The position numbers and the translations under genes were made by a program. Positions 1-64,000 of a DNA stretch of 64,000 bases are shown here, piece after piece; the stretch's first letter is position 1; each line of letters starts with the position of its first letter. The notes under the pieces were generated by a model. The model made no database searches. It had not been told where the DNA came from and saw only the letters and a program-made list of their open reading frames with translations. The stretch is from the sequence record NC_070936.1; one strand, written 5' to 3'.

Positions 1-108
1 CGCTATATGACATCTGCTTTAGAAGGTGCTTACATCTTTGATGGTGTAAGTGTATCCACTGTGGTTGTTGCTAATCAACCATCTGAAATTATTGTAACGG
101 TGTGTTAA
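1..108 (+). CDS. 3' end of a CDS truncated by the window start
   Basis: Frame 1 is open from base 1 (RYMTSALEGAYIFDGVSVSTVVVANQPSEIIVTVC) to TAA at 106-108, which overlaps the next ATG (TAATG coupling). Confidence 0.6.
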   Translation, partial: RYMTSALEGAYIFDGVSVSTVVVANQPSEIIVTVC

Positions 109-599
109 TGCAAATATGGTTAAACCGAGATGGTAAACTCGTTTCAAAACCAACTGTTGCTGGTATCCCTATTCCTAAAGATAAATTACAGGAACCGGTG
201 AATATCACTAAATTAGGTAACTTGGTTTATGTCTTACGCTTTGACGAGGAGACGGATGCTTATCTCACTATCTTCAGAAAGGACATAAGTCTAACACCAA
301 GACTCCTTAAACTTCATGGTGTTCAACAACGTGAAGATCCTCAGAAACTCGCTGAGATCGTATTCAGTAAACTACTGTCGTTTGATAACAATCGCTTAGG
401 TAACCGTGATCGCAATATCGCACTACCTATTGTCAGACCTCTGTGTAGTGAATTCTTCCGCGGTCATATTCAGACCCCTACAAAAATGCTGAACTATTCA
501 GCTTATAAAACAATGCTGACCTTATTTGACCAAGATGGTAAAGGTGTGCTTCGTGTCAGCTATGTAAAACTTTCTCGTTCAATAAAGGATAGCCTGTAA
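108..599 (+). CDS. hypothetical protein
   Basis: ORF track 102..599; ATG at 108 is coupled to the upstream stop; no recognisable motif. Confidence 0.7.
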   Translation: MQIWLNRDGKLVSKPTVAGIPIPKDKLQEPVNITKLGNLVYVLRFDEETDAYLTIFRKDISLTPRLLKLHGVQQREDPQKLAEIVFSKLLSFDNNRLGNRDRNIALPIVRPLCSEFFRGHIQTPTKMLNYSAYKTMLTLFDQDGKGVLRVSYVKLSRSIKDSL

Positions 600-1303
600 T
601 GATTGATATACTCGGTAACGCATTAAAATCTTCTTTGATGGAATGTAACAAAATCGAAAACCCTAATGACTATGCAAAAGAGTTATTAGAAACGATTAAC
701 CGTTATAAAACCAACATGTTTAAAATGTTGGCTGTAGATACCAAACTGGTTTATGATCCTAAAGAACTGGTACAGATTCGTATCTGTGGTTCTTGGCGTA
801 TCAGACCTGGGATGGATCGTAAACCTCAATTCCTCGAATCGTCTCCATTCATTCTTCATCTGAATGGTGTGATCCCAGCTATTGGTGAACGTAAGAACCG
901 GGAATCTTCTTATAACTTGGGTATTGATATCAGTGATATTATTGATGTCGAGAAACTCAACATGCTTAAAACTGATTGGTATACTGGAAGCGTACAGGAA
1001 AACGAAGATGATGAAACTTCTGCTTTTGATATGCCTGGCGTCTATATGTTTGGCGATCGTCAGGCGACTGAGGTAATTGATATTACCCTTCAGTTCAGCG
1101 CTCATGTTTACCATCACGTTGTTTCTGAGTACGAACGTAAATCAGCAGAACGTATGGCTAACGACCCTAAACTGTCTAATGAAGTCCTTCGTAAACGTGC
1201 TGAGCAAAAGGAACGTGCGATGGGTTATGATTTGACTGATGTCTTTAATAAACGTGTTGGGGTAAGTAAGCCGCAATTAAGCGCTGCACAAATGCGTCGT
1301 TAA
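599..1303 (+). CDS. hypothetical protein
   Basis: 234-aa ORF, TAATG-coupled to the previous gene. Confidence 0.75.
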   Translation: MIDILGNALKSSLMECNKIENPNDYAKELLETINRYKTNMFKMLAVDTKLVYDPKELVQIRICGSWRIRPGMDRKPQFLESSPFILHLNGVIPAIGERKNRESSYNLGIDISDIIDVEKLNMLKTDWYTGSVQENEDDETSAFDMPGVYMFGDRQATEVIDITLQFSAHVYHHVVSEYERKSAERMANDPKLSNEVLRKRAEQKERAMGYDLTDVFNKRVGVSKPQLSAAQMRR

Positions 1304-1330
1304 CTTTCAGCATAGCTGATAGGAATAGAA

Positions 1331-1906
1331 ATGAAAATCATTGAACGTATCAATCAAAGAGAATTGATAAAGTTAGACTCTGCACAAGGCTTTTATAATC
1401 TCTTACCTAATCCCCAAATTAATGCAACGTTAGATTTGCACTTGGATGATTACAACAGGTATCTTGGTGTTGAAGCCACAGACAAGTGGGGAATACATCT
1501 TTATGTTAGGAAACTTTCGGTAGTTTGGTTTTATACCGATAAACGCGGTGTGTATCTGGAATACTGGTCTCCAATTGGCGGTACAGATTTCACGCTTCAC
1601 ATTCAGTGGAAAGAGTTAGGCTTGCGAGTCGAACATATTCCAGAAAGCGTTGTGGAGAACTATCTCCCAATGATTAAGAACAAAATGATGACTACATACT
1701 TCCAGTTTATCATTACCCGTGGAAGTAAATGTAGAAAAGCCATTCTTGAAGCCCTACGATCTATTGAGACAGTTGAACGTATGTGGCATATCAATAATGA
1801 GTTTTCAATCATTCAGGAAGGTGGTCTGTACCATCTATATCGGGGTCGTACTTTACGTCGTGGCTATATTCCTCTCGAAGCTATTACCCCTCATCTTTTA
1901 ACCTAA
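1331..1906 (+). CDS. hypothetical protein
   Basis: 191-aa ORF with AGGA-type RBS, followed by a hairpin. Confidence 0.7.
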   Translation: MKIIERINQRELIKLDSAQGFYNLLPNPQINATLDLHLDDYNRYLGVEATDKWGIHLYVRKLSVVWFYTDKRGVYLEYWSPIGGTDFTLHIQWKELGLRVEHIPESVVENYLPMIKNKMMTTYFQFIITRGSKCRKAILEALRSIETVERMWHINNEFSIIQEGGLYHLYRGRTLRRGYIPLEAITPHLLT

Positions 1907-1913
1907 CGACAAA

Positions 1914-1950
1914 ATACCCCTACCCCTCCGTAAGGAAGGGTAGGGAGTAT
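1914..1950. terminator. repeated intergenic hairpin, copy A (GTAA loop), probably a bidirectional terminator
   Basis: atacccctacccctccgtaaggaagggtagggagtat, an inverted repeat between convergent genes. Confidence 0.75.
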
Positions 1951-1963
1951 ACAATTAAATTTT

Positions 1964-2602
1964 TTATGGGTTTCTTGCTTTCAACTGATCTTCTAACTGT
2001 TTGATGTAAGCATACAGTTGTTGATTCTCAGTTGTCAGTTCTTCAATGCGAACTACGTCTGAAGGATTGCTAGTGATTGCTTGCTGACGTGTGTTTTCCC
2101 ATGCATCTGCCTGTTCTTTAGAAACATAACCACGAGTGGGCATTGTTCCTATAACAGTTCTCGGATCTTGGATACCAACAGAATTTTTGATGTACTCATT
2201 AAAATGAGCAATTACTGAATTGATACGATCTTTGAAAGCAGGTGGACACGCACCCAAATCAGAGATAATACAAACACGTTCATAGATCACACCATCAACT
2301 AGAGGGAATGATTTAAGATACGTCGATAAAAGATACGTATCAGGTCTTCCACGACTAGTCAGTACAATGACTACAGCTTCAGCTGCGATAGCTTGGTCCA
2401 GATAAGTTTGATACTGGTCTTGAGTAATACCAACCGGTTCAAACACGAGTTTGTAAATATCTTCTTTATCAGCTTGCATCTCAGGAATAGTGCGCACAGC
2501 TTCGACAGTATAGTAAATCTTTGGATCGACTACATTACTGAAAGGATTTTCAGCTTCGAAGGAACCTGCAGCCCAAATTGCTGGAATTAAGTTCTGACTC
2601 AT
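1964..2602 (-). CDS. putative virion structural protein (phiKZ-like)
   Basis: 212-aa ORF overlapping the 443-aa gene by 4 nt, with a coiled-coil C-terminus; structural role inferred from context. Confidence 0.55.
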   Translation of the reverse strand: MSQNLIPAIWAAGSFEAENPFSNVVDPKIYYTVEAVRTIPEMQADKEDIYKLVFEPVGITQDQYQTYLDQAIAAEAVVIVLTSRGRPDTYLLSTYLKSFPLVDGVIYERVCIISDLGACPPAFKDRINSVIAHFNEYIKNSVGIQDPRTVIGTMPTRGYVSKEQADAWENTRQQAITSNPSDVVRIEELTTENQQLYAYIKQLEDQLKARNP

Positions 2603-3930
2603 TCAGGAATTACCTTATCTTTGACAAATTGATAACGGGAGATCATCGTAAGCTTAACTTTAGATGAACGTCTCGTAATATACAGTTTGCCATCTTTGAT
2701 AACACGCTGAATACCTTTTGGAGGCATACCATCTGGAGTAACAATCTCACCAGCTGCGAGCATCTCTTCTAAGTCGAAGATAAACTTAACAGTGTCTTTA
2801 GACATCATACCTGCCTGAGAGTCAGTAGAAGGAATCAACTGGTAGTCAGGGAAGATGTCGCGGATCTTATCACGACCTGCATGGTTCTTAGGTTTCCCTA
2901 CGAAAGCCATGTGAGCCGACTTGTACAGATGAGGTACAATCTGAGTCGATTCTATGACGCTGTTCTCACCCCAAAGGCTTGCGTACTTCTTAGGTAAGTC
3001 TAAACCACCTTTAACGGTGTAGATTGGGGTAAACGTTGAACCAGCGATGGTTTCATTCTCAAGACCGATTTCATTCCAATAAGGAACAATCGCAAACTCA
3101 AGCGGGTTGAACAAGTCTGGGATAATATCAGCCCAGTCAGTTTCAGGATGCTTGGAGTGAGTGAGAATACACTCTTTGATCTTCTCGTACGTTTCTTCTT
3201 CTGCGTCATTAGGGTTGCCATAGTAAATGACAGTCCAATCTCCGCGGTTATAATGAGGAACGTTGATCAGGTCATAGATGTCAAAGGACATTACAATACG
3301 TGCAGTATACGGATTGGTATTATCACCAACTAGTTTCTGCACACGATCTTCGATCATCGCTGTGGTTTCATCAGCTAAGCGCTGAGCAACTTGTTTATAG
3401 TTCTTATCAGCAAGGAAATCGATATCGTCGATCGGGATAGGGTGAATAACATAGATTTCACGATATGGGAATTCGACACGGAAATATTCGTTAGCGAACC
3501 AGATCTTGAATTCTGATGTTACCTTACCTACAGTTAAAGTGAAGGAAATACTAGACGGCAACCAAATTGCGTTGTTGGTGACCATCACACTAACATCTTT
3601 CCATTCCCACCCTTTAGTGTAGGTTGCTTTAAGTAATTGGAGACAACCCTGAGAAGATTCGGTTGTTTTGTTTTGAGTAGCTTGGTCGTATAACCACTTA
3701 CACATGTTGAGAACTGGTGTTGCAAATTCCTGAGGAACTTTCTCATACATGGAAGTTTCAGAGACACCACGGAACACATGGAGATCTACTGGGTTATCGG
3801 GACCGAAATAAATATCAGGTTCTTTGGAGTAGGTCATCGTACTGTTGGTTAATTCACCAATGGGGGAAGTTGACCCATTGATCACCAAGTCATGAACCAC
3901 AGCAAAGCAACTATACAGAGTTGTTGACAT
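2599..3930 (-). CDS. putative virion structural protein (phiKZ-like)
   Basis: 443-aa ORF; size and context resemble conserved phiKZ-like virion genes (recalled, not searched). Confidence 0.6.
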   Translation of the reverse strand: MSTTLYSCFAVVHDLVINGSTSPIGELTNSTMTYSKEPDIYFGPDNPVDLHVFRGVSETSMYEKVPQEFATPVLNMCKWLYDQATQNKTTESSQGCLQLLKATYTKGWEWKDVSVMVTNNAIWLPSSISFTLTVGKVTSEFKIWFANEYFRVEFPYREIYVIHPIPIDDIDFLADKNYKQVAQRLADETTAMIEDRVQKLVGDNTNPYTARIVMSFDIYDLINVPHYNRGDWTVIYYGNPNDAEEETYEKIKECILTHSKHPETDWADIIPDLFNPLEFAIVPYWNEIGLENETIAGSTFTPIYTVKGGLDLPKKYASLWGENSVIESTQIVPHLYKSAHMAFVGKPKNHAGRDKIRDIFPDYQLIPSTDSQAGMMSKDTVKFIFDLEEMLAAGEIVTPDGMPPKGIQRVIKDGKLYITRRSSKVKLTMISRYQFVKDKVIPE

Positions 3931-3984
3931 ATTGCAACCTTTTAGCTATAATGAAACATATTTTTGAAAAGTGGTGGACACAGC

Positions 3985-4389
3985 ATGAACTTCTTTCTGA
4001 GGGAACTAATCAATAGGATAATTAGTTACTTTATCCGAGTATCCAAAGGTGACTCATATGAAGACAAGATAGAACACTTGTTACGTAAGTCACTCTTATT
4101 CACATTTATGGCTTTGATTTTTGCTCTCACCATGACCTCTAAATATTTGGTAGCCAACTGGTACCTAGAAGATTTAGAGAAGAGTCTAAATAAAGTTGAC
4201 ACCTTCATGGTTGAGCAGCAAGATAACATGAACAGTCTTTTCCGTATTAACGGTGATCAGTTGAAACAGATCGATAAACTCACTCATGAGAATAACGACT
4301 TGGAGACTGATATCCGTACGTTACTCCACAACCAAGCTATCTTGGAAAAGGAGAACAAGGATCTACGGAAAAAGCTGGGTAAGAAATAG
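3985..4389 (+). CDS. membrane-anchored coiled-coil protein
   Basis: One hydrophobic helix (LLFTFMALIFALTM) followed by a heptad-rich C-terminus; ATG at 3985 follows GGTGGA. Confidence 0.6.
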   Translation: MNFFLRELINRIISYFIRVSKGDSYEDKIEHLLRKSLLFTFMALIFALTMTSKYLVANWYLEDLEKSLNKVDTFMVEQQDNMNSLFRINGDQLKQIDKLTHENNDLETDIRTLLHNQAILEKENKDLRKKLGKK

Positions 4390-4449
4390 TAAATTAAGAC
4401 AAGGATGTCCATTAGTTGTTACATCACAAATTGGCAGGTATAACTAACA

Positions 4450-5871
4450 ATGAACATTGTCTACTATATCGTAAGTTCTTTTATCAAAGATAAAAATGTC
4501 GGACTATCTGGCGGTCATGGCTATTCTTACGATCCCGGTAATGAGAGCAAGCGTAAGTTACAGAAAGACGTACCAACAGTTTATGGATACTACGTTAATG
4601 GTAACTATCAAAATATCGCAGTGGATCAGATCGATATTTATAATGGTCGTATCCTAAACCAACCAAATGAAGTTGACGCTTATCTCACTCATCTGGAACT
4701 GATCATTAATAAATGGTTAGAAGAGAAGAAAGATGGCAACAAACTTTTGGTAATTAGTAACTGTGTCAAAGCGCACAAGATGCTTGAGAAAAACAAGTGT
4801 CCTGATCAGTACAATGCAGAACTGTTCAAACGTGTTTATGCTTTGATTCAGGAACATAAGAAAGATATCATCCACGATATCGAGTATTATGCAAAAGGTG
4901 GTGAAGGTCCTAAGACAGCTCATAAACAATTGGAACTCGCAATTGCGTTGGCAGATTTACCCAATCCAGATGCTGTCACTCTTGACAAAATGGATGTTAA
5001 AGAGTATAAGAACCCAGAGATCGATTTCAATAAGTTGGTTACCGCAACTCGCTGGTATTTCAATACTGGTGATAAATCAACTTTCCATGATGTCGATGAA
5101 CAAGGGTATCGTCACTATACCTTTGGTCGGGTTGACCCGGATAAGAACTATTATGGTAAGGCAACACCAGATGTGTACTATTCTGCATTGTACACTAAAA
5201 CACCTATTAAGGTTTTGGATAAACTGTTCGCTTTCTGTCAGAAGAACAAGCCAAACCCTTACAACATCATGGCAGCCGGTAACTTGAACCACATCAAATC
5301 AAAAGAGATCGCTCGCGTTATCGATACGATCCCTGGAACATTTGGTAAGAAAGAGTTAGTTGCCCCAATGACGTTAGGTAATAATGAAGGTGCTAATCTG
5401 GTTGAATTCATTGACCCACCTGGATTATCTTACCGCATTCGTGATTTCCATGCCAAGCTGGATGCTATCTTCCGTTTCTGGAGAAAGCGTGATGAGAACG
5501 GGTGTTATCAGAAACATAAGTTTATTGATATCACTGAGTTGTTCTTTGTCAAGGATCCTAAAGGCAAATGGAAAATCCATCCGGACTTCACTAACAACAC
5601 TTTGAAAATGCCGGTGTCTATTGAAGCTCCTGGTTGTATTAAACCAGTTACGATCAATTTGAGTATGAAGTTCGATACTCCTGAACGTAATGCTTTAAAC
5701 AGTTTGATTGTGAATAAAGTAGAAGATATTAAAGTCTTCCTTGCTTTAGATTTCAGTGACGACTCTGGTGTTAGTTATTGCACCATTGTACATACTCCTG
5801 AATTTGATTACATTCATTCTAATAGCATCGCTAACCTTCGGGTTTACAGTTTGAAAGAGCTGGGCAAATAA
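4450..5871 (+). CDS. RNase H-like protein (phiKZ gp155-like), apparently with a degenerate active site
   Basis: GGHGYSYD N-terminal motif and YTFGRVDPDKNYYGKATPDVYYS match my recollection of jumbo phage RNase H; expected catalytic D/E positions read S/N/H. Confidence 0.6.
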   Translation: MNIVYYIVSSFIKDKNVGLSGGHGYSYDPGNESKRKLQKDVPTVYGYYVNGNYQNIAVDQIDIYNGRILNQPNEVDAYLTHLELIINKWLEEKKDGNKLLVISNCVKAHKMLEKNKCPDQYNAELFKRVYALIQEHKKDIIHDIEYYAKGGEGPKTAHKQLELAIALADLPNPDAVTLDKMDVKEYKNPEIDFNKLVTATRWYFNTGDKSTFHDVDEQGYRHYTFGRVDPDKNYYGKATPDVYYSALYTKTPIKVLDKLFAFCQKNKPNPYNIMAAGNLNHIKSKEIARVIDTIPGTFGKKELVAPMTLGNNEGANLVEFIDPPGLSYRIRDFHAKLDAIFRFWRKRDENGCYQKHKFIDITELFFVKDPKGKWKIHPDFTNNTLKMPVSIEAPGCIKPVTINLSMKFDTPERNALNSLIVNKVEDIKVFLALDFSDDSGVSYCTIVHTPEFDYIHSNSIANLRVYSLKELGK

Positions 5872-5873
5872 AG

Positions 5874-5915
5874 CATACTCCCTTACCCTCCGCAAGGAAG
5901 GGTAAGGGTTATATG
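5874..5915. repeat. repeated intergenic hairpin, copy B (GCAA loop), identical to copy C
   Basis: catactcccttaccctccgcaaggaagggtaagggttatatg at a convergent junction. Confidence 0.85.
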
Positions 5916-5927
5916 TTTGTTTCTTTT

Positions 5928-6986
5928 TTAGTTCATGAATTCATCTGCTAATTGAGCAAGATACTTACCTGCTTCTTCAGAGACTTCTTCTTTCGCTAAT
6001 TTGATTGCGTCTTTCACAATCGCTTTGCTGGTTTTCTTCTCACCTATCTGCAATTGAGAATCAAGAGTAATAACTGCATCACGATATCTTGCAGCGATAG
6101 CTCCCAGTTCTTTATCTACAGCAACAGCACGAGAAAGACTACGACGTTTACCTTCGTCTACAGTATCTTTGTTAGCTTCGTTCAGCTTATCCAAAGCAAC
6201 GGTAGCTGAAGCAAGAATAGATTGCATGTCGCCAGCTGCATCGATTAGATCACGTGTAGCCATAGTCAGATTACTAACTTTGGTGCCAGTGAAGTCAGCT
6301 TCCAGTCTATCCACCTTGGCTGCCTTTTCGATAGCTTCAATGCTGGTGTTCAGAGAGGTCAGTGTTTCACCATTAGGATCGATACGTTTGATCTCTTTAA
6401 TATGACCCGCTACGCCAGCTAATTGACGTTTAACGGTTCCAGAGATACGTTCTATCGTTTCACTCTGAATCTCTTCATGACGGGCTTCTGCTTCGTCAGT
6501 AAGAGCCACTTCCTTGATCTTCTGATTGATAATCATCTTGTCAGAACTAGACAGGCGTCTGATAATACGAATTATCTCGTGGTTACTACCATCGGTAGCT
6601 AAACCATCAATGCCTTTGGTCGCTAGTTGTTTAACTTGTCTGTTAACGACATCCCCTTCAAGAGATTTTTTAGCTTTAGTGAATTGTCTAGCTGTATCAC
6701 CATTAATCCAATCTCTGATGGCACGCAGTAAGTTCTTGATCCACTCATAAACTTTCTGACCACCTTTCTTAACGTTATCAAGGAAACTTTCCTGACCTTC
6801 TACTTCGACCAAGTCAATACCATGAAGTTTAAGTACGGTATCTGCATAGACAGCGTCGCCGCTCAATTCATTATCACCAACACTTTCTTTAGCCAATTCA
6901 GCCAGGCCATTGGTGATGGCGCAAGTGTGTTCAAACTCTGATTCCAGAGATTCAAAACCAGTAATGTGTTTCAGTTCCATTTTCAT
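5928..6986 (-). CDS. phiKZ-like internal head protein with N-terminal propeptide
   Basis: Acidic N-terminal region ending GQE followed by SFLDNVKKGGQKVYEWIKNLL, the typical signature of phiKZ inner-head proteins; all-helical body. Confidence 0.7.
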   Translation of the reverse strand: MKMELKHITGFESLESEFEHTCAITNGLAELAKESVGDNELSGDAVYADTVLKLHGIDLVEVEGQESFLDNVKKGGQKVYEWIKNLLRAIRDWINGDTARQFTKAKKSLEGDVVNRQVKQLATKGIDGLATDGSNHEIIRIIRRLSSSDKMIINQKIKEVALTDEAEARHEEIQSETIERISGTVKRQLAGVAGHIKEIKRIDPNGETLTSLNTSIEAIEKAAKVDRLEADFTGTKVSNLTMATRDLIDAAGDMQSILASATVALDKLNEANKDTVDEGKRRSLSRAVAVDKELGAIAARYRDAVITLDSQLQIGEKKTSKAIVKDAIKLAKEEVSEEAGKYLAQLADEFMN

Positions 6987-7000
6987 TTTACCATTGGAAA

Positions 7001-7014
7001 GGGGCCGTAGCCCC
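7001..7014 (-). terminator. hairpin after the SNF2 gene
   Basis: Minus strand reads GGGGC-TACG-GCCCC-TTT. Confidence 0.5.
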
Positions 7015-7019
7015 ATTAA

Positions 7020-9119
7020 TTAAAAGATATCACTCAGAGAATAATTCTTGAATGAGACATGATGATCAAAGTGTTCAGAATCTAAGTTATAACCTTCCAT
7101 CCCGACCATATTCATCAAGTTCATTTTACCAGCAACAGCTTTGGTGTTAGCTCCACCCGCCATCGTTAGCTTACCACCACCAAGGAGAATTTCAACTTGT
7201 TCCTTAGACCATTCCATAATGTCAATAGAACGAGAGGTGATGTTTTCTTCAGATCCAGTATCAAGATCAATAAGGTAAACGAAACATTCGGCATCCTGAC
7301 CTTTACGATAAATACGAGCAATGGTCTGTTTCAACTCATAAGAGCGGAATGGGGAGTTCATCAGAATCAACTGGTTACACATCAATAAAGGGTAACCTTC
7401 ACGGAGTGTGTTGAAAGTAGTAATTAGCGGGTTGACATTTGGATCATTCTCAACCTGTTTAATTACCTTCTCAATATCACCAGAGTTCTCGCCATGTACA
7501 GAAATGGAATCGATACCTTCAGATTCGAAGTAAGTCTCAAGTTCTTTGATAACTTCTATATAGGAAGTATAAATCGCAGTTTTCTTTTGAACAGACTGAA
7601 TCATCTCTGGAAGTTTGGCATGTCGTATAATGTCCCTGACAGCCTCCATACGGGCTCTTGATAAAACACGCCCTAATGCCTCACCACGAATCTTAAGTCC
7701 CACATACTTGACTGCAGACTTAATATGACGGAAGTATTTGAGGTCATCTCCCTTGAGTTCTTTTTCGATATCCTTTTCAACTGAATGAGCAAATTTAGAT
7801 TTGTCAGAATCAGTAAAGTTGTTGTACCCATGTTTCTGGAAGTAGTTCACAATCTCAATGTACTTATCAAGACGGGCTTCTTCTTTAGCATCACCTTCTA
7901 TCCAAGTGCGATACTGTTCAACAAACTTTTCCCAGTCGGAAATATATCGAGGCATGTGTTCATTATAGAACATAACACGATCTTCGATAAAGTCCATCAT
8001 CACTGCTCTGATATTATTCAGAGTGTATTTCTCAGCTCCTGGGAATTTAACAGGTACAACTTCAGGTTCAGGTGGTTCGTCCATCCCCTCGACTTTAGTA
8101 ATCGTAAATTTAATTCTACCCAAACGGTGAGCCAGCATCTGACTCAAGAATTCATTATCACGACCATACATCTTCAAGAAGTCAGTCTGAACATCCTTAT
8201 CAAAGAACTTATCGATAACAGTGAAGAGAGCAAAGGTTTCACGGCCTTGAGCTTTGATAGGTGTACCTGACATGAACAATACGTCTGAAACAAACTTATT
8301 AGAGCAGAGATCAATTAACCCCTGAGTTTGTTGTGACTTATATTCATTATAGTTGTGTGATTCGTCGACGATGACTTTGATGGGCTCTTTACCTTGCTTA
8401 GAGATAACGGAGATTAAACCATCGAATTCTCTACTACGGAGATTTTCTTTATAGATAATAAAGTAATCGGCGTCTGCATGGTTAAGCGGATCGGTCCCAT
8501 CTAAAGAAGTCCAGATCTTTGGAGTTTCTTTAAAATACTTAGTTGTCATCTCATTAACCCAAGGGGTCTGAACTAAGTGTTTTGGAACTACAATAATAGT
8601 TTTATAGGGAGAGATCATCTTGGACCAAACTAGGCTAGTGTATGTTTTACCACTACCTGGTTCAGCATCAAGTAAACAACCCCGTAACTGATACCCATAT
8701 TTTATACGAGAGTATCCTTCGAGAAACTCTTGTTGATCTGGGAAAGGTTTGAGTTTAAAACTTTTGAGTGCTTTATTAACATCGTAAGGCGGATAATCCT
8801 GGAATGTAGTTTCAATCCAGGTCTTGGCTTTGATCTCGTTATAGAGTTGATTGTATTTAAACATCCCAACCCGATAACGGTCTACCTGACGCTTGTTACG
8901 ATTAGTTGTAAAGTGGTCAAGAATCCATGCCAACTCCACCATAAAGAACTGGTGTATTTTGAAACGTCGGTTATTCAGTTTAGTGATCATTCGGCTAGCA
9001 ATTACAGATGTACCGAAGTTAGACTTAAGGTCCAACTCAAATGCATTTATATTAATACCGTTGATAACATAGTAGGAACCGACCTTTTCCACAGATGGCG
9101 AAAAGTTAAAGAATTCCAT
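7020..9119 (-). CDS. SNF2-family (SF2) helicase
   Basis: Walker A DAEPGSGKT, DESH box, MSGTP, motif VI QTIARIYRKGQ. Confidence 0.9.
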   Translation of the reverse strand: MEFFNFSPSVEKVGSYYVINGININAFELDLKSNFGTSVIASRMITKLNNRRFKIHQFFMVELAWILDHFTTNRNKRQVDRYRVGMFKYNQLYNEIKAKTWIETTFQDYPPYDVNKALKSFKLKPFPDQQEFLEGYSRIKYGYQLRGCLLDAEPGSGKTYTSLVWSKMISPYKTIIVVPKHLVQTPWVNEMTTKYFKETPKIWTSLDGTDPLNHADADYFIIYKENLRSREFDGLISVISKQGKEPIKVIVDESHNYNEYKSQQTQGLIDLCSNKFVSDVLFMSGTPIKAQGRETFALFTVIDKFFDKDVQTDFLKMYGRDNEFLSQMLAHRLGRIKFTITKVEGMDEPPEPEVVPVKFPGAEKYTLNNIRAVMMDFIEDRVMFYNEHMPRYISDWEKFVEQYRTWIEGDAKEEARLDKYIEIVNYFQKHGYNNFTDSDKSKFAHSVEKDIEKELKGDDLKYFRHIKSAVKYVGLKIRGEALGRVLSRARMEAVRDIIRHAKLPEMIQSVQKKTAIYTSYIEVIKELETYFESEGIDSISVHGENSGDIEKVIKQVENDPNVNPLITTFNTLREGYPLLMCNQLILMNSPFRSYELKQTIARIYRKGQDAECFVYLIDLDTGSEENITSRSIDIMEWSKEQVEILLGGGKLTMAGGANTKAVAGKMNLMNMVGMEGYNLDSEHFDHHVSFKNYSLSDIF

Positions 9120-9136
9120 AGTAAGGACCTATTGAA

Positions 9137-10240
9137 ATGAACGAAAAAGAATTTGAATTCGAAAGTGATAACCACTATAACCTGTATGCTTTTGCGGAGC
9201 TGACTCAAAAGAAAGTATTTGAGGATTCAGCTTTTAAAGTTGAAAACCAGGATTACCACGATCGTTACAAAGTATCCTTGGGTGGGTACATTTGGTATGT
9301 CGCTGCTAAGTTCATTGGTAAATTCTGGCTGATGCTGGAACAATGTGAATACCAACAACTTGAAGCAATTATTGCTGAAGAAAAAGATGTTAAGGAAGGT
9401 CCATACATCCCTTATGAGAAGATCACTGGTGATGTTGATATGTCGGGTCCTTTCTATGAACTCGTTGGTGAGGATTTCATCAGCGTTGAAAATCGCATGA
9501 GCGGTTTGGTTAAAGCAGTAGCACAGAACATTCGTGAAACTGCAACAATCATCAATGAAGAAATGGAACTGGTCGCTAAAGACGGTGATATCGTTAAGGA
9601 CTTTGATGGTTATGTTACTTTTGACACCAAGCTGGGCCTCGACTTTAATGTAGGTCTGTGCTTTGACAAGATCAAACCAATTGCTGAAGATAATGCATCG
9701 GCTTGGATTGAACGCACTCCTATCACTCAAGAATATCTGGATACTTATTTCCCTAATGCGGGTAAACGTATTCTGGGTAAACTTGATCAAGTCAACTCTC
9801 TGGTTAAAGCACTGTTTGAATCTAAGACAGTTACTCGTAACCCTGAACTTGTTGAATATGCGGGCTGGTTGGTCACGGGTACGCTTGTGAACGCCTATCT
9901 TAATCAGAACGTAACTTACATCAGTTTCGGCGGTAAGGACAACTGGAGTGTTCTGGGTAAGGAAACTAAGAACAACCTGGCTTGCTTTAAATACCTGGAT
10001 CAGGAAGTCGAATACATTATCAAAATGTTGGATGGTATTGAGAAGACCGATGGTGTTGATATTTACTCTATGGATATTGATACCTTTGCTGTCTTCGGTC
10101 GTAACTTCGATAATAAAGTCGTTACGGAAGCATTGCAAGGTTATGTTCAGCCTCTGTTGGATAAATACTCCAAAGGTTTCGAGCAATGTTTAGCTACCCG
10201 TATGGCAATGATCGATAACCAACACTTCTTTAAAGCATAA
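9137..10240 (+). CDS. hypothetical protein
   Basis: 367-aa acidic ORF with strong phage codon bias. Confidence 0.8.
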   Translation: MNEKEFEFESDNHYNLYAFAELTQKKVFEDSAFKVENQDYHDRYKVSLGGYIWYVAAKFIGKFWLMLEQCEYQQLEAIIAEEKDVKEGPYIPYEKITGDVDMSGPFYELVGEDFISVENRMSGLVKAVAQNIRETATIINEEMELVAKDGDIVKDFDGYVTFDTKLGLDFNVGLCFDKIKPIAEDNASAWIERTPITQEYLDTYFPNAGKRILGKLDQVNSLVKALFESKTVTRNPELVEYAGWLVTGTLVNAYLNQNVTYISFGGKDNWSVLGKETKNNLACFKYLDQEVEYIIKMLDGIEKTDGVDIYSMDIDTFAVFGRNFDNKVVTEALQGYVQPLLDKYSKGFEQCLATRMAMIDNQHFFKA

Positions 10241-10244
10241 CAAA

Positions 10245-10286
10245 CATACTCCCTTACCCTCCGCAAGGAAGGGTAAGGGTTATATG
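10245..10286. repeat. repeated intergenic hairpin, copy C (42/42 identical to copy B)
   Basis: Same 42-mer as 5874..5915; convergent junction. Confidence 0.85.
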
Positions 10287-10288
10287 CT

Positions 10289-11068
10289 TTATGCTAATTT
10301 TTTAGCTTCAGTTATTTGCAGTTGAAGCACGCGAGTCAGTTCACTTAACTGGGCGAGCATTATCCCTGCGAAGTTAGCATTATCTACTAACTCACCAATC
10401 GCCATATTAAGGGATTCGGTTTCTTTAGGATTCAGAATAACTTCCGATTCTTCTATCTTAGCTTTCAGAAGGTTGGTAACGTAAATGACATTATCCATAC
10501 GCTTACTAACAACTTCAACATCACGCGCATTCAAAGTCTGCACGACCGTATTAAAGTTATTAAGGATATCTGTTGCCGAACCAAAGTTAGGATACAGTTC
10601 ATTCAGGCTACGAGTATAAGCCCCGGTATCTTTCATGAAGTTCTGGAAAGTCTCACGAGATTTAGAAATGAGAACCAGATCGTTCACATTGCGAATGCTA
10701 AAAGGAACTTGTCCAGTAGCTGCCGCTTTTTTAATACCGCGGTATACATTATCAGCTTGAGAATCAACCATTTTGATAATAGGAACTGCGTGGAGAACAA
10801 ACTCTACGAAATCCTTAAAGGACCAAACTGATGGGTTAAAGAATACTGGAGATGGGATATGTTTGATAGCAGCAGAAAAGTACACATTCTGATTAGCTAA
10901 ATCTTTCCATACTTCCCCACCTTTAACGGTGTGAATTGACTTATTAAAGTTCTTAGCGTTAAAGGCATCAAACCCAACACTGAGTTCTTTAAAGAAAGAA
11001 GTAAAGCGCTCGCCGACTGAAAGGGCTTCGTTGCCACTTACATCGGTATTTAATAATTCGGTAGACAT
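10289..11068 (-). CDS. putative processed virion head protein (phiKZ gp153-like)
   Basis: Short N-terminal leader ending SGNE|A; helical; divergent from the recombinase as in phiKZ-like genomes (recalled). Confidence 0.55.
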   Translation of the reverse strand: MSTELLNTDVSGNEALSVGERFTSFFKELSVGFDAFNAKNFNKSIHTVKGGEVWKDLANQNVYFSAAIKHIPSPVFFNPSVWSFKDFVEFVLHAVPIIKMVDSQADNVYRGIKKAAATGQVPFSIRNVNDLVLISKSRETFQNFMKDTGAYTRSLNELYPNFGSATDILNNFNTVVQTLNARDVEVVSKRMDNVIYVTNLLKAKIEESEVILNPKETESLNMAIGELVDNANFAGIMLAQLSELTRVLQLQITEAKKLA

Positions 11069-11135
11069 GCTATGGCAAACTCCACTAGTGTGTGTTATTG
11101 AAACGTTTCATAACATTTAAATAAAAGGTATTACA

Positions 11136-12605
11136 ATGCTGACTGCATTTAACTTCTTGAAAGACTACGGCGCTGAATCCAACCTTCAAATTGGTTTGAA
11201 CGTCTCTCCTATCTTTGACCTTCTGACCACCACTATGATCAAAGGTAAAGATGGGGTTTGGTACATGAACGGCGGTCTGATGCCGATCAACGGTTTGGCA
11301 GGTGGTAACAACACCCAGAAAACCGGTAAGACTGTAAAGGACGTTGCTAAGTTACTCCATCGTTTCCAACACTCCATTATTCTGTATGGTGATACTGAAT
11401 CTACACTTGACGTTTCTCGTCTGGCTGAAGAAGTCGATCGCCTGTTTGGTATTCCTGGGTACTTCGAAGAAAATATCGAAGATGTCCGTTTCCACTACAT
11501 GCCTAACTCTGCTGGTATTGATGGGACCGAACTGCACAATAAAGTAATTGAAATCTATAAGACTATTACTGCATTGTCAGAATCCAAAGATAAAGAAGAA
11601 CAGGCCGCGTATAAGTCTCTGTTCCTGGATACTCCATTCTGGTCACAGAAAGCTAATAAGCACGTTCAGGTTATGCAACCTATCCTGTTCATTTGTGACT
11701 CTATCTCTGAAGTTCTGTTTGATAACTTGATGTTCAAACAGTTCGATGAAGGTGAGATGGATGAAGGTGGTAAAAAGCGTACTCGTGATATGGAGATCGG
11801 TAACCTGCGTCGTATCCTGATGACAGATACCTGTATCCTTGGTCCGCGTGTTGGTCTGCGTTCTTACTGGATCGCTCAGTCTGCTGATGTTATCAACATG
11901 GATGGTAAGCCAAAAGAGAAAGACTCTACCTTCCTGCGTCATAACAAAAAGCTGGCTGCTCCTAAAGCAATGCTTAAGTTACCGCACATCGGTATTGAGA
12001 TCATCAAAGGTCAGGTTCTTAAACAACCAGATCACTCTGTGACTTATCCTCGTGGTAAAGATTCTACTATCTCTTCCAATGCTAAGTCTAACCCAGAACT
12101 GGTTCAGTATTACACCACGGTCTTCCGTAACAAATCTGGTAGCTCCGGTGGTGATATTAGCTTCGTTGCTGGTCAGGCAGAAGGTATCCTTGAATACCTG
12201 TCAATGTATGATGCATTGAAAGATAACAAATACTTTGGTTTGGAAGGTTCGGCTATTCGTCATAGCTGTGCTCTTATGCCAGAAGTAAGCATTATGCGTA
12301 CGACAGTTCGTGAACTCCTGGAAGGCCCAGAAGCTAATCACAAACTGCAACGTGCAATTGAGCTGTGCTATCACATCTGGCACATGCAGACTTTCTGGGA
12401 TAACTTCCCTGAAGAATGGCGTCTTACTCCATCTGAGATCTATGCTAAAGGCAAAGAACAAGGATTGGATTGGGATGATGTTCTTGAAAATACCATCTAC
12501 TACTGGCACGATAACCCAGAGATCAAGAAACATACATTAACCGTTTACGAACTGATGGAAATCATCGTGAATGGTAAGAAACCATATTGGAAGGAAAAGA
12601 AATAA
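11136..12605 (+). CDS. uvsX: UvsX/RecA-like recombinase (phiKZ gp152-like)
   Basis: NGG..GLAGGNNTQKT P-loop variant, YGDTESTLD, Walker B-like FICDSISE, FRNKSGSSG. Confidence 0.8.
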   Translation: MLTAFNFLKDYGAESNLQIGLNVSPIFDLLTTTMIKGKDGVWYMNGGLMPINGLAGGNNTQKTGKTVKDVAKLLHRFQHSIILYGDTESTLDVSRLAEEVDRLFGIPGYFEENIEDVRFHYMPNSAGIDGTELHNKVIEIYKTITALSESKDKEEQAAYKSLFLDTPFWSQKANKHVQVMQPILFICDSISEVLFDNLMFKQFDEGEMDEGGKKRTRDMEIGNLRRILMTDTCILGPRVGLRSYWIAQSADVINMDGKPKEKDSTFLRHNKKLAAPKAMLKLPHIGIEIIKGQVLKQPDHSVTYPRGKDSTISSNAKSNPELVQYYTTVFRNKSGSSGGDISFVAGQAEGILEYLSMYDALKDNKYFGLEGSAIRHSCALMPEVSIMRTTVRELLEGPEANHKLQRAIELCYHIWHMQTFWDNFPEEWRLTPSEIYAKGKEQGLDWDDVLENTIYYWHDNPEIKKHTLTVYELMEIIVNGKKPYWKEKK

Positions 12606-12606
12606 A

Positions 12607-12969
12607 ATGAATGACTTTAGCTACGACTATTCGGTACTTGTAATCGCAGAACCTGACTTCCTCAACAAAGGCAAGGATTGCGAAGCATATCGAGAGAAGT
12701 TAATGAACTTCTTAGAGAAGCGAGCTGGGGAGAGTACGCTGCGCGCAATCAGTATCACTGGTAGCTACGGTCTCCCCATGGAAACTCAGATTGAAGTCGA
12801 TAGTCGGAACAAGACTTCTTTCGTTAAATCGCTTGATGATCAACTGCTTCAATTTAATGAGATCGTGATAATCACGAACTTTGAGAATGATAGCTACATT
12901 GATGCATTGAGTATCCGTGCTGCTGAACTCTCAAAAACCTTAACTATCTATGGTTACGAGACTAAGTGA
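12607..12969 (+). CDS. hypothetical protein
   Basis: ATG at 12607 just after the recombinase stop; 120 aa. Confidence 0.7.
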   Translation: MNDFSYDYSVLVIAEPDFLNKGKDCEAYREKLMNFLEKRAGESTLRAISITGSYGLPMETQIEVDSRNKTSFVKSLDDQLLQFNEIVIITNFENDSYIDALSIRAAELSKTLTIYGYETK

Positions 12970-13646
12970 TGAAAAACCGGAAAGAGATAGAAAGTGATAT
13001 TCTTGCATTAGCTAAGAAGTTCACTCTTGGTGGTGGAAACCACCAACTCTATTCCGAACTGTTTGGGCGTCTTGATGACGCCCAGTTTGCTAAGTTCTGG
13101 AATAGCATTTGCGATAACAAGTTTATTCCGATGTTTGTTGACAACTACAATGTGAAAGAAGGCATTAACTACGATCACATGGTTAAGGTTGCTGCGGAAT
13201 ACAACATCCCGTTGGAACAACAGTTGGTTATCACTGACCCAGATACTGGTTTGACTTTCACCACACCAGAAACTGCGTTGGTTGGTTTTGCTGAAGCACG
13301 TAAGCAACGTCAGTTACAAGCTAAGAAGTTTGGCGCATCTAAGCACGACTATGAAACTGAAGACTTGACTGGTCAACCTACTGGCGATTCAAAAGCTGGC
13401 GGTATCTCTAACCCAGAGATTCAGGTTCTTCTTTCTTTAGGTCTTCCTACTTTAGCTAAAGAGTTGGCAGACGTTCGTGGTGGTGATGCTGGCGCTTATC
13501 GTGCATATAAGAATGACATCCTGACCTCTGGCCAGGCAACTACTGAATCTGCGTTGACACGTGGTACCGGTGTTAAGTCACTTCAAACAGCACACTACCT
13601 TCTGTTAGGCCAGCACATTGATAACAACCTGAATTCGAGAGACTAA
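12966..13646 (+). CDS. virion RNA polymerase beta subunit, C-terminal part (phiKZ gp149-like)
   Basis: DLTGQPTGDSKAGGISNPEIQVLLSLG and ELADVRGGD align with the RpoB C-terminal motif (SLVTQQPLGGK..GGQRFGEMEVWALEAYG..EMLTVKSDD). Confidence 0.85.
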   Translation: MMKNRKEIESDILALAKKFTLGGGNHQLYSELFGRLDDAQFAKFWNSICDNKFIPMFVDNYNVKEGINYDHMVKVAAEYNIPLEQQLVITDPDTGLTFTTPETALVGFAEARKQRQLQAKKFGASKHDYETEDLTGQPTGDSKAGGISNPEIQVLLSLGLPTLAKELADVRGGDAGAYRAYKNDILTSGQATTESALTRGTGVKSLQTAHYLLLGQHIDNNLNSRD

Positions 13647-14122
13647 TGGAACAGCAAATTAGTTACGATCCGATTGTTCAGTTGATCAGTTATGTAGCTG
13701 AAGAGTTACATCAGGAAATCGTTATTAACCAGGATAGTTCTGAGTTCTGGAAAAAGGCTCAGGATTATATCTTTGACAATAGCGTAGCTTCTGTACGTGA
13801 AGGCATAAACAACTTATCTGAAGGTATCGGTGAATCACCAGACCTTTATAGTTATCTTAGTAGTTTGGTCTTCAGGACTTTCTCCCAACCTTTCACAGCT
13901 CCTGCCCTTGAAAGTTTCTCAAAAGGGTTTGATATGGTAGCTGGCGATGCTTTCTTCCGTGATGGCTTTGGTTTCAAAGCTAGTGAGATGACCAAGGTAG
14001 AACAACTACTATTGTTCATTACCGTTCATCGTAATCACATTCAGCTTGCCTTTATGGAAGCAGAAGAGGAAGCAGAGAAACAGCGTATTGAAGAAGCTCT
14101 ACGGCAAAGAAAAAGGCAATAA
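13646..14122 (+). CDS. hypothetical protein
   Basis: 158 aa, TAATG-coupled. Confidence 0.7.
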   Translation: MEQQISYDPIVQLISYVAEELHQEIVINQDSSEFWKKAQDYIFDNSVASVREGINNLSEGIGESPDLYSYLSSLVFRTFSQPFTAPALESFSKGFDMVAGDAFFRDGFGFKASEMTKVEQLLLFITVHRNHIQLAFMEAEEEAEKQRIEEALRQRKRQ

Positions 14123-14128
14123 CCGACG

Positions 14129-14857
14129 ATGAACATTGAAGTCTATACCGAAATGGATTCGTTGTTTGACGCTCGCCGTGGCATCATTATTAAATGTGCT
14201 TTGGAATCTGGCAATAAACGTTTCGACTGGAACAGGAACTTTAAAGAGATCTATGCTCGACGTCGATTCGATTACTTTCATCAACCTGAATTAGGTATTA
14301 CTGATGAAGGGTTTAAAGCCCGGTATGCTCAGCGGTCCATAGCTGACTTTGCTGATGAAACACAAGCATACATCATTCCAAGTAATCTCATATACAACAT
14401 CTTTAAGATAGTACGTGAGATTGAGTTCGGTGTAGGTCAGATCATCTCAGTGTCTAAGTTTAACTTAACGGTTAATCTGTATCCTTATGTATTGACTCAA
14501 GATCTGACTGACGAACTAGCATCTGTAATCCGTGGAGCGGTTCCGTTTAACATTGGTCTATCCTTTGTAAACATACCGTATGAAAATTTAACTCCTGCGG
14601 TTTTACACGCTTATCAGTATTGCTTCATTTATGACTTCCTGACTGGTGAACATCGTAAAGCATATTGGGAAAATTATGTCCCAGCTGCAAATACGAATAC
14701 CAAGTTCATAGTTCCAGATGTAATACTGAATAAGGAACTTCCAGAAGAAATGAGAAGCGAAAAGCCTATCGATCTAATTGGAAAAATGAATGCTACTCAA
14801 GGTGGTAAAATAACCTGGGTCCCATACTCAAAAACCATATTCGATTATAAAGAATAA
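14129..14857 (+). CDS. hypothetical protein
   Basis: 242-aa ORF in the same operon. Confidence 0.75.
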   Translation: MNIEVYTEMDSLFDARRGIIIKCALESGNKRFDWNRNFKEIYARRRFDYFHQPELGITDEGFKARYAQRSIADFADETQAYIIPSNLIYNIFKIVREIEFGVGQIISVSKFNLTVNLYPYVLTQDLTDELASVIRGAVPFNIGLSFVNIPYENLTPAVLHAYQYCFIYDFLTGEHRKAYWENYVPAANTNTKFIVPDVILNKELPEEMRSEKPIDLIGKMNATQGGKITWVPYSKTIFDYKE

Positions 14858-14860
14858 GGT

Positions 14861-14894
14861 CACCCTAGGAGCCCCGCAAGGGCTCCTAGGAGTG
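14861..14894. terminator. bidirectional terminator-like hairpin
   Basis: 11-bp stem CCTAGGAGCCC/GGGCTCCTAGG between convergent genes. Confidence 0.75.
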
Positions 14895-14905
14895 TTTGTT
14901 GTCTA

Positions 14906-15508
14906 TTAAGATTCTGGATCGAATTCTTCATCGTCATCTTCAGGAGCTTCGGTTGTATTTACCGTTACTTCCATATCGTCGTCGTCAAAGGTAGATTCAA
15001 TCTCCTTAGCGTTAACGATCTGACGACCTTGGTACAGTTCGTCTTCTTTGATCTCGTCATCTGGATCTTCTATACGGATAATAGGAGCCAATGGATCAAG
15101 TACGAATGCCTGATTACCATAAGTTGGAATCACAAGCTTGCCTGCAGCTACTTCATTAAGAGCGTTAACGAAGGTTGCAAAGTTAGCTCGGTTGTCTTCC
15201 AATTCTCTGTCCTTGAGTCTCTCTTTGCGATCGTCACGAACGGTCTTCTCAAGTTGAGCAAGAATGGTATTGATGGAATCCAACAGTTTAGGGTTGTTAG
15301 GTTTATTAATAAAAGTCTGAGTAGCGATATCTAACAACAGGGTACGTTGCTTCTGAATAATACCAACTAACTCATTCTCAGCTTCTTTGCTCTGAGGACC
15401 TTTAAGAACCTTATTGATTTCAGCAATCAAAGCGTCCTTATCGGTTACGGTTTTCAATTTCTCATCAGACGGCGGGGCCGGATGAATTTCATCATCATGG
15501 TCAAACAT
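14906..15508 (-). CDS. hypothetical protein with acidic C-terminal tail
   Basis: 200-aa ORF with GGAG RBS. Confidence 0.75.
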   Translation of the reverse strand: MFDHDDEIHPAPPSDEKLKTVTDKDALIAEINKVLKGPQSKEAENELVGIIQKQRTLLLDIATQTFINKPNNPKLLDSINTILAQLEKTVRDDRKERLKDRELEDNRANFATFVNALNEVAAGKLVIPTYGNQAFVLDPLAPIIRIEDPDDEIKEDELYQGRQIVNAKEIESTFDDDDMEVTVNTTEAPEDDDEEFDPES

Positions 15509-15540
15509 AATTACTCCATATTCTTTAGCGACTATTATAT

Positions 15541-15563
15541 TTCAAACAAATATTATCAAAGTA
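15541..15563 (+). promoter_or_regulatory. putative early (vRNAP) promoter, copy 1
   Basis: TTCA-aacaa-ATATTAT-caaa-GTA; same spacing as five other copies; resembles the phiKZ early TATATTAC motif. Confidence 0.55.
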
Positions 15564-15617
15564 GATACGGTGGAAATCTAATTTAATAATATACGTTATA
15601 GTCTTGAGGTAAATAAG

Positions 15618-16169
15618 ATGTTCTTTGAAAAGCTATTAAACAAGATTCCTTTCTTCCGTAATCGTCGCATCAAGAAGATTAAGGAGGATCTCGCTGAGAT
15701 TAAACATGACTTCACTGAGGGTCATTTTAATGAGCAATTTATCAGTGGTCTTCACAATATCCTAAATAGTTCCTTAATCGACTTCTCAGACGATTTAGTG
15801 GCGACTTCATTAAATGATATTACGACGTATTCAAAAACGTCTATATCGGCTCTGAAGCTCGCAGAAAAACCGATTATATCGAAAGCAACTCTTGGACTTT
15901 CCCCGTTGTTAAGCATGTCAAGAACAACCGGGTATTTCTCAGAGTGGTATTCTAACGAAGACTCTTTGTTAGAATTTATTAGCGTGATGAAACTGTATTT
16001 GCAAGCCCACACTTGGCAAATTGCAAACCCTGACTACCAGAATCAGGAGAAGGTTTCTGAACTTATTAATAGCATGAATCCTGAGTTTTTGGACTCACTA
16101 TTATATAGACTATTATTAGAAGATCTGGTCAGTATAATAACATTCTACGTAGAGAGCAAATATGATTGA
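15618..16169 (+). CDS. hypothetical protein
   Basis: 183 aa, GAGG RBS. Confidence 0.75.
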   Translation: MFFEKLLNKIPFFRNRRIKKIKEDLAEIKHDFTEGHFNEQFISGLHNILNSSLIDFSDDLVATSLNDITTYSKTSISALKLAEKPIISKATLGLSPLLSMSRTTGYFSEWYSNEDSLLEFISVMKLYLQAHTWQIANPDYQNQEKVSELINSMNPEFLDSLLYRLLLEDLVSIITFYVESKYD

Positions 16170-16572
16170 GAAGAATAAGGGCCTGTCGTTCAGCAAGAAT
16201 AAGAACTTTGTTCCTGCTGAACAGTTAACGGATGTACCAAGCCGTCTTTTCAGAAAGATCGTGGATGTACTGAACATTAACAATGCAAAGTGGAAAACGT
16301 ATTTAGATGATTACTTACGTTGGCAGCACCCTGACGATTCCGGTCCGGCAGCTGAAGTTAAACGTCAGCGCTCGACCGCCTTGGGGAATTTGCAAAGTAC
16401 CTTGTTTTACTCCAAGAACTTAACTTGGAACAAATTGTTGGTAGCTCTAAAGATCTGTCGAGTTACGAAGATCCGTGTGATCTTTGAAATAGAAACAGAA
16501 TCTGGTGAGCAACACACCATCACTGAAACTACAGTTCTTCGTAAATCACCAAAGGGCACTGTAGACGAATAA
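16162..16572 (+). CDS. hypothetical protein
   Basis: 136 aa, overlaps the previous gene. Confidence 0.7.
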   Translation: MIEKNKGLSFSKNKNFVPAEQLTDVPSRLFRKIVDVLNINNAKWKTYLDDYLRWQHPDDSGPAAEVKRQRSTALGNLQSTLFYSKNLTWNKLLVALKICRVTKIRVIFEIETESGEQHTITETTVLRKSPKGTVDE

Positions 16573-16579
16573 CGGATGT

Positions 16580-16605
16580 GTTACCTTACCTTCGGGTAAG
16601 GTAAC
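16580..16605 (+). terminator. intrinsic terminator
   Basis: 11-bp stem with TTCG loop, followed by a T-rich tract. Confidence 0.75.
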
Positions 16606-16641
16606 CTCTTTTAAATAATTTATTTTTTTTTAGGATTAATT

Positions 16642-17757
16642 ATGTCAACTTTAGTTCAAAGAGCAAGTTTGTTTGAAGGGGTAGACCTAAATAACAAACT
16701 ACAAGAAGCTAGCCGTTCAATGACAGAAACGGTATCTGGTTTAACTAACCAATTAGTCAATCCATTTAAAGTAGTCACTGAAGCTACTGAATCCGGTGTT
16801 GCGTTAATTAGTGAGAAACAGTCGCAGATTGCTTCTAATATTAGTGCTTATAAATCTCAGGCTCTAACCGGCATCAACAATGCTATCAAAGGTCTTACCG
16901 GTGGATTGTTAAATATCGGTGACATCGGTAGTATCGTTACCTATCAAGATGGGTTTAAAGTTAATACTGATGAGTTACTACGTTTAGGTAGTAAAGGTCT
17001 TGGCTTTAACATCAACTCCATGCGTGATTTGAAACAGCAAATCGGTAATGGGTTTATTGATGAACTTGATAAAATGACCGGTGGGTTGGCTTCTGGTTTA
17101 TTTTACGCTGATGGAACCAAGTTACACATTGCTGATGGTTGGGAAATGAATATGGGGATGTCTCTCATTGACTTCCTCGGAAAAGACGACCCTGATGGAT
17201 TTGGGACCATTGTTAACGTAGCAGCCATGAATAGCATCCTTAATACGATGCTTGATAAAACCATTGGGTATGGAATGTGGCAAGGTTATGGTAATTACGG
17301 AAACATGTATCTGTTCCAATCCGATTACCATGACCAACTTATCGATTCATTAGGTTTGGCAATCGGGCGTGGTGATTGTAAATCTATTCAAGTCATCTTT
17401 GATATCATCAAACAAGAAGGTATCAATAAAGTTAAAGCTAAGTATCCTGAATTGATTGAACAGATGCTTTCTAACTTTACATTTAGCTCTGACGAAGATG
17501 CTAGTAATTATCAAGAGATCAAAGTCCTGTTACTTCAAGTTATCGAAACTGTAGGCGGTAAAGACTGGTACCAGTATCCGACTTCATTTGGTCCAGCAAC
17601 CAACTTAGCTTTAGTTAACTTTATTTCTGATGACGCCAAACTTCTATTAGGTGAAGAAACTAATTTGGTTCCTTTATTATGTTCATCCGGAATCTTCATT
17701 GATCAATCAGCTCCTGATGTCTTCATGCAAGATTTCCCTAAAGCAGTTAAATTCTAA
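16642..17757 (+). CDS. putative virion (tail/baseplate) protein
   Basis: 371 aa; lies next to the tail lysin cluster; role inferred from context. Confidence 0.55.
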   Translation: MSTLVQRASLFEGVDLNNKLQEASRSMTETVSGLTNQLVNPFKVVTEATESGVALISEKQSQIASNISAYKSQALTGINNAIKGLTGGLLNIGDIGSIVTYQDGFKVNTDELLRLGSKGLGFNINSMRDLKQQIGNGFIDELDKMTGGLASGLFYADGTKLHIADGWEMNMGMSLIDFLGKDDPDGFGTIVNVAAMNSILNTMLDKTIGYGMWQGYGNYGNMYLFQSDYHDQLIDSLGLAIGRGDCKSIQVIFDIIKQEGINKVKAKYPELIEQMLSNFTFSSDEDASNYQEIKVLLLQVIETVGGKDWYQYPTSFGPATNLALVNFISDDAKLLLGEETNLVPLLCSSGIFIDQSAPDVFMQDFPKAVKF

Positions 17758-17762
17758 ACAAG

Positions 17763-17804
17763 CATAACCCTTACCCCTCCTCACGGAGTGGGTAAGGGAA
17801 TATG
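17763..17804. repeat. repeated intergenic hairpin, copy D
   Basis: cataacccttacccctcctcacggagtgggtaagggaatatg at a convergent junction; GTGA loop on the minus strand. Confidence 0.8.
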
Positions 17805-17815
17805 TATTATTTTTT

Positions 17816-20020
17816 TTATCTGTTCAGAGGTCTACCGGTAAAGATACGTGCAATATCACCAACAATACTATCGTTAACAACGCCAGCGATAGTTGCAGGT
17901 TTGAACATGTTCTCAGCATCTGTAGCAAGACGAGTCATACGACGGTTTAAGTCATTATAACGAAGAACAGTGTCCAAGTAATCAACACCAGCAACACGGT
18001 TAACCCAGTCATTGTATTTACCAATGTCTCCCAGATAACGGGCAGAGACACCAGCAACGTTTAACAACGCCAGAGGATTTGTAACACGTGCAATAGGAAC
18101 ACTCATGACTTTATCCAAGTCAGCGATAGTGAGATCAACACGGACGTTACGTGGCTTCATATCGGTAGTCCAACCTAATGGACCATTACCAAATGTGAAG
18201 GAAGCGTTCTGAACAATTCCTGTACGAATAATAGATCTACCACGACTGAAACACTTAACCAAGAAAGGAGAAGTATAAGTCGAACCACCTGTTGAGAAAG
18301 GAACAACGAATGGCATGATCAGAGCTAATGGTAAAAACACATTAGTCGCAATGGAGTATGGGTGTGCGTATGGCGCTTCAAAGTAGAAACTGAATTGTTC
18401 ACTATGAAGATTGGTATCAGAATCAGACCAGTGCTCAGGGATATCTACTTTTGCGTTACCCAACAGAGCAAGAGGTACGTTACCAATGACAGACCCAGCG
18501 GCCAGGCCAGCGGCAGCATCCTTGATCCCACCAACAAAGCTATCGATAATGTCGACACCTGTATTACCTCCAGCAATGTTAAACTTAAAGTCCTGAACTG
18601 CTTGGACAGTGTTGTTGAAAGTGGAAGCTATGGCAGATTGCGTTGTTTGGTTACTGAAAGTATCACTAACTGTCCCGATTCCTTCAGTACGGAATGTAAC
18701 CCCATCCATACCGCCGTAGAACCCATCCATAAGCAGTTGACCGATCTGACCAAGCCAACTGGACTCATCCAAGTCAGGTGCATCAGAAATCGATTGTGGG
18801 ACGGTTCCTTGCATATCAGGTCCAGTGGTTCCACTTTCGCCATTAGTGACACCAAATGAACTCATCCCTTCTGTTTGGACTTGTGCTCTTAACTTATCGA
18901 TATAAGAACCTTCAGTCCCAACACCTGCAGCAGCAGTTGCTGTAGCATCGGTAGGTTTGATGTTCACGCCTGCCTGAACACTGGTATATGCAGAAGCTAC
19001 TTCAGGATAGGATATCTCATCAACACCACGGTCCTTAGCAACAGTCTTGAGTTCTTCCATTAGGTATTGACTTGTTGTCATCCCACTTGTGTATCCACCA
19101 TTGGCGTTTACAAATGAGGAGTCCTTCATCAAGTCATTAAGGATATCTTCAATAGCCGAGTCTTTCTGTTCAACACTACGAATAGCAATGTTGTTATCCA
19201 GGTCCTTCACCTTCTTCATAAAGTAACGGAACTTACGAACACCACGAGTTGAAACTTTAAGGATATCGATTGTTCCATCTTTATTGATAGCGTCAGGGAA
19301 GAGACTATTCAGATAAGATGCGTTGTTTCTAGCAGCTGTTGAATCCTTGATATACCCTTTCTCTCCACCACCATTAAAGTCACGGTCACCTTTCTTAGTG
19401 TTACCTTGATCTTGGCGATCGTTAGGAAGAACAGTTAAAGCATAACCTGCTGCAATCATCAAGTCATTAAAGATACCTTGAGCTGCAGTGAAGTACATGC
19501 CCTGAGCTGGCTTACAATAATACCATTTGTTCTTTGGTGTGTTCGTTAAGAACTCAAAGAAGTTAAATGATGTTGCGATGATCTGAGCTGGCCAGAATGC
19601 AATAGCGCCCGCAGCTTGTCCAATATAGAAAGCCCAGGTTGGAGCACGACCTTTGTTAGCCATGATTGCTGCTGAATAATCAAACATGTTCAGAATGAAA
19701 GTAATCATACCTGTAAATTCAGCGACACCTGCAGTGAGTGTTACTGATAAGGCATTGTCATTATGAATACGTTTGTAATAACGCCCTTGGTTACCTAAAC
19801 GGTTTTCCATTAGAGGTTTAGGATGAGGATCGGTATTTAAACCGAACCCAGGCAATGGGTTAATAAATTTATTATCACCAATTGCTGTAGAAAAGAAGCT
19901 AGTGTAGAGATCATAGTCAGACCTGATTAATACCTTCTCAGGATCTTTGATCCCGTCGCTCATAATACGAAATGAACGACTAACTATGTTTGCGTCCTTA
20001 TAAGGAACTGATACGCTCAT
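17816..20020 (-). CDS. virion baseplate/tail structural protein (phiKZ gp182-like)
   Basis: 734 aa directly downstream of the tail lysin; DIPEHWSDS and SPFLVKCFSRG tube/hub-like C-terminal region. Confidence 0.65.
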   Translation of the reverse strand: MSVSVPYKDANIVSRSFRIMSDGIKDPEKVLIRSDYDLYTSFFSTAIGDNKFINPLPGFGLNTDPHPKPLMENRLGNQGRYYKRIHNDNALSVTLTAGVAEFTGMITFILNMFDYSAAIMANKGRAPTWAFYIGQAAGAIAFWPAQIIATSFNFFEFLTNTPKNKWYYCKPAQGMYFTAAQGIFNDLMIAAGYALTVLPNDRQDQGNTKKGDRDFNGGGEKGYIKDSTAARNNASYLNSLFPDAINKDGTIDILKVSTRGVRKFRYFMKKVKDLDNNIAIRSVEQKDSAIEDILNDLMKDSSFVNANGGYTSGMTTSQYLMEELKTVAKDRGVDEISYPEVASAYTSVQAGVNIKPTDATATAAAGVGTEGSYIDKLRAQVQTEGMSSFGVTNGESGTTGPDMQGTVPQSISDAPDLDESSWLGQIGQLLMDGFYGGMDGVTFRTEGIGTVSDTFSNQTTQSAIASTFNNTVQAVQDFKFNIAGGNTGVDIIDSFVGGIKDAAAGLAAGSVIGNVPLALLGNAKVDIPEHWSDSDTNLHSEQFSFYFEAPYAHPYSIATNVFLPLALIMPFVVPFSTGGSTYTSPFLVKCFSRGRSIIRTGIVQNASFTFGNGPLGWTTDMKPRNVRVDLTIADLDKVMSVPIARVTNPLALLNVAGVSARYLGDIGKYNDWVNRVAGVDYLDTVLRYNDLNRRMTRLATDAENMFKPATIAGVVNDSIVGDIARIFTGRPLNR

Positions 20021-20038
20021 GTTTACCTCTAAAAGTAA

Positions 20039-20054
20039 GGGGACCGAAGTCCCC
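20039..20054 (-). terminator. hairpin after the tail lysin gene
   Basis: GGGGAC-TTCG-GTCCCC on the minus strand. Confidence 0.6.
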
Positions 20055-20059
20055 TCATC

Positions 20060-23000
20060 TTAATTCATTCTCACCATTGGGGAATTACTAGAGCTGCGTT
20101 CCAACAACTGAGCAATCTTGTTAAGCGTTTGGTTAGCTATAGCAAGTTGACCTGCTGCGGTAGCATCTGTAGTATTGATATGATCAGGCATTGCAGGAGC
20201 TTGAACAACTTGAGGCATGGCCTGCTTATCAACTGGTTTAGCCGCTTCTTTAACTGGTGCTGGTTGAGCACTATTAGAAGAAGGACTAGAAGATGAAGTA
20301 GGAGCCCTAGGTTGATCGATAGATGGAGCACTAGAGTTAACTGTATTCACCGGACCATCATTAGTATCACCTGCAGCCACACCAGGATCGAGCGTTGAAG
20401 CTGTCTTCATTGGCGGTGGAGTACCTGCATTAGATGGTGCGGTATTGCGTGCATCTGATTTCAACAAGTCGCTAACGGTATTCTGACCAGGAGGTGTTGC
20501 GATTGGAGTATCTGTAGCTACGGCTCCTTGAGGAACACCTTTATCTGCTGCCGCAGGTGGTTCATTAGTTGGTGCTGGAGGAGTTGCAGCTGCTTGTTCG
20601 GCTTCTGCCCCATCTAGCGCTAAATCACCATTGCGGAGTTTATTCAGATATTCCTGATAGTATCTACGACGTTCATCTGTAGCTGGTACAGCATTACCGC
20701 CATTGATACCACGAACCGCTGTATCGAAATCACCCGTCTTAGCAATAGACAACATTGCCTTGTTGTTCTTAAGGAATCTAACAGCTGATTCAGCCATTAC
20801 ATTAGGATCCTCAGAAACCAACTGCGGATTACTAACAACATCGATACCCGTTTCTTTCTTGAACCGTTCGTAGTTTGCTTTACCAGTTAACTGGAAGAAA
20901 CCACGCCCACGATATTTCCAACCATCCTCAGGTGTAGTGTTTCCTAATTGTGGACCTTTAGGTGCACGACCATATACCCACATCGCTCGTTCAGCAGGAG
21001 ACATTGCTGCAACCTTCTGAGCTGTAGCGGCATCAGGAATGTTCTTAAAGTATTTCAGCAAGGTAGGTGCGGACCAGTTGGTGTTTTCCACCGTGTTCTG
21101 GTAGTTACCTGTTTCTTTCTTAACCATTGCCAAAGCAAGTGCGATAGTTTTAATATCAGTTATCCCAGCTTTAAGTAGGTGGTTAAGCATGAGCTTCTCA
21201 CCTTGCTCTGGGGACATCTTAATACCTTTATCTTCACCGGCCTTCTTCAAGAACTCTGGGTTAAAGTTAGCATCAGCTTTACCCATGAACTGACCTGCTG
21301 ACCCAGCACCGCCACCATCAACACTCATGGTAGGGTTAGGATAGACACTAGTGGGTCCGCCAGTTCTTACACCGTTCATAGATGGGGTGAATGAAGACCC
21401 ACCAATACCTTTGTTATTACCGAAAACTTCTTGGATAGCAGATTGAGCAGCTTGTCTACTTCTAGCAGCTTGTGCCATCTGAACTGGATCATCACCGCTA
21501 GTACCGCGAGATTTCTCTTCTTCCAACTCAGGATCTTTCAGTCTAGCTTCCTGTGCTTTCATATCCAAGATTTTCAGATATCTATCAGCACGGTCAGACC
21601 ATTTACCTGAAGTAGAGTTAGGGAATGGAGAAGCCTGAACTTCCCAAACAGTTTTAAGTTGTTCATCAACTGTCACCATTTGTTCGGTTAGTTTTCTAGC
21701 GACTTTGGCACGATTAGTAGCCGATAATTGTTTCCAACCTCTTTCCGGAACCACACCAGTTAATTTCTTAACCTCAATAGTGTATGTCATTAACGTAGGG
21801 AGGAATCGATCACGGAACCAAGTCATCCAATTCATCTCAGCCAGTTTAGTAGAGATTCTGAATGCTGGTTTAAACAGTTCTAACAGTTGAGAAGACTTAC
21901 CAGTGAATCTGGCTTGATCCCCAATTACCATGATGTAGGATTCGACATAACGTTCCAGACGCAATACCGCTTCCACACGCCAAGGCATGTTATCAATGTT
22001 ACCATAAACCGCAAGACGAGTCATGACGAATGGATCCATTTCCTTATCGCCACCAGGCATCAAGTCAGAGATATCAATCGTCTTAACTTGCTCTGGTTGA
22101 GAGAAACGTTTCTCAATGTCATCCATAGAAGCACGAGCTGCTATTTTAGACATCGCGTCTTGAGCAGTTATTTCAGCACTTGGACCAGTTTCTTTAGGAA
22201 CGCCTGGTGCTTGAGCTTTAGCATTAGCCTCTACCGTCGGTGCAATTTTCTCAACCGTAGTTGAAGGCTTAGGATAAGATTTTTCCATATCCTTAAGCAC
22301 TGCATCGATTTTGTGTCTCGTTGATTCCGGACCCATTGTGCCGTATTTAGAATCGACACGGACATCGATGGTAAATGGATTCGGCGAGAACGTATTCAGT
22401 GTTTGCTGAACTCTTTCCAATACCTGTACAACTTCATATCCCTTGGCATTATCGAATGACTCGATATCACCCATTCTTGCCACAGAGACTGCCGCGTTAG
22501 TGACAAGGAACACTGGTTTGAAACGAGCTACGAACCAAGTCTGAATAGCGCCTGCGTCGTGGTTAGTTCCTGAGTCGGTGTTCATGAAGTCAGTTAAGAT
22601 CTTCTCAATAGGTGCATCTTTCTTCAGAGAAGCACGATTATCTCGGATGGTGACGTAAGGATAAAGAACTTGTTCTAACCAACCCAGACGACGTCCAAAT
22701 GAAGATTGTTGATCAGCACAACCATACATAGCAAAACGAACGGCACGTGGTTGTGTAGCATACTGGGTTTTCAGTTCCCCGTATCCATCAGGAGTTTTAG
22801 AAACACCCTTGATCTTATCTTCATAAGCTTCCATCTCGTCTCGTTTAAAGAAGAACTTCTTATCACTTGACCAGAATAATCCATAGTTGTCCAGACCTTC
22901 TCTGGTTTCCTTATCCATAGGTAAGGAATCGGTAGCAGCTTTGGCCAACATACCAGATGGTAACCATTGGGTCAGTACATCAACTACGGCATCGCCTTGA

Positions 23001-26000
23001 GTACGATAGTGACCTGTTACTGAATCACGCTCGCCCATACTGACATCAGCCGCTGAGGTTGGTGTCGCATCTTGAGTATCATCTCCAAACATATCCGCTA
23101 AGAGATAACTACCAACTGCCGCAGTAGGGGAACCAAATGCGAATCTTCCCATGCGACCAAGTCGACCGCCACGACCAGCTCTCGCACCACCTCTTCTACG
23201 TCTAGTAGATTGACCACGTTGTTCAACGTCTAAGTCATCAGCAGGAGATCCCCCGAACAACCCTCTTCTCATTCCACCTGCGGCCTTGCCCATAACAAAT
23301 GCTTGTGCAAGTTTAGTGAAACCTAATTTGAGAAGTTTGTAGATTGGCGAGGCTACTCCTAACACACCACTAAACATGGCGCTACCAATTTTACCTAAAC
23401 GCTTGATTGAAGCTGCGGTAGTTCCCAATGCAAACTTACCTACACCACCAAGAATATCACCAATAGCACCAAGCGGGTTCTTGAAGAGTTTGACGGCAAA
23501 GCCACCGGCACCCATTACCAAACCTTTCAGTTTATCAAATAGACCACCACCTTCTTTCTTGCCAGCACCTTCTTCTTTACTACCACCGAGTGTCTCAGAG
23601 ATATTAATGATTGCTTCATTAACACGGTGCTTCTCTTGTTTCTCTTTCTGCTTTTCTTTCCAAGCCAAAGAGTTTAGACGCAAACTGTTATCTGAACTTT
23701 CACCCGTTACACCTAAAGGTTCATCGGGGTCTACTTCTGCAGGGATATCAAACTGTTTACAGAGTAAACGATAAATTTTGTCCAGACGACGCTCTACACC
23801 ATTCGGCCCAGATTTTCTTCCAGCAGCACCATTGCCTTCTCGATTAGGACCTTGAGAATAACCGAACCTTCCGAGGAGGTTATTGATCCCAGCTCTAGCC
23901 AACCCTGCCGCACCGCCAACCATATTAGCAGCCATACCGCCCACGTTACGTACAGCAGCACCTGAGGCAGTGACCAGACCGGACTGATATTCCTCTTCAC
24001 TAACCAGTTGATTACCTTGGTTATCATAAACAGCTCCATCAATCTCATTCCAACCAGTAATTGGTTTGAAACTACCATTGGCATCGCGAACGAAGTAATC
24101 ACCGGTTTTAAATTTACTAGCTCTTAATACAGGGTTCTTTAAATCAGATTTAAGGAACACATCCTGTTGATAGAGAAACTCTTTACCCAACTGAATGGTC
24201 GATCTAATACGCTCCATTGGGTTAAGCATGTTGTAAGCACCCACAGCCGCGTCTCTAACGCTACGCAAGCCTTTTAGTGCCACTGCTCTACCATCAGACC
24301 CAAAGATCTTCCCTGCTAACTCTCTGGCTCCCACAACGGACTTATTAATAGCATCCATTACTGGACCGCGGATATCTTCCCAAGTTTTAATAACTTTCTT
24401 GGTAGCCATGTCCACGTATTCACCAGCGCGCAGTTTGGCTGCCTTCAGAATAGGCTCACCGCGTTCGTCAAGGATATCTTCTTCATCCGAAGGAGCATCC
24501 CCTTCTGGAGCGGCACCTGATCTTTGACGATGTTGTAACCACGCACCACCCAACAATCCCAATCCAGCAACTGACGCCGCCATAATTGGGTTCTGCATGA
24601 ATGAAGACGCAACACCACCCAATAACCCACCAAGGATAAGAGGGTTGTTCTTGAAGAGGAATTCTGCAGATCTACCCAATACGTCATTTGGTACCAGTTT
24701 CTTAATACGATCAAGAACTGAACGTTTGGCTACTTCTTCTTGTTGCTCTACACGAGGGCTAGGGGCACCAGAGAACAACTTACCTGCTTTAGCTAAATCA
24801 AGCATGGTTGTGAGAAGCATCGACATTTCTGTCGTTTTATCGAGAATCCCTTGGTTACTGGTTTTGATGTCACTAAAGACACCAGTCTCAGAATCCCAAT
24901 TAACCGTAGTGGAGTTTTTGAGTTGGTCGAGGTTACTTAAGCGTTCATTCAAAGTTCCTAATGTATTATTAAGATCTTCATATGGATTAGCTGTAGGGCC
25001 AGCGCCAGCTCGTATTCCTCCCAGTGTTGGAGAAGGACCATTACCACTAGGGGTAGCACCTTTCAATACCGGGTTGTCTGGATTATCCATATACATTCCG
25101 ATACGATCATGGAATGCTTGGATGTTAATCTTATCGATACCATTATCGGTATAGATAACTCCTAAGTCACGGAGCATTTGTTCGTTACCAGTGGCACGTA
25201 ACAAATTAATACGTTCAGTGATATTAGGAATGTTTTCTTTTAAGTCCTGTGCTTTAGAACTAGCTGCGTTTAAACGTTCACGACCTTCTGCGGTATTAAG
25301 ACGCCCCAGCATTTTGGTTCTGGTTAAACCATCCCCACTTTGGAACTGTCTAACTTCATCATCGGTAATCCCGAAGTGACGTTTCATTACCGCATGGATT
25401 TCTTTCAGGTTCTCTGGAGAAACCCCTGGGATATCACCTAAGTAATAAAGAGGTTGGAAACCATACTCTTTGTCAACGTCGACAACGATCTGTTTAGCCA
25501 GCGCTTTACGAGCACCTGGTGATAACAGTTTGTCTGGATCCAAAGAGTCAACCATATTCAATGCAGCTGAAGTAAAGCTACGGAACTCAGAGTGAGGCAT
25601 TAAGTCAGAAGCGACTGAAATTCTTCTGTCGGAGTCTTTTTGGAATTGGCCTCGAGTATAGTTGTATCCAACTGACTCTACATCGTCACGACCGGTTCTC
25701 ATCTTTTCCAAGATAAGGTTAGTCTGAGAAATCAACCCTGGCAATACTTCATTCAGGGTGATGTTGTTCATCTCTTTCCAAATACCTGGTTTATCCAGAT
25801 CTTTAGGATTTCTTCTATTGATGGTATACTGAGTCCCGCGAGAGCGAGTGGTCTCTGACATCAATCGGTTAAGAGATTGTTTTGCTTTGTTCTCTGCAGC
25901 GTTCTTAGCCACCCAAACTGCTTTAGGTATTGGCTTGCGACCAGGAGGTAAACTATCTACATATTCCTCGTAATCGTAGAACCGCATCTCATCAAGAGGT

Positions 26001-27247
26001 TGCCAGTTATCCGCCATGTAGTTGGCAATACCACCACCAGACATAGCGATATGAGAAACTGTGTTACCCATATCTGTTACTTTGGCAATCTGTTCCCTAA
26101 TAAAGGTGCCTTGTTCAGGGTATTTCTTTATTAGGTTATCGATGGCTCTTTTACCTGGACCACGTGTAAAGAAGTATGGTAATTGGTCTACTGCCACACC
26201 AGCTATCATCTTACCAATGATATTGCCGAGCAAGCCGCGACTAAACCCTACATCACTACCCATCTCCAAACCGTCTGCAAGGTTCCCTAAGAGATCACTA
26301 ATCCCATTATAGGCATCTTTACGGTTACCGGCATTAAACCGATCACGGAGCATTCCAGAGATACCGCCAACACGTTTACCAACCGCATTGAACACACTGT
26401 TTCGCATGTACTCTTTGGATGCAGTAAATGTATTGGTCTTTTCAAAATCTGAAAGTTTACTGTACTGAACAATACGTTTCAGTTCAGCAACTTCGGCATG
26501 AATACCAGCTTCCATGAACTTGTAGAATTTCGCATCTTGAACATAAGAGCGTGCCATCAAGTTCAGTTTGGCTTGATCCAATTTAGCTTGTACATTTCTT
26601 TGGTAGCTAAGAAGGTCACGTATCCCACCTTCTATATTTACAAGCTGTCTATTACCTGCACCAATAGTTGCAGATATCTGACCGCCTACGGTGGCAGCCA
26701 TATTGTTTAAAGATTCACCGAGTGAAGCAAACATAGCTGATTGAGCCATTACTGAAGCATCAATAGCTTGGTCTACATCATCTTCGTCAACATTACCTAG
26801 TTTGGCATTGAAATTAGGATTTTCAGGATCGAGACGTTCCCAACTGGAGAAGTCTTTTTCACTGAAATTACCTAATGCATTCTGAGCAAAACCAGGAAGC
26901 TTTGAACCCATTCTCTGATTGAGGTGGGAAGCAATGCTTTGTAAGGATTTGGCGGATTCGGCATTTTCCTCTTTAAACTCTCTAACCAGATCGTCAACAC
27001 GACTACTGACAAAAGAAAGTTTATCAAGGGCATTGCTGTAAGAACTTGGTAAGATAGTTCTCAGTGTTCTCATGCGAGCTTCACCGGAACCTAAGGTTTC
27101 ATCAAAAGCACCTTGCAGAAAACCTGTTGCAAGACTTCTGACAAACCCCTTACCTTTAAAGGGATCCATATCGAAATCCATATCGAAATCTATATCCCCG
27201 GCAAATGGATCATCTCCCCAATCCATATCGAAATTATCGCTTGCCAT
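20060..27247 (-). CDS. tail-associated lysin / tape-measure-like protein (phiKZ gp181-like) with C-terminal GH19 muramidase domain
   Basis: 2395 aa; KKETGNY and DGWKYRGRGFFQLTGKANY GH19 motifs at about 20640-21190; divergent from the vRNAP beta' gene as in phiKZ. Confidence 0.85.
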   Translation of the reverse strand: MASDNFDMDWGDDPFAGDIDFDMDFDMDPFKGKGFVRSLATGFLQGAFDETLGSGEARMRTLRTILPSSYSNALDKLSFVSSRVDDLVREFKEENAESAKSLQSIASHLNQRMGSKLPGFAQNALGNFSEKDFSSWERLDPENPNFNAKLGNVDEDDVDQAIDASVMAQSAMFASLGESLNNMAATVGGQISATIGAGNRQLVNIEGGIRDLLSYQRNVQAKLDQAKLNLMARSYVQDAKFYKFMEAGIHAEVAELKRIVQYSKLSDFEKTNTFTASKEYMRNSVFNAVGKRVGGISGMLRDRFNAGNRKDAYNGISDLLGNLADGLEMGSDVGFSRGLLGNIIGKMIAGVAVDQLPYFFTRGPGKRAIDNLIKKYPEQGTFIREQIAKVTDMGNTVSHIAMSGGGIANYMADNWQPLDEMRFYDYEEYVDSLPPGRKPIPKAVWVAKNAAENKAKQSLNRLMSETTRSRGTQYTINRRNPKDLDKPGIWKEMNNITLNEVLPGLISQTNLILEKMRTGRDDVESVGYNYTRGQFQKDSDRRISVASDLMPHSEFRSFTSAALNMVDSLDPDKLLSPGARKALAKQIVVDVDKEYGFQPLYYLGDIPGVSPENLKEIHAVMKRHFGITDDEVRQFQSGDGLTRTKMLGRLNTAEGRERLNAASSKAQDLKENIPNITERINLLRATGNEQMLRDLGVIYTDNGIDKINIQAFHDRIGMYMDNPDNPVLKGATPSGNGPSPTLGGIRAGAGPTANPYEDLNNTLGTLNERLSNLDQLKNSTTVNWDSETGVFSDIKTSNQGILDKTTEMSMLLTTMLDLAKAGKLFSGAPSPRVEQQEEVAKRSVLDRIKKLVPNDVLGRSAEFLFKNNPLILGGLLGGVASSFMQNPIMAASVAGLGLLGGAWLQHRQRSGAAPEGDAPSDEEDILDERGEPILKAAKLRAGEYVDMATKKVIKTWEDIRGPVMDAINKSVVGARELAGKIFGSDGRAVALKGLRSVRDAAVGAYNMLNPMERIRSTIQLGKEFLYQQDVFLKSDLKNPVLRASKFKTGDYFVRDANGSFKPITGWNEIDGAVYDNQGNQLVSEEEYQSGLVTASGAAVRNVGGMAANMVGGAAGLARAGINNLLGRFGYSQGPNREGNGAAGRKSGPNGVERRLDKIYRLLCKQFDIPAEVDPDEPLGVTGESSDNSLRLNSLAWKEKQKEKQEKHRVNEAIINISETLGGSKEEGAGKKEGGGLFDKLKGLVMGAGGFAVKLFKNPLGAIGDILGGVGKFALGTTAASIKRLGKIGSAMFSGVLGVASPIYKLLKLGFTKLAQAFVMGKAAGGMRRGLFGGSPADDLDVEQRGQSTRRRRGGARAGRGGRLGRMGRFAFGSPTAAVGSYLLADMFGDDTQDATPTSAADVSMGERDSVTGHYRTQGDAVVDVLTQWLPSGMLAKAATDSLPMDKETREGLDNYGLFWSSDKKFFFKRDEMEAYEDKIKGVSKTPDGYGELKTQYATQPRAVRFAMYGCADQQSSFGRRLGWLEQVLYPYVTIRDNRASLKKDAPIEKILTDFMNTDSGTNHDAGAIQTWFVARFKPVFLVTNAAVSVARMGDIESFDNAKGYEVVQVLERVQQTLNTFSPNPFTIDVRVDSKYGTMGPESTRHKIDAVLKDMEKSYPKPSTTVEKIAPTVEANAKAQAPGVPKETGPSAEITAQDAMSKIAARASMDDIEKRFSQPEQVKTIDISDLMPGGDKEMDPFVMTRLAVYGNIDNMPWRVEAVLRLERYVESYIMVIGDQARFTGKSSQLLELFKPAFRISTKLAEMNWMTWFRDRFLPTLMTYTIEVKKLTGVVPERGWKQLSATNRAKVARKLTEQMVTVDEQLKTVWEVQASPFPNSTSGKWSDRADRYLKILDMKAQEARLKDPELEEEKSRGTSGDDPVQMAQAARSRQAAQSAIQEVFGNNKGIGGSSFTPSMNGVRTGGPTSVYPNPTMSVDGGGAGSAGQFMGKADANFNPEFLKKAGEDKGIKMSPEQGEKLMLNHLLKAGITDIKTIALALAMVKKETGNYQNTVENTNWSAPTLLKYFKNIPDAATAQKVAAMSPAERAMWVYGRAPKGPQLGNTTPEDGWKYRGRGFFQLTGKANYERFKKETGIDVVSNPQLVSEDPNVMAESAVRFLKNNKAMLSIAKTGDFDTAVRGINGGNAVPATDERRRYYQEYLNKLRNGDLALDGAEAEQAAATPPAPTNEPPAAADKGVPQGAVATDTPIATPPGQNTVSDLLKSDARNTAPSNAGTPPPMKTASTLDPGVAAGDTNDGPVNTVNSSAPSIDQPRAPTSSSSPSSNSAQPAPVKEAAKPVDKQAMPQVVQAPAMPDHINTTDATAAGQLAIANQTLNKIAQLLERSSSNSPMVRMN

Positions 27248-27277
27248 TAATTTACCCTCGTTTAGGATATCTCAGTA

Positions 27278-28894
27278 ATGAGCAGAAAACCTACTAACTT
27301 TACCTTGCTTGATACAAACAAGGTGCCCTGGGGAACTATGACACCAGTTACGGTGGCAGACTCGTTCGAAGGGCAAACTAGTAACCTTAATGATGATGGT
27401 TTATATTCCACATCCATCTTTGGCCGTGTAGGTACGGATGAACGTGATAAAACTATCTCATATATCGATGTTACTCTCCCAATATTCAACCCCACGTATT
27501 TTAAAGCACTAATTCAACTGAAAGCTTTATACGGCGAAATCATCCGGGGTAGAGCATATGCAGTTTGGGATGCTGCTGAAAAGGATTTCATAAAATCCAA
27601 CATCTTAGAAGGCGATACTGGATATGCTTTCTTCATGTCACATTTCCACGAACTCGATCCTGTACAGAATGAATCTTTCAAACGTAAACAGAAGATCGAC
27701 CTGGTAGAACAATTCAGAGACAGAGCGCTCTCTAATAAGGTTATCGTTATACCTGCCGGTATTCGCGATATTGAAATGAACAACGGCGTTGTTTCAGAAA
27801 ACGAGATCAACGACCTTTATCGTAAACTTATCTTCCGTTCCAAATCTCTTAACGTAAGAAATGTGGACATCGACGATCCAGTCTATGATAATATCCGTTG
27901 GGGTTTACAAGAGTCTTTCAACAATATCGCTGACTTCCTATTTAAGATGCAGGAAGGTAAACGTGGCTTCATGCAACGTCGCATGTCACGCCGTAGTATT
28001 TTCGGGGCGACTCGTAACGTTATTACCTCCCGTAAAGTATCAGTAGAAAACTGCGACGATAACGTCACAGGCGATCCTAACTCCACCATCATCGGTTTGT
28101 ATCAAGCACTGCTTGGATTCAACCTGGTGGCCATACATGAACTCTCAAGTGGGTTCTTGAGTGAAGTGTTTACTTCTGGTATGGGTGTTGCTCGTCTCGT
28201 TGACCCTAAAACGCTCAAGGGAACTTATGTTGATGTAAGTCCGGTAGTCGTAGATAAATTTACTTCTTCAGATGGCTTGACTTCTCTCTTTAATGGTTAT
28301 GGTTCTCCTAACTTGAGAAACCGTGATATCAGAGTAGCTGGCCACTATCTCGGATTGGTTTATGACGACGGTAAGAATGTCATGCTGTTACACGACATTG
28401 ACGATCTTCCTGAATCATTCGATAAGAAGAAAGTTAGACCGGTAACTTATACTCAGTTCTTTTATATGCAATGTGTAAAAGCAATTGAGAAGAAGATGTT
28501 GCAGGTTACACGTTACCCAATCACAGGTATCGGTTCTATCTATCCGAGCCGTGTCTTTGTAATGCCAACTAACTCAACTTCCAGCAAACGTACATTATTA
28601 GATATTGATGGTTCCCCAATCGATACTTATAACTACTTCCCGGAATGGACTAAGAATCCAAGTTACTTTGACGGTATGTCTATTGCGAATATTCGCTTGG
28701 GACTTGCCGGTGGTGACTTCGATGGCGACGCCTTGTCTGCTAACTCCATTATGGCTGAAGACTCCATTGCTGAGATTGAGAGTTTGTTTGGTAAACGTGA
28801 CTTCTACATTTCTGGTTCTGGTGATTTCCTTTATGACCCAGTTCAGGAACCACATGAATTCCTTTTACGCTCATTAACAAATGGATTAGCATAA
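27278..28894 (+). CDS. virion RNA polymerase beta' subunit, catalytic part (phiKZ gp180-like)
   Basis: GLYSTSIFG, KMQEGKRGFMQ, LQVTRYP and catalytic GGDFDGD. Confidence 0.92.
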   Translation: MSRKPTNFTLLDTNKVPWGTMTPVTVADSFEGQTSNLNDDGLYSTSIFGRVGTDERDKTISYIDVTLPIFNPTYFKALIQLKALYGEIIRGRAYAVWDAAEKDFIKSNILEGDTGYAFFMSHFHELDPVQNESFKRKQKIDLVEQFRDRALSNKVIVIPAGIRDIEMNNGVVSENEINDLYRKLIFRSKSLNVRNVDIDDPVYDNIRWGLQESFNNIADFLFKMQEGKRGFMQRRMSRRSIFGATRNVITSRKVSVENCDDNVTGDPNSTIIGLYQALLGFNLVAIHELSSGFLSEVFTSGMGVARLVDPKTLKGTYVDVSPVVVDKFTSSDGLTSLFNGYGSPNLRNRDIRVAGHYLGLVYDDGKNVMLLHDIDDLPESFDKKKVRPVTYTQFFYMQCVKAIEKKMLQVTRYPITGIGSIYPSRVFVMPTNSTSSKRTLLDIDGSPIDTYNYFPEWTKNPSYFDGMSIANIRLGLAGGDFDGDALSANSIMAEDSIAEIESLFGKRDFYISGSGDFLYDPVQEPHEFLLRSLTNGLA

Positions 28895-31800
28895 TGTTCA
28901 AAGAACCTATCATTATTGATGGGAGTGAGGCCATGCAGTATAACATGTTTGTTAAGCTGTATGGTACTCGCGAGAAGACTAACGATATCACCAATCCCCG
29001 CTATACTCCTGTCGGGGATATCATGCTTCCGCGTAATTCACTCATTCACTATCAACAGCAACATCCTGGTGAAATAGGTCCGAGTAACACCGCACCTTTT
29101 ATTAGTAACTTTGATAAACGTATCAACATTTACTTTAACGTTAATTATGAAACTGTTCTTGGTGTAACTAAAATTGAGAACATTCAGTTAAGTAAAATTA
29201 TCAAAGGCTACGAAGGTTCACACTTCATCTATAGTCGTGCTCGTCAATATCAGACGGTCATTGGTAAAGAAGGTGAGCTGTTAGTAAACGACTTGGCTGT
29301 AGGTCAGATTCCTGTTGTCTATAAACGCAGAACTGTATTCACGCCATATCAAAAATCCTACAACGAAATGTACACGTTGATGGATTCCGTAAATGAATTT
29401 GCTAAGTTTGGTCGTCACCAGTTTATCCAAATTGAAATGCCTCGCGTCTTCCCTACCTTTAAAAATCTTCAGCTGAACTTTGAGAAGTATAAGAAGTTCT
29501 TTAATGAAGATTATGAAGTTGTTCGGTATGACAAGATTCCTCTTCAACCATTCCAAGCAGAGCAATCATTCTGGTTGTTGGATCTGTATGGGATTCTGAT
29601 GGGTTATGAAGATGCTAAGTACAGCCTGTTTAACCGTTTGAGTGATCAAGCACGTCAACAGCTGGAAATCATTTTCACCTATAACGGTATGTGCTGGATT
29701 GTTAACTTACAGAACCTAATTAACGTTCTGAGTTATTCAGACAAACCTAATGATGAAAAAGCTAGCTCTTTAAAGATCAACTATTTCAAACGCTTCTATC
29801 TATCTTTAATTAGCCTAGTTACTCCTATCTCGGAAGGTATTGGGAAAGTTAAGGATGAAGAAGAAGATAACGGGGACGATGACCAAGACGGGCAGTCAAC
29901 TAGAAGAGAAACTGCTGATGACAAATCGTCCGAAGAAGGGGTTCCTGGGAAGGGTACCGCTGTGGGTGATAATTCTGGGGGTAGTTCTTTGGCTGATCTT
30001 TACGCCAGCACTCCGAGAAGCGATACTCTACAAAACGACGCCGTACGAAGTGAGGGAACGCAAGCTGATACTGAAGCACATGACCCAGTCGCCGATGCAT
30101 CAGACGAGGAAGACGACGTAGACCAAGACAGTTGGGGACAAGATGTCCCAGATGAACTGTTTGAACGTGCTACTGTTGAAAACGTCTCTCTGACTGTCGC
30201 TCAAGCTGCAAGTCCTACTTCAACTATCTCTCGTCAATTAACGGAACTTTCTCGTAACGGTCAATTAACTTCCAAAGAGAAAGACTTTTATGAAAGAGCT
30301 GCTAACAGTTATCATGACATTGAGTTTGGCGGACACACGCTGGCTGAGATCGTAGATATCAAACCTGAGGACATGGTTCTCAAAGATACTTCGATTGCTC
30401 CAGACTCAATCGTAATTACTGATAAGTCGGCCCTTAAATCACGTACTGAACTTCTCAGCGATGAGTACATCAAGAACATTCACCAGAGAAACATTCTGGA
30501 AATGATTCTGCATGTTCAGAACGGCGGTACCGCATTAACCGATCTGGAAGTAGAAAGAACAATTACGGCTGACTCTAAGTATGATGTTTATACCATGAAG
30601 TTCCAGCGTGTTAAAGGTGGACAATCTACTCGTCGTATGCGTTTACCTGTGGTTGAAGAAGATGGTACCTTTACCATTAACGGTGTTAAGTCTTATATGC
30701 AGTTAATGCGTATGGAACTTCCTATCCGCAAAATCTCTCCAACTAAGGTTGCCCTCACTTCTTATTACGATAAGAAGGTAATGGTTGAACGCTCAACTAA
30801 GAAAGTAGATGACTATGCTCGTTGGTTGAAATCGAGTATCATCGAAAGGTCTTATGTTGATAAGACTCTCCAGGTAGGTCTTGGTGGATTCAAACCACCT
30901 AAAGAAGAAGTCTGTTACTATTATTCTGTTCTGGCTTCCCGTTTCAAAACCGTCATTACTCCCGAATACCATTTCGACTTCGATACTGTTTCCTTAGTAG
31001 ATGGTAAACGTGAGTTGGCTAAGTTGTGTAATACCAACAGCTGGTTAATTGGCTTTAAAGGCGAACACCCTATCCTTATCGATAGCACTGGTCTGATTAC
31101 AGTGGATGGGGCAGAGCAAGGTTATATTGAAGAGATCTTGGGGTTAAACATTTCCAAGGCTCCTATCCCTACTGCTACTGTTAACATCAATGGGTATCAT
31201 TTCCCAGCGATTGTTGTTCTGTCTTATTGGATTGGTTTCAGTAATGTCCTGAAGGCTCTCAAAGCTCAGTACCGAACTGTAGACCCTGATCAACGTCCTA
31301 ACTTAGGCGCTGATGAGTATATGGTCCAGTTAGCCGATGAACGCTTGATCTTCAACCGTCGTGATGAACTTACCACACTGGTGATGTCCGGTCTTCGTAA
31401 GTTAAACAACTTGAGTAACTTCTCTCGTTCTAACTTAGATGATCCTAATATCTGGTTTGGTCTTGTCGGTGACCAACGTGTTAAACCAAGTCACTTCAAA
31501 GAAATGACTATGTTGTATGACATGTTTATCGATCCGATTACGATGCGTTTGTTAGAGAAATTCAAATATCCAGTTGTTATGGATAAGTTGATCATCGAAG
31601 CTGTTAAGCTGATGCTCTCTAATGAATCCAAACACGAAATCGAAATCACCGAACAACGTTTCGTCGGTTATGAACGTTTTGCTGGTCATGTTTATCGTGA
31701 GATGGTTAAAGCAACTCGTCAAGCACGTAACAAACCAAATAACGGTAAGGTTACTTTCGACCTCAACCCTGAAGCCGTGATGATGAACATTATCACTGAC

Positions 31801-33234
31801 TCCTCAGCCCAAGCTTGTGAAGAGGTTAACCCAGTTCACCAAGTTAAGCAACAAGAGGAAGTTACTTTCGGTGGTTCATTGGGTCGTAGTGATCGTGCAA
31901 TGGTTCGTCGTACTCGTGGTCAATTACCTAACTATGAAGGGATTATCTCTGAGGCAGGTAAAGACTCCGGTAAAGTTGGTTTCATTAGTTACCTAACTTC
32001 TGATGCCAAGATCGTTGACCTTTATGGTAACATTAACGTTAAAGAGAAAACAACCAACACTGGTCGTGGCTCTGTCGTTATGAACTTACTGTACGGTACA
32101 ACGAAGGACGATACCAAACGTACTCTGTTCTCTGGTGTTCAGCAGTCTCAGGTTATGGCTGCGGATAACTACGTGATGAACCCGCTGCGTACTTCTTATG
32201 ATACCGTTCTTGCTTATCGTACTTCTGAACTTTATTCTTCTGTTGCAAAACAAAATGGTAAAGTGACTGAAGTTACTGCTTATGGCATGAAAGTTGAATA
32301 TGAAGATGGTTCCGAAGATAAGTTCCCATTAGGTTATGAGATTGGTAAAGGTGCTGGTGAATATCATAAGCACATGAAAATTACCGACTTCAAAGTTGGG
32401 GATAAGTTTGAGAAGGGAACTATTGTAGCGTGGGATGAGATGTTCTTTGCACGAGACAACATTGATCCGACTCGCGTTGTGTGGAAAGCTGGTGCGATTG
32501 CTCGTATTGCATTGATTGAAGACCAGTTCACCTTTGAGGACTCCATCGGTATCGTTAAAGGTTTTGCTGAAGCTTCGACTTCTCCATTCCTTAAACCGAA
32601 TGATTTCAAAGTAGAAGCTGTTCAATCTATCAAGATGCATGTGAAGGTTGGTGATACTGTTGAGTACGATCAGATCCTATGTGACATCGAGAACCCGGTC
32701 TCGGCTGTATTCGAAGCTGATGATAGTGGTGATTTTGATGGTCTTGATCGTGCGGGTATTAAACAGATCAAAGCTAAACAGTCTGGGGTGATCTCTAAAA
32801 TTGAAGTTGTTTATAACGGCGACATCGATGGTTGGAGTGAATCTCTTCGTTCCTTTATTAACAAGCAAAATGGGATTCGTTCTAAAGTAGCTAGTTATAA
32901 AGTGAATGCCGCTACAACTGGTAACGTTGGTGGTAACACTTCGGTTGGTAAATCTAAAGTGTATCCTGATACTGCTGTTGTTTATATTTATATCGACAAC
33001 AAGATCAAAACCACTACTGCAGATAAGTTCGTAGTTGGTAACCAGATGAAAGGCACTGTTGGGTTTATCTATGAACACCCAATCTACACTACCGACGGTC
33101 GTCCTGTAGATATTACGTTCTCTCTTAAATCACTACTGAACCGAATGGTACTTAGTCTTCGTGACAAGTTGGTAGCGAATGAAGTGAACAACGTTTATAC
33201 AGAACGCATGGTTTCGAAATACGGAAAATATTAA
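28894..33234 (+). CDS. virion RNA polymerase beta subunit, N-terminal part (phiKZ gp178-like)
   Basis: 1446 aa; ISEAGKDSGKVG, FEDSI, ADKFVVGNQMKGTVG, GRPVDITF RpoB-like motifs. Confidence 0.9.
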   Translation: MFKEPIIIDGSEAMQYNMFVKLYGTREKTNDITNPRYTPVGDIMLPRNSLIHYQQQHPGEIGPSNTAPFISNFDKRINIYFNVNYETVLGVTKIENIQLSKIIKGYEGSHFIYSRARQYQTVIGKEGELLVNDLAVGQIPVVYKRRTVFTPYQKSYNEMYTLMDSVNEFAKFGRHQFIQIEMPRVFPTFKNLQLNFEKYKKFFNEDYEVVRYDKIPLQPFQAEQSFWLLDLYGILMGYEDAKYSLFNRLSDQARQQLEIIFTYNGMCWIVNLQNLINVLSYSDKPNDEKASSLKINYFKRFYLSLISLVTPISEGIGKVKDEEEDNGDDDQDGQSTRRETADDKSSEEGVPGKGTAVGDNSGGSSLADLYASTPRSDTLQNDAVRSEGTQADTEAHDPVADASDEEDDVDQDSWGQDVPDELFERATVENVSLTVAQAASPTSTISRQLTELSRNGQLTSKEKDFYERAANSYHDIEFGGHTLAEIVDIKPEDMVLKDTSIAPDSIVITDKSALKSRTELLSDEYIKNIHQRNILEMILHVQNGGTALTDLEVERTITADSKYDVYTMKFQRVKGGQSTRRMRLPVVEEDGTFTINGVKSYMQLMRMELPIRKISPTKVALTSYYDKKVMVERSTKKVDDYARWLKSSIIERSYVDKTLQVGLGGFKPPKEEVCYYYSVLASRFKTVITPEYHFDFDTVSLVDGKRELAKLCNTNSWLIGFKGEHPILIDSTGLITVDGAEQGYIEEILGLNISKAPIPTATVNINGYHFPAIVVLSYWIGFSNVLKALKAQYRTVDPDQRPNLGADEYMVQLADERLIFNRRDELTTLVMSGLRKLNNLSNFSRSNLDDPNIWFGLVGDQRVKPSHFKEMTMLYDMFIDPITMRLLEKFKYPVVMDKLIIEAVKLMLSNESKHEIEITEQRFVGYERFAGHVYREMVKATRQARNKPNNGKVTFDLNPEAVMMNIITDSSAQACEEVNPVHQVKQQEEVTFGGSLGRSDRAMVRRTRGQLPNYEGIISEAGKDSGKVGFISYLTSDAKIVDLYGNINVKEKTTNTGRGSVVMNLLYGTTKDDTKRTLFSGVQQSQVMAADNYVMNPLRTSYDTVLAYRTSELYSSVAKQNGKVTEVTAYGMKVEYEDGSEDKFPLGYEIGKGAGEYHKHMKITDFKVGDKFEKGTIVAWDEMFFARDNIDPTRVVWKAGAIARIALIEDQFTFEDSIGIVKGFAEASTSPFLKPNDFKVEAVQSIKMHVKVGDTVEYDQILCDIENPVSAVFEADDSGDFDGLDRAGIKQIKAKQSGVISKIEVVYNGDIDGWSESLRSFINKQNGIRSKVASYKVNAATTGNVGGNTSVGKSKVYPDTAVVYIYIDNKIKTTTADKFVVGNQMKGTVGFIYEHPIYTTDGRPVDITFSLKSLLNRMVLSLRDKLVANEVNNVYTERMVSKYGKY

Positions 33235-33236
33235 AA

Positions 33237-34103
33237 ATGGCTAATAGTAACACTGATGTATTCGCAATTAAAACATTGCAATCATTGTTACGAGAGCTTT
33301 CCCTATATAAAGGCCGCATTGACGGCCTTTTTGGGCAAGGTTGTCGTGATGCATTTAAATTGATGTTGCAAACTCATACTCCTAGTTTCAACACCACTCT
33401 CTATCAAGGTAGCTATGATGCAAGTCAAGTCTTTACTCTGGTTCAGACTGGTTTGGCTGCTGTTGGTCTATATACCCGTCGTATTGATGGTATCTGGGGT
33501 AGCGGCACTATGGATGGTTTCAATGAGCTTGTTGAATTCTATCGCAAAGCCAAAGGTCTCCCAACGTACTGGTTTGCGTGGTCTGGGCATCCGAATGTCC
33601 CGGCGGCAGGTGTCGAGAATTATAAAGAATGGGTGATGCATTGGGGCAAACCTGCCGATCACACTTCCTTTATTCTCAGCTGTAATGCATTAGAAACTGG
33701 TCGTACTTTTAATCCTGCTATCCGTAACCCTAAATCTGGAGCAGTTGGCTTGATTCAATTCATGCCTAAAACTACTGCACCTGATCTGGGGACTACAGCA
33801 GATGCTCTTGCTAAAATGACTTTTGTTGAGCAACAAGAGTATGTCTTCAAATATTTTGAAAAGTACGGTTATATTAAGAAGTGCCAGCACCTTGAAGATT
33901 ACTATCTTTCTATCTTCATGCCGAAACTGGTTGGTAAGAGCCCAGATGAAGTCGTTGCTTCTCGTGGTTCTCTGACTTATTCCCAGAACGCTGGTTTCGA
34001 TGCCAATAAGAAAGGTTATTATACTGTAGGTGATATCGCATCTGCTATTAACCAGTTCTATTGGGATGGTCTGGATCCTAAGAACCGTAAAGTTATTAAT
34101 TAA
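33237..34103 (+). CDS. modular endolysin (peptidoglycan-binding repeats plus lysozyme-like/transglycosylase domain)
   Basis: Two DG.(F/W)G..(C/T) PG-binding motifs; LETGRTF..IRN..SGAVGLIQFMP catalytic region. Confidence 0.8.
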   Translation: MANSNTDVFAIKTLQSLLRELSLYKGRIDGLFGQGCRDAFKLMLQTHTPSFNTTLYQGSYDASQVFTLVQTGLAAVGLYTRRIDGIWGSGTMDGFNELVEFYRKAKGLPTYWFAWSGHPNVPAAGVENYKEWVMHWGKPADHTSFILSCNALETGRTFNPAIRNPKSGAVGLIQFMPKTTAPDLGTTADALAKMTFVEQQEYVFKYFEKYGYIKKCQHLEDYYLSIFMPKLVGKSPDEVVASRGSLTYSQNAGFDANKKGYYTVGDIASAINQFYWDGLDPKNRKVIN

Positions 34104-34130
34104 CCGTCTCAAGAGCATAAGGAAAATTAC

Positions 34131-34298
34131 ATGTCTGCTGTAGACAATATCATTACAGTTAGCAACTTGTTTGAAGTTGTTAGCAAAGTAAAAGAAAAAG
34201 TAGGTTACGAGTTCCAGGCTCCTTTGGAAGCTGATGAACAGAACGAAGTTACCTCTCGTGCTATTAAACAGAAAATCATGGAGAGCGTCTCAGAATGA
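34131..34298 (+). CDS. small hypothetical protein (55 aa, missed by the ORF track)
   Basis: AAGGA RBS, ATG at 34131, MSAVDNIITVSNLFEVV...VSE, TGA overlapping the next ATG (ATGA). Confidence 0.7.
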   Translation: MSAVDNIITVSNLFEVVSKVKEKVGYEFQAPLEADEQNEVTSRAIKQKIMESVSE

Positions 34299-35812
34299 TT
34301 ACCCAACAAACTGTCCTGATGGCTACTCCGATCGCATTACTTGCAACTGAGAAAGGCATCGATCTTCATGATAATGTTAGTGACGTTATCAAAGGTCTGA
34401 ATGAATGTACCGCCAATATCCGTGGGTTTACTGAGGACAACATCGCTGTTGAACTTCCTGAGTTTACCGAAGCTGTAAACGAACACACCATGGTTCTGGA
34501 AGAAGCGACTACCATTATTGCAGAACGCATTCGTTCAGCTCTGAACCTGATCTCTAAAACTGTTAAGCCTATTCTGAAAGATGTTGAAAACAGACTTCGT
34601 TCAGAAATCGATCCAGGTAACGTTGCAGATACTATCTTTAGTTATCTCGATGTCGAAATGGTTAACATTGAACCAAGCTTCCTGAATAGCCCGTATTACC
34701 CTAATGCGATGCCTCAGAACTTTATCGATGTTCCGACCATTCGTCTTAACCAACTTCTGCTGGGTACGTATCCATCTCTGTCTTCAGAAGAACTGGTTGA
34801 CCTGATCGCGGTAAACGTAGACGACCTGACTGGTTTCTGGTCTAACCCAGAAGAAGTAAAACGTATTTATGAAACCTTCTTTGTTGAAAAGAACTGGTGG
34901 GAACTGTTTGATGGTTCTGCTATCTCCAACGGTTCTGCTGATCTGGGTAACTACGAAAACTACGCATTTAAAGCTTTCCGTCCTCTGGTTATCGGTAGCC
35001 TGCTGCTGAACAGACTGGTTGCAATGGAAGATCCGCTTGATGGCGTTACTGGTGTTAGCCTGGAAGATTATCGTACTTCCCTGCTTGTTACCCGTGATCT
35101 GTTCAACGCCATGCTTTATAAGTTTAAGCAGGTTTGGGAAACTCGTGCAGCTGCTGGCGTAGTAATCATTAACGATGGTGTTCGCGTTGAAACTGCTGAC
35201 TGGGGTAACCTAGTAGGTAATCAAGTACTGACCGGTAAACTGCTTGTTGGTTATAACAATGCCGTACTGGAAATGTTTGCAGATAAAGAAGAGATGTCTC
35301 TTACTGAATTTGCTGCTGGTTATGCTTACGCTAAGACTCGTGACTACGCAGTTAAAGATATCATTACTGATAAAGAAACTGTAACTGCCGCTTGGCAGGA
35401 ATATTGCGGTGATATGCGTACTGCTCTGGTAGTTCGTAAAGGTAGTATCGCTAAGCGTATTTTCTGTCAGGTTCTGGAAGGTCTGTACGCTAAAGAAGAA
35501 TATAAACCATTCATCGATATTATTGATGAACATATTCATCCGACTCAGCGTATCCTGTCTCGTGTTCAACAGCATGTTGACCTGGATCTGTTCTTTGCCA
35601 ATATCCCAATGCTGGATGCCGTTATTCGTGAAGAGAACTCTCTGATGAATACCGTATTGGCAGCTAACCTGTCTGATGCTTTCGATTCTCCTATTGCTAG
35701 CGAAATCTTGACCATCAACGCATCTATGCCTGCTCACTCTCTGGTACAGCAGCGTAAACACCTGTCTCGTTCCATTGACCTGGTTATCCTTAACAGACTG
35801 ATCAAACTGTAA
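34295..35812 (+). CDS. putative inner head protein (phiKZ gp177/SPN3US gp243-like by synteny)
   Basis: 505 aa, highly biased codons, between vRNAP betaN and beta'C. Confidence 0.55.
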   Translation: MITQQTVLMATPIALLATEKGIDLHDNVSDVIKGLNECTANIRGFTEDNIAVELPEFTEAVNEHTMVLEEATTIIAERIRSALNLISKTVKPILKDVENRLRSEIDPGNVADTIFSYLDVEMVNIEPSFLNSPYYPNAMPQNFIDVPTIRLNQLLLGTYPSLSSEELVDLIAVNVDDLTGFWSNPEEVKRIYETFFVEKNWWELFDGSAISNGSADLGNYENYAFKAFRPLVIGSLLLNRLVAMEDPLDGVTGVSLEDYRTSLLVTRDLFNAMLYKFKQVWETRAAAGVVIINDGVRVETADWGNLVGNQVLTGKLLVGYNNAVLEMFADKEEMSLTEFAAGYAYAKTRDYAVKDIITDKETVTAAWQEYCGDMRTALVVRKGSIAKRIFCQVLEGLYAKEEYKPFIDIIDEHIHPTQRILSRVQQHVDLDLFFANIPMLDAVIREENSLMNTVLAANLSDAFDSPIASEILTINASMPAHSLVQQRKHLSRSIDLVILNRLIKL

Positions 35813-36549
35813 TGGAAATAGAAAAGCTGAAGAAAGATCGTGGGCGGATTGATTCCGCCCTTAAAGTCATGCCAGATGGAAGCGTGGTTGCTTTAAAGAA
35901 ACTTACAGTTTGTTTTCCTAAGCGTTTCGAACAAAGCAACTTAGCAGAAATTTCAGATACCGTCACTTGCATTTTAATGTTGGGTGTTATCGTTGGTGAC
36001 GCATACGGTTTCCTGGGTGGGATGGTTAAAGTTAATCTCCTCCCAGGAGATATCTATGAAGAAACAATTGGAAACGATCGTTACTTCATGCTTGAGTTTG
36101 AACCTGGTGATATTGTTATTGAATCGTTGACTGTTCCTATGGACTCCAACATCGGTTACTATTATTACCTTGAGTTCACCAAGTATGCTCGTATCCCATG
36201 GTATTTTGATGCTGCTGATTTACTTAGTGTTTATGATGAAGCTAAGTTCTATACTGGCAAGTCAATGGGGACAAGTAACCAAGCCATTCGCGTATTCTAC
36301 GCTTTGACTCAACGTGATCCTAAAGACTTAGGTATTCCGTTCCGTTACTCGTCAAGTCTCAAAGACCCAGCAGTGAAACCTCGCATTATCGGTATTAACA
36401 ACCCAGGGCAGTTGCTCAACTCTACCTTCAGCCGTTTGGCTTCTGGTTATATGTCTGACAACATCATCTCTGGTATTCTTAATCCTGATACTAAGGTTAC
36501 ACATCTGGAAGAAGTTATTCGTGGCCTTCCGGCTGCAGGTGGTAATTAA
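35812..36549 (+). CDS. virion RNA polymerase beta' C-terminal subunit (phiKZ gp176-like)
   Basis: QRDP and LLNSTFSRLASGY resemble the RpoC C-terminus; sits immediately before the prohead protease. Confidence 0.7.
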   Translation: MEIEKLKKDRGRIDSALKVMPDGSVVALKKLTVCFPKRFEQSNLAEISDTVTCILMLGVIVGDAYGFLGGMVKVNLLPGDIYEETIGNDRYFMLEFEPGDIVIESLTVPMDSNIGYYYYLEFTKYARIPWYFDAADLLSVYDEAKFYTGKSMGTSNQAIRVFYALTQRDPKDLGIPFRYSSSLKDPAVKPRIIGINNPGQLLNSTFSRLASGYMSDNIISGILNPDTKVTHLEEVIRGLPAAGGN

Positions 36550-36550
36550 G

Positions 36551-37399
36551 ATGGATGAAATTAGTTTAGGTAATATCGTTCTTGCTCATTCAGGTAAGAA
36601 AGGTATTCTTCGTCCTGACGCTGATGGTCTGTATGAATTAAACGCTGGGGGTTTTAATATCCCCAACCATGCTGGTATTACCTATCCAGCTAATGAATAC
36701 ATCATCTCTCAGATCGAAGAGAACAGTGACCTTAACCGTCGTGTTAAAATGGGTTACTGCAAGATGGAAGTTGAGCACCCTGAACCATTTATTTATGTCA
36801 TTGAAAATGGTGTGAAGTATCGTGCACCTATGACTGACGTTATTCAGTGGATCAACCGTTTGCGTTCTTTCGACCCAGATCGTATCTGTGGTTTGATCAG
36901 TCAAGTTATTTGGCGTCCTGAAGACAACCGTAACTTATCCAAACCTATTTGGAACCTGATCAAATGTAAACCATTCGGTCCGCGTGGTCCTGAGTTCCAA
37001 GAATCTCTGGAAACTCCTCAGCATAACACGGCTGTTAGTATCCGTACTCAGATCTCCCCATTCCGTCCTGGTGAACTCCAGAAGAACGTTGAATACTGGA
37101 CTGGTTATGATTGGGTATCTGAGCCTGGTATGGTTCATGCTAACAAACACATGACTGCTGGTTGTGAATCCTTCTTGAATGATTTTGGTATGGTTGACAA
37201 CATGAAGAAATTCAAAGTTGCCGACGTTATCGAAAAACTTGATCATGCTCTTGCTACAGCAACATCTGGTGAAGAACTGGATCGTGTTGGTGGTATGGAA
37301 GCACTTGGTCAATATCGTGACATGCTGTCAGCGATCAAGAAGAACTACCGTGCTGGTGAAACCACCACTATGGGCGTTAGCTTTACTGATATCTTCTAA
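36551..37399 (+). CDS. prohead (head maturation) serine protease (phiKZ gp175-like)
   Basis: EVEHP (catalytic His), AVSIRT (catalytic Ser), YDWVSEPG; ATG at 36551. Confidence 0.85.
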   Translation: MDEISLGNIVLAHSGKKGILRPDADGLYELNAGGFNIPNHAGITYPANEYIISQIEENSDLNRRVKMGYCKMEVEHPEPFIYVIENGVKYRAPMTDVIQWINRLRSFDPDRICGLISQVIWRPEDNRNLSKPIWNLIKCKPFGPRGPEFQESLETPQHNTAVSIRTQISPFRPGELQKNVEYWTGYDWVSEPGMVHANKHMTAGCESFLNDFGMVDNMKKFKVADVIEKLDHALATATSGEELDRVGGMEALGQYRDMLSAIKKNYRAGETTTMGVSFTDIF

Positions 37400-37403
37400 T
37401 TAG

Positions 37404-37435
37404 ATAAGTAGGGGTCCTTCGGGATCTCTACTTAT
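37404..37435 (+). terminator. intrinsic terminator
   Basis: 14-bp stem with TTCG loop, followed by TTTT. Confidence 0.75.
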
Positions 37436-37502
37436 TTTGTTATGCGTGTTTGTATTATACGTTACGTACTGAAAATAATTTAATCTGAAAAGGAAATAAT
37501 AA

Positions 37503-38102
37503 ATGTCAGAAGCTAAACCATTTAACCTGAATACCCTTCGTGTTGCTACTCAGGTTCGTGAACTCGTCCTCCAGGGCGTTACCCTGAAGAACACTCTGAA
37601 AGATATGCATGAAGTTTGGATGAGTTTGTACAGTGAAGATAAGAAATGTCTTATCGTTGAAATGCAAGCAACTAAAGTACGTGCTCAGCTGATTAACCTG
37701 TATGCCATCAAACTGATCAAATATGTTAACAGTATTGTTGGTCTGGATTTGGTTCCGCTGTCTCAACAAGTTAATCCAGCTTCTGCTGATATGCAGAATC
37801 GTGACCCAGCTACTTTCTCATGGAAGATGGATAGCATCCTGCTGAACATCTGTTCTAACAAAATCGACAACCACGAACATCTGTTCAAACTGTTGATGAT
37901 CAATCTGTTTGGTGTATCTGAACAGGTAATCGAATTCTCCCTGAATCCTACTTGGGATTCACTGCGCGATATCGTTATCAAAACCTACGATATTGATCTG
38001 GGTGATACTGAAGGAGTAGCCGGTGTTCCAGAACTGGAACTGGTTGAAGGTGCGTTGCATAACTACCTGAGTAACCCAGAACAAGGTTACAAAGCTTACT
38101 AA
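37503..38102 (+). CDS. hypothetical protein
   Basis: 199 aa, AAGGA RBS. Confidence 0.8.
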   Translation: MSEAKPFNLNTLRVATQVRELVLQGVTLKNTLKDMHEVWMSLYSEDKKCLIVEMQATKVRAQLINLYAIKLIKYVNSIVGLDLVPLSQQVNPASADMQNRDPATFSWKMDSILLNICSNKIDNHEHLFKLLMINLFGVSEQVIEFSLNPTWDSLRDIVIKTYDIDLGDTEGVAGVPELELVEGALHNYLSNPEQGYKAY

Positions 38103-38109
38103 TAAATAC

Positions 38110-38135
38110 GCTGAGGAGGGTAAAACCTCTTCAGC
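38110..38135 (+). terminator. intrinsic terminator
   Basis: GCTGAGGAGG/CCTCTTCAGC stem followed by TATTT. Confidence 0.6.
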
Positions 38136-38143
38136 TATTTAAT

Positions 38144-38166
38144 TTCAAGCAGATATTATTAACGTG
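38144..38166 (+). promoter_or_regulatory. putative early promoter, copy 2
   Basis: TTCA-agcag-ATATTAT-taac-GTG. Confidence 0.65.
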
Positions 38167-38209
38167 TTGCAGTATGTGTAATTTATCTTAACCTATCTGG
38201 AGAACTACC

Positions 38210-38596
38210 ATGTCTGAAGTTAAAGAAATCAAAACCCTGGAAGAACTGATCGATATCGTTACCCCTCGCTCTATCTTTGTCGCTATCGAAATGGAAAAGC
38301 ATCCAATCGGTGATGAAGAGAATGCAGAAGGTAAAGCAGATCACGCTGCACGCGCTATGTCAATCGTTGAACGTATTCGTAGTGCAATCGATAAGGGTGA
38401 CATTATCAATGGCGCTGTGATCCGTTTAGAAGCCGATGAGGGCAATGCTGAAATTGTTCCTCGTTATGCTTTCACCGATCCTAAACAAAGCTGGACCAAA
38501 GCTATCACTTCTGATATTGCTTTCATCTATCGTCTTGATGGCAAGATTGAATTGGTACGCGGTGGTGATGTTAAACCTTACACCTTACTGGACTAA
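38210..38596 (+). CDS. hypothetical protein (paralog of 39387..39803)
   Basis: Shares YAF.DPK..W....D.A.I.RLD.KIE.V. Confidence 0.8.
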   Translation: MSEVKEIKTLEELIDIVTPRSIFVAIEMEKHPIGDEENAEGKADHAARAMSIVERIRSAIDKGDIINGAVIRLEADEGNAEIVPRYAFTDPKQSWTKAITSDIAFIYRLDGKIELVRGGDVKPYTLLD

Positions 38597-38599
38597 TTA

Positions 38600-39136
38600 G
38601 TGATGATCGGTAACTTGATTAAAGGCATCGCCAAAACTAAACAGGGTCTCTCTGAAGAGGTTAAAATGCAAATCCAAGAATTGCTTAATGGTAAAAAGCA
38701 AGTTTACATTGAAGATCTGTGTAAACTGGTTAAACCTAAAACTATCTTCATCATGATGGCTGACTATCGTAAAGCGACTATCAGTGAAGAAGTTAAAGCA
38801 GAACTGCGAGCACGCATTGATAAGTTCATCAAACACTATCATGAAACTGTTGATAGTGAAACTGTATTTGAACATTCATATGCGGTCAGAAGTTCTGAGC
38901 CGGCTGCCGCATTCTGCGGTGACGTCAAATTAATTCCTGAAGATGGAGTTGATGCTAAGTCGGTAGGTCGTCGCATGTTCCTGTGCGATATGTCTCTGGC
39001 TTTTTATCTGGATGAAACTATCTCATTAATTCGTTCTCGTGATCTTCCAACTGGCTATCGTGTCCAATGGCATCATGGCCTGACTGAAGAACAGTTAGCG
39101 GCACAACAACAAACTGAAGAAAAGGAAGTAGAGTGA
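38600..39136 (+). CDS. hypothetical protein
   Basis: 178 aa in the early operon. Confidence 0.7.
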   Translation: MMIGNLIKGIAKTKQGLSEEVKMQIQELLNGKKQVYIEDLCKLVKPKTIFIMMADYRKATISEEVKAELRARIDKFIKHYHETVDSETVFEHSYAVRSSEPAAAFCGDVKLIPEDGVDAKSVGRRMFLCDMSLAFYLDETISLIRSRDLPTGYRVQWHHGLTEEQLAAQQQTEEKEVE

Positions 39137-39390
39137 AAAAGTTATTGATTGGATTATTGGCTGTGGTTAGTTTAAATGCGGTTGCTGGCGATAATCTCAT
39201 GAAGCCAAGCAATAAAAGTGATTACGTCACCGAAGGCCGCTTTGTAAAGACTCTGATGTCCAACCCTGCTGACTTTGTTATTACTGATACCAAAACTGGT
39301 TGTCAGTACTTACTCTCTTACGGGAGTGGGATAGCACAAACTCTACTAGGTTGTTTTGAAGAATACAAAGAGGATACCAAAAAGAAATGA
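39133..39390 (+). CDS. small exported protein (signal peptide, DTKTGCQYL motif)
   Basis: MKKLLIGLLAVVSLNAVAG signal peptide; 85 aa. Confidence 0.7.
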   Translation: MKKLLIGLLAVVSLNAVAGDNLMKPSNKSDYVTEGRFVKTLMSNPADFVITDTKTGCQYLLSYGSGIAQTLLGCFEEYKEDTKKK

Positions 39391-39803
39391 CCAATACCAA
39401 TCCCATTACAAGATTAGAAAAACTGATTGAAGTTGTTAAGCCTGAAACAGTTTCTGTTATGTTGGAAGTTAAAGAAGGTCATACTTTTGACGATTCCCTC
39501 GCTAATGGCTTAAACACTGATAAGTTGGATAAACTTCTTTGGGAGATTGAATCCCATCAGGATATGGTATCCAATATTCCTGAAATGGAGACTTACTTAG
39601 TTTATAAGTTAGGGGTTCCTTCTGAGGGTAAAGTTCCTTCTCCAGCATATGCGTTTTTGGATCCTAAATTTAATTGGGATAAAATAAGAAAAACTGACCT
39701 CGCCATCATCTTCCGTTTGGATTGGAAAATTGAAGTGGTCCACACTAAAGAAGGTTGCGGAGTCACAGTACCAAGTACTCTGGATTGGGTACATTCGGTT
39801 TAA
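39387..39803 (+). CDS. hypothetical protein (paralog of 38210..38596)
   Basis: Shares the C-terminal motif described for 38210..38596. Confidence 0.8.
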   Translation: MTNTNPITRLEKLIEVVKPETVSVMLEVKEGHTFDDSLANGLNTDKLDKLLWEIESHQDMVSNIPEMETYLVYKLGVPSEGKVPSPAYAFLDPKFNWDKIRKTDLAIIFRLDWKIEVVHTKEGCGVTVPSTLDWVHSV

Positions 39804-39829
39804 TTATAATTTTAGTGTAGCCAAAATGC

Positions 39830-39852
39830 TTCAGGTATATATTATTACCGTG
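39830..39852 (+). promoter_or_regulatory. putative early promoter, copy 3
   Basis: TTCA-ggtat-ATATTAT-tacc-GTG. Confidence 0.65.
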
Positions 39853-39912
39853 AAGCAGAAATGCTGGGAAGACGAACACGTACTTCTCTCTTATACATTT
39901 TAGGAGTTTAGA

Positions 39913-40365
39913 ATGGATCAAGTTAAATTAAGTGAACTGTCGTTATCTCGTTTTGGATTTCTTCTGGTTGATCCTGAGACTGGGGAAACTGTTAGTGATG
40001 AAGAACAGTTGAAGTTTATTGAAAGTTTCCGTAAGGCTCCATCAACTCCAACTACTCTGAATGTTACTAAGTTATCTGATATCTTAAAGTTAGCAGATTG
40101 CAAGAAAGTTTTAATCCAGGTATCTCAGGGTCCTCGGTACAAAGAAGAAATTGCTGATCGCACCGTTCATTTAATTTCTCAACTTTTTAAACTTTCTCCT
40201 GACTCCGATATTTCTATAGTTAAGTTTGATGCCACTGGAAATGGCAATATGGCTGATTACTTAACTCACACATTAGTGTTCACCGTATTTCCTGGAAATG
40301 TGAACGTTGATAAAACTCGTGGAATGCATGGCACTGAAGGTTCCACTCTGTTAGTAACTGAATAA
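39913..40365 (+). CDS. hypothetical protein
   Basis: 150 aa, AGGAG RBS. Confidence 0.75.
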   Translation: MDQVKLSELSLSRFGFLLVDPETGETVSDEEQLKFIESFRKAPSTPTTLNVTKLSDILKLADCKKVLIQVSQGPRYKEEIADRTVHLISQLFKLSPDSDISIVKFDATGNGNMADYLTHTLVFTVFPGNVNVDKTRGMHGTEGSTLLVTE

Positions 40366-40404
40366 ACTTAAACCACTCACCAAAGTAAATAGGAATTTAA
40401 TATC

Positions 40405-40842
40405 ATGGCTAAGAACAAACCTTTCGGTAAAGTAATTGAAGCACAAGTAGCTGACCTGGTTAAAGGTGCAGAAATTCATAAAGAAACTCACCACATCAAG
40501 TTCGGTGAAACTGCTCTGCCTGAAGGTGTGACCACTGAGAGTCTGCAGACTCACGTTGACTTCATCAACCGCACTGGTCTGGCTGTTGAAGCAGCTACTT
40601 TCCAGATCGCTCAAGAACAGTTCCCTGAAACTAAGCAGGAAGCTTGGGATGGTCGTCTGGAAATGTTCCCAGGTCTGACTTTCAACTCTGATGTCCGCCT
40701 GCGCGAAGTTGTCGGTGAAGAAACTCTGTATGGTACAACTCAGACCTTTATCGATCATCCGCATTCTCAGGAAATGGTTGATTGGTATTCCAGCTTCCGG
40801 GATCGTAACGTAGAACTGGCAACTAATCTGTTTAAAGATTAA
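40405..40842 (+). CDS. hypothetical protein (strong codon bias)
   Basis: 145 aa, AGGA RBS, followed by a terminator. Confidence 0.8.
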   Translation: MAKNKPFGKVIEAQVADLVKGAEIHKETHHIKFGETALPEGVTTESLQTHVDFINRTGLAVEAATFQIAQEQFPETKQEAWDGRLEMFPGLTFNSDVRLREVVGEETLYGTTQTFIDHPHSQEMVDWYSSFRDRNVELATNLFKD

Positions 40843-40854
40843 TAAGCCCTTGTT

Positions 40855-40882
40855 CCTCTCCTGGGTTAATTCCCAGGAGAGG
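40855..40882 (+). terminator. terminator-like hairpin
   Basis: 11-bp stem CCTCTCCTGGG/CCCAGGAGAGG. Confidence 0.65.
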
Positions 40883-40906
40883 TTCACTATATAAGGTTTT
40901 ATTTTT

Positions 40907-41308
40907 ATGTTGGCGATTACTGTTCCTATGGAGTTCTATTCTCAATTGTCATTAATGCAAATAACTGCAATGGACAAAATGAGAAATAAAGAAAGTCCCA
41001 GTATGCACTTTAAACGTAGTCGAGCTGAACTTAAAGGTTTGGGAATGTACATTAATCGTAACCCAAACGCAATACCAATAGAGTTCGCTTACTTTAAGGT
41101 AAATGTGCTAAGTAATAATAAAAACGGCTTAGCGTTCGTCCTATCAACTAAATGGGGTGGTAATGAACTACTTATTAACCAGGATAATAAACATCTGGTA
41201 ACTAAGTGGTTTACTGCCGCATATAAACCAACTAACATGACTGAGTGGAGAAGGTATTATGGTAACAATTGGCGACAGCCCATTCGACCTGTACATCGAG
41301 TTCTCTAA
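40907..41308 (+). CDS. hypothetical protein
   Basis: 133-aa ORF. Confidence 0.6.
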   Translation: MLAITVPMEFYSQLSLMQITAMDKMRNKESPSMHFKRSRAELKGLGMYINRNPNAIPIEFAYFKVNVLSNNKNGLAFVLSTKWGGNELLINQDNKHLVTKWFTAAYKPTNMTEWRRYYGNNWRQPIRPVHRVL

Positions 41309-41669
41309 GTTCAGGGTCAACACCTTTAACTCGATAAAATCAAAACGTAAAGCTGAATTGGTATTTAAAGATATCGATAAGACATTAACTCGAATTGCTA
41401 ATTCGATTCATAAGGGTTATACCTTAGCAAACCGTTTTAGTCCTTTCGATCATCAAGAGTATCGTCCTTACCCTTACTTTGAAATTACATGGTCTGAGAT
41501 CGACAATCCTCGTAATATGACTGTAACAATTACTCGTGGCGTATTCAGCATTACAATCACTCAAGACTCTTGGAGCAAGTTCCATGTTTGGGCAACCAAA
41601 TGGAAAGCTATTAAACCAGTGACTCTTGAAGAGTGTGATGACATTAACTTCTATACTCGATGGTGGTAA
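41259..41669 (+). CDS. hypothetical protein
   Basis: 136 aa, GGAG RBS. Confidence 0.6.
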   Translation: MVTIGDSPFDLYIEFSKFRVNTFNSIKSKRKAELVFKDIDKTLTRIANSIHKGYTLANRFSPFDHQEYRPYPYFEITWSEIDNPRNMTVTITRGVFSITITQDSWSKFHVWATKWKAIKPVTLEECDDINFYTRWW

Positions 41670-42118
41670 GTGTGGATCATAAAGAACAGTTGTTCGAAAA
41701 CTGGAGTGCTTTGAGGAATCGTATTCTTCAAGCTCATCCATGTAGAAGAAGTAAAGTAGATGTATTGGTCTCTTTAGATAAAGAGTTCATACGTTTAGCT
41801 CGCGGGTTACTCAAATTGCAAGTATCCAAAGGTAGTTACAAAATCATCCAGGTTGATACAACGTTTATCACCAAGGATCATGTAACGCTTAAGTCTCGTG
41901 ATGGGTTTACCATTAACATTTATGAACGAGATTATGAGCTGTTCCAGGAATGGGCTCATCTACCTGACGATCAAAGGACTATAACAATCCACGTGTTCAA
42001 GCATGGGTATCGTCTCAAAGAGAAAGCACCTGATGTCAAGAAACCACCAAAACAAGCTCACGAGATAGCTGAAGAAGTAGATAAACTATTGAATGGGGAT
42101 AATGCCGGAGATATGTAA
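41660..42118 (+). CDS. hypothetical protein
   Basis: 152-aa ORF. Confidence 0.6.
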   Translation: MVVSVDHKEQLFENWSALRNRILQAHPCRRSKVDVLVSLDKEFIRLARGLLKLQVSKGSYKIIQVDTTFITKDHVTLKSRDGFTINIYERDYELFQEWAHLPDDQRTITIHVFKHGYRLKEKAPDVKKPPKQAHEIAEEVDKLLNGDNAGDM

Positions 42119-42720
42119 TGGCATGGTTAAAACGTAGTTATAAAAGAGATTGGCTTCAACGTTCTCCAATGTTGAATACAATTAGTTATCGTCATGAACT
42201 TAGTAATATAACTACATGGGAAGTTAAGCCTGAATCCATCGAGAAGGATCCGAATAAAAGAACTTGGGCTGATGATTATTATCCAAGGGAAGTTATTCAT
42301 ACTACCTTTGAACTTATATTCTCTATAGGTTCTGAGATCGTTAAGATTCACGCCTCTGACTTTATAGGAGCCAGTGACTCATTAAAGGACTATACAAGAA
42401 AGTTAGAGTTATTAAGAAACATCGTACAACGCTTTATGAATGAATACAGGCCATTCCACGATATGGATAAGGCATTCATCATCAAAGAGTTTTTAAACCC
42501 AGGAGAAGGCCCTACAGCGATCTATACGAGCACTGTTGCTATCAGTACATCAACCACACATGGTTTCTTCTTTGAAATAGCTTCTTGCGATGATAAAGCC
42601 AGACTCTATGTCGAAAAAGAAAAAGACTTCTTAGAGTTGTTAATCAAGCTCACTAAGTTTTTAACTGCCGCGATTACTGATGCCAAGACTACTATGGATA
42701 CCTATAAGGGTCGTCTCTGA
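42118..42720 (+). CDS. hypothetical protein
   Basis: 200 aa, TAATG-coupled. Confidence 0.65.
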   Translation: MAWLKRSYKRDWLQRSPMLNTISYRHELSNITTWEVKPESIEKDPNKRTWADDYYPREVIHTTFELIFSIGSEIVKIHASDFIGASDSLKDYTRKLELLRNIVQRFMNEYRPFHDMDKAFIIKEFLNPGEGPTAIYTSTVAISTSTTHGFFFEIASCDDKARLYVEKEKDFLELLIKLTKFLTAAITDAKTTMDTYKGRL

Positions 42721-42736
42721 TTTAGTTACATTCATA

Positions 42737-42759
42737 GTCAGGTCTATATTATCTAAGTG
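42737..42759 (+). promoter_or_regulatory. putative early promoter, copy 4
   Basis: GTCA-ggtct-ATATTAT-ctaa-GTG. Confidence 0.6.
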
Positions 42760-42794
42760 TATAGACCTACAACAATTTAATTAGGAGTTTAGAA

Positions 42795-43334
42795 ATGAAA
42801 GTTCTTAAAGTTATTCTGACCGTTGTTATCGCTCTAACTATTATTCTCTACACTACTGTTGCAGATGCAGCAGGGTGGGAAGTAGACAAGCAAGAAGGTA
42901 CCCATTTACTCTCTATCCGAAATGTTGGGGATCAAGGCGGGTTTCTTAAACTAAGCTGTAATGTAGAAACCAAGAAGCTGTCATTACAGTACATGTTTGA
43001 TCGTAAAGTTTATGACTTCTTTATTATTCGTAAATTCGGCGACATTGATGGCAATAGTGTTAATGGTAAAATTGCAGTAGGTATGGGTACAACTACCCAA
43101 GCTCAAGTATTCCACGATCTAGTAATCAACCGTGGAGCTATTGCAGTGATCCGTATGCCTGTCGGTACCAAAGCTATTTGGGATAAAGCCATTGCTGATA
43201 ATAACCCCATCCCTCCTGCTATCGAGCAAGAAGGTGAAGAGTTCTTCCTGATGGGTAATGACATTTCCAAATTGATGAACAAACTGGGTTCATCTTGCCC
43301 ATTCAATGCTGAAGATAAAGAACCTATCTTTTAA
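42795..43334 (+). CDS. exported (periplasmic) protein
   Basis: Signal peptide ending ADA|A; two Cys (LKLSC, SSCPF). Confidence 0.75.
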   Translation: MKVLKVILTVVIALTIILYTTVADAAGWEVDKQEGTHLLSIRNVGDQGGFLKLSCNVETKKLSLQYMFDRKVYDFFIIRKFGDIDGNSVNGKIAVGMGTTTQAQVFHDLVINRGAIAVIRMPVGTKAIWDKAIADNNPIPPAIEQEGEEFFLMGNDISKLMNKLGSSCPFNAEDKEPIF

Positions 43335-43346
43335 GTTGAATACAAA

Positions 43347-43369
43347 TTCAGAAATATATAATCTAATTG
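43347..43369 (+). promoter_or_regulatory. putative early promoter, copy 5
   Basis: TTCA-gaaat-ATATAAT-ctaa-TTG. Confidence 0.5.
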
Positions 43370-43430
43370 ATTTTAAGCCTTGCGGCCTTTGGGTTTCTGA
43401 AGGCCCTTAATAACATATAGAGAGAGCACT

Positions 43431-44072
43431 ATGAAAAAGATTAACATGCTGGTTGCACTGATTCTGATTGTCCTGTTCGCTGGCTTTGTTTACAGCGGTA
43501 AGTCAGCAGCAGCTGCTTATGATATCAAAGAAGATATCGAGGTTAAATCAATAGTAGCTCAGTCTGCTGTTGTTAAAGCCGAGAAAGTAATGAATGGAGT
43601 CGTGGATGGTATCTTCACAATGAAGTTCGGTAAGACCACTCAGAAGTTCATCATGCAATGCGATAAGAATCAGGAAACGGTCACCATGTATTATTACATG
43701 AAAGACATTACTGGTTATAAAGCTAAAGGCGCAACTGGTTTCAAAATCACTGCTTATAACAATGCCGAAGGTGGTTACACTCCAGGTGACGAATCCGTTG
43801 TTTATGACAGCGCCGATTCCAATGATAACCTGCAAGCAGCAATCACCAAACTGAACATCCTGGTTGAACACAATGTAGGTATTATTGCATTTGAGTTCTA
43901 CGAAGATGTTTCTGGTATTGGTAAATCACCAGTAGCTTACAGCATGATGTTCTCTCCTAAGGTGGCAGTAACGATCTTAGGTAAAATGAACGCTATCGAA
44001 AATGGTATTTGTAATATCGATGCTGGATTCAGTACTGTAACTCCGCTGGCTCGTTTAACAGATTCCCTGTAA
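43431..44072 (+). CDS. exported or membrane-anchored periplasmic protein
   Basis: N-terminal hydrophobic helix and AAAA cleavage region; two Cys (FIMQC, GICNI). Confidence 0.75.
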   Translation: MKKINMLVALILIVLFAGFVYSGKSAAAAYDIKEDIEVKSIVAQSAVVKAEKVMNGVVDGIFTMKFGKTTQKFIMQCDKNQETVTMYYYMKDITGYKAKGATGFKITAYNNAEGGYTPGDESVVYDSADSNDNLQAAITKLNILVEHNVGIIAFEFYEDVSGIGKSPVAYSMMFSPKVAVTILGKMNAIENGICNIDAGFSTVTPLARLTDSL

Positions 44073-44105
44073 ATTAAATTAATTCAATCAAACTTTTAGA
44101 GAGAA

Positions 44106-44786
44106 ATGAAAATGAAAAACGTATTTAAAATTATTGCTTCTGTAGTTCTTGCTTTCGGTCTGGTTGGTTGTGACAATAACGATGGGTTCGATAAAGACCT
44201 GTCTTCCGATCCGAAAGCTGGCGCAGTCGTTCGTGGCGAAGTTCTCCATAAAGTAGACTACGCTCAGAAATTGACTGTCAAGTCTGTTAAGATAACTGAG
44301 GGCGTCTACACCTTTGGTATTGCCATGAAGTCCCCAACTCGTCAACCTCAGGCAATTGTTTTTACCTGTGCTGTTGATGCTAATGCTGCCGGGATCGCCC
44401 ACACTATTTTGGACGAAAACAATTTACCTATCTCTGAAGTTTCAACTCTGAGCATCATGAAATATCGCAAAGGGATCAAAGAAATTACTGAGTTAGATGA
44501 AAGCACAACTCCGTTCTTCTCAACTGCTAATGGGGACTCTGACTTTATCGGTGCGATGAACAAACTGAAGAATCTTGATAAAGATACTCCAATTGCGTTC
44601 ACCATCGAAACCCCTGACTACGAAGGCTATGCTCAGACTAAAGGCTGGTCTATCATGGCGACTGCAGGTGAACTTTATAGTGCTTGGAAAGATGCACCTA
44701 CTAAAGCTTGCCAGGGAACCAACCTGACACTGGAACGTGATGACGTTATCACTGGTGTCACCAATCGTCAGTTAACTGGTAAATAA
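44106..44786 (+). CDS. lipoprotein
   Basis: Lipobox LVGC after a hydrophobic signal; two further Cys (VFTC, KACQG). Confidence 0.8.
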   Translation: MKMKNVFKIIASVVLAFGLVGCDNNDGFDKDLSSDPKAGAVVRGEVLHKVDYAQKLTVKSVKITEGVYTFGIAMKSPTRQPQAIVFTCAVDANAAGIAHTILDENNLPISEVSTLSIMKYRKGIKEITELDESTTPFFSTANGDSDFIGAMNKLKNLDKDTPIAFTIETPDYEGYAQTKGWSIMATAGELYSAWKDAPTKACQGTNLTLERDDVITGVTNRQLTGK

Positions 44787-44802
44787 AATAATTATGTGAT
44801 AA

Positions 44803-44828
44803 GGTTAGAGGGCTTCGGTCCTCTAACC
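44803..44828 (+). terminator. intrinsic terminator
   Basis: 11-bp stem with TTCG loop. Confidence 0.65.
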
Positions 44829-44870
44829 AAGTCATAAGAACCATTTTCTTTTTGCCTGCATTTAAAATTA

Positions 44871-44893
44871 TTCAGACGTATATTATTAGCATG
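44871..44893 (+). promoter_or_regulatory. putative early promoter, copy 6
   Basis: TTCA-gacgt-ATATTAT-tagc-ATG. Confidence 0.6.
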
Positions 44894-44930
44894 TATATGA
44901 ATAGTTTTAATTAATTATAGAGAGAACAAT

Positions 44931-45635
44931 ATGGAAAATGTTATCTTGACTGAGGAAGAAGCCAAAGTCCAAGCCGATAAAGACTGGGCTCAGTTGTTTG
45001 AATACAAGATGCAGAAAGAACTTCTGCGTTACTGTGTCTGGTCCATTTCTCTTAATGATATCGCCCATAACCTGGGTCATGTTTGGGATGTCTGTAAACT
45101 GGGGATATGGATATCTGAGGAACTAGGGTTAGATGAACGTTCTGCTCAATTGGTGAATGTAGGTTGTTTACTTCACGACATTGGTTGCCGCTATGAACGT
45201 AAGCATCATCATTTGATAGGTTATGGGCTTGTATATGAACTTGTTGGTCGTTACTGTCCAGGTGAGTTCACAGATGAAGAACTATTAACCATCGCAACTG
45301 CAGTACTGGAGCATCGCAGTTCCAATCCAAATAAACCATCTAATCTAATCAGCAGTATTGTTAGTGTCGCTGATTCTGGCGCACCTGACTTTAATAAATA
45401 CATTCGTAGAGCTGTGCAGTTTAGAAATAAGAAGATGCCAAGAGAACTTCTGATTGAAGAAGTTTATAAACATCTATTAGAGAAGTTTGGGGTCGAAGGT
45501 TATCACTGGAGAAGTTATCCTGATATTGGATTAACTTTATTCAAGAATGAATGGGATGACTTCACTAAGAAACTTTACGATGATAAATATACCATGTCGG
45601 TTATAGAGACGACCTATGACGCCATAGGAGGCTAA
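44931..45635 (+). CDS. HD-domain metal-dependent phosphohydrolase
   Basis: HNLGHVWDV, LLHDIG, HHLIG, LEHRSS and VADSG HD-superfamily motifs. Confidence 0.85.
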   Translation: MENVILTEEEAKVQADKDWAQLFEYKMQKELLRYCVWSISLNDIAHNLGHVWDVCKLGIWISEELGLDERSAQLVNVGCLLHDIGCRYERKHHHLIGYGLVYELVGRYCPGEFTDEELLTIATAVLEHRSSNPNKPSNLISSIVSVADSGAPDFNKYIRRAVQFRNKKMPRELLIEEVYKHLLEKFGVEGYHWRSYPDIGLTLFKNEWDDFTKKLYDDKYTMSVIETTYDAIGG

Positions 45636-45637
45636 AT

Positions 45638-46096
45638 GTGCACAGTAACTCAGCTGAATACATGCTGAATGGAATAGTTGTACTGATCATGTTAGGATGT
45701 ATTATAGGAGCTATTTGGATCTTTGTCTATGATCGCTCAGCAGACCAAAGGTTCAGTTGGCACCAACTCGTGAAGAACAGTTTCCACGTTGTGGTTATTT
45801 GTTTGAATGGGAAAGAATACACTCTTGATATTCATTACAACTGCAAAGCACAATCTCCGGTATACAAGTTGAAAGGACAACGTAGTTTAGTACTATATTT
45901 ACCCACTGGCTTTACACGTCAGCAATTTCTAGACTACGTAAATGGATTAACGGGTATCGATGATCAATTGCTTAAGGTCATCAGAAGTATTAGAAATGAA
46001 AGCATTCTTAAAGAATGTGATTTCACACATGAGGATATTTCAACATACCGAGACTTTAAACGACATTTGCTATTAAAGGCTTTAAGAAATAAATGA
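45638..46096 (+). CDS. membrane-anchored hypothetical protein
   Basis: GTG start after AGGAGG; one N-terminal TM helix. Confidence 0.65.
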   Translation: MHSNSAEYMLNGIVVLIMLGCIIGAIWIFVYDRSADQRFSWHQLVKNSFHVVVICLNGKEYTLDIHYNCKAQSPVYKLKGQRSLVLYLPTGFTRQQFLDYVNGLTGIDDQLLKVIRSIRNESILKECDFTHEDISTYRDFKRHLLLKALRNK

Positions 46097-46503
46097 ACGT
46101 AATACTCTTTGCAGTGCTGTTCATCTTTGCCGTCCTTATTGGTAAACTAGTTATGGGTAATCCCAAATCTAAAGTTACTTCAACCATAAAAGGTCGAGTA
46201 ATGGTGATAAGATATCAAGACAGGATTCTTAATGTGACTGGAGACCGGAGTGTAAGGTTAGTTCTTTATACCCGATTTAAGAATGTTGAGCATATCGTCA
46301 TTCCAATTGGGAGGGGTAAGGAAACAGCAGATCAGGTGGAGAAGTTCTTTATCACATCGAGAAGAACCTCTATCTTAGCAAAGGGACTATTCTCGTTCAG
46401 TTCTGCTATTAACCCGATAGAACTAATGCAGTTCGATCCAACCTGTGCAGCCGAATTAGTAGAAGCTCAGTTAAAGTTACAATCCTTCTGTAAAATGAAA
46501 TAA
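46093..46503 (+). CDS. membrane-anchored hypothetical protein
   Basis: One N-terminal TM helix; ATGA-coupled. Confidence 0.65.
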   Translation: MNVILFAVLFIFAVLIGKLVMGNPKSKVTSTIKGRVMVIRYQDRILNVTGDRSVRLVLYTRFKNVEHIVIPIGRGKETADQVEKFFITSRRTSILAKGLFSFSSAINPIELMQFDPTCAAELVEAQLKLQSFCKMK

Positions 46504-46507
46504 ACAA

Positions 46508-46558
46508 CATAAAACCCCTACCCCTCCTTTCGGAGTGGGTAGGGGATAATAACTTATG
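46508..46558. repeat. repeated intergenic hairpin, copy E
   Basis: cataaaacccctacccctcctttcggagtgggtaggggataataacttatg at a convergent junction; GAAA loop on the minus strand. Confidence 0.8.
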
Positions 46559-46567
46559 TTATTTTTT

Positions 46568-47470
46568 TTAGCCCATGTATTTAGGCTGGGTCACGCTACG
46601 AGCATCTTTGTTCATGATGTCGATCAGACCGTTGTTCTGAATACCCTGCAGAGTTGCAGTAGGCTGTTTGAAGCCAGCCGGAGCTGCACGACCACCTGGG
46701 TTGTACAGAGGCATACGCTGCATTACAGCACGTGCAATCTCTTTAGCAGCCAGAGTATCAAACTCCATCAGGCCAGTGAACTCAGTGTTGATTTCACGTA
46801 CAGCACCGGAAGAGTTATCAACGTCAAAGCTGAACTCATAGTTCGCACCTTCTTTAGGCATCTGAGCCAGAACCAGGCAAGCGTGACGCACATCGCGCCA
46901 GTTACGGCTTGGTTCGAAGTAGATGGAACTCATGGAGATTTCATCCAGAAGCATTTCGCCCTGATAGTTCAGAGTGATGATCTTAGGATGACGAATCACT
47001 GGGTCATTCAGCAGGTAGCTGATCCAGGTATCCATCAGTTTGGAGAAGGATTCACCTTCTGGGTCCAGAGCCATGTGGCTGATCGCACCGAAGGTACGAG
47101 TAGAACCCACTGGGAAGCTCAGAGTAGAACCGCCAGCCCAAGTGATGTCATGGTAATCAACCGCAGTACGAACACTCAGACCAGACCAGTTACGGCTACG
47201 GGTTTCCATGTATGCACGAAGCAGACCATGAAGCTCCTGACCGCCAGGCAGTGCCGAGAACGCAGCTGGGGTTGACAGGTTGACGCAGTAAGGACGCTGG
47301 GATACATATGGTTGTTCCTGAACAAAACGGAAGTTGTTCGGAGCAAAGCCATACTGACCGCCGAATGCAGCGTTGATTACCGGGGTATTCCGGATATCGA
47401 ATGCACGGACGAAATCAGAGTTCCCCGGCATCAGCGTCATATTGTCGCGATATGGGTAGTTAGTTGCCAT
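46568..47470 (-). CDS. tail tube protein (phiKZ gp30-like)
   Basis: 300 aa, directly downstream of the sheath gene; very strong codon bias. Confidence 0.75.
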   Translation of the reverse strand: MATNYPYRDNMTLMPGNSDFVRAFDIRNTPVINAAFGGQYGFAPNNFRFVQEQPYVSQRPYCVNLSTPAAFSALPGGQELHGLLRAYMETRSRNWSGLSVRTAVDYHDITWAGGSTLSFPVGSTRTFGAISHMALDPEGESFSKLMDTWISYLLNDPVIRHPKIITLNYQGEMLLDEISMSSIYFEPSRNWRDVRHACLVLAQMPKEGANYEFSFDVDNSSGAVREINTEFTGLMEFDTLAAKEIARAVMQRMPLYNPGGRAAPAGFKQPTATLQGIQNNGLIDIMNKDARSVTQPKYMG

Positions 47471-47481
47471 CTTTTAATTCC

Positions 47482-49677
47482 TTATTCTGCTGCGAGGCTG
47501 TCTTCGTTGTAAGCTTCCAGCACGGAATCCATCATGTAAACACCTTTACCGAACCAGAGGCGGGTAACTGCGTACATTACAGATTTAGAAGTTGGGGAAT
47601 CTTCACGGAATGAAGTTTCAACTTCCCAGTTGGAAATTACAGAACCGAACAGATCACGGATGCGTGCTTCTGCACCGTCTTTAACGCGAGCCAGATAACC
47701 TTCACGACCCAGCTGTGGATCGCCAGAAACCTGAATCCACTGATCTTGCAGAATCTTCTCAACGCAGACACATTTCCAAACGTTGGTCAGATCTTTCAGC
47801 ACACTGTTGATGTTGTCATAAACAGTTGGAAGTGCCGGACGGCAGAACTGAGACTCGGTGATTGGAGTAACAGTGATCGAACCGTTGATCAGGTTGTTAG
47901 CAGCAGGATCGTCAGCTTCGAACTGAACCTGTGGATCGTGAGCGATACGCAGGATACGGTTAGCATCATGATCAGGCATTTGAGAAGCAAACATCTTACC
48001 GTCTGCACCACCACCTGCTACAGCAAATGCGTACATCAGGTCGATGTTCAGAGAGAAGCGTTCCCAGGTAGGTTCGTTAATGTAACGAGCATCCCACAGG
48101 TTGATAGAAGCACGGCAAGCCGCAGCTTTATACACTTCAGATTCTGGAATCATGGTGATACGAGTGTTCAGCATGGTAGCGGTAGAGTAGATCTCATCTT
48201 GGCTCTTATTGCGCAGCCATTCGGTAGCACAAGGAACAACAATGATATCTTTACGCTTAGACATGAACTGAATCAGGATATCTTTAATACGCTGGTTAAA
48301 ACCAACGTCCCACATGAATGAAGCACGGTTACGAATAACGTCTTTAACATCCAGGGAGTTCTGATATTCCAGCAGGTAAGCTTCCAACAGAACCTGGTTC
48401 ATTTCCCAGCACTGTTTAGTAGTGATCACTGCATCTGGATCAGATACATCAACTACCCACTCACCATCGACTGCATCTACCCAGCTAGCTGGTTTAGCAG
48501 GGAATTTACCATCAGCATCTGCGTATGGGTTAATACCGCCGCTAGCTTGCAGGTAATGGTTAGGACTCATGCGAGTACCAGTCAGAGAACCTTCAACGTT
48601 CAGGTTACCACCGAACACGATGCGATGATAAGGTTTACCGAAATGGTTCACCAGATCCAGCATGTTCATGATAGCGAACTTAGGCAGACGTTTAGACTGA
48701 ACAGCCGGAGGCAGAATAGTACCATCGCCATATTCAGCATCATACAGTTCTTTAGCTACCGTACTGATGTTTTGTGTATAAGAGAATACAGTATCAAACG
48801 GAGCATCACGGAGTTCGACTGGACGGTTTACGTTGTTACCGGTGTATTGATCAACTGCAGTTTTCAGGCTGTAGCGAACATTCAAATCGGAAACAGTATC
48901 GAACATGGTGAAGGTGGTATCAGGAACACCATTAATAGTATTCGCTGGAACACGCAGACCATTATCCAACAGAGTACCCAGGTTCAGGATGAACGGGTAA
49001 GAACCATTGGTCATAACGAAACGAGCTACTTCGTTCCAATCGGTGTTTGCACCGTGGCCGATAGTTGCATAGTTAGCATTATAAACATCACCGATACCGG
49101 AGATGATTTCGCTCAATGGATAGAAGGTACCTTTGGTGCTAACCGGAATATCTGGAGTACCTTCATTAGCGGTTACTTCCATTGGTTTAGCTGAGCCAAC
49201 ATCACCTTTGGTTGCCATTACTGCAGGACAAACCCAAACACCTTTGACGGTTGGTGCATCTTTGTTGACCACAGGGTTGCCCGTCGCATCTTGTTGGTAA
49301 TCGTCATTAACATCACGATCATAATTCGGCACATCACCTTTAAAGATAGCTACACCGAAGATAGTACGTGCTTTAACGTCGTTATTAACCAAACGTTTGA
49401 AACGGAAAGAAGCTTGACCCGCGCGGCCTAATTGCTGGATAGCATAGGTAACTGGGTTGTAGTACATACCGAACGCATCAGTAGTGTCGCCGAACTTTTC
49501 AGTGAAAGTCCCAACAGCTACCGTACCGCCTTTGGTTGGCCCCTTAGGGGTTACCGAAGCGAAGTCCGGAAAGTGAGCAGGAGAAGAGATAACCGGTACA
49601 CCGGCCGGGAATTGTTCCCGACTAACAATACCATTATTTACCACTTTACCTGGAATCACTTTGTTAAAAGTATCCAT
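47482..49677 (-). CDS. tail sheath protein (phiKZ gp29-like)
   Basis: 731 aa; PAHFPDF..VTPKGP N-terminus, WDVGF...K, CRASI; followed by the tube gene. Confidence 0.85.
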   Translation of the reverse strand: MDTFNKVIPGKVVNNGIVSREQFPAGVPVISSPAHFPDFASVTPKGPTKGGTVAVGTFTEKFGDTTDAFGMYYNPVTYAIQQLGRAGQASFRFKRLVNNDVKARTIFGVAIFKGDVPNYDRDVNDDYQQDATGNPVVNKDAPTVKGVWVCPAVMATKGDVGSAKPMEVTANEGTPDIPVSTKGTFYPLSEIISGIGDVYNANYATIGHGANTDWNEVARFVMTNGSYPFILNLGTLLDNGLRVPANTINGVPDTTFTMFDTVSDLNVRYSLKTAVDQYTGNNVNRPVELRDAPFDTVFSYTQNISTVAKELYDAEYGDGTILPPAVQSKRLPKFAIMNMLDLVNHFGKPYHRIVFGGNLNVEGSLTGTRMSPNHYLQASGGINPYADADGKFPAKPASWVDAVDGEWVVDVSDPDAVITTKQCWEMNQVLLEAYLLEYQNSLDVKDVIRNRASFMWDVGFNQRIKDILIQFMSKRKDIIVVPCATEWLRNKSQDEIYSTATMLNTRITMIPESEVYKAAACRASINLWDARYINEPTWERFSLNIDLMYAFAVAGGGADGKMFASQMPDHDANRILRIAHDPQVQFEADDPAANNLINGSITVTPITESQFCRPALPTVYDNINSVLKDLTNVWKCVCVEKILQDQWIQVSGDPQLGREGYLARVKDGAEARIRDLFGSVISNWEVETSFREDSPTSKSVMYAVTRLWFGKGVYMMDSVLEAYNEDSLAAE

Positions 49678-49784
49678 AGTAAAACCTCATTAATTTTTTT
49701 GATCAAAAAAATCAATCGTATGACCCTAAAATCGGGCATGACAGTTAACGTTAACACGCATAACATTATTTCAGGACTAGAGTT

Positions 49785-50660
49785 ATGATATTAAATGGTT
49801 ACGATACTACCGTGGGTAGTAGATTCAAAGTTAAAGACAAGGTAACTGAAACGATTAACGCTTTGCAAAGCACTGATCGTTTAGAGTTAGTTGATAATCG
49901 CGGTGTGTTCGCTGTTGATCACAAAAACGATTTCGGACTTCCTCCTTTTATCTTCCCAATCTCTCTCATTAACTATGCAAGAGAGCCAGTTACTGTTTTT
50001 GACCAACGCACTTACTTTAATAAAGCAGGACGCAATATCAACGTTCCTGAATATAACGTAATGTTGCTGGCAAGTATTCTTCAACAGGATGCTCAAAAAG
50101 GTAACCTTACCTTAATTAAATCAGTTCGTCCATTCACTATCAAAGCATTCGCTAATGCTGTTGGTAATGCCATCGGTCGCACAACTACACTTGATATTGT
50201 TCAGAAGATAACGCTGCGCATTATCCTGGGTTATTATTTCGTTTGTCTGTCTGAAAGTCCTAACGTGGATTATTCATTCATTGCACAAAACGCAGTATCT
50301 CGTGCACTTCGCATTCCTCAAGCTCAGGTACAAGAAGTTATCGAAGATCTGGGTTACTTAGCGAAAGTTGAAGACCTGCTGAAAGCTATCAAAGAACAAC
50401 CTTCTCTGTTCTCTCTGAGTCGTTTGGATATTGGTGGTCTTGTAGCTGCTGGTTCCAGTGTGTTCTTCTCAACATCTGGTTTCCGTATGTTGATGGGTGC
50501 TGCTCTAGAAATGCCTACTTTATTTACGGCTATCTGCTGGGGCGCTGCAACTCAGAAGATCTATCAGAATACCGCTGTTGGTCAAGAGCTGAATGTGAAA
50601 GAAGATAAAACAGTTTCTAGCTTCATTGCTACAACTGAATACTACTTCACTGGTCGTTAA
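49785..50660 (+). CDS. conserved jumbo phage protein (phiKZ gp28-like)
   Basis: 291 aa, divergent from the sheath; MILNGYDTTVG N-terminus; synteny. Confidence 0.6.
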   Translation: MILNGYDTTVGSRFKVKDKVTETINALQSTDRLELVDNRGVFAVDHKNDFGLPPFIFPISLINYAREPVTVFDQRTYFNKAGRNINVPEYNVMLLASILQQDAQKGNLTLIKSVRPFTIKAFANAVGNAIGRTTTLDIVQKITLRIILGYYFVCLSESPNVDYSFIAQNAVSRALRIPQAQVQEVIEDLGYLAKVEDLLKAIKEQPSLFSLSRLDIGGLVAAGSSVFFSTSGFRMLMGAALEMPTLFTAICWGAATQKIYQNTAVGQELNVKEDKTVSSFIATTEYYFTGR

Positions 50661-50678
50661 TCTTTTTATTATCTTGGG

Positions 50679-53501
50679 GTGATATCAATGCCTGCATATC
50701 AACTCTGCTACTCCCAAGAAGATAATCCATTGGTTGATTACTCTATAAAGAACATGTGGGGTAATCCAGAGCTGGACTCTCAATACCAGATTAAACTGGC
50801 TAGAGTGTCCGGCCTCCAAGGTTTTGTTAATGACTTTGCTTACACCGGCAAGCGTCGGTATCTCCCCACAACTTTAGAATTCTATCATGTATTCACTTTA
50901 GGTGGACTTGATACTGGATTCTGGAACCTGGGGAGTCGTAATCAAAGTTGGTATCCGATGGATGCCTGGGTACGAGCATCTGAGTATTCCACGAAACGTG
51001 GTGTGACTTTAGATTTCTATAAAGCCGACGGGACAATGTTCCCACGCAACTTGGTGTACATCATGCCTTGCTTTGATGGCACTACTTTGGTTTGCTTCCC
51101 TAGAAACGATAACTTCCCGTTACCTCTAGATAAGAACATGTATATGCACTGTTATACCACAGACATTAATACATCTCTTATCAGTAATGAAAATCTACCT
51201 AAGTTCTCCTTTGGATACTCAGGCGGTATTTACATTCAACATGAGGATATGGAAACAGTACGTCTGAATTATAACACTTGGAAAGGTTATAACATGGGGA
51301 TGGTTTCTTTCTACCACAATGGTACTTTGAAGCCTATCGACTCAGTTACACTTAGACCAGGTGATTTAATTGAAGCGTGTTACGATCCTTCAATTGAAAT
51401 GATTCTGAAATACAAGTATAAAGGTATGCCTGACTATTTCTCTACGCTTGATAATAAGCGTAAGGTTATATTGTTCCCAGGCTTCAAAGACGTACCTCGC
51501 TTGTATCGTTATTATGACGACTGTCGTTTCTATGTTGTAAATAAACGTAATAACAATGGTTATTACTATAATCGTAATAGCGAAGATGCAGTAAGGCAGT
51601 TGACTCATCAAGACTATGGTTTAGCTGCGGCTTATGTAGAGTTTCTTGCTAACCGTTTAATTGCTGAGGATTCAACTAAAAAGACCACGATGAATGACAT
51701 CGAGATCATGGTCGCCTATCATGCCACTCGCTGGGAATTTAAATTAGGTCCAACGTCTAGCAGAATTAATGATCTTTATCTACTTGAAGATCCTGCTAAG
51801 ATTCTGGATGCGATGACTGGCTCTAACTCAAACGTTAAGGAATGGCAAGCAGCTACTCTGGAAGGTTCACCTACCAACAGAGTGTTGAACTCCATTGCTC
51901 CTAAACTGACTTCTGAGTTAGTACGTGAAGGTTTGGGTTATCATGGTTGTTCTGTAGCCATGTCTAACTCTCCTTTATATATGCCTGCCATTACTCCTGG
52001 TCAACCTGGGTTTAACGACATTTATCCGACCCCTCCATATACCTCTGGTCTGGGTTATGAAATCCCACCAACATTTGTACAGTCTTCCACGGCTTATGAA
52101 TATGATATTGATGGACTGCTGTTAAGAAAGCAATACGTCAAGAATCAAGAGTGGTACGCTCCTAATAAAGATACTGCTTATGTGGAATGGGTGTTGGGTA
52201 AAGCAACTACTTGGTTGGATTGGGAAGTAAGTCACGATGATATTAAAATTCGTTGTGGTTATGGTTTCAGGGTTTATAAAGCTCCATGGGCTATTGATCC
52301 AGATTGGGAACCTAAAGATCCAGTTCCAAATGAAATCAAGATCAGTAAAGATGGTACCAACCCGTATCCTCCAAACGGTGCTGAATTAAAAATTCTGAAG
52401 TATGGTGAGACCCCTACCGATCCAGACCCTTCACTTCCTGAAGGTGGTAAAGTTGCTGGGCCTTGGGTAGATATCACAGATACCGATGAATACCGTATTG
52501 AGAATGGTTATATCGTCTGGAACTTTGACACAGTTAACTATGTCGGGATGGTTGTGTTCGATACCGCTCATTTATACAATGAGTTTGAACTTACCCATAT
52601 CGATAATAGTTTAAGTTTCGGTATTACACATCAGTGGCCTATTGGTGGTCCTTTGGTAACTATCGAACCAGGTCAATTAGATATTTGGATGAACCGTCAC
52701 CCACTTATTGAGAACGTGGATTACATTGTGGATTTCCCAATGGTTCACATCATCAGTAAGATGTGGTTGGTAGATGGTCCTCAATTTATCCAGTATCGTG
52801 GAACAGGTCTCTCTAAAAACGGTTTAGTTCATACAAGTGAACTTGGGTTTGTTGCTGATGGTGTGATTGGTTATAATGGTCGTTACAATCTTCGTATTGA
52901 CCGTCCAACTAAAACCATTATCGGTGGTAGACTTTATCTAACTCCTACCGTTGACTGGGCTGAAGATATTCATCACGGTCACAACCTGAATAATCTCAAT
53001 GGTTGGCCTTATGAGGTTAAACATATTTATTCAGCGAACAAGTATGTGGATTGGTATAACACATACTGGGGTTATGATGCAGCGATTGAAGTAGATAAAC
53101 GTGTTTCTGATTATCTTACTGAATACGCAACCTACAAGTCTCCTTGGTCTCCTATCCTTCCTTATCTCGAAGAAGATAAGTATACCTTGTTTAGTCCATT
53201 CCTGAGTAAGATCGTGAATGAGCTAGCGTTAGGATTTATGGATGCACCTAAACCTTCCGGGCTTGAGATTCCATATCCAGACCAAACTGTGCTAGAGTTG
53301 ATTAAACCTTATGAGTGGATGTTGAAATATGATCCAATCATTCTGGGGTACGATCTTAGATACTTCACAGTTCATCCTTATAGTAACTTGAAGAAAGTCA
53401 CTATAACTCCCGATCAAATGACTTTTATAAGTGTCGTCAATAATTTGTTCCTGGAAGGGAAAGTAAAAATTGAAGGTCACTTTGAGGTGAAACATGTTTG
53501 A
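50679..53501 (+). CDS. virion structural/baseplate protein (phiKZ gp27-like)
   Basis: 940 aa; NMWGNPELDSQY; synteny between sheath and terminase. Confidence 0.7.
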   Translation: MISMPAYQLCYSQEDNPLVDYSIKNMWGNPELDSQYQIKLARVSGLQGFVNDFAYTGKRRYLPTTLEFYHVFTLGGLDTGFWNLGSRNQSWYPMDAWVRASEYSTKRGVTLDFYKADGTMFPRNLVYIMPCFDGTTLVCFPRNDNFPLPLDKNMYMHCYTTDINTSLISNENLPKFSFGYSGGIYIQHEDMETVRLNYNTWKGYNMGMVSFYHNGTLKPIDSVTLRPGDLIEACYDPSIEMILKYKYKGMPDYFSTLDNKRKVILFPGFKDVPRLYRYYDDCRFYVVNKRNNNGYYYNRNSEDAVRQLTHQDYGLAAAYVEFLANRLIAEDSTKKTTMNDIEIMVAYHATRWEFKLGPTSSRINDLYLLEDPAKILDAMTGSNSNVKEWQAATLEGSPTNRVLNSIAPKLTSELVREGLGYHGCSVAMSNSPLYMPAITPGQPGFNDIYPTPPYTSGLGYEIPPTFVQSSTAYEYDIDGLLLRKQYVKNQEWYAPNKDTAYVEWVLGKATTWLDWEVSHDDIKIRCGYGFRVYKAPWAIDPDWEPKDPVPNEIKISKDGTNPYPPNGAELKILKYGETPTDPDPSLPEGGKVAGPWVDITDTDEYRIENGYIVWNFDTVNYVGMVVFDTAHLYNEFELTHIDNSLSFGITHQWPIGGPLVTIEPGQLDIWMNRHPLIENVDYIVDFPMVHIISKMWLVDGPQFIQYRGTGLSKNGLVHTSELGFVADGVIGYNGRYNLRIDRPTKTIIGGRLYLTPTVDWAEDIHHGHNLNNLNGWPYEVKHIYSANKYVDWYNTYWGYDAAIEVDKRVSDYLTEYATYKSPWSPILPYLEEDKYTLFSPFLSKIVNELALGFMDAPKPSGLEIPYPDQTVLELIKPYEWMLKYDPIILGYDLRYFTVHPYSNLKKVTITPDQMTFISVVNNLFLEGKVKIEGHFEVKHV

Positions 53502-55236
53502 TAACAAGCCGCTACCACCCGGCCAAGGTCCCATCGCTCCTGGTAATGATCCTCAGATCAGGAACGAAGGTGATCTGAAAAGGGTTTGGTATTTGGATCA
53601 GATTTATAACCCTGATATCCACCCTGTTAAAGACATGATGAAATACGTAGTTCCTCTTGAAGGGGAACTTGTCCATGATACTGAAAACCATCGTATCTTG
53701 GAAGTTTCACATGTCGATCGTTATGCGACCTGGAAGACTACCTTTGTAAACTATTTCCTGCTCCCTGAGAAAGATGAATCCGATTATGATCTCTTCCCTC
53801 ATCACGAGTATGGATTCTTGCAAGGTGAGTTGGCGTTGGCTATTGATTATTCTGTACGTCCTCCTGTAGCACGTGTAGATAGTAATGCAGTAGCTCCTAA
53901 TGCAGCTTATGGACTTCTGTATCTGGGTAGCATCATTGGTGAGAAAGGTAAAATCATTTCTTCCACCTATTCTGGACAAGATTTCATCAGTAACAAAATC
54001 CCTGTCTCTCCTGTTGTTTATGACAACTTGGAAAATAAGGTAGTTGTTGGTGCCGATAGTTTCTCTGTTCAGTTGAATGAAGCAGCTCTCCCTAATGGTA
54101 CTCGTTGTACTCTGGTTTACTATGATACTGCCGGTCGTCCGATTCCACCAACCTACCCGGTAGTGGTTCAACACTGCGCGTATCTGAGAGATCACCAGTT
54201 GGATAAACGTTACGTTAAATCCATCGAACTGATTTCCCCATGGTTTACCAACAGCACCAAACCTAACACCATGTTCGTACCTGTTAACTTACCGCTTTCT
54301 GCAGTTGAGTTCAGAGCACGTGTACTTTATAGTAATGGTGATTCGGTAGAGATGCCGGTTAACTCCTTTAATGGCGATAATGGGTTTACTCTTATTGGTA
54401 CTGATCAGTATAAACCAACTACTCCGGGTCAAGTTTCTGATGCACTGGTTCTTACCTATGCATTTAAGGAACATGAACAAGCATTGATCGCTCAGCCGGG
54501 TTCTCCTAATCACATGTCAGTAAGTTATGAGATTGTAGCGACACCTAGTCAGGGTGCTTATAGTCCTCGTATCTATACTTACCCGTATTGGGATCCAGCT
54601 GTTGGTTATAAACTCCGTCACTTCCTGACTGACTTAGATCGCAAGTATTGCCGTGATGTTACTGATAAAGTAACTCTGAATGAAGGCTCTCCTGTATTCG
54701 AAGGTCAGAAGTATGGTGAAGAACAACCGATGATCTTTAACTTGAATATGCGGGATGTATCTCCGGCTTACGAGCCATGGGCTTTCATCCAGTATACAAC
54801 GATCACATTGTTCAACGCTTCAACAGCACCTGGTCGTAAATGGGATGTTCGCCATTCTTACAACAGACCTGCTTTCCACAACATGAATCTGGAATTCGTT
54901 CCTCAGACTGGTGGGAATAGTCTTGGTAAGTTTGCTGATATCACTACTGATGCTGATTTCTTGGATAAGGGTTATTGGGCATTTGAACCAATCTATGATC
55001 CGCGTCAAGAAGTTAAAGCACCAACACCAACTCACTTTGATTTGGTTAAGGTTGATGGAACTGCTATTACAGCTATCCCGATTGCTAGTTGGAAAAATCC
55101 TCCATTAGCAAGTCTTCCTATCAATGATGGTGAAACTCTTTATATACGTTGGGTGCGTCGTGACGCTACCGGTGCTGAACTCCAACTTGGTGTTTCTGCA
55201 ACCATGTGTAAGAAAGTAGCAGCATTGAGTAAATAA
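53494..55236 (+). CDS. virion structural/baseplate protein (phiKZ gp26-like)
   Basis: 580 aa; convergent with the terminase; synteny. Confidence 0.7.
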   Translation: MFDNKPLPPGQGPIAPGNDPQIRNEGDLKRVWYLDQIYNPDIHPVKDMMKYVVPLEGELVHDTENHRILEVSHVDRYATWKTTFVNYFLLPEKDESDYDLFPHHEYGFLQGELALAIDYSVRPPVARVDSNAVAPNAAYGLLYLGSIIGEKGKIISSTYSGQDFISNKIPVSPVVYDNLENKVVVGADSFSVQLNEAALPNGTRCTLVYYDTAGRPIPPTYPVVVQHCAYLRDHQLDKRYVKSIELISPWFTNSTKPNTMFVPVNLPLSAVEFRARVLYSNGDSVEMPVNSFNGDNGFTLIGTDQYKPTTPGQVSDALVLTYAFKEHEQALIAQPGSPNHMSVSYEIVATPSQGAYSPRIYTYPYWDPAVGYKLRHFLTDLDRKYCRDVTDKVTLNEGSPVFEGQKYGEEQPMIFNLNMRDVSPAYEPWAFIQYTTITLFNASTAPGRKWDVRHSYNRPAFHNMNLEFVPQTGGNSLGKFADITTDADFLDKGYWAFEPIYDPRQEVKAPTPTHFDLVKVDGTAITAIPIASWKNPPLASLPINDGETLYIRWVRRDATGAELQLGVSATMCKKVAALSK

Positions 55237-55243
55237 CATAAAC

Positions 55244-55275
55244 TAGCTATTCCACCCAACCGGGTGGAATAGCTA
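55244..55275. terminator. bidirectional terminator
   Basis: Perfect 14-bp stem TAGCTATTCCACCC/GGGTGGAATAGCTA between convergent genes, flanked by CATA...TATG. Confidence 0.8.
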
Positions 55276-55284
55276 TTATGCTGT

Positions 55285-58200
55285 TTAGTAATAACGACTA
55301 CGGTTACCAAAACGACTTGCTTTAGAACGTTGTTCGATTAAACGTTTACTACGTTCTTGTTTAGCATTCTCAATGATTTCGTCGATAGTAATTGTCTTAC
55401 GGAGTTCTTTAGGTATCAACTCAGACAACTTACGGATTTCCATCTCGATACGGATAGCTAACGTATTGTTATCTGAACCTAACAGTTCTTTAGTTAGCAA
55501 GTTAATTCTTTCTCGTATCTTGGTGAACAGATCCAGTTGTGCTTTGTTATACTGAGGAGCAGAACCTTGATCTCTTAAAGAAGTGATCTCGATCATTGTT
55601 GCACCTTGTGGAATGCCATAAAGGGTTTTGTTATAACCCAGTTTGATAAACCAGTATGTCAACAACCATGCAATTACCAAGTCATCATGACCTGAGGATT
55701 TGTGGTCAATACGACCATCCTTATCAACTTCAAGTCCAATCAGTTCATCGATCAAAAGTTTATATCTGATTACCGCACCTGTTAATGAGATTGCCTCATG
55801 AATGAACCCATACATTTGTCTACGAGTTTCTGGACCGGTGTGGAAACCAAATTTACCTTTGAATCTAAGATAGAATTCCTTAGTACGATGTTTGAAGTTC
55901 ATCTCCATTACATCTCGGTATTCATTCTTATACTTAACTGGATCTTGGAAGATATCATTAAAGATTCTAGTGAATGGATCGATACCATAAGCCGGCAGTG
56001 TGATCAATAAACGTTCGATCATCATCGCAGCACGGTTTCGCTCAATAACTAACATACTGTTAGGTATTCTTATCAGTAGTTCTTTAACAACGTCAGTAAC
56101 ATCATCAAGAAATGCCAGAGCATAACGACCAGTACCCACAACCTCACCTGACTTCATACGCCTGATAACTAATGTACAAGCATCTCGGTCGTTGGCATCT
56201 GAGGTATCCATTCCGTAGAGTAGGAATTCTGATTCATCATGTTTATAAGCTTCTACTATTTCTTCAGGAATAAACCAGTCTACAAATAAACCAGTATCCC
56301 CAATCTCTTCATTTCGACAATGTTCAACTTTACTTTCTGCTAACTTCTCACGAGTAAAGTCATCGAAGAGTTTGTTCATCCCTTCTTCAGTCCACATCAT
56401 CAACAAGTCGATCTTAGCTTTAGACCAAGAAAGACCAAGCTTATCCATTGTCTCCTTAACCCACGCATGACCAAAGCCAAGTTGCAGGTGAGTAAACATC
56501 ATACCCACTTTAGGATAAGTTGTTTTAACAGGAGAAGCTTTCATAATGCGTTTAACTAAATGAGTTTCAGAGAAGCTATCGAAGAAACTTTCACGCCACT
56601 CTGTAGAAGACATAAAGTCATCATGCATATAACGACCTTCCTCTTTAAGAACAGAGTTAGGTGTTGTGGCCTTTGCAGTAAAGTAAGGAATACCTTTTTC
56701 ACGTGCTTCTTTTTGTGCAGTCAGGGTCGCAGGACCCGAACCGTTGATAATGTTCTCGATGTATTTCGTCCATGCAGGTTCGTCATACAACAGAACTTCA
56801 AAGGTTGAACCACGAGATACGTTCTCTGCACCATCTGCACCACCTGAAGGCACACGTACTTCAAAGGTGTTCTTTTTATCTTCACCAAAGGCTTGATAAG
56901 TTAATGCGTTACCAGCATCCTTATCTTTATAAGTCATGTTGGTTAGATATTCAGGTAAGCCAGCACGTATCTTCTTAAGCGCTTCAACAAACTGCATACG
57001 GTTAGCTGCAGCCAGAGTGATAAGACCAGTGCGGAAACCACGACCTAACAGGTACTGCATAATAAATGCAAGTACCTGCATCCCGACTGTGTTGTGAGTA
57101 ACAACAAAGTTATCAGTCACGTACAGGTGGTCTTTGTGAGCAACCTCGATACACTGACATTCAACATCACGAACATGTTTAACATCATAGATTGCGAGTT
57201 TACTATTAAAGACTGCACCACGCAGGGCTTCCTCAGCACGCTTCAGTTTGCGATCAGTATGGAAGAGCAACCAAGGTTCACGATGACGGATGTTAACGCG
57301 GTAGGAAGCCCTACATTTCTTCTTAACACCATCTTTGATATATCCAGTGTCACGTTCTGTTATGGAGGCCAATCCACCCACTGAACGGATAAGGTATACC
57401 ATATCCTCAGCTAACTGCTTGGAACTGGTATCGAAGGTAACGTGTTTCTTCTCACTGATAGTTCCGTCGGTATCCATCAAACCTTTGATGAGTAACAAAC
57501 GTTGGGCGTGAGAACCTTCGAGGTATTCCTTAGGAATGAACTTCTCGTGAGAGAGTTTACCAAGGAGACCCATCTCTTCGAGCATCTTACCGATGTAGCG
57601 TTTAGACTGGTCGCCCTTGTCACGATACTCGTATTTATCCAGAGGGTTGGTGCGTATTACGTTATATTCCTTCCCACCCATACAGTCACTTAACTTGTGA
57701 CCTTTAGGGAGACGACGATTAACGTAGTCAACAATATCCTGATCGATATTGGTAAATCCAATCAGGTCTTTGGTGAAACAACCATCACCAATTAAAGCAC
57801 CAAGAACGTAAGGATCAATAACAAAGTCTTTGTGTTTAGTTTGCTCTGCATCTACCAGCGGAATGGATAAACGGTTCTTAGCTTTGGAGAGTTCTTTCTG
57901 ACGTTCGATAATCTCCAACGTAGTAAGAATACGCCATTTACCGGCATGGCCTTTACCAGCGTCCCAAACCTTCCACAGATGTTCATCACTTGCTTCACAA
58001 GTACGACCATCAGCAAAGGTAAATTTATATACTGGTTTAATGCCCTGAGGATAAACACCAACAACGTTGGTAACCGACCCGTCGTGAGCAAATACCTTAG
58101 AACCAACTTCCATCTCACCCATTAACTTCCAACCATCAGGAGTTCTGATCTTGGAATCTAATGGCTGGGCCTTCCCAGATTGTCGAGGCATCAGGATGGT

Positions 58201-58695
58201 TGTAGGGATATGGTTAACGCAAGACCAGATGAAAGATATTACCGCACGGTTACCACGGAATCTACGCCCACCGATTTTAATAACCTCGCGAAGAATGTAC
58301 CAGATGTTTTCGTTACATTCGTTCAAGATCATCATACGCTGTTCATCAGTCAGGTCTTCTGACCAAGGGTCGAGATCTTTAATGAGTGGGTTGTTAATTT
58401 GCAGAAGGAAGTAATAGTTCTTAATTCCCATCTGTCTGAATAGTTCTGCTGTACGTAAGAAACTCTTGTTAGTTGTTTCTGTATGAACACCAGCACCATA
58501 ACGAGAAAAGTCTTTTAGGAATCTAACAGTTTTAAGAGTCCAAAGAGAATCTTCATGATAGTGAGCCATGATACGTTCATCATGATCTTCTAATTTGTTA
58601 CGTTCGTTTTTGTCATCCATCAGGTATTCTGGTAAAGCACCAGCTTTTATTCCCTGATGAGCTAAGAGCTTCTTAGCAAGTTCTAAATGTTCCAT
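55285..58695 (-). CDS. terL: terminase large subunit containing an intein
   Basis: Walker A PRQSGK|T split by the intein, Walker B LLYDE, nuclease GMDTSD and HDDLVIAW. Confidence 0.92.
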   Translation of the reverse strand: MEHLELAKKLLAHQGIKAGALPEYLMDDKNERNKLEDHDERIMAHYHEDSLWTLKTVRFLKDFSRYGAGVHTETTNKSFLRTAELFRQMGIKNYYFLLQINNPLIKDLDPWSEDLTDEQRMMILNECNENIWYILREVIKIGGRRFRGNRAVISFIWSCVNHIPTTILMPRQSGKAQPLDSKIRTPDGWKLMGEMEVGSKVFAHDGSVTNVVGVYPQGIKPVYKFTFADGRTCEASDEHLWKVWDAGKGHAGKWRILTTLEIIERQKELSKAKNRLSIPLVDAEQTKHKDFVIDPYVLGALIGDGCFTKDLIGFTNIDQDIVDYVNRRLPKGHKLSDCMGGKEYNVIRTNPLDKYEYRDKGDQSKRYIGKMLEEMGLLGKLSHEKFIPKEYLEGSHAQRLLLIKGLMDTDGTISEKKHVTFDTSSKQLAEDMVYLIRSVGGLASITERDTGYIKDGVKKKCRASYRVNIRHREPWLLFHTDRKLKRAEEALRGAVFNSKLAIYDVKHVRDVECQCIEVAHKDHLYVTDNFVVTHNTVGMQVLAFIMQYLLGRGFRTGLITLAAANRMQFVEALKKIRAGLPEYLTNMTYKDKDAGNALTYQAFGEDKKNTFEVRVPSGGADGAENVSRGSTFEVLLYDEPAWTKYIENIINGSGPATLTAQKEAREKGIPYFTAKATTPNSVLKEEGRYMHDDFMSSTEWRESFFDSFSETHLVKRIMKASPVKTTYPKVGMMFTHLQLGFGHAWVKETMDKLGLSWSKAKIDLLMMWTEEGMNKLFDDFTREKLAESKVEHCRNEEIGDTGLFVDWFIPEEIVEAYKHDESEFLLYGMDTSDANDRDACTLVIRRMKSGEVVGTGRYALAFLDDVTDVVKELLIRIPNSMLVIERNRAAMMIERLLITLPAYGIDPFTRIFNDIFQDPVKYKNEYRDVMEMNFKHRTKEFYLRFKGKFGFHTGPETRRQMYGFIHEAISLTGAVIRYKLLIDELIGLEVDKDGRIDHKSSGHDDLVIAWLLTYWFIKLGYNKTLYGIPQGATMIEITSLRDQGSAPQYNKAQLDLFTKIRERINLLTKELLGSDNNTLAIRIEMEIRKLSELIPKELRKTITIDEIIENAKQERSKRLIEQRSKASRFGNRSRYY
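57091..58170 (-). mobile_element. intein with LAGLIDADG homing endonuclease, class 3 type (360 aa, residues 176-535)
   Basis: Starts AQPLD (Ala1); block B SDEHLW; LAGLIDADG blocks YVLGALIGDG and IKGLMDTDG; block F ECQCIEV; ends VVTHN followed by Thr+1. Confidence 0.92.
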
Positions 58696-58778
58696 TTGAT
58701 AAACTACCCCTTTAAATTGTAGAGGCCCGCATAGGCCCTTGCAGGCGCTTTAATTTACAAATGATAGTAAACAACAAA

Positions 58779-58815
58779 GACCCCTACCCACTCCGAATAG
58801 GAGCAGGTAGGAATC
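58779..58815. repeat. repeated intergenic hairpin, copy F
   Basis: gacccctacccactccgaataggagcaggtaggaatc, downstream of tmk. Confidence 0.7.
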
Positions 58816-58824
58816 TTTATAAGG

Positions 58825-59451
58825 TTATGCCAATTTAGCTTGTGCTTCTTTGATTAACCCAATAACTTCTTCAACAGGTGTAGCGGGTTTAATGGTAACG
58901 ACAACAATGCGTCGATCCCCACCAGAGATAAGCTCAATTGCATCGAGATATTTCTGACGTTGGGTTGCAAAGTTAGTCGGATTCTGAAGCCAGATTTCTT
59001 TATTGTCTAGAACACGTGAACCATTGTTACAACGTTCCATGTAGGTTTCATAGTCAAGATCAATAAAGACCAGGATATCTGGAATAGCAGAATAGCCATA
59101 ACTGTTGAGGATGGTTTCGTTCATTTTCAGAACGGTTGCTTGATCAGCTTCTTCCGAAGATTGGTATACCATTGAACTGACCACACAGCGATCAGAGATG
59201 ATATCCCGACCTCTCGAAAGATAAGGGTGCTTGACTTTCTGGTTTGCTTCAACACGCTGAGCAATCAAAGCCATGATCTCATAAACCTTAGGTGCGTGGT
59301 TCTGAGTGATCATTTCTTTAACTTGTTTGGAGTGAAGTGTTTCTGTGAACGGTTCTCCAACATGACGTGCTTTAAATGCATATGCGAGTTGTTTAGCGAG
59401 TGTAGATTTACCAGAGAGATCGAGGCCCTCTAAAGCTATATCAAAAGACAT
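58825..59451 (-). CDS. tmk: thymidylate kinase
   Basis: IALEGLDLSGKSTL P-loop, GEP, ISDR..SS.VYQ, PD..VFID. Confidence 0.9.
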   Translation of the reverse strand: MSFDIALEGLDLSGKSTLAKQLAYAFKARHVGEPFTETLHSKQVKEMITQNHAPKVYEIMALIAQRVEANQKVKHPYLSRGRDIISDRCVVSSMVYQSSEEADQATVLKMNETILNSYGYSAIPDILVFIDLDYETYMERCNNGSRVLDNKEIWLQNPTNFATQRQKYLDAIELISGGDRRIVVVTIKPATPVEEVIGLIKEAQAKLA

Positions 59452-60917
59452 TACCGGTATTGCTCCATAGTTAAAGTTCTTAGTACGATATACAACATCA
59501 AAGAGGTTCTGAGTGAAGTGATCTTGATATCAGTTTTGATACCTGTCATGGCTTTCACCAACTCATCACCATTTTTTCTCAGTTTAAATAACAGGGCATT
59601 CGTAGACTTACTTGAAGTATACGCACCACGAATCTTAAAGAACACATTCTTAAGATCATTATGGCGAATAGAGTTAGTCGCTAAATACTCAAATAAGTGA
59701 GTGGTGACATCGTCAACAAACTCACGATATTGTTCCCCTTTAGGATGAGAGTATTGAGATGGGAAATCACGAATGATCATTTCCAACTTATCTTCATCGG
59801 TGCGTGGGATTGCTTTAGCTGCATAAGTTGCAAGTTCCTGTTTAAAGAAACTGTTCTTATCCACCAACACAGTTCCGATATAGTTCTTATACCGGTTAAC
59901 TTGTTTCTGAACATCTTTAATGTTCAGTTCGCCATCTAGTACAGCAAGACCTGAGTCTGTTTCTACTAGATCAACTGAGTCTTTGATTTCGTACAGAACC
60001 TTAGTGTAGTCATTGATAACACCTTTAAGGCGTGATTCCATATCGTTGACCATATACACTATTTTCTTATCATTATCCATCTTAGCAAAGGCATCAAAGT
60101 GAATACCTGTACGAGGATCGATAACGAACTCACCACGAGCACGGAAGAGATCAGTCCATGAACCATAGCGCTTAATATCAAACTTCAAGGAGAGCTTGTT
60201 ATAGGCTGTTACAGCAACACTCGGTTTCACCAGATAACCGAAGTAGTGGTTCATGATCGATGTCATAATGCGGTAGTGGAACAACATTACTAAATTGATC
60301 AAAGTGTCTTCTTTCAGATTACGAGGTAAACTTGAATTATAGACACGGTTCATCAGATAAACAATAGACAGGTTAAAAGGTTCAGAAGAAACTTTAAAGT
60401 CTTTGTTAATCCATTTGGTTTTAATTAGTTCGTCACGTAACCTTACTTCATCAACATCGATGATATCACGGAAGAAGGTAACACGGTCTGACGTTTTGAA
60501 CAAGATACGGTGAGTGCCTAAATAAGGTGACCCAAAGAACTCTGTATGATCATTGTCTTTGGTAGCAAAACCATAAACAAATCTTTTCAGTGTTCTTGCC
60601 CAACGTTCATTAATAACCAGATCATCTACCAAGCCATCAAAGATATCTTTAACAGCATCATCACGATTATAGTTAAAGTTAGGTTGTAGTGCTTCAAATC
60701 CAGCCATGTATTCTGGATTATTCAGATAGGACTCAAGCCCACCAAACTGATTTAGAGCTACTTCAGGACCAAACAAGGTGAATGGTTGGTCTCGTTGTTC
60801 TAAACCCGCTAGTAGCTCTCTCAGCTCGTTATCTGATAGTGAATGTTCCATCATGTCTTCTTCTGACTGAGGAACGTAACTTTGCCTTACCGCATAGGCT
60901 GTATTAGAGAGATTCAT
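59451..60917 (-). CDS. conserved jumbo phage protein, probably a processed head protein
   Basis: 488 aa; acidic N-terminal region with GLE|S and GFE|A sites. Confidence 0.6.
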   Translation of the reverse strand: MNLSNTAYAVRQSYVPQSEEDMMEHSLSDNELRELLAGLEQRDQPFTLFGPEVALNQFGGLESYLNNPEYMAGFEALQPNFNYNRDDAVKDIFDGLVDDLVINERWARTLKRFVYGFATKDNDHTEFFGSPYLGTHRILFKTSDRVTFFRDIIDVDEVRLRDELIKTKWINKDFKVSSEPFNLSIVYLMNRVYNSSLPRNLKEDTLINLVMLFHYRIMTSIMNHYFGYLVKPSVAVTAYNKLSLKFDIKRYGSWTDLFRARGEFVIDPRTGIHFDAFAKMDNDKKIVYMVNDMESRLKGVINDYTKVLYEIKDSVDLVETDSGLAVLDGELNIKDVQKQVNRYKNYIGTVLVDKNSFFKQELATYAAKAIPRTDEDKLEMIIRDFPSQYSHPKGEQYREFVDDVTTHLFEYLATNSIRHNDLKNVFFKIRGAYTSSKSTNALLFKLRKNGDELVKAMTGIKTDIKITSLRTSLMLYIVLRTLTMEQYR

Positions 60918-61762
60918 TAACGTTTCCTTGGAACTGTCATCTTAATAGCATCAGACTTACCTTTCGGATCAGCGTATGCGAGATATTTCTTAATCTCATT
61001 ATTATAGAGATCTTTGAACTCTCTGTGTGCGTCTGCATAACCCTGGATGTCATCTTGAACATCCTCAACAGTAACACCGAAACGAGATACTGCTTCTTGC
61101 ATACCACGACGACAAGTTTTGTAGATATAAGCCTTTACACCTAACTCAACGAGTTCAGCAAACTTATCATACATTCTTGGTGGGATTACAGAGAAGTGTT
61201 CATCATAGGACAAGATGACTTTAGCAATCATGTTAAACATAGCCGAACCAGCATCACGGATAATAAATGAGTTATTACCTGTCATAGTGAAACTGGTGAA
61301 AGAACGTTGCACCTGTCCATCATCTAAACCATTAATTAAACGGTTAAGGCTGTTGTTCATCATACCAGAACCGCAAGCAGCATAGTTATTAAAGTTATAA
61401 CCATTATTGATAGCTCTGTTGATGTTACCTGGATAAACTTCGAGTACAGATAGGATACGACGACCCCCTGTCATAAAGTCAGGTACGTTTACAGCTATGA
61501 TACCGCCTGAAAGGTTTTCAATATGAGCCGCACTAAGATCAATGATCTCTGTTGTCCCACCTGCTACGTTTAACAGGGGACCGACCATCTTCATGATAAC
61601 CTTTTCACGGATACCTTGCTCAACAGTAAACTCGTCATTCACTGGAGACCAAATGCTACCATAACCGTTGTTTGGGTTATGAAACGCTAGTTTCAATAAA
61701 TATTCAGATATGTCAGTAGGTCCATTAATAACGTACTCTACTGAAAAGTCAACTGGATTCAC
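60917..61762 (-). CDS. conserved jumbo phage (putative virion) protein
   Basis: 281 aa; GTG start after AGGAGG. Confidence 0.65.
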   Translation of the reverse strand: MNPVDFSVEYVINGPTDISEYLLKLAFHNPNNGYGSIWSPVNDEFTVEQGIREKVIMKMVGPLLNVAGGTTEIIDLSAAHIENLSGGIIAVNVPDFMTGGRRILSVLEVYPGNINRAINNGYNFNNYAACGSGMMNNSLNRLINGLDDGQVQRSFTSFTMTGNNSFIIRDAGSAMFNMIAKVILSYDEHFSVIPPRMYDKFAELVELGVKAYIYKTCRRGMQEAVSRFGVTVEDVQDDIQGYADAHREFKDLYNNEIKKYLAYADPKGKSDAIKMTVPRKR

Positions 61763-61882
61763 GTTTGAACCCTCCTAATCACTATTTCGAAATAGACCTT
61801 TATAAAAGGCATTGATCTCACTATTCAACCATCCTAGGTTCATAATAGAGAGAAGACGTCATATGATTTAAAACTAAACAAA

Positions 61883-61927
61883 CATAAACCCCTACCCCTT
61901 CCTTTCGGAGGGAGTAGGGATTAAATG
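61883..61927. repeat. repeated intergenic hairpin, copy G, ending the minus-strand RNA locus
   Basis: cataaacccctaccccttcctttcggagggagtagggattaaatg; GAAA loop on the minus strand. Confidence 0.8.
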
Positions 61928-61929
61928 CT

Positions 61930-62867
61930 TGGCTACATGGACACTCGAAAGGATAATCAATAATGTCAGGGTTGCAAATCCCGTCTCATTACAATTACCC
62001 AGACGGCTGTCTACGGTTGATGTCAACAACTTCCCCTTGGCATAGGGGCGGACCGTTTGCACTTGGCTTGGTACGCTATAATGCCATATAGTTACCTTCC
62101 AATTTCAGCGCTGTTGTCTCACCCTTGAACATCGGGTGGTCGCTCACGGTTAGGGCACGACTGTTCTATGACGGTTCCACCAGTGCTGGAGACACTTAAA
62201 TGGATACCCGTTTCGTCTAATTATTTATTGTCGCCAGACTCGTCAGATAGTACGACATACCCTCACCAAAGGGATTAGGTTGGTCCTCTGATATCGCATG
62301 AGTAACTATGTTACTCTCATAGGCTCTTTGAACATCAATGTTCAACCTTAAGTTATGCTTTCGTTCAGAAGGACCGATGGGATGTGTTCCCGCATCATCA
62401 ACTCTCAAGCTCATCACAGTTTCTGCATATATAGCTAGGGTTTGTTCGACGCCAGAACACAAAGGGGTACAGCGTTCCCAACTTTTGATAGATATTGTTT
62501 TTTATGACCGCCCAGGATGGAGTTCGGGTTCTACCATCATCGATAACCCAATAGTCACGTATCGGGAGTGCATTCAGCTTATGCTACTGGACATTCTATC
62601 AAACGCGCTGCTATGTCGCCGAGGTTTACCAGGGCAACACCCACCAGAGGCTACTTACTATAGCGGACTACCGCCGCCGTTCACACTCTGGGTTTTTAAC
62701 TCGGCCTACATTGCCGAGTACTGCCTCCGTAATTTGTCTGCCCAGTGGGGCCGAACTCTACGGAGGTCTTACATCCCAATACCGTTGACTGGCAAACCCC
62801 TTCCAACCCCGGATCAACCGGCTCATTGGACCAGACTTACACTTCCCAACTTAACTGGGTTACTACA
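61930..62867 (-). ncRNA. candidate giant structured noncoding RNA (~930 nt)
   Basis: No credible ORF, visibly higher GC than the coding DNA, dense nested helices found by hand; runs from the tRNA CCA end to the terminator hairpin. Confidence 0.7.
62152..62263 (-). ncRNA. type I hammerhead ribozyme; predicted cleavage between 62170 and 62169 (GUC|A)
   Basis: CUAU-CUGACGA-[GUCUGG/UUAGAC stem II]-GAAA-[CGG/CCG stem III]-UC-AUAG: all core nucleotides match consensus; loop II CGACA can pair with upstream UGUCG. Confidence 0.85.
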
Positions 62868-62944
62868 TGGTGGCCCTGACAGGACTTGAACCTGTGACCA
62901 GGCGATTATGAGTCACTTGCTCTAACCAGCTGAGCTACAGGACC
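62868..62944 (-). tRNA. tRNA with CAT anticodon, most likely tRNA-Ile2 (lysidine type)
   Basis: 77-nt cloverleaf with encoded CCA; C4-G69, C5-G68 and GA-CTCATAA-TC resemble bacterial Ile2 rather than Met. Confidence 0.85.
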
Positions 62945-62952
62945 ATTGCTTG

Positions 62953-63192
62953 TTATGCTTCTACTGCTTTCAGATGACGGTCAAGATCTTCGTAACCACC
63001 AACATACTGATCGTCAACTACGATCTGCGGAACAGTACGAACTGGACGACCGACGATTTCACCCAATTTGGCGCCATCAATACCAGCTTCTACGATATTG
63101 ATATATTCAACTTCAGCACCTTTGGAATCAGCCAGTGCTTTGGCGCGATCACACCAAGGGCAATTCGGTTTGCCGTAGATTACAACTTTCAT
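62953..63192 (-). CDS. grxA: glutaredoxin
   Basis: CPWC active site, TVPQI, GGY. Confidence 0.9.
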   Translation of the reverse strand: MKVVIYGKPNCPWCDRAKALADSKGAEVEYINIVEAGIDGAKLGEIVGRPVRTVPQIVVDDQYVGGYEDLDRHLKAVEA

Positions 63193-63200
63193 TTATTTTC

Positions 63201-63329
63201 CTAACTGATTGTAATATGAATAAAACTGAATATCCAAATGAGGAATTCAATAACTCCCCATCCGATAACCCCACAGATGAGACCAGCTACTATCAAGGCC
63301 CCTGTCCAGGGCCCACTAGAATAAAACAT
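63201..63329 (-). CDS. small hydrophobic membrane peptide (42 aa, missed by the ORF track)
   Basis: AAGGGA RBS; MFYSSGPWTGALIVAGLICGVIGWGVIEFLIWIFSFIHITIS. Confidence 0.6.
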   Translation of the reverse strand: MFYSSGPWTGALIVAGLICGVIGWGVIEFLIWIFSFIHITIS

Positions 63330-63344
63330 GTGTATCCCTTAAAG

Positions 63345-63421
63345 TGGTCCGCTCTGCTGGGCTCGAACCAGCGACCGATTGCTTAGAAGGCAATTGCTCT
63401 ATCCTACTGAGCTAAGAGCGG
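63345..63421 (-). tRNA. tRNA-Arg(TCT)
   Basis: 77-nt cloverleaf; anticodon arm ATTGC-CT-TCT-AA-GCAAT; encoded CCA. Confidence 0.92.
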
Positions 63422-63429
63422 TGAATAGC

Positions 63430-63516
63430 TATCGGGAGTAAGATTCGAACCTACATAGTCTTACGGACGTATCCGCCTTCGAATTCCCTCACTAAGTTTA
63501 AATAGACTATCCCGAA
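63430..63516 (-). ncRNA. tRNA-like element B (acceptor and T arm intact, no anticodon arm)
   Basis: TCGGGA/TCCCGA acceptor; GTAGG-TTCGAAT-CTTAC T arm; internal TAGTCT/AGACTA helix; no CCA. Confidence 0.5.
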
Positions 63517-63533
63517 AAGTGGCACTTATGATA

Positions 63534-63638
63534 GGTCTCGAGGTCAGGACTCTAACCTGACTACTGCGATGATGTCCAGTGGTAGAAACTAATCATCCAC
63601 CATCACATCACTGCGATGTCTTCAACGACATCCTCGAA
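63534..63638 (-). ncRNA. tRNA-like element A (105 nt, elongated anticodon-position arm)
   Basis: TTCGAGG/CCTCGAG acceptor plus A-C-C; TCAGG-TTAGAGT-CCTGA T-like arm; GTC/GAC D-like arm; long TGGTGGA/TCTACCA arm. Confidence 0.55.
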
Positions 63639-63644
63639 GTTGGA

Positions 63645-63738
63645 ATTACACACCGAGTAACCGATAGGTGGGAAGTGGATCCCAGGTATGCGTTTTAGGC
63701 CCTGGCCTGTTGTACCCCGGTTGCACTCAGCATGTAAT
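63645..63738 (-). ncRNA. 94-nt hairpin RNA between tRNA-Asn and tRNA-like element A
   Basis: 14-bp closing helix ATTACATGCTGAGT/ACTCGGTGTGTAAT, then AACCG/CGGTT and inner CCAGG/CCTGG. Confidence 0.5.
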
Positions 63739-63741
63739 AGT

Positions 63742-63815
63742 TGGCTGGGGTAGTTGGGATTGAACCAACGTCCAGGGATTAACAGTCCCCCGCTAAACCA
63801 CTCAGCTATACCCCA
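63742..63815 (-). tRNA. tRNA-Asn(GTT)
   Basis: 74-nt cloverleaf; GGGGA-CT-GTT-AA-TCCCT; discriminator G; encoded CCA. Confidence 0.88.
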
Positions 63816-64000
63816 TTAAACTTTTGGCTCTATTCCTTGTTTAATACAGTTGTTGCGATATCCATCCAAATCGAATATCCCATCAACCATATTCTTCATT
63901 AGGGTTTTCATCCCCAATCCAGTTCCCTTTGCTGCCTTTCTTGCAGAAGAATAAACTACATTACCCACGGTCCAACCATTTGGTCTAGACATCTTAACAT
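63816..64000 (-). CDS. 3' end of a probable homing endonuclease gene (NUMOD1/IENR1-like HTH), truncated by the window end
   Basis: Open frame ...WTVGNVVYSSARKAAKGTGLGMKTL...EPKV*; Y.S.R.AA...G resembles the DNA-binding module of free-standing homing endonucleases. Confidence 0.5.
   Translation of the reverse strand, partial: VKMSRPNGWTVGNVVYSSARKAAKGTGLGMKTLMKNMVDGIFDLDGYRNNCIKQGIEPKV

Follow-up and report, generated by a model that had tools for sequence, protein, structure and literature searches.

In the Klebsiella jumbo phage N1M2, to which the analysed DNA is 100% identical, we identified a large RNA locus of about 1,000 bases on the minus strand (positions 61885-62867 of the window, the 64,000-nucleotide stretch of sequence record NC_070936.1 that was analysed), which probably represents an undescribed family of large structured non-coding RNAs of OBP-like jumbo phages, in which a type I hammerhead ribozyme links two independent modules. 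The OBP-like phages are chimallin-encoding and related to phiKZ. The best reading of the data is that the locus specifies a precursor that processes itself into two stable structured RNAs, where both cleavage and expression are inferred. The whole element, comprising the 5' module, the hammerhead, the 3' module and a terminator, was recovered as a full-length nhmmer match (E = 1e-246) and is flanked in N1M2 by a tRNA-Met gene and a virion-protein gene. An earlier note, made from the DNA sequence of N1M2 alone, had proposed a giant RNA at this position; the element is real, but its 3' end lies about 40 nt beyond the coordinates given there, down to approximately 61885. The additional 40 nt or so correspond to a conserved terminator hairpin (61919-61890) and a U-tract. 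This intrinsic-terminator-like element (CCCUACUCCCUCC-GAAA-GGAAGGGGUAGGG followed by GUUUAUGUUU; 61882-61919, minus strand) was recognized from alignments and folding and is kept in all members of the family; it was not flagged by a simple terminator scanner. Directly upstream, the CCA end of the tRNA-Met (CAU) (62868-62944, minus strand; ARAGORN, Rfam tRNA score of 62.6 bits) abuts the large RNA. The fusion to a tRNA 3' end that had been described for N1M2 is also found in its two closest relatives, Yubaba and Sureiya, but it is lineage-specific and does not extend to the other phages: in OBP an ORF is located between the tRNA and the RNA without direct abutment, and in AH04-like contigs a promoter-like TATATTAT box takes the place of the tRNA junction. 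Neither a sigma-70 scan nor the published N1M2/OBP early-promoter consensus revealed an N1M2 promoter just upstream of the RNA in the window. As reported before, the RNA is GC-richer than the coding DNA (GC of 0.43-0.53 versus 0.36-0.42 in the flanking genes).

Altogether 12 distinct genomes, OBP-like jumbo phages or viral contigs, carry the syntenic element, the shared feature being a long unannotated gap between glutaredoxin/tRNA genes and the gene for a DUF7484 virion protein. This gap was seen in Yubaba, Sureiya, SXP01, Survivor, pEt-SU, Kc263, OBP, AH04 and four IMG/VR contigs, and the nucleotide identity within it reaches 72-90%. The N1M2 genome overall shows little DNA-level homology to other phages, its proteins being 21-88% identical to those of OBP. 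According to the alignments the central domain of the 5' module is missing in two contigs (L009 and L010). Moreover, SXP01, Survivor and pEt-SU have no 3' module, and Aeromonas phages have a 3' module without the hammerhead. Because of these three phages and the Aeromonas phages, the 5' and 3' modules are, as judged from the sequences, independent of each other. A covariance model (CM) of the hammerhead detected no hammerhead in distant syntenic loci (L021-L038), nor in the Aeromonas phages D6, ZPAH34, PS1 and pAEv1810 or the Pseudomonas phage EL. An exact search of IMG/VR for a 19-mer pattern of the central domain returned only pEt-SU itself, and a pattern of the hammerhead with its context retrieved only family members and unrelated plain hammerheads (one in IMG/VR, L045, and three in bacterial genomes). 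A similarity search of the E. coli genome gave no match.

The earlier note had also held that the RNA is nearly fully foldable. Its minimum free energy is indeed well below that of dinucleotide shuffles (-339.7 kcal/mol versus -300.5 +/- 8.5; z = -4.63), and the absence of covariation, which would have refuted the proposal, was checked for and does not apply, the large ornate structure being conserved and covarying across 11-12 phages. The consensus structure was obtained with RNAalifold and curation on an alignment of 11 sequences and comprises 182 pairs. Of the cells in these pairs 84.1% are paired, compared to 37-45% when the partners are slid against each other; compensatory changes occur at 99 pairs (59 +/- 4.7 in shuffled and 27-41 in slid controls), and the covariation score is 0.339 versus 0.08-0.12 in the slid control. 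For every measure, none of 500 shuffles reached the observed value. The G-U pairs are compatible with the minus strand only. It should be noted here that the 11-12 sequences amount to about five lineages, and the significance based on shuffles is therefore inflated by relatedness. The control with slid partners is the fairer test, and it is still clearly exceeded. Four helices (P6, P21, P23 and IIIb) are only 50-68% paired in the alignment columns, which is due to alignment slippage.

The helices of the 5' module, all on the minus strand, are supported by covariation in several domains. In domain 1 (62784-62850), P1 (GUUG/CAAC) closes P2 (GUAAGUC/GGUUUGC), P3 (UCCAA/UUGGA) and the hairpin P4; helices 1-3 display compensatory changes, for instance AUGUCA/UGACAU in Kc263. 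The hairpins P5 (CCUCCGUA/UACGGAGG) and P6 (ACUCGGC/GCCGAGU) follow at 62699-62766, are preceded by an invariant UGUAAGACC, and carry changes on both sides at 6 out of 8 and 6 out of 7 pairs, respectively (helices 4-5). P7 (CCAGAG/CUCUGG) encloses P8 (GGCGGC/GUCCGCU) at 62644-62691, with the conserved junctions UGAAC and GUAAGUAG. The central domain (62465-62642; helices 9-18) contains P9a (GGGU/ACCC), P10, P9b (GCAGCG/CGCUGU), P11 (GAUAGA/UCUAUC) and P12 (GUCCAG/CUGGGC), as well as the hairpins P13 (loop AAGCUGA), P14 and P15 (loop UAGAACCCGAACU). For the P9 region there are two alternative partners that exclude each other, and both of them covary in SXP01. A linker that is only weakly conserved among lineages (62376-62464) leads to a domain at 62260-62375 that is closed by P17 (GGUCCUUCUGA/UCAGAGGACC), contains an invariant internal loop (GAACGAAAG / CGAUAUC) and P18-P20, and is followed by the hairpin P21. 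P17 (helix 19) is 91.7% paired with compensatory changes at 7 of its 11 pairs, and helices 20-23 of the structure likewise belong to the evidence for this part of the RNA. An invariant self-complementary AGCU in the loop of the covariation-supported P13 (around 62580-62574) is the sole lead toward oligomerization. Other candidate tertiary contacts from a scan of the RNA, such as CGAUA with UGUUG and AGUGU with ACGYU, are U/G-rich, compete with better-supported helices and were left unproven.

The internal hammerhead that had been suspected is a canonical type I ribozyme with an invariant core and covarying stems (62166-62257, minus strand). Three helices surround the core, and stem I is open, both the 5' and the 3' end being located in it. 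Stem I pairs CUAU (62250-62247) with AUAG (62169-62166), stem II pairs 62239-62236 with 62218-62215, and stem III pairs 62211-62208 with 62174-62171 and continues into two further helices and a conserved cap loop, UCUCCAG. The core consists of CUGACGA (62246-62240) and GAA (62214-62212); CUGA[C/U/A]GA and GAA are invariant in the 11 aligned members and in AH04, with variation only at N7, a position at which the ribozyme tolerates it. Positions C3-A9 (except N7), G12-A14, A15.1-U16.1 and C17 are identical in 11 sequences. Likewise, the cleavage triplet GUC is invariant, and A15.1 (62211) pairs with U16.1 (62171). From this register the cut is predicted in GUC|A, after C17 (62170) and before A (62169). 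Over the hammerhead as a whole 87.9% of the cells are paired, compared to 28-49% with slid partners, and 14 of the 27 pairs show compensatory changes. All four pairs of stem I changed on both sides; in stem II, G10.1-C11.1 is invariant and the fourth pair covaries; stem III has an invariant ACGG/CCGU, with covariation in the extensions of this helix. In addition, the strand UGUCGU in the 5' flank of stem I (62257-62252) forms a pseudoknot with GCGACA in the stem II loop (62234-62229), which is 92.4% paired with compensatory changes at three of six pairs and occurs in the variants CAUCGU/ACGAUG, GUUCGU/GCGAAC and CGUCGA/UCGACG. A custom CM of the hammerhead scored 82-106 bits in all members. 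The Rfam hammerhead models remained below threshold (the best, the type III model Hammerhead_3, reached 14.1 bits with E = 1.9, the gathering score being 48.5) and the type I model gave no match, which we attribute to the 17-nt stem II loop and a 34-nt insert in stem III. The assignment therefore rests on the manual register and on covariation.

Pseudoknots between stems I and II are established as critical for hammerhead activity, and hammerheads are known from phage intergenic regions (PMC3088659). The N1M2 ribozyme shares with the type I pseudoknot hammerheads of Perreault et al. 2011 (PMC3088659) the core CUGANGA, GAAA and GUC triplet, the three helices with an open stem I, the 6-bp pseudoknot and the phage intergenic site. 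It differs from them in being embedded in a structured RNA of about 1 kb instead of standing alone, in its stem I of only 3-4 bp, in the 17-nt length of its stem II loop, and in that stem III is a long three-tier arm ending in the conserved UCUCCAG loop.

What had been described as a 3' domain is present, but it is actually a module that is independent of the rest and has a pseudoknot and a kissing loop of its own (61937-62165, minus strand; covariation and a scan for tertiary pairs). The loop of P22 (62161-62139) forms a pseudoknot between ACCGU (62150-62146) and ACGGU (62056-62052), and three lineages differ in its central pair, which is C-G, U-A or A-U; P23 comes next. The loop of the hairpin P24 (UGGCAU, 62086-62081) kisses that of P25a (CCCCU/AGGGG; loop AUGCCA, 62043-62038), and four of the six pairs of this kissing interaction are compensatory. 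The module ends in the multi-tier helix P27 (62014-61937). A further candidate, P25b (AACGG/UUGUU), is probably wrong and was superseded by the P22-loop pseudoknot. Several helices that the earlier note had drawn by hand are supported by covariation, namely CTCCGTA/TACGGAG, ACTCGGC/GCCGAGT, CCAGAG/CTCTGG, GTGTTGCC/GGCGACAT and GGTCC.TCTGA/TCAGAGGACC in the 5' module, and CACCC/GGGTG and CCCCT/AGGGG in the 3' module. A supposed 9-bp helix was confirmed only in its GATAGA/TCTATC core, which covaries. Of a possible H-type pseudoknot, the GATGG/CCATC part covaries, whereas GGGTT/AACCC had to be rejected, its GGG being part of the covarying hairpin CCCGAU/AUUGGG. Together with the latter, two other hand-drawn helices were wrong: CCGTCT/AGACGG is already broken in Yubaba, with a different nested set covarying instead, and in GTTGA/TCAAC the comparison of homologues showed that the partner of CAAC is a GUUG close to the 5' end.

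These structures suggest the following course of events. Transcription would proceed along the minus strand, the strand of the tRNA island. In N1M2 it may read through from tRNA-Met, in which case tRNA 3' processing would free the 5' end of the RNA, while in AH04-like phages it may start at the TATATTAT box, which resembles an early promoter; it is predicted to stop at the conserved terminator hairpin. The hammerhead, whose structure was derived by comparative analysis, would fold with the aid of the 6-bp pseudoknot between the 5' flank of stem I and the stem II loop, and, if it follows established hammerhead chemistry, would cut after GUC at 62170|62169. The 5' product of about 700 nt would keep the ribozyme core and a 2',3'-cyclic phosphate end, and the 3' product of about 280 nt would begin with a 5'-OH. 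The two-piece architecture that had been anticipated (pieces of about 700 and 240 nt) agrees with the predicted cut, which would give lengths of about 700 nt and about 240-280 nt, cleavage itself being inferred. In phages without the 3' module the cut would remove only a terminator tail of about 50 nt; from this module distribution we infer that the ribozyme serves as a 3'-end-forming as well as a module-separating device. The fold of each module is compact, pseudoknotted and tertiary-looking and contains invariant loops. Each may be a stable structured RNA that works in trans in the infected cell, whether by serving a protein or RNA partner as scaffold or decoy or by self-assembling into a particle, the manner in which GOLLD and ROOL are thought to act. 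By analogy alone, a trans-acting scaffold or particle appears to be the most likely role, but our confidence in this is low.

The view that the locus is a protein-coding or a decayed gene can practically be dismissed. GenBank lists a CDS of 513 nt for a hypothetical protein, N1M2_252, on the opposite strand, and the plus-strand ORF of 183 aa that bears this annotation spans 62338-62889. This ORF overlaps the tRNA-Met gene, has no Pfam match, is lost in the 90% identical Yubaba and is not preserved in any other homologue. Its substitutions are distributed 14:14:14 over the codon positions, the indels measure 1-2 nt, and conservation tracks base pairing rather than reading frames. As the earlier note had claimed, there is no credible ORF, those of at least 50 aa being found at varying locations and on either strand when the 12 homologues are compared. 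N1M2_252 is a spurious ORF, and the database annotation is corrected accordingly. A very divergent member of GOLLD, ROOL or another known structured RNA class (RNase P, tmRNA, group I or II intron, 6S, Y-RNA-like) is likewise hard to sustain. The context is certainly reminiscent: both GOLLD and ROOL occur in phages close to tRNA islands, and GOLLD env-38, which follows a Met-tRNA, combines a universally conserved region with a less conserved one (PMC12286853), just as the present RNA, with a length in the 0.7-1.1 kb range, is located in a phage tRNA island downstream of tRNA-Met and is conserved in a modular fashion. Yet cmscan against all 4227 Rfam 15 models matched no family to the N1M2 RNA or its homologues, in agreement with the earlier assumption that the RNA is undescribed. 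Only tRNAs and noise were returned at all scopes, which were the whole window at the gathering score, E <= 10 for 2.3 kb and for a core of 171 nt, and E <= 0.1 for the 11 loci of homologues; the models for GOLLD, ROOL, RNase P, tmRNA, group I/II introns, 6S and Y-RNA-like RNAs did not match the RNA. Weak YrlA matches (18-30 bits versus a gathering score of 69) covered neighbouring tRNA genes and not the large RNA. A possible relation to RNase P, suggested by two short strings that look like its motifs, was rejected: AGUCCG is part of P8, a local hairpin that covaries, and AGAACCCG belongs to the loop of P15, so that no P4-like helix is formed. A literature search yielded no description of the RNA and nothing that links a hammerhead or a large non-coding RNA to these phages. 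The N1M2 RNA resembles GOLLD in its phage or prophage origin, its length of at least 0.8 kb near tRNA genes, its ornate structure with multiple pseudoknots and its conserved and variable parts (PMC12286853), but there is no sequence or structure-profile similarity, the hosts are jumbo phages of Gammaproteobacteria, and a ribozyme predicted to cleave itself separates its two parts. With ROOL (rumen-originating, ornate, large) it has in common that it is large, phage-associated, near tRNA genes, rich in pseudoknots and without a known protein partner (PMC12286853); it differs in the lack of a profile match, the secondary structure, the hammerhead and the phage lineage. The HDV-like theta ribozymes are also small self-cleaving ribozymes of phage tRNA regions with a proposed role in RNA-end processing (PMC10879173), but their proposed substrate is a tRNA trailer, whereas the ribozyme of N1M2 is a hammerhead located about 700 nt from the tRNA that would process a giant non-coding RNA.

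Two other roles were considered. The RNA could be a long structured leader or trailer of neighbouring mRNAs acting in cis, with a hammerhead for ordinary processing of a polycistronic mRNA and no RNA acting in trans. Plain hammerheads of type I that share its core do occur between genes of unrelated phages (L045; PaP3/Bcep176, PMC3088659), and the RNA keeps strictly to its place upstream of the DUF7484 virion gene. Nonetheless, we consider this role improbable: about 900 nt of covarying, pseudoknotted structure far exceed the needs of a processing site, a conserved terminator stands between the RNA and the gene that follows it, an opposite-strand ORF intervenes there in three contigs (L009, L010 and L014) and an HNH endonuclease gene in pAEv1810, and the upstream neighbour is not constant among the phages (tRNA, glutaredoxin or ORF). 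Equally doubtful is an allosteric ribozyme, in which the 5' domain senses a ligand, a protein or a folding state, gates cleavage and so controls the release or stability of the 3' module. The hammerhead needs the pseudoknot, of which the 5' strand comes directly after the 5' domain; RNAalifold reports that other pairings, such as GACG/CGUC, compete in the surroundings of the core; the alternative partners of the P9 region could be read in the same way; and such pseudoknots are suited to engineered allosteric control (PMC3088659). However, three phages keep the 5' domain and the hammerhead with only the terminator tail downstream to be regulated, a sensor of 600 nt would be unprecedented, and there is no direct evidence for one.

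The self-processing precursor of two structured RNAs, which remains the preferred reading, would be the first large ornate RNA in chimallin-encoding jumbo phages of Gammaproteobacteria. To our knowledge, large, intricately folded RNAs are rare in bacteria and phages and fall into a handful of classes (OLE, GOLLD, ROOL, HEARO, raiA). Each of these classes has opened new biology, the latest being RNA-only nanocages. We know of no described giant RNA with a built-in hammerhead as an obligatory maturation step, and the present one is the first example known to us of a giant non-coding RNA that has its own hammerhead and would mature into two separately conserved modules. Since laboratory hosts can be cultured (Pseudomonas fluorescens for OBP, Klebsiella aerogenes for N1M2, Serratia for Yubaba), the function is directly testable, and the defined predicted cleavage site offers a natural experimental handle, as a point mutant should block maturation. 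It is conceivable, though we suggest it only tentatively, that nucleus-forming jumbo phages have in these modules new functional RNA machines, for which hammerhead cleavage is the obligatory maturation step. In one version of this idea the 5' module would be a new large ribozyme, the type I hammerhead leaving it with a reactive 2',3'-cyclic phosphate end along with the catalytic core. In the other, the modules would assemble by themselves into particles of RNA only or of RNA and protein, a third class unrelated to the existing ones, perhaps with the DUF7484 virion protein as a partner; this protein, encoded next door, is exceptionally conserved.

The window matches Klebsiella phage N1M2 (MN642089) at 100% identity. 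N1M2 is a jumbo phage of 253 kb whose nearest described relative is Pseudomonas phage OBP (PMC7058600), and OBP is among the chimallin-encoding phiKZ-like phages that have been listed (PMC10299810). The RNA island lies entirely on the minus strand, in the order tRNA-Asn (63742-63815), tRNA-Arg (63345-63421), a glutaredoxin gene (62953-63192), tRNA-Met (62868-62944), the large ncRNA and the gene for a 281-aa virion protein (DUF7484 / phrog_3179; 60917-61762). Comparison of homologous loci, which is evidence at the level of sequence only, resolves the ncRNA into two independently conserved, highly structured modules that flank a complete type I hammerhead, the whole ending in a terminator-like hairpin. 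We consider this structural and processing model, in which the cleavage activity is inferred, to be probably correct. The undescribed giant ncRNA proposed in the earlier note is a real feature, although several details needed correction. The element had been placed at 61930-62867; its 3' boundary in fact lies about 40 nt further on, at a conserved hairpin of terminator type (61919-61890) and the U-tract behind it. As had been claimed, the region is GC-richer (0.43-0.53) than the flanking genes (0.36-0.42). The folding energy of the 988-nt RNA is −339.7 kcal/mol, compared to −300.5 ± 8.5 kcal/mol in dinucleotide shuffles (z = −4.63). Further copies of the terminator-type hairpin (CCCUAC...GUAGGG) were detected with nhmmer at ~1912-1956 and 46511-46561, and the hairpin ending the ncRNA appears to belong to a recurring terminator sequence family of N1M2.

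Homologues were found by blastn (72-90% identity) over the full length of the region in phages Yubaba and Sureiya, and as partial matches in Shewanella phage SXP01, Pantoea phage Survivor, Edwardsiella phage pEt-SU, Kosakonia phage Kc263 and OBP. In all these phages the element occupies an unannotated interval at the same place, with the glutaredoxin/tRNA genes on one side and the DUF7484 gene on the other. Additional loci were collected from IMG/VR, metagenomes and GenBank phages with the DUF7484 protein as anchor, and nhmmer and a custom covariance model located the element in the viral contigs L009, L010, L011 (the same as L015) and L014 and in Erwinia phage AH04, which brings the total to 12 distinct sequences from about five lineages. 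The element is absent from distant phages whose DUF7484 homologue is only 40-47% identical, including EL and many soil metagenome contigs. Starting from RNAalifold on two MAFFT alignments, we curated 36 helices and counted them on an 11-sequence alignment (A4). Standard pairs occupied 84.1% of the cells, compared to 37-45% when every 3' partner was slid by 1-3 columns. Changes on both sides were seen in 99 of 182 pairs (27-41 when slid, 59 ± 4.7 when shuffled), and the covariation score was 0.339 (0.08-0.12 when slid); none of 500 shuffles reached the observed value on any measure. The shuffle control is generous because the sequences are related, but the slid control keeps this relatedness and was still far exceeded. 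The frequent G-U pairs identify the minus strand as the RNA strand. Nine of the helices drawn by hand in the earlier note were borne out by the homologues, and three were not.

The internal hammerhead suspected from the N1M2 sequence (minus strand, 62257-62166) reads 5'-UGUCGU-A-CUAU-CUGACGA-GUCU(17-nt loop)AGAC-GAA-ACGG(34 nt)CCGU-C/AUAG, the slash marking predicted self-cleavage after the C at 62170. This proposal is upheld by an invariant core, covarying stems and a pseudoknot. C3-A9, G12-A14, G10.1-C11.1, A15.1-U16.1 and C17 are invariant in all members, with N7 alone varying. Stem I covaries at 4 of 4 pairs (CUAU/AUAG, CACC/GGUG, ACAU/AUGU, CAG/CUG), and the stem III extensions also covary, their arm being capped by a conserved UCUCCAG loop. 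The six nucleotides immediately 5' of stem I form a pseudoknot with the stem II loop (92% intact, three compensatory pairs). Over the whole block, 87.9% of positions are paired, compared to 28-49% when slid, and compensatory changes occur at 14 of 27 pairs. Stem I/stem II pseudoknots are established features required for fast hammerhead cleavage, and phage intergenic regions are known hammerhead locations (PMC3088659). The element thus passes every sequence and structure criterion for a hammerhead but fails on the Rfam score: the Rfam hammerhead models give it only 14.1 bits, which we attribute to long inserts in stems II and III. With a custom model built from our alignment all members score 82-106 bits, and unrelated plain type I hammerheads 19-30 bits. 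Judging from established hammerhead chemistry, self-cleavage would leave a 5' RNA that carries a 2',3'-cyclic phosphate and keeps the whole ribozyme core, and a 3' RNA that starts with a 5'-OH. Judging from its context, the N1M2 precursor probably runs on from the tRNA island, in which case tRNA 3' processing would release the 5' end.

Across the members, the predicted cut divides the RNA into a 5' piece of 590-760 nt and a 3' piece of 270-350 nt. The 3' module is wholly absent in SXP01, Survivor and pEt-SU, where cleavage would trim just ~50 nt bearing the terminator, and the central domain of the 5' module is missing from contigs L009 and L010. A syntenic noncoding region of ~0.9 kb in Aeromonas phages pAEv1810 and PS1 and five metagenome contigs (L016-L020) has only the 3' module in common with the N1M2 RNA, and no hammerhead was detectable in it. 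Within the 3' module, the ACCGU loop of hairpin P22 forms a pseudoknot with ACGGU ~90 nt downstream, and its central pair differs among lineages: C-G (N1M2, Kc263, OBP), U-A (AH04-like group) or A-U (Aeromonas type). The P24 loop UGGCAU kisses the P25a loop AUGCCA, with 4 of 6 pairs compensatory (AGGCAU/AUGCCU in OBP, GGCAAA/UUUGCC in the AH04 group, GGGCAA/UUGCCC in Kc263). Predicted contacts of this kind, a pseudoknot and a kissing loop, typify RNAs with a compact functional fold.

That the region might instead encode protein is suggested by a GenBank CDS, N1M2_252 (hypothetical protein; plus strand, 62338-62889), which overlaps both the ncRNA and tRNA-Met in antisense. However, this frame has no Pfam match and is lost in Serratia phage Yubaba (90% identical), its substitutions are distributed 14:14:14 by codon position and its indels measure 1-2 nt. 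Since even phages of 90% identity have not preserved it, the annotation is almost certainly spurious. Indeed, the longest ORFs of the homologues lie at differing positions and on differing strands and none survives comparison, in line with the earlier view that there is no credible ORF. The RNA could also have belonged to a known family; the earlier note had not assigned it to GOLLD or ROOL. Rfam 15 (4227 models) has now been searched with the whole window at gathering score, with 2.3 kb at E ≤ 10 and with 11 homologous loci at E ≤ 0.1; nothing but tRNAs was found, so the models for GOLLD, ROOL, OLE, raiA, RNase P, tmRNA, 6S and introns are unmatched. Nothing similar was found in the E. coli genomes searched, and we found no paper linking a hammerhead or large ncRNA to these phages. 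In its mode of action it would be an RNA processed by a hammerhead. In context and in scale it is similar to GOLLD and ROOL, but it fails their family models, the one testable defining criterion. As it passes the sequence and structure criteria for a hammerhead and fails these models, we file it as a new family of a known kind, the giant ornate phage ncRNA, the new feature being the placement of a ribozyme inside the RNA, between two modules.

If GOLLD and ROOL are taken as analogues, the likeliest function class would be a stable trans-acting structured RNA (a scaffold, decoy or self-assembling particle), with low confidence for any specific function. The sole hint of self-association is the invariant, self-complementary AGCU in the loop of P13, a hairpin of the 5' module; there are no self-association data. 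In AH04-like contigs a TATATTAT box lies directly upstream of the RNA and resembles the published early-promoter core of OBP, N1M2 and phiKZ (PMC7058600), which hints at early expression. No such box precedes the RNA of N1M2 within the window. The published N1M2/OBP early-promoter consensus TTTCARRYAKATATTATYWAAGTGWA has four matches with 2-3 mismatches (0 expected by chance) at 15540, 38143, 39829 and 42736, all on the plus strand and none near the RNA island.

Several further features of the island were observed. The Aeromonas-type regions (pAEv1810 locus L050, 525-1330; PS1 locus L051, 1633-2490; L016-L020) are 75-95% identical to one another. The last third of each corresponds by homology to the 3' module of N1M2, and its P22, pseudoknot and P25a covary; the ~550 nt on the 5' side are unrelated and lack a hammerhead. 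These regions of Aeromonas jumbo phages probably represent a sister ncRNA family. The RNA island of the Aeromonas phages also carries inserted HNH endonuclease genes: in pAEv1810 (L050, 1387-2439) the insert separates the ncRNA from the virion gene, and in PS1 (L051, 424-927) it separates tRNA-Arg from tRNA-Met, which points to mobile-element traffic in the region. The DUF7484 protein is unusually conserved (72-99% identity among these phages). Its gene is annotated as 678 nt in N1M2, whereas all homologues measure 846-849 nt and align from the GTG at 61762; the start annotated for N1M2 is thus probably placed downstream of the true one. Between tRNA-Arg and the glutaredoxin gene lies an unannotated hydrophobic ORF of 42 aa (MFYSSGPWTGALIVAGLICGVIGWGVIEFLIWIFSFIHITIS; minus strand, 63201-63329), at a position where small genes of 129 nt and 126 nt are annotated in Yubaba and pEt-SU, respectively. 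Finally, the unannotated 320 nt between tRNA-Asn and tRNA-Arg (minus strand, 63422-63741) are conserved as well: pEt-SU, SXP01, Survivor and several viral contigs share them at 80-93% nucleotide identity, and a tRNA-Ser occupies the corresponding site in other relatives. This stretch could be a degenerate tRNA or a further group of ncRNAs. Towards its 3' end (63430-63516) it looks like a tRNA, in that the acceptor stem is present together with a canonical T arm (GUAGG-UUCGAAU-CUUAC), but a long non-canonical arm stands in for the D and anticodon arms. This 3' portion scores 20.7 bits against the Rfam tRNA model, which is below threshold, and the SXP01 copy scores 28.3 bits.
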